Shown here: one piece after another, positions 1 through 33,377 of the stretch | Numbering within the stretch: the first letter of the stretch is position 1 | Layout: every line of letters starts with the position of its first letter | Source of the DNA: Paraglomus brasilianum | Lineage: Eukaryota | NCBI GenBank assembly: GCA_910592345.1 | Contig: CAJVPI010000360.1 | Location: 1-33,377 of the forward strand | DNA: 33,377 bases | Reading direction: 5' to 3' | Made by a program: the position numbers and the translations under genes | The notes under the pieces: generated by a model | What the model saw: only the letters and a program-made list of their open reading frames with translations | Databases searched by the model: none | What the model was told of the DNA's origin: nothing

Positions 1-1388
1 TTAAATTGATTCCACTTGAGATAACAGACGAGACACATGATTTATATTATGCCGAGGTAAACCATTTACTTATGCGTTATGTTATTGAATAGTATAGTTA
101 TTGAATAGTATAATTATTGACTTGTTATCTCCACTAGTTATGTGATGAGCATCCAGATATTCTTACCACAGATGTTTGGGTAACCATCGGATTCACATAT
201 GATGAAATTATGAAATTAAACAAGTGTATTGTCTCATAAAAGTTGACGATGGATTATGTTTGGCATGTACGGAACGATTAGAACCTAAGATAAATTTATT
301 TTGTTGCTGGTGTAAAGTACTAAGACATGTCGATTGGACTACTGGCAACAAGTCACTGGATTCATTTATTATGGAATCGTGGAGTAATATGAAGATTAAG
401 TATGATGCATATATACAATGGATAGAGTATTCCCTATTTACAGACGTACGAGAAATGATATCATTACGCTATGGATGCACACATATAGCAGAATATTTAG
501 AATTGACAACAAATGAATTAACACGTGTGACACTCAAAAAGATAGTTGATGAAGGGAATGATCAATTTTATCAGGTAAATTGTAAAATGCAAATAATAAT
601 AATATTGTTAACGTGTGTATCGCACATTTAACTGTATTTGTTTACTCAAATAGCTGACTAAGGAATACCCAGAGATATTAACACCCGAGAATATTTGGAT
701 AATTGGGATCACGCAGGAGCCATCTACTCGGGAATATTATTTAGTTTTCTATCATGATGTACATGCACTACTGGACAAGTTCATACAAATTAATGAAGAT
801 GTTAAGTATATTCAGTATAGCGACTTTTACGAACTCAAAGAGATCGGATCTGGTGGTTATGGAACAGTTTATACTGCTGAATATAAAAAGTATTCAGAAG
901 TATGGTCTATGCAAGAAACTGTTGTACTCAAACGGTTTAAGAGTTTTGATGAAATGCCAGAATTATTTATTTCTGAGGTAGGCAATCATTGGTAGTATTA
1001 ATTAAAGTGATATTTAATCTGACTCTGTATTATTTTATTTATTAGTTCAGAAATCATGCAAAGTGTGCAAGTGTAAGTGGTACTTATTTTCCATTCCTTA
1101 ATATTTATGGAGTGACACAAGACCCAGAAACAAAAGAGTACATGATTGTTATGCAACATGCTAACAATGGTAGTCTTTTGTCTTATTTGGATCAAAATAT
1201 TAACAAATTGACGTGGAAGATGAAATTACAGCATTTGAAGAGTATTGCACTTTATCTGCATGCTATCCATGATATGGGATTAGTGCATTGTGATCTTCAT
1301 GGCGGAAACATAGTTTTATATTATGATATGCCACGTATATGCGATTTTGGTCTCTCACGATCAGTGAATTCACGTCAGTCAAATTCTG

Positions 1389-1406
1389 CTCTCTCTCTCT
1401 CTCTCT
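1389..1406. repeat. (CT)9 microsatellite at the left junction of the insert
   Basis: CTCTCTCTCTCTCTCTCT; encodes the ERERE run on the minus strand. Confidence 0.95.
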
Positions 1407-1930
1407 GTTCTTAATTCTTGTAATGATAATTCATTCTTATTAGTTCTAGTTAAATAATTACTTATTTGCTCTTGTTGCTTTGGGGTTAAAGTGCTGTTAG
1501 TTGGATTATTGTCGTTAAACTCGATTACTAACTTATTATCTACCATTTTAACAAGACTGATATTAAATTGAGTAAATCAATTTTCCAATTGGTCTAATAA
1601 TTGAATGGTATTTGTTGGCTCATTTGGATTATTAGAAGGTTGGTTAGGTTGGTCGTTATTATTGGGTTGCTCTTCTCCTTCTTTCTTGTGTTCTTCATCT
1701 CCTCAATCGTTTTTCTGAAAAGAACAATTTGCTCCGTGTTCTTGGCATATTCCAGTAGTTTTAAACTCCATAAGAGGTTTGGTTCCAATTAATTTTTTAT
1801 TTTGGTCGTAATAACTCTTTTCAGAGCCTACGGGCGAAGGTTCAGAATGTTTACAATATTTCGCTTCATTCTTACATTTCAATTTCACTTTTTCTCATGG
1901 TTCGGCTTCTAGTTCTATTCAAGCATCTGA
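1391..1930 (-). other. Foreign DNA insert encoding an internal fragment of a genetic-code-4 (TGA=Trp) protein; probably from a Mollicutes-related endobacterium (MRE)
   Basis: Absent from the paralog. The minus frame reads SDA*IELEAEP*EKVKLKCK...QKND*GDEEHKKEGEEQPNNNDQPNQPSNNPNEPTNTIQLLDQLEN*FTQFNISLVKMVDNKLVIEFNDNNPTNSTLTPKQQEQISNYLTRTNKNELSLQELRTERERES. Every * is TGA (1919-21, 1895-97, 1703-05, 1577-79). There are no TAA, TAG or TGG codons and no intron is needed. Confidence 0.75.
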
Positions 1931-3569
1931 GGCGTTTATTCTTTATTGCACCAGAAGTCTTCGATACCTGCAAATTTACTCAGAGATCAGATGTATATTC
2001 TTTTGGTATCATTATGTATTTGATCGCTACTGGTGAACCACTATTTAGAGATAGGCAGTTCGATAGATATTTAGTATGCGATATTATGGGCGGACTACGA
2101 CCATCGATGCCCGATTCCGCACCAGAGGAATACAAGAAACTTGCCGAGCGGTGTTGTGATGCTGATCCTGATAAGCGTCCAAATATATGGACACTTGAGC
2201 GTGATATTAAGAAGCTTATTTATAAGGTGAAAAACGACAATTCTGACATATGGAATGCCGTTTATCATAATGATGTAAAACCGTTATCACGCCTCGAGAA
2301 GGAGAGTAAATATTCTAGTACACTCTTACCTGCGGGAGATCTACCTAAACCAAGAAATAGCTATGATATGGATTCAGCTGCAGGTATGAAGACAGGGATT
2401 GCATAAGTGCTGATATTGAACCAAGTCAGTTTACACACAGTATATTAATATTGTCACTATTTTCTAATTTAGTGACTCAAACATTTTAATGAAAACGGTT
2501 ATTTATAGCTTATACGAACCTATGTATGTCAATCTGAGTGGTGTCAATAGAGAGTAATTAGTGCACGACGTTGATGTGATTTGCGTGGCGTGGGTGTCGA
2601 TTTTAAACTAAAGGGCAAGTAGCAAATAGTTATCGTAAAGAGTTAATTTATTTTATAGATGTCATATAATACCTTTACAAAATTGTAGTGATTATATTTA
2701 TTGTAAATTATTCGTCGTAAACTATTAACCCGAACCTGGTTGTTTAACAGTTAACAAATAGCCTTACCCACGTCTTTGTAAGCATTGTTTGTGTACTAAA
2801 ATAGTATTGTATTCTTACTAACGGGTTTATTATGAGTTTTACGAAAGTCGCTTGACTCAAACTGCTAAAAAATAATTTGATGAGACTTGAAGTATTGGAC
2901 TCGATTTCGATAACGTATGTTAATGATTACTTGTATAATTACTAGCAAACATTATCGGTTAATGGTATTAGTATAAATAAAATTTAATTCTCAGCTAATG
3001 AATGCCTCTTGTGGTTTCTTTTCTGCCTCCTTCAGATTCTCCTGCGTACTGTTCAGCGCTTCAATTTTTTTTCGTTTTCGATAGAAAGATGTGCTGCGCG
3101 ATTAAAATATTATACTTCAGAATTCTATTTACTAATCGGAGAGAATTAACTTTATAGCAGAACCACTAACTAATAATGTTTATTCATTATGCGATAGATT
3201 TCCTCAATTACTGACAACTTAAATAACAATATCGAAGAATATTTATTTAACTGATTCAATCAGTATTATATCTGTGAGCTACGTCATTGGACAATTTATC
3301 ATCATACGCTCGAATGTTATCTTTTTGCTAATGTTGTGAATATAATTGCGCGAAAAGATGTGCGTTAAATTATTGGCCGTCGATTTATGATTATCGAACG
3401 CGACTTTGTTTGTTAGGTATAGATCTAATCATACGATTATTTGCAGGAATCATTGGATATTTAGCAGTTTACGGTTGATACTAAAGGTACGTACGTAGTC
3501 AATATGTGTGGATCTAATCGTACGATGATTTTGCATTGAAATTATTGGTACAGTTTTAGCATTATAGTT

Positions 3570-3640
3570 AGAATGTATTTTGATGTTTGTATTTTTGATG
3601 TTTGTATTTTTTATGTTTGCATTTGATGTTTGCATTTCGT
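3570..3640. repeat. Degenerate ~14-15-nt tandem repeat (TTTGATGTTTG[C/T]AT-like)
   Basis: About 4-5 imperfect units. Nearby dispersed copies of TTTGCATTGAAATTATTGG occur at ~3530, ~3663 and ~3734. Confidence 0.6.
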
Positions 3641-3929
3641 TGTTTGAATTTTGGATTCATGGTTTGCATTGAAATTATTGGCATTACGGTTGGACTTGTA
3701 AATATAGACTATTTTGATCTAACCGCATGGTGATTTGCATTGAAATTATTGGTACAAGTTTTAGCAATACGGTTAGCGTTGTTTACAACGCGGCGTTATA
3801 TACTATTCTATAAAAAGCTCGTGTGTTCTGTACATTTTGGCTAAGCCCCTGTTAAACTGGGGTAAGGAACTTTTTATTCACATGGCTATGCCAATCATCA
3901 ATTTTTTTGCTGCAACGTGCAGCAGATCT

Positions 3930-4099
3930 GCTCTCGATATAAGAAAGTGATCGGGGCCCAACAAATTCCTTTCTTATATCGAAAATCTCTTATATAACGG
4001 GAGTCATTTGTTACAAGACTTTAAATCGGGTCCAGCAAAAATACTTTCTTATATCAAAATTTTCTTATATCGAAGGGTTCTTATATCGAGAGCCACTTG
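3930..4099. mobile_element. Small MITE relic (Tc1/mariner-pogo-like), left end damaged
   Basis: 16-bp inverted repeat GCTCTCGATATAAGAA (3930-3945) / TTCTTATATCGAGAGC (4078-4093). Internal repeats of TTCTTATATC. The right end is followed by TA. Confidence 0.6.
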
Positions 4100-4114
4100 T
4101 AATTAGTTTTTCCA

Positions 4115-4656
4115 GTGCAAAAGCTGCTTGGTCTGAGTAGTAGATACAACATCGATGAACATTTTAGCCTGCTAATTCCTGCGCCTGCTTGCCTCCTGAT
4201 AATATCCCAGCAAAAGCTGATGACATTGTACACTGGTTTGAAGATACGTATGTACATGATTATACAGTACGATATCTGCCTTTATTTCCACCTGCCTTTT
4301 GGTCCATTGCTGACAACATGGAGTATGCCTTGCTGAGAATGCAAAATTCAGTAGAAGCCTGGCATCAAAGATGGGATACCTTGGTATAGGTGTGGTGTCT
4401 TTAAAATTATCAAACACATACAGACAGAAAGAACAAAGCCTAGTTACATTGAACATAGAAGCAAACTTACGAGGAGCACAACAGCCTCCACAGACACGAT
4501 CTAATCACGTGATGTCAGTGTAAAAAACTTGCTTTATCAGATGGTCAACAAAGTCGACAAGTCGTTGCTCGTGAAACGAGGATACAAACAGTTTTTAATA
4601 ACCGCGATCAGATGCCACTTATGGACTTTCTTCGGGGAATTGCACATAATATTTAG
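4115..4656 (+). mobile_element. Degenerate C-terminal part of a MULE (Mutator-like) transposase
   Basis: Frame-broken peptides: LPPDNIP..DIVHWFEDTYVH..PLFPPAFWSIADNMEY..RMQNSVEAWHQRW and RETRIQTVFNNRDQMPLMDFLRGIAHN. They match the PP..W..RTxNxxEAWH pattern of MULE-type transposases, recognised from family knowledge. Confidence 0.7.
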
Positions 4657-5002
4657 CTTTAATAATAAATTAATAAATATACCTCTGTTCTGCAACTGAA
4701 AATTTTTTTGTAATTTATCAATCATACATCCATATGCAATTAATTACATTAGCTAGTTAACGTGTTAAATTTATGATAACTATAAAGTATCCATTCAAAT
4801 TAGTTGTTCAGTCGTAAAAATTACATTTACTTATAGTAAATTCAGTTCGCTGTTTGAAACTGAAATATTTGTTGATTAAACGGGTTGCAATCAAGGCGTA
4901 CAGTATATATGTTTTGCATACATGCTCTTCCGATTGGCATCAAACTCATTGCCAGTTTCATAACTTTAGACAATCGGTCTCAATATTTACTTTATATTTA
5001 TA

Positions 5003-5787
5003 CAGTCGAAGCTCGTTATAACAGATACACGTTACAATGGGATCGCATTACAAGAGAAATTTTTTTGGAACACAATTTTCTTATATTAAAAATTGCTTGT
5101 TATCTTGTTATAATGGATTCTCATAGTAAAATCGCGTTATTAGCTATAATGGAATCAGTCTATATCACAGTCAGTTGCACTATAATGGAAATATGGGACG
5201 AGAGGGTCAAACTCAATATGATTATTGCGTATAAAACTGATATTAATATTTAAGCACTTGGCTCATACGAAATGCCTAGCAATATGATTATTAAAAGAAT
5301 ATCTTTAACAAATGCACAGAAACGTCAACTATGTCTTGACAAGGAGAATCAACGAATGGTGAACTTGCGTCGAAGTACGGAATCAAGGAAAAAGCCATCT
5401 CTGCAGTCTTAATGGCAAAAGAAAAGTGGCTTGCAACAAATTCTAATGAATATACTGCTCAGTTAAAGCGTAATCACCCCCTCAAAATACGAGAATAACG
5501 TGCCTTGTGGAGTTGGGTCAAAGGTGTGTTATTCTCCAGTCTTGATATCACTGGTGCTGTGATCTATATGACATATATCATGTAATGATTGATGAGATTG
5601 CGAATATGCTGACGACATTTATTACAAGTCATTAAACTTATAGCATAATTGTATAAAATAAATTTCGTGCTATAATGGAATTGCACATGCAATCATTAGA
5701 AGTCCATTATGACAAACCATACACATTATTATGGACTCATGTGTTCATGGGCTATGCCCAACTTTCTATTATAACGAGCTTCGACTG
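5003..5787 (+). mobile_element. Non-autonomous pogo/Tigger-like (Tc1/mariner) DNA transposon, 785 bp, internally deleted
   Basis: Perfect 19-bp TIRs: CAGTCGAAGCTCGTTATAA (5003-5021) and its reverse complement (5769-5787). TA target duplications at 5001-5002 and 5788-5789. Frameshifted CENP-B-type HTH remnant at 5272-5565 (KRISLTNAQKRQLC / ELASKYGIKEKAISAVL..KEKWL / RALWSWV..DITGAVI). No DDE domain. Confidence 0.9.
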
Positions 5788-5982
5788 TAATAAATAATGC
5801 ACTCTATATTTTCTTACATATTCAAATGATCTACCCCGCAGACAGTAAATGTGCACGATTTTATTTCGGGATCCTGTTAACTCAATTGTATTGACATACA
5901 TGTAAGCACATTGCATAATTTGAAGAGGAGCAAGCATTTGAATAAACTCATATAAACTGTAAATAGCCCGTGAATTACAAGT

Positions 5983-8541
5983 TTATTCTAATAGAGTTTG
6001 AGTCTCTAAATTATAAGAAATGAAGGGTGTTAACATTGTAAATTGACTTTTTTTTGTATCAACATATAACCATACCTGCAGCTGAATCCAAATCATAGCT
6101 GTTTAGGCAATTCTCTAGTAGGTAAGAGATTGCTAAAATATTTACTCTCCTTCTCTAGATGCGTACCTTGTTATGACAAATGATATTCCACATGTTGTCA
6201 TCTGAATTATCCGCGTTCACCTCGCCATAAAGCTTGTCAATATAATTAGCCAGTGCCCATCCATTTTCAAATCGCTTGTCAGGATCTGCATCACAACACT
6301 GCTCGGCAAGTTTCTTGTATTCATCTGGTGCAGAATCAGGCATTGATGGTCGTAGTCCACCCATAATGTCACATATTAAATCTCCATCAAACTGCCTATC
6401 TCTAAAAGGTGGTTCACCAGAGGCAATCAAATACATAATAATACCAAATGCATATATGTCTGATTTCTGAGTAAATTTGCGGGTATGGAAGACTTCTGGT
6501 GCAGTAGAGGATAAAGCACCTTGAATGGTTGAATTTGATTCATGCAAATTCACTGATCGTGAGAGACCAAGATTGCATATGTATGGTTCACTTACTTGGA
6601 ACACTTTTTCTGTTGCATCATTGCCATTCCCCCCATTCAGAACAATGTTTCTGCCATGAAGATCACAATGTACAAATCCTGCATCATGGATAGTATGCAG
6701 ATCATATGCAATAAAATGTAAACACTGTAATTTCATCATCCATGTCAATTTGTTAATATTTTGATCCAAATAAGACAAAAGATTACCATTGTCAGCATAT
6801 TGCATAACAATTATGTACTCTTTTGTTTCTGGGTTTTGTGTGAATCCATAAATTTGAAAGAAATCATCAGCCCCCATGCACTTGGCATGATTTCTGAACT
6901 ATTAAATAAAAATAAATACAGCATCAAATTAAATATCATTTTAATATTAAGATTAAAGGTTGCTTACCTCAGAAATAAATAATTCTGGCATTCCATCAAA
7001 ACTCTTAAACCATTTGAGTACAACTGCTTCTAAATATAAATAGTTTCTATATTTGGCTGTATAGACTGTTGCATAACATCCAGATCCAATTTCCTTAATT
7101 TCACTAAAGTCAGTATATGACATATACATGACACGTGAATTAGTTTGTACAAATTTGTCCAATGCTACATGCATGTGGTAAAACACTAAATAGTATTCAT
7201 GAGAAGATGGCTCTTGAGTGATCCCAGCTATCCAGATATTATCCTGAGTCAATATTTCAGGGTATTCCTTGGTTAGCTGTTTGAGTAAATAAATACAGTC
7301 ATTACAACAATAATCAATATTAAACACACTCAATTGCATATAATTTACCTGATGAAAATCAAATAATGGATCATTTTGTTTGTCAGCTATCTTTTTGAGT
7401 GTCACATGTGTCAATCCATCTGTTGTTGATCCTAACCAATTTGCTATATGAGTGCATCTATGGGGTAATGATGTCATCTCTTGTATGTTTAATAATTGAG
7501 AGTATTCAATCCAATGTATATACATTTCATCTATATTACTACTCCATGACTCCATAATAAATGAATTCAATGACTTGTTGCCTGTAGTCCAATTGAGAGG
7601 TCTTGGTGCTCTACAGTAATAACAGAATATACTTATGCTAGATTCAAACATTGCTGTACATGCCAGACATAATCCATCTGTATGGTTAACTTTTAGTAGA
7701 CAATACTTTTGTTTGCTTGTATCATATGTAAATCCAATGGTTATCAATACATTATTAGCTGGATGTTCATCACGTAACTAGTGGACATGTACATAATAGT
7801 TAGCAATTATTTAAGCAATTCAATAAACATGATAAATAAATGGTTTACCTTGTCATAATATAAATCATCTGTCTCATCAGTTATCTCAAGCGGAGTCATT
7901 AAACAATCATCATCAGTAATAAGTAGACCACGTAAGTATACATCAAATCCCCTATCAATAATGCAATTGGATGGAATCCATTCCAAATAGGCTTGATTTG
8001 CTGAGGTTGTTTGTAATTGAGATTTCTTAATAAACTCATCGAGTTGTTTATTGTTGCTAGTCCATCCATTGGATAATTGTTTATGTCCACAAATGCACCA
8101 CACGGGACTACATCGAAGTATTCCACATGCGGAGCAGAACCCATATTGAGAATAATAATTGTAAAAGAGTTCACCAGCAACCATGTAATAACTACCGTCA
8201 TACTCGGTAAATCCATAGATTTGTGCGTTGCGCCTTCCAAGCAATACGGAATGTCTTCTGAACTGATTAATATCATTGTTGTACTTGTGTGTTGGAAGTG
8301 AGTATATTCTGGCAAACTCACTCACAAATTTTGGTGTACATATTTCATCGCTTCCAAGCAACACCAACGTTATCGAATATGCTTGCTTGCGAATAGCGCA
8401 GTAGACGTTGTCAATTTGAGTTGGCTCTATGTCGATAATTTGCGAGCGAGGAATCCATTCAAGTTCATCTTCACTTTCCAAGGAGGATTGGACCAAGTTG
8501 TCAATTGCTGGATTATTAACAACCCCTGATGCTAACGACAT
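5983..8541 (-). pseudogene. TKL-type protein kinase copy B; probable pseudogene or pseudokinase
   Basis: ATG at 8541. Exons 8541-7849, 7777-7349, 7276-6968 and 6898-~6076; ancestral stop at 5983-5985. Same intron positions as copy A. DFG is changed to NLG, HGGN to HGRN and GGY to GCY. A 10-nt deletion causes a premature TAG at 6155-6157. Confidence 0.85.
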
Positions 8542-8587
8542 AGTTTGAATTAAAAAAATTTTATTTTTTTCAAGTGCGCAATGTCAC

Positions 8588-8642
8588 TTGTGTTATATGT
8601 GTGTTACATGTGTGTTACATGTGTGTTACATGTGTGTTACAT
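8588..8642. repeat. 11-nt tandem repeat (GTGTGTTACAT)x4 plus one degenerate unit, upstream of kinase B
   Basis: Exact units at 8599, 8610, 8621 and 8632. Confidence 0.9.
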
Positions 8643-9112
8643 GGGTCTGGTTCATTTCACCGACAATCATTACATAAATGTAATGTACTGTCAACAACCT
8701 AATCAAGATAATGTTTATTGTGGGATAACTATAGTCCGATTAGACTATTATTACCCCCCTTAGTCCGGATTATAACTATCCCAATGACAATGAGATTACA
8801 TTTGCATCGTCATTCAAGTAAAGCTAAAGCTCATACCCAACAACTCCAATTCCATATATCACCCAATCGCCTATTTATTGAATCATCAAAGTGTTAGCAT
8901 GATAGACTGTTTTCACTGTTACAATATCGAGCAAACTGACAAAATTACCAACCATCGTCTCCTTCAACTCCACGATGATTTCACATTTGCGTCAATTTAA
9001 AATTAATTATTTCAGCTTCCTGGCCAATTTCTGTATAATAATAACACAGAATGTTTGATATCTAAAACATTAAGCCATAGCATATTTTTGGTTATTTTAT
9101 ATCAATACATAC

Positions 9113-9225
9113 CAAAGAACCGATAGGTTTATCTGTTATTTTGGTATACGACAAATTAATGGCGAATTGCAATTCCAGTTTTATGGTTATTCCGGTGTTT
9201 GACAAATTGAGTAATGCTTTTGCGC
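9113..9225 (-). pseudogene. Possible leucine-rich-repeat exon relic
   Basis: AG/GT-bounded 113-nt segment reading AKALLNLSNTGIT..INLSYTKITDKPIGSL (two NLSxTxIT motifs). No full gene could be reconstructed. Confidence 0.3.
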
Positions 9226-9831
9226 CTAATATATATTTTTTTGTAATATTCTACCTTGATATACTGTTAATTACGTATCCAAAATAAATTCATTGTCGCT
9301 AAAGAAACCAACCAATTCATACAGTGGCTATCAAAAGTCCCCGGCACGCTTAAAATTTACTAGTAAAATATATGGAATATCTTTCTTTTCAAAAATCTCT
9401 CCGACACATGTGTACTATACGAAGGATAGTTGTGCTTTTCCAAAAACTATACAAAAAAATTTTATATGTTATCGTTATAAATCAGTAGCTTGACGAAGTG
9501 TGCGTATACGTGCTATACATAGATTTTCATATCGTGATTTAAAGACAGCTACTTCAATTTGATCATATTGTCCAACTTAATCTACCTCTCGGATCATCGT
9601 TCCTCCTTAACTATCGCTTTTGACATCTGCCCGTCCGTCGGCCCACCATTACTCTAACGATCGCTCTTGACCAAAACATCCAGGCAAGCAGTTATTTTCT
9701 TTCAATCAACAGATTCACATAAATTCTTTTGTTGTTTTTACTATATGTTCGTTCTTGACTATTCACTCTAACTTCTTTTTCATTGAATATCCACTCACCG
9801 GACTTTTCATTCTTCTCTCCCTCACCTCTAG

Positions 9832-11085
9832 CTGCTGGTGAGTAATATTTTCCTTTATGCTTTCGTGTTCGTGGGAGCAATGGTGGGAAAATGGTTTGAA
9901 TGCTGTTGCATGCATAGAGTAATCTACTCACTGCTATTTCGTCATTATCATCATCATCCCTTTCGCCTCGCCAAGGTAAATATCACTGGTATTGTTTGTC
10001 ACTTTTCATGTATATCATCACATCCATATTTATCACTCGTTCCATTTATCCACCCTACCCTTCCTAACTGGAACAATCCTATTTCCTTATATGAATGGAT
10101 AAAGGCGCTTTCAATGCGCCAAATTGGCAGTATAGATTGAGTATGTTTTTTAGCTTTGTCGATTATCAATTATGTACTAGTTTTCTTTAGTTCCGAATAA
10201 TTGCCAATATTTTTCTTTCCTTTTTTATTTATTTAAAGCTCGTCGATACCTTTGGCAAGGACTTTGAACTTTATGAACGAGAAATCACTATTAAAACACT
10301 AATGGAATGGGGATCGTAATTTTAATGGAATCAAAAAGCGATTTAATACCAACAGCAGGAACAAGAATGAGCATGCTATCCCTGTCTTGGCTGGCGGACC
10401 TGGGACTGGAAAGAGTAGATTTCTTGATGAAATTCAGAACCTACTAAATGAATACGCTCATACTTCTAATGATCAAAAAGTCATCAATGCTTTCAAGAAT
10501 ATGATTGTTGTCAATGTTACGTACGGGAATGGAACCCCTGCTTCGAATGCGGATAAAATATTGGGCAGTGAAAGCATCACTTGCAATGCGCCTTCTTTTT
10601 GCGTACTTCCATCCTACATCCAATTTATCTCATTATGTCAGCAGGGCAGCCCAGACCCAGACTCTCCACTGCCATGCAGGTTATCCGGCAGCACGTATCC
10701 ATGAATCTTGATGATAGAGTCGCTCTGATTGTTGGCATCGATGAATTTAATAAGTTGCACGACATAGATCAGTCAACCTCGAGGAGCCTTATAACCAGTA
10801 TTGGAGGACAAATGTGTAAAGCGCCTAAAGGCTTTTTTTTTTGTTCCCATTGTTTCCAGTGCTATTGAAGGACTTATATATGTGTATCCACGGATTTTCC
10901 TCCCATTGCCCATCAAAATTAGCCGTGCAATCGTTTGCGATGATGATTACATTACTTACGACCATTATTTCTGGCGCTGCATTGGTGATATCAGAGGTCA
11001 CGTTAGGACATTGGAATTCTTTCTTGAGAAATTCTCGGAACCAAAGCTGCTGCTGAAGTTAAAGTCAAAAAATTATGTCATCTAA
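9832..11085 (+). pseudogene. Crinkler (CRN)-type P-loop NTPase pseudogene, 3' truncated
   Basis: Exon from 10239 (FELYERE). Walker A GGPGTGKS, VVNVTYGNGT, Walker B LIVGIDEFNK, and GDIRGHVRTLE. Frameshifts near 10302, 10572, ~10630 and ~10840. No C-terminal nuclease domain is visible. Confidence 0.8.
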
Positions 11086-11258
11086 AATTCGGGAATGATG
11101 ATTTCCTGATATGCAAGAGAAACAGTTTGTGTTACATAACATGTGATACTCACAGTACCGAATTTAAATGTATAAAATTTATAATAAATCAGCAGTATTA
11201 TATTTAATTTGTGTACATTTTATACCTAATTGTATTAAATACAGTAGTGTGTATTGTA

Positions 11259-11580
11259 TTATTTAATTTTTATCATCATTTTAGTTCCAATTTTACTATT
11301 ATTATCTGTCATTCGCATTACAATTATCTTCATACGTGAGTGGATGGAAGCGCATACTGATCGCGTTGACTCTTCTCCGAGAGTGTACACGGTAGTGGAT
11401 GGAAAGTTTGATTCAGGTGGGTAAATAACATTTGCATCATAAGGAATCCATTTCGCTTTAGTAGGATACAGTAATCTTGAACAGAATGCACAAGGCAGGC
11501 ATATGTGTTGAAAAAGAATAGTATTTTGAAAGCGCGTGTGTGGGCTGCGCAAACGTTGAGGGGATCGCCATTGAGGACAG
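11259..11580 (-). mobile_element. Fragment resembling the Cys-rich N-terminal region of Helitron-associated Rep/helicase proteins
   Basis: CLPCAFCSRLLYPTKAKWIPYD..YP motif, recognised from memory of repetitive Mucoromycota proteins. No Rep or helicase motifs and no termini were found. Confidence 0.4.
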
Positions 11581-12599
11581 GCGCATCAATGTTAGGGTTG
11601 AATTAATTGATAGACCTTATACAATTATGCTCAATAGTTGAGGATTGGCAACAGGTGTGTAAGTAACGTTCAACATCAGTTGGGAAAATGCATCTGTGTT
11701 TGAGGTTATTTGTGACATGTTCAATAATTCAGGATTGTTTGTTTTGTTAATGTGTCGTTCTAGTAAGTGATATGGTTGAAATTGATGTGTCTTGAATTTG
11801 TACTGTGACGTACTCGCAAGGTTAAAACTGCTCGATCGAGTTTTTTAAGGGAAAGTGTATTTATAGATAACAGTCTCTACTATAAATATGAAATAATAGT
11901 GAAAACCAACTCACACAACCAATAAAGAGAATATTTCTGTTACTTTTAGATGTGACTTGATAACGGATAATTATTTTATGTTCACTTGTCCGATTTTCGA
12001 ATACTGATTGATAGAGCTGATTACGAAAAAAACTGATCATGCGATAATGAAAGATAACAATTTGTTCCTATCACTCGTACATATGTATGCTAACTAAAAA
12101 TAATTTTTTACTGTCTATAAATATTCCAAGCACATTCTGCATTTATGTACGGCTGTTTATATAGTAAAAATATACGTAAAAATAGAAATTTTTGTTATAA
12201 AAACCGCGGTTAGCGTACAAAAAACGCTCGGTAATAATACCAACATTAACCATTGGTTCTGATGCAGATTGAAATCTGCTTTGTCCAAATTTTCGACAAG
12301 TTGCTAAAATAAGTTAAAGATTATTTGTGGCAAGTTGGCCGAAGATAGTACTATGAAATGCTGCTTTGAAAATTAAGTTACAAAAGTTACCTGTTATTAT
12401 TACATTGCGAAAAATTAAACTTGTCAGAGATTAGATGTTAATGTAACGCGAGAAATTGATTTCCTGTTTAGCAATATTGGATTTTATTCACTAAAGAAAT
12501 TAAATCATGACAAAAAAAAAGTATATAAAATAAGCGTCTTTTTTTAACAACAATGTAATATACTAATACCAGTAAAATGGTAATAAACGTTTACTTATT

Positions 12600-13445
12600 T
12601 GCTTTTCTAGTTGTGCATCTTTCTCTTGTATTATTGATTGTTCAATAAAATGATAATATCACATTATTGTCACTGATAACAGCTTCTTCGTTATTTGTGT
12701 TAATGTGAGTGTCTATTTCGGTAATGTTATCGTTTCTAAAGATTGATTAGTGATAATTTTTTTGCAAATATCGCTGATTTTGTGGTTTTTTGTTTTGACG
12801 CACTGTTCAGTGTGTTGGTGCTTGTAAAGATTGTTATTGGTGAATTTGTGCAATTTTTTGTTCTATTCTGATTTTCCGTTAGTTTGGCCAATAAGAATGT
12901 TATTTTTTTTCCACGGAATATTAATAGTGGCGTCACTTTCGAATTTGGTAGAGATAAATTGAAATTCCAACAACTCGCAATATAATTGCTTCCCCAAAAA
13001 ATTAAAATTCCAGTCACATGAACTTCTTTTGCTTTCACGATTCCGTTCTTTAAGCGGCCATTAAGTGGGTCAACATCATTGACGGTTGGAATTAATCTTT
13101 TGTCAAATATGGTTTTACTTGTATCGGTAGTGTGTAACCCGTTCAGCATTATTAGTAGTGTTACCGAATAATGCTCGCCGTTATTAACGTTAAAAGAACT
13201 GTCTTTAAGTGGTGTAAATTTCCCTGAGATTTGGTACACTCCGTTCTCTTGAAGTGGCTGCGTGACTTCAGATGATGCCTTCCTCTATTAGACTGTTTTT
13301 CGGACGTGTAGGTGGTAATTTGTAAAACTGATATCCGTCTTCCGCATTGATTCTTGATATGACGGAGCCTTTTAAACGGTTTTGTTGTTATAAGTTCGTC
13401 CGCAATAGAAACTATGTATATAATAGCCGCGAGAGTTGCAATCAT
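12600..13445 (-). pseudogene. Intronless, frameshifted gene of a repeat-associated family; possibly OB-fold/ssDNA-binding-like with a low-complexity Thr/Asn/Lys tail
   Basis: Overlapping ORFs 13161-13454 and 12736-13239 join through frameshifts (MIATLAAIIYIVSI / LKGSVISRIN / GVYQISGKFTPLKD / PLNGRLKNGIVKAKEVHVTGILIF). The fold assignment is inference. Confidence 0.4.
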
Positions 13446-14521
13446 TTTGTTCAATGGTGGTAATCAGTAATCAGTAATAATGGGGTTGTTGATAATAGAT
13501 AGCAAAGAGCTTTAAGATGGGAATAATCGCAGTTGTCCTTTATTTATAACTTTGAGGTAGTATTTGAGTTAATAATAAACTATAATTGATTTATTTATAC
13601 TGTACTTCTTTTTATTGGCGTTTTTCTTAATAATCTGACAAATTTACTGTTAGTGCGGACAATTTGTTGGTTATTTTTGGACAAAGCTATTTACTAATTG
13701 AGAAGTGAAGGAGTGAGCTTGATTCGAATTGTATGTCGTGCGCTTATGATTTGGCGAAGGATAGGCGTATAGAAAACGTTCTTGAACAATCGTTGCTTAC
13801 AAGATAACACGAATGTCACAATATAATTGCTGTAAATGGAGAGATAATTGGAAGCTAAAATTTAGCGTTAAATAACAAATTCAGTATGCAGTGGTTTTAC
13901 TGGTGATTCGTTTCGAAAGGTTTGCGCACACTATTTCCAAACAGTTAGTGTGCGCGGCAGACGCCGTTTATGAACAATTGACGCTTGGGAGATAGCACAC
14001 GGCTGCCATAAATGTGTTTCAAGCATAAAAACATTCGATAAAAAAAGGTTTGTTAAATTTTAATAATAAATTTGTTTTCTCAACAACAAAGCAAACTATC
14101 CGGTTAAACTTTTTTGCATTCAATAGCAGTTTGTTTACGCTTTCGTAAATGTGTGTATATTTATCATGTGGAACCGGTGTTTAAACAATTTTAAACTTTT
14201 AGGTCGTTTAGCTTTTTCGGTAACACAAAACGTTGGCTATATATAAATATTATCATATTACTAGCTGACACACTACAATTTTTGGTGAATATGTTGTACA
14301 TTAGATGCGCTAAATTCAGTATTAATTTTGCGGTGATTGCATTGCTCGTTACGTCAACATTCGCAAATGTAAGGGGTGGTCGGTGACTTTTGGTACATCA
14401 GGAGTACAGTGGACAATCTAATTTGATGCACGTCAATTGTTCCAGAACGTGATCTTTCCCATGATGCGTAGCAAGATATAAACGCGCGCAACTACATGTT
14501 CTTCATGATTTGACAAACATG

Positions 14522-17500
14522 ATGGACAACGTAGACCCTCAAGAATACGAAGAATTTGCGGCTGAATACAGAGTAAACAATCACGATGCTAAGGATGGGG
14601 AAATTATCCTAGCATACCTTGCACGGAAACAAAAACAGCAAGGTAAGTGAGCAAGCAATGGGGAGAAGAGTTTGAAAACTGTCACTGGCTTTGTGCTATA
14701 TTGCAAGAGAGGCAGTTGGGGCATTATTAGTTGGGGCAGAGCAGAGTCGTAGCAAAAGTTAAGTTATACATAAACTCGTTTGAAAGGCAAATAAGCAAAA
14801 TACGATATGTTTGGGTTAAGTAGAGTAGTGTCAGTTACCCACATCCATGGAGTGGTGTTGCACCTCTGTTTTCGAACTTCCAAAAATTATGCTACTTTCC
14901 TTGCTGTTATTTGTTTCTTGTAACTCACTCTTCTAACTACCCATTGCTACTTTTATTATTGCTATCTCGTTCATCTCTGTGTGCCATATCTTTCATAGAT
15001 GGTGAGTGACGTTTACCAATGCTACACCATCTGTTACATCTATTATTCATATTAATATACAAATCTTTTCTCTAATTTCTTTCGCCTTTGACCCTCTCAC
15101 AATTAGTATCAGTGCCTTTCAAAAGAAAACTGATGGATGATGAGTCATCGTCCAAACGACCAAAAACTGGCCTTGAACTATGGGACTATTGGTTTGACAC
15201 TCTTACTTCAACGGTGAACATTCATGCTCCCCCTAAACTCTATCCTGAGAGTGCACAAGAACTTGCTGGTCGCTTTCGCAAATCAGGGGTTTTCCTACCA
15301 TTTAGTGGTAAATCCTCTGTGGATATGCGTCTTGATGAACATCCTACCCCCATGGGCAAGAAGCTTGTCGAACTATTCCGGAAAACCAATAATTTCAACA
15401 TTCTCATCTCATTTTCTGGTGCTGGCAAGACTCGGGCCATATTTGATGTAGCCATGCAGAATAGAGGAGTCTTCTTAATGTATATTGAATGCAAGGTGGA
15501 GGTGGTAGGTGAACCAACCAGCAACCGTAATTTCGCGCAGCTCTACGAAGACATAGAGACAGTCGATGACACCACTGGGCTACAGAATAATGATGGTAAA
15601 GCAGAGGCACGCCGTCTTATTTCCTTGGAGTACACTTCCCGGATCTTCTACCTCATTCTGCTCATTAGAAAGATCAAGGACCTTACTCCACGCAGCTACC
15701 TACTCTCTCAGCTCAATGGCAGACAGGAGTCTATTGCAGAGATCAAATCATCACTAAAGATAGAAAGTAAAGGAAATTTGGATGAGCTTTTCCGAGTGGC
15801 CTCCCATAAGCTGTCGGTAAGGTTCTTTGTTGAATTACTATTACCAAAACAGTTATCTTTTTTATTCTGGACATTTAATAACAAATTTTATTTTATGTAT
15901 GATAGGATATTTTGCCCCCTGGATCTCAGTTGGCTATTGCAATTGACGAGGCCAGTACTGCCAGCAAACTTTTTTACCCAAAATTCCATAATATCCATGG
16001 TAACCCACGTGGCTTGCTAATGCCGATGTTAGAATTTCTCATTCCATCACGTAAGATTCCTGTAGTGATTGCTGGCACTTCATTTACACTTAAACATGGG
16101 GATAAAGTTGAGAGTGATGTTGGCAAAACTACAAATGAGAATGTTATTATGGACTTTGAGACACTGACAATTGATAAAGTCAAAGCCTATATCAAACATT
16201 ATCTCAACCTCTCAGGCTGTGATATCGGAAGAATTGAAGACTGGAAATACCTTGCTGGTCGCCCCCACTTAGCTGCTCGGTTGTTATGTGAAATTGTACA
16301 GGGGGAGAATCGTGAGCAAAATGAAACAAAACAGACTGTGTTAGAAAGGGCTATTAAGGAGACAGTAAATGTCATCAGCAAACGTTTGACAGAAGGTCTT
16401 TCTTTTCTAACTAAAGATGTAATTGGTAAAAGGGACCCTCTTGCCCTTATTCTCCAAAATATCTTGGAAAATGTCTTTATTTCTTGCCAGTATGCATTTC
16501 ACACAATTATAAATTTTCTTTTTAGCAAAAACCATGAATAGTTGGCTAACAAATTGTAATATCCAGCTTCTTCTCTGGCATTGGCCATGTAACTGATTAT
16601 GACGATAAATCGACACGCCTTGTTGAATGTGGGATTACTTCTTTGAGGCAGACACAAAGTGTACGTTATATTCAAGTCAATGAACCTTTGGCAATAAGGG
16701 TTGTCAACACTGTGCTTGGTATCGAGTTCAAAAGTCCAGCTACAACACTCACCAATAGACTATTTGCAAAGTTAAATGAACGTGCCAATGCTTCAGACAC
16801 GTCAAAAGGCAAAGCATGGGAATATCTTATCCTGGCACAAATGCTGACTTACAATGGCAAGAAAGTCGTCGACTTAATCAAACTGTTTTACAATGATCAT
16901 CAAATATTGCAGGAAAAGCTACACCGAAAACCAAATGGAGATTCTCTTAAGGTCACTGAACTACCAAAATGGACATATACTGCAACCTTCAATGTGGAGT
17001 CCTATGGAGATGTAGAAATGCTCTCCCTGCTGTGCAACAAGTCGTATGAAGATGGTGTGGATGTCATCAGTGACTGGCTTGCATCTCCAGAGAATCGAAA
17101 GTATATTCTTCAACCTGAAAATGCAATGCGCCCAGATGGACTATACATTGGTCACATTGATGGCCACCATAGTCATTATTGGACCCTGCTATTCAGTGCA
17201 AAGTTCTACAGCAATGCAATGTCAGGCCAAGAGATCAATCAGGATAAAAATTCTACAAATTGGAGCTTGGCTTATTATACTAAGGATCTTAGAAAAGCAC
17301 CTAATTGTCATTTGATTGACAAGCTTGCAGAAGCACGACGACTTTATAAGCATCATGGCTCTCTCCGCATTCATTTTATAATGCCAGGCTTGGCTTCATG
17401 CAGTGATGGGTCAGATAGAGGAGGTTGTCGAGTGGAGGACAATGATGTTATCATGTATATTGATAGAACCATGTTGGGAAAGTTGTTCCAATCCTCTCCT

Positions 17501-17536
17501 GATATTGCAGAATCTATAGAAGTCCTTTTGGAGTAA
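14522..17536 (+). CDS. Intact Crinkler-type (CR-NTPase + restriction-endonuclease-fold) protein, ~795 aa
   Basis: Exons 14522-14642, 14999-15001, 15107-15816, 15906-16489 and 16567-17536 splice (GT-AG) into one 2388-nt frame. Contains a basic NLS-like stretch (KRK..KRPK), Walker A SFSGAGKT, Walker B AIAIDEA, the motif YLAGRPH, and C-terminal GKAWE..PENAMRPDG..LLFSAKFY. Confidence 0.8.
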
Positions 17537-17585
17537 AATTTTCACTCCCAAGTTTCAAATAAAGTTTTCATGACATTGCAGTTAT

Positions 17586-17625
17586 AAAAAATATTGGCAA
17601 TTATACATAATTGCCAAATATTTTT
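17586..17625. other. AT-rich near-perfect palindrome (hairpin) 50 nt downstream of the CRN stop codon
   Basis: TTGGCAATTAT-AC-ATAATTGCCAA core, extending to about 18 bp with one bulge. Confidence 0.6.
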
Positions 17626-18693
17626 GTTGTATTTCTTTAAATAATGAGCTCTAACACTTAACAGAATGAATAGTGAGTGACGTCATACGGTCACTTGTTG
17701 CATATTATATGCCCCTTAACGGCAATCAATATCCTGAAAGAAATAAAACTTTTCGGTGCATGGTACAGTACAAGCATTCCTTTTTCTTGTCCAAAAACAA
17801 CCATACAATCGCGGGTGATATCAATGAGTAATGTGGTGCCAAGATGACCAGTGTGTGCAAATTAGTGCGAGTATCTTCAAACCGATTATTCCATACAGGG
17901 TTATATCACATGAAGAAAGTGAATTAATGCATGTATGGTAAAGCGAGAGACAGAGACAGAGAGGAAGAAAGGACCGTTGTGCGCAACATGCATAGCTGCC
18001 AGTAATCGTAATCGTAACTATAATAATATTAATAGCAATACAACCCTTCAGAACATTCGGATCCAGATGTATATACGACTAAACTCATCCAGGTTAAAAA
18101 AATTCAATTAACATGTTTCTTTTGATCTTTCTATAAATACTTGCGTAACCATATTCCTTTATATTTTATTTATATTTAGAATATGGTTCCCAATTTGACG
18201 CCCTTCTCCAAACAAAATAAGTTTGAGTAAAACACTTTGAGAATATTGACATTCGAATTTACTGGCTTTCTTGTTTATATATAAGCCTTTTAAATTCTAT
18301 AGACCCCCGTCATAACTGCATGATTTTGTGCGTACGTGTGTACGTGTGTGGTATTCTTTTTTCCACGGGAAATTGTTGACTGGTGTGTCTTAAGGCGTTG
18401 GTTACACAACGCATGACATCATTCAATTGCTCACAAAGCGAGTTTTTTCGAATTCATTCTTGGGAACCTGGCTGCAGCAAGATTGGATAATACCCTTTCT
18501 TTCCCCCTGTAATTCCATACTTAGCACGCACGCATTCCCTTTACTTACTCGCCTCCCTTGTCTCACTTCCAACCACTGCCCATCTTTTCTTCCTATTTCT
18601 CTTACATAGTCTATCAGTTTCATACTCGTACTTTTACCCCTCCTCACCACCACTACCACCACTCCTCATCCATCTCACTCGCAACAAACAATA

Positions 18694-19671
18694 ATGCCAA
18701 AGAAACAAAAGCAAGATCTCCCCCTTCATAAAGTCATCATGGTCGGCTCTGGCGGCGTTGGCAAGTCGGCGCTTACTTTGCAGTACATGTACGGTGACTT
18801 TGTCGAAGAGTATGACCCTACGAAGGCCGACTCGTATAGAAAGAAGGTCACGCTGGATGGTCAAGATTGTCAGATTGACATCTTGGACACTGCCGGGCAA
18901 GAAGAATACGCTGCTGTATCCTTTATTATTATAGCCAGTCGTGTTGGGTTAAAAGGAAAAAGTTAGGCAATGTTACGTAGAGCGGTGGTAATCACAGAGA
19001 CGTTAGTTCAATGGGCAATGGGCAATGGGCAATGGGCAATGGGCAAAGGGCAAAGGGGTGGAGCAGGCTATAAGCGAATGAGCGAATGAGCGAATTAAGA
19101 TACAACAAGACTCTATGACACTCTCTTTCATCGATCGGCACGACATAAAAGATTACCAATATCATCTCTTGTCCTTGACTCTCTGCATTCCGTACCGTAG
19201 ATTCGAGATAATTATTATCGTTCAGGTGAAGGCTTTCTCTGCGTCTTCTCTATTTGCGAACACGAATCTTTTTTAAATACACAGGACTTTAGGGAACAGA
19301 TTTCGCGAGTTCTAGACGATGATAGCGTGAGTAAAAACAATGTAATGACAAGCGTTTCCAATTTTTTATCTTTTTCCTTTATTGTTTTCTCCTCGAAATT
19401 TGTTATATAACCAAATTCTCTTGTTCTCTTTTCGTAGGTGCCATTCATCCTCGTCGGTAATAAAGCCGATCTAGCTAATAGTTATCGAAAAGTAACAAAA
19501 GATGAAGCTGCAGCCAAGGCAGCCGAATGGGGATGTCCGTACATTGAGACATCGGCGAAAACGCGACTCAACGTAGACGAGGTCTACACCGAGTTAATGA
19601 GAAAGATTCGAGCACGCAAAGAAACTCAAGAGAATCCAAGACCAGTAAGGAATAGATGCGTGTGCTTATAA
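18694..19671 (+). CDS. RAL: Ral-type Ras-family small GTPase, 193 aa
   Basis: Exons 18694-18915, 19201-19326 and 19438-19671. Motifs [20 protein letters not shown], effector loop [49 protein letters not shown] and CAAX CVCL. These closely match animal Ral rather than Ras or Rap. Confidence 0.93.
19009..19095. repeat. Intronic minisatellites: (CAATGGG)x~5 with two CAAAGGG variants, then (AGCGAATG)x~3
   Basis: Direct reading of Ral intron 1. Confidence 0.85.
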
Positions 19672-21719
19672 GAACAATAAAGAGGGAGATGCACGATTGT
19701 TATTTTTATTGTTCAAGTGAGTTTAGATTTATTCTCTCATTTCATTTTTTTTCCCTCGTGGGGGCAGTAGATGTGTACGATTTTAAAGAAATATTAGTCG
19801 AGTGCGTGTATAGAACAGTATTTTGTAATAGTATATCTGTTTTAATTATCTTTTTTTTTTTTACTCGTTTTTTTTTTTCATTTCATATTTTGCTTGTTCG
19901 TTCTACTTGTTTTCTTGTTCTTTCCAAATTACCATTTCTGTCACATTGCAATCTGATTTGTGGGGGTTCATTTACAATCTTCTTTGTGATTTACCGTTTA
20001 TGGGCATGCATATCATTATATGAACTGTGTTACCACGCATGCCATGCACACAATAATCATTTACAAATTCACATTAAATAAATTAAACGAGGCGCGTCCA
20101 CATTAATTAACGGCCATGTGGAGAAGGGAGCTTACAATGTAACTTGTCAAATAAAATAGACATTCAAAATTACAAGGGTCGAAATTTGAAATATGCGTGT
20201 GTGTAATTATCGGGAAATTGTAAATGAATAACGAAATTGACGGAAGCAAACATTAAATTGTAGATTGTACTGATCATTGCAATTGGCTTGAAATTGGGAA
20301 ACAATTTTCCATGAGCTTTTGCACTAATTATTTTACCTAAAGAAAACAAAGTCCCTGCAATTCTCCTGCAATTCTCCTGCAATTCTCGCATTTGTTGGAC
20401 ATGTCTGGCCATGATCAATGTCGATTTGCCGCCTATCAAACCCTGTGCAACAAAGACTAAACAACGCAACCAACGCTTCTTATATACGTGTCATACTTAC
20501 CTAATTAGTTGTCGTTTTGCGCATACAGGATAAGGGTAATAAAGGCATTGTTTAATCACTTTGGTCGATTAACGTCAATCTTGATACTTAGAATTCTATT
20601 GCTAAATTTCTCCATCTTATTCATGAATAGATGAACGAGACCTAAGTTGCAGCGTTATGCCGGCCGAAATCACTTTATTCGCTTTGGTTACAGCATGTCC
20701 GCATACCCTACCAAATATGTGAAGCATATTAATATATACGGTTCGAATTAACTGCATGTCCGTTGATATGTTGACGTTGTTCTTGGTATGACTAAACCGA
20801 TGGGAAGGAGACCGATTACATTATGATTATGGAGATTAAAAAGACAGAGCAACACGCTTTTACTTCTTACATTCTCTGGAAAATTCGTTCATTTGATACT
20901 CACTGACCGCATTAACACGTGAGTGTAATTGCGGCTGTCTATATCCACAGTAGATAGTTAAACTACATTCTACACGCACGTGCATTATAATACAATTTTA
21001 GCCAGCTATGTCGACAGAATGTGAATCAACAAGTATTGTAAATTTCACCCTCTTCCCGAGTTTCCACTTTACGTGAAAGTCTACTACATTGTTATTAAGC
21101 CATTCTCTTCTTTATAATAGAGATGCGTGTTTTTTAAAAAACACGGAATGTTTCACTGCATGTACTCACAGTTACAATATGCTAGTACATTAACCTACTT
21201 GCGAAGCCCACACGAAGGAACAGAGTCCAAAAGAATTTCTACTCTGAATGAAGACTACGCACTCTTTCTACCATTTAGTAATGAAACAATTGCATTTATA
21301 GTTTGATAATAGTATTTTATATATGCGTTGTATTCCTTTGTCCATATTACAAAACTAGTATAACAATTATTTCTATTACATTGTATATTTATTATACAGT
21401 GAACCAAAAGTCGAGACTTAAATTCAGAAGAAAAAAAGAAACTAAAAAAGTTCAGTCTGCCATTATGCAAACTTCAAGTCTCTTTGCGATTTCTTATTTA
21501 GTTGACTCTCGGATAATTATGAAGTGATAATTGGCCGACTACGATTCTGCCCCTAACCCTAATAATATAATCGTCGCTCTTGTATTCTCCTTTTTTTCTC
21601 GTTGCCAGTCTTGACTGTGATTGTTTTTTTCTATCTTGTACGCAAAAAGCAACGCAAAGGGTATCTCTGTTTCGAGTTGAAGCTTTTTTCCCAAAGCTTT
21701 GAACTCTACCTTTGCGTTC

Positions 21720-33377: not shown

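Follow-up and report, generated by a model that had tools for sequence, protein, structure and literature searches.

How a reading frame that uses TGA for tryptophan came to lie within a fungal kinase exon is the question raised by the window, by which we mean the whole 33,377-nucleotide stretch analysed here (Paraglomus brasilianum, contig CAJVPI010000360.1). The window is nuclear eukaryotic DNA that carries split kinase, Ras and AMP-binding genes. A preliminary description had claimed that about 540 bp on the minus strand within one of these kinases form a code-4 frame with TGA as Trp, and both the translation and the homologues found here bear this out. The explanation that we favour, at a probability of roughly 0.78, is that a 530-bp fragment of an endobacterial genome with TGA=Trp was likely end-joined into the nuclear kinase exon at a chromosome break, where it would now be inert.

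The interrupted gene, kinase A, lies on the plus strand. The N-terminal part of the affected exon occupies 1046..1386, following a putative GT-AG intron at 978-1045, and the C-terminal part of the same exon runs over 1917..2383, its predicted end lying at a GT site; both parts match Pfam PK_Tyr_Ser-Thr (E 3.5e-15 and 6.3e-14, respectively). A second kinase, paralog B, has a minus-strand exon at 6155..6898 that is uninterrupted at the corresponding site and was used as a stand-in for the empty site. Its alignment with kinase A gives 83-86% DNA identity right up to both junctions and directly identifies the flanks as host nuclear DNA, colinear across the insertion site. In sequencing run X1, 1,895 contigs align to the window, nearly all of them, by depth, on kinase exons, and a very large family of kinase paralogs would fit Glomeromycotina. 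Paralog B (6155-8583) has its DFG motif replaced by CNLG and the usual motif preceding APE by ALSST, and to judge from these replacements it may be catalytically dead.

Translated with table 4 from 1930 to 1388 on the minus strand, the frame comprises 181 codons, with TGA occurring four times and TAA, TAG and TGG not at all. Dinucleotide shuffling of 1388-1915 produced any frame without TAA or TAG in 19 of 20,000 cases. The scan for other TGA-only frames that had been proposed earlier was run within the window, which holds 84 code-4 frames; six others reach at least 175 codons with at least four TGA and neither TAA nor TAG, so that such a frame is by itself weak evidence. At 14191-14763, both strands are open under table 4 for 185-190 codons, with four TGA per strand. 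Long TGA-only frames are thus not rare in the window, and the case for a coding frame rests on homology. When 16 proteins of the donor family were compared with the window, their matches were confined to 1385-1939 except for a weak one (E 0.002) at 3874-3984, and the frames at 14191-14763 gave none.

This family emerged from a search with the table-4 translation of 1930 to 1388, as the preliminary description had suggested. The best relative, P0002 (E 3e-42), covers 93% of the query at 50% identity (three of the 32 candidates were relatives). A full-library protein search yielded 15 matches, 13 of which were judged to belong to the family; P0014 and P0017 were discarded by eye as unrelated repeat proteins, and the family alignment (A4) omits P0003, which is part of P0005, as well as the short P0016. 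One of 81 candidate metagenome stretches also matched. This locus, L001, is 53% identical across the insert and holds a complete gene of 319 amino acids whose frame is open only with three TGA read as Trp; it consists of two divergent genes about 70 bp apart, and the neighbour too reads through one TGA. The dN/dS ratio between the insert and L001 is 0.22 over 92 gap-free codons. Because of its homology to these relatives, and not because of its openness, the insert is judged from the sequences to be a real piece of a protein-coding gene from a TGA=Trp genome, with the 5' end missing. The foreign piece (1387..1916, minus strand) is the 3' part of that gene, corresponding to about residues 105-303 of the 319-aa relative; it has no start codon of its own, and its end bases, 1387 and 1916, are attributable to either donor or host.

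The code of the fragment can be read directly from its TGA codons, all on the minus strand. Opposite 1895..1897, Trp is found in eight of nine aligned relatives; opposite 1703..1705, eight of 12 have Trp and three have Tyr; and opposite 1577..1579, 13 of 15 have an aromatic residue, two pairs of aligned rows in these counts being cluster mates. At the same positions L001 has TGA, TGA and TGG, respectively. Code-4 gene calling may account for the W in several relatives; neither the TGA/TGG swap nor the Y/F columns depend on such calling. Three of the four TGA codons thus retain the Trp reading, but the fourth, at 1919-1921, which the preliminary description had already suspected of falling in the junction, does not: W occurs in none of nine aligned relatives at its column, and since host DNA restarts at 1917, this codon is host sequence.

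The borders of the insert can likewise be placed directly, to within a few bases. Homology to the donor family stops at 1915, and kinase DNA aligned to paralog B stops at 1386 and restarts at 1917. The insert thus exists, but the span of 1391-1930 first given to it must be revised, its borders now lying at about 1387/1388 and 1915/1916. The last host bases on the left, ATTC (1383..1386, plus strand), are repeated at 1917-1920 and may represent a 4-bp target duplication. Where host DNA resumes (1917..1931, plus strand), the host sequence has an 8-base period, as a consequence of which two readings of the right junction both fit. In the favoured reading, ATTC would have been duplicated (1383-1386 and 1917-1920) and the host would continue in register, with an in-frame TGA at 1928-1930 and four mismatches to paralog B in the 15 positions of 1917..1931; it is moderately preferred as it requires no further indel. 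Among the loose ends listed for run X2, a paralog has CGA at the 1928-1930 codon, one step from TGA. In the other reading, four host bases would have been lost, and seven exact matches would be followed by eight extra bases at 1924-1931. Since the contigs showed no empty allele at this site, the junction reading is ambiguous. Templated filler was also considered for 1924-1931, where a 7-mer has its reverse complement at 1987, yet this is found at five other window sites too, and the idea was set aside as weak. Neither inverted nor direct repeats connect the insert ends, and the insert has no terminal repeats, no coding for transposase or reverse transcriptase, and no Pfam match. Little host DNA lost and no element ends together fit end-joining at a break.

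Both junctions are also directly present in assembled contigs, as opposed to raw reads, from three sequencing runs of one sample (X1-X3), which is possibly the window's own source. The contigs from X1 (1344-1983) and X2 (1357-1983) cross both junctions with no differences, and that from X3 (1417-1993, one difference) crosses the right junction and ends at the repeat. The earlier argument that resumption of the host gene at the same point favours integration is thereby strengthened, with both junctions spanned in two of the three runs and the right junction in the third. As X1-X3 may be the source of the window, they argue against a mis-join yet are not independent of it. The insert contigs extend just 30-77 host bases past the junctions, and linkage over longer distances, through the large paralog family, comes from the window's assembly alone. 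In each run, the depth over 1488-1931 equals that of the single covering contig, which indicates that the run contigs hold no second copy of 85% or greater likeness in another context. Had the library contained a symbiont genome with this sequence, such a copy would be expected, and no donor-context copy appeared in any run. The depth comparison that had been proposed thus gives a single context in each run, but the insert is far deeper than 2672-2800, with contig depths (which are no copy number) of 458, 67 and 325 in X1-X3 against 12, 0 and 25 or less. The excess depth at 1414-1931 could mean that amplification was uneven, that the locus is present more than once, or that the assembly is a mosaic of paralogs. 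In X11, a different sample labelled as the same organism, 1562-1931 is uncovered; this gap was not counted as an empty allele, since X11 has no long exact piece that would place the locus in that run. In four soil metagenomes from one study, 0.43-0.46 of the words of 1100-2300 are present, about the insert's share, and this overlap was not used as evidence. Overall, the fragment is probably integrated in the fungal chromosome.

The donor is, with good probability, a Mollicutes-related endobacterium, as had been proposed from the code. TGA=Trp and the insert GC of 0.33 both agree with a Ca. Moeniiplasma donor: such endobacteria are annotated with the Mycoplasma code according to the available text of PMC10507103, and their GC is given as 29-33% in that of PMC11423566, a range that discriminates weakly as the host DNA is similar. 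Relatives of the insert are nearly all metagenome proteins, the only one with an organism name being CAG8441292.1, a gene model in an assembly of Scutellospora calospora, where it sits on a contig of 19 kb. For an assembly of this species, the PMC11423566 supplement gives 18 contigs as endobacterial, and the contig of CAG8441292.1 may be one of them. The model lacks the stretch carrying two conserved Trp columns, which a eukaryotic gene caller skipping TGA might have produced. Weighing on the other side, two sets of candidate stretches from the collection genome_contigs, 53 and 312 in number, contained no family member, and because no named endobacterial or prokaryote genome matched, the donor is called only probable. 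No relative appeared among the candidates from viral_contigs (0 of 117, 17, 6 and 10; a DNA pattern also gave 0) or in the plasmid and phage collections. Of a mitochondrial origin, which would make the insert a NUMT, there is likewise no sign in Pfam, nor is any mitochondrial gene, intron ORF or mitovirus family found among the members of A4.

Members of the family combine Cys-bearing N-terminal parts, an N/Q/P linker and a small alpha/beta domain, and often (9 of 18 members) they end in a hydrophobic tail. A structure model reached pLDDT 71 (70-90 by block in the alpha/beta domain) and pTM 0.40, and had no match in the PDB at E 0.001 or better. Pfam, NCBIfam and PHROGs returned nothing for the insert and its closest relatives except weak tail matches, and the Atlas gave no usable match for P0002.

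Several other histories could give rise to a code-4 frame in a kinase exon. The insertion might be truly nuclear and yet come from another TGA=Trp donor, such as a different mollicute or a mitochondrial plasmid or element; mould mitochondria use table 4 as well, as the name of that table states, and the metagenomic character of the relatives and the absence of the family from named endobacterial genomes in the collections searched speak for it. We nevertheless consider it improbable, given the many divergent family members, half of them with the hydrophobic tail, the lack of any Pfam, NCBIfam, phage or plasmid match to the insert, the pair of divergent genes at L001, and the origin of the sole named relative in the assembly of a mycorrhizal fungus. 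A little less probable still is a join of symbiont and host DNA made in the laboratory, during whole-genome amplification or library making. Two template switches would be required, the second of which landed back in the original kinase no more than about 4 bases from the first, and the same junctions recur in two to three runs with a donor-context copy in none; these points outweigh the derivation of all junction support from one sample, the uneven depth, which suggests amplified low-input DNA, and the missing cover in X11, where the locus could not in any case be placed.

Entry as RNA deserves mention because the insert resembles retroposed copies in being truncated 5', in carrying a simple repeat at its sense 3' end and in its possible short target duplication, as if a host retroelement had reverse-transcribed a symbiont transcript ending at (AG)n into the kinase. 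However, there is no poly(A) tail, the relatives' gene runs on past the repeat, which is hence not a transcript end, and a staggered break equally predicts the 4-bp duplication, leaving this route very unlikely. The faintest of the alternatives holds that an interrupted kinase resides in the symbiont genome and was mis-assembled into a nuclear paralog. Host-derived kinases are indeed reported in these bacteria in the available part of PMC10507103, and the run contigs confirm short flanks only, at a depth unlike that of the far flank; yet the flanks share 83-86% DNA identity with a nuclear paralog that has introns and belong to the host's large paralog family, and we give this scenario hardly any weight.

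Under the endobacterial end-joining explanation, a Mollicutes-related endobacterium in the fungal cytoplasm would be the likely source of the DNA, which likely broke at its own (AG)n repeat. The ATTC duplication of 4 bp, microhomology of at most 1 bp and the lack of element ends suggest that the fragment was pasted into a staggered chromosome break via end-joining, the usual path by which Wolbachia nuclear inserts and NUMTs enter chromosomes. Being antisense to the host gene, without a start codon and with three TGA that are stops in the host code, the inserted fragment would be inert DNA.

The repeat in question is (AG)9 at 1389..1406 on the minus strand, or (CT)9 on the plus strand. It codes for ERERE and is the window's sole AG/CT tract of five or more units, and the left junction lies 1-2 bases past it. 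An ERERE-coding tract is found at the same position in P0002, P0004, P0005, P0006 and P0009, and the tails beyond it differ. According to the accessible part of PMC4916391, simple repeats, whose unit is not given there, mark synteny or rearrangement breaks in these endobacteria. That the break fell so near the sole tract of a gene of about 950 bp is unlikely to be chance, although this was noticed post hoc and in a single case. In a speculative and rather improbable extension, fungal endobacteria would break at their (AG)n repeats and repeatedly shed DNA into host nuclei from there; mycorrhizal genomes would then preserve a code-marked, searchable fossil record of infections both present and lost, and symbiont DNA would contribute to the inactivation of kinases in the expanded family.

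Two further claims of the preliminary description do not stand as made. The insertion was said to have acted as a mutagen, yet kinase A carries other lesions: an 8-bp tandem duplication in an upstream exon (203..218, plus strand), across which the matches of paralog B change frame, a 1-bp deletion relative to paralog B near 1936, and, in the favoured junction reading, the TGA at 1928-1930. The order of these events cannot be told, and inactivation by the insert is therefore unproven. The insertion was also called recent because its frame is unbroken. In simulations with substitutions only, a 10% substitution level left the frame without TAA and TAG in 15% of the trials, and a 15% level did so in 6%, so that an open frame tolerates about 15% drift and sets only a loose bound; "recent" here means merely "not heavily decayed". 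CpG content gave no date for the insert.

Transfer from endobacterium to fungus is itself already known, having been reported in 2019 for Diversispora epigaea (review PMC8227670, as far as its available text goes). Those cases share the direction and likely the partners of the present one, but as described there they concern whole genes (RNase III, endonucleases and a methyltransferase) proposed to be useful, whereas the insert is truncated, keeps the donor code, lies in a host exon and has both junctions readable. Nuclear copies of Wolbachia DNA (PMC2882956) and NUMTs are likewise non-functional endosymbiont or organelle DNA in chromosomes; here, by comparison, the host is a fungus, the donor probably a mollicute, and the code mark gives the direction without a tree. 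Endobacterial contigs contaminate Mucoromycota assemblies according to the accessible text of PMC11423566, again placing endobacterial-type sequence in a fungal assembly, but as separate contigs and not as 530 bp between colinear halves of one host exon. The available portion of a Rhizophagus irregularis survey (PMC5982333) names bacterial donors other than the known endobacteria, and the accessible parts of PMC7732545, PMC13315312, PMC12306442 and bioRxiv 10.1101/2021.09.13.460061 hold nothing on nuclear fragments. In the full-text literature covered, which was largely open-access, we found no junction-resolved donor-code fragment in a fungal exon. What is apparently new, therefore, is a raw, nuwt-like fragment with resolved junctions and the donor code kept.

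Symbiont contigs are so frequent in such assemblies that a claimed transfer from endobacterium to fungus is hard to separate from contamination. Here the retained donor code and the split host exon allow direction and junctions to be read directly. If the favoured explanation is true, symbiont DNA enters the fungal nucleus as raw material, a step that necessarily precedes any useful gene transfer, although the inserted piece itself is probably junk. The case offers a genome-wide screen, for TGA-for-Trp frames of endobacterial families within host DNA, and the insert is a potential PCR marker for nuclei or isolates.

Some minor observations concern the rest of the window and the repeat. A short P-loop ORF lies at 10303-10704, with weak AAA-type Pfam matches below the cut-off. 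On the plus strand at 15076-17536, ORFs of 314, 211 and 328 aa follow one another with partial overlap; they lack a clear Pfam match and are probably one split or frameshifted gene. In L001, the stretch past (AG)n (1090-1199) ends, in its own frame, in a short hydrophilic tail, and an alternative frame encodes a hydrophobic anchor resembling those of P0013 and P0019. Among the tract-bearing relatives, the anchor is present in P0006 and absent from P0002, P0004, P0005 and P0009, and the window copy of the tract is in the ...ERES frame. This pattern suggests that, in the donor family, slippage at the repeat may determine whether the protein carries a membrane anchor.
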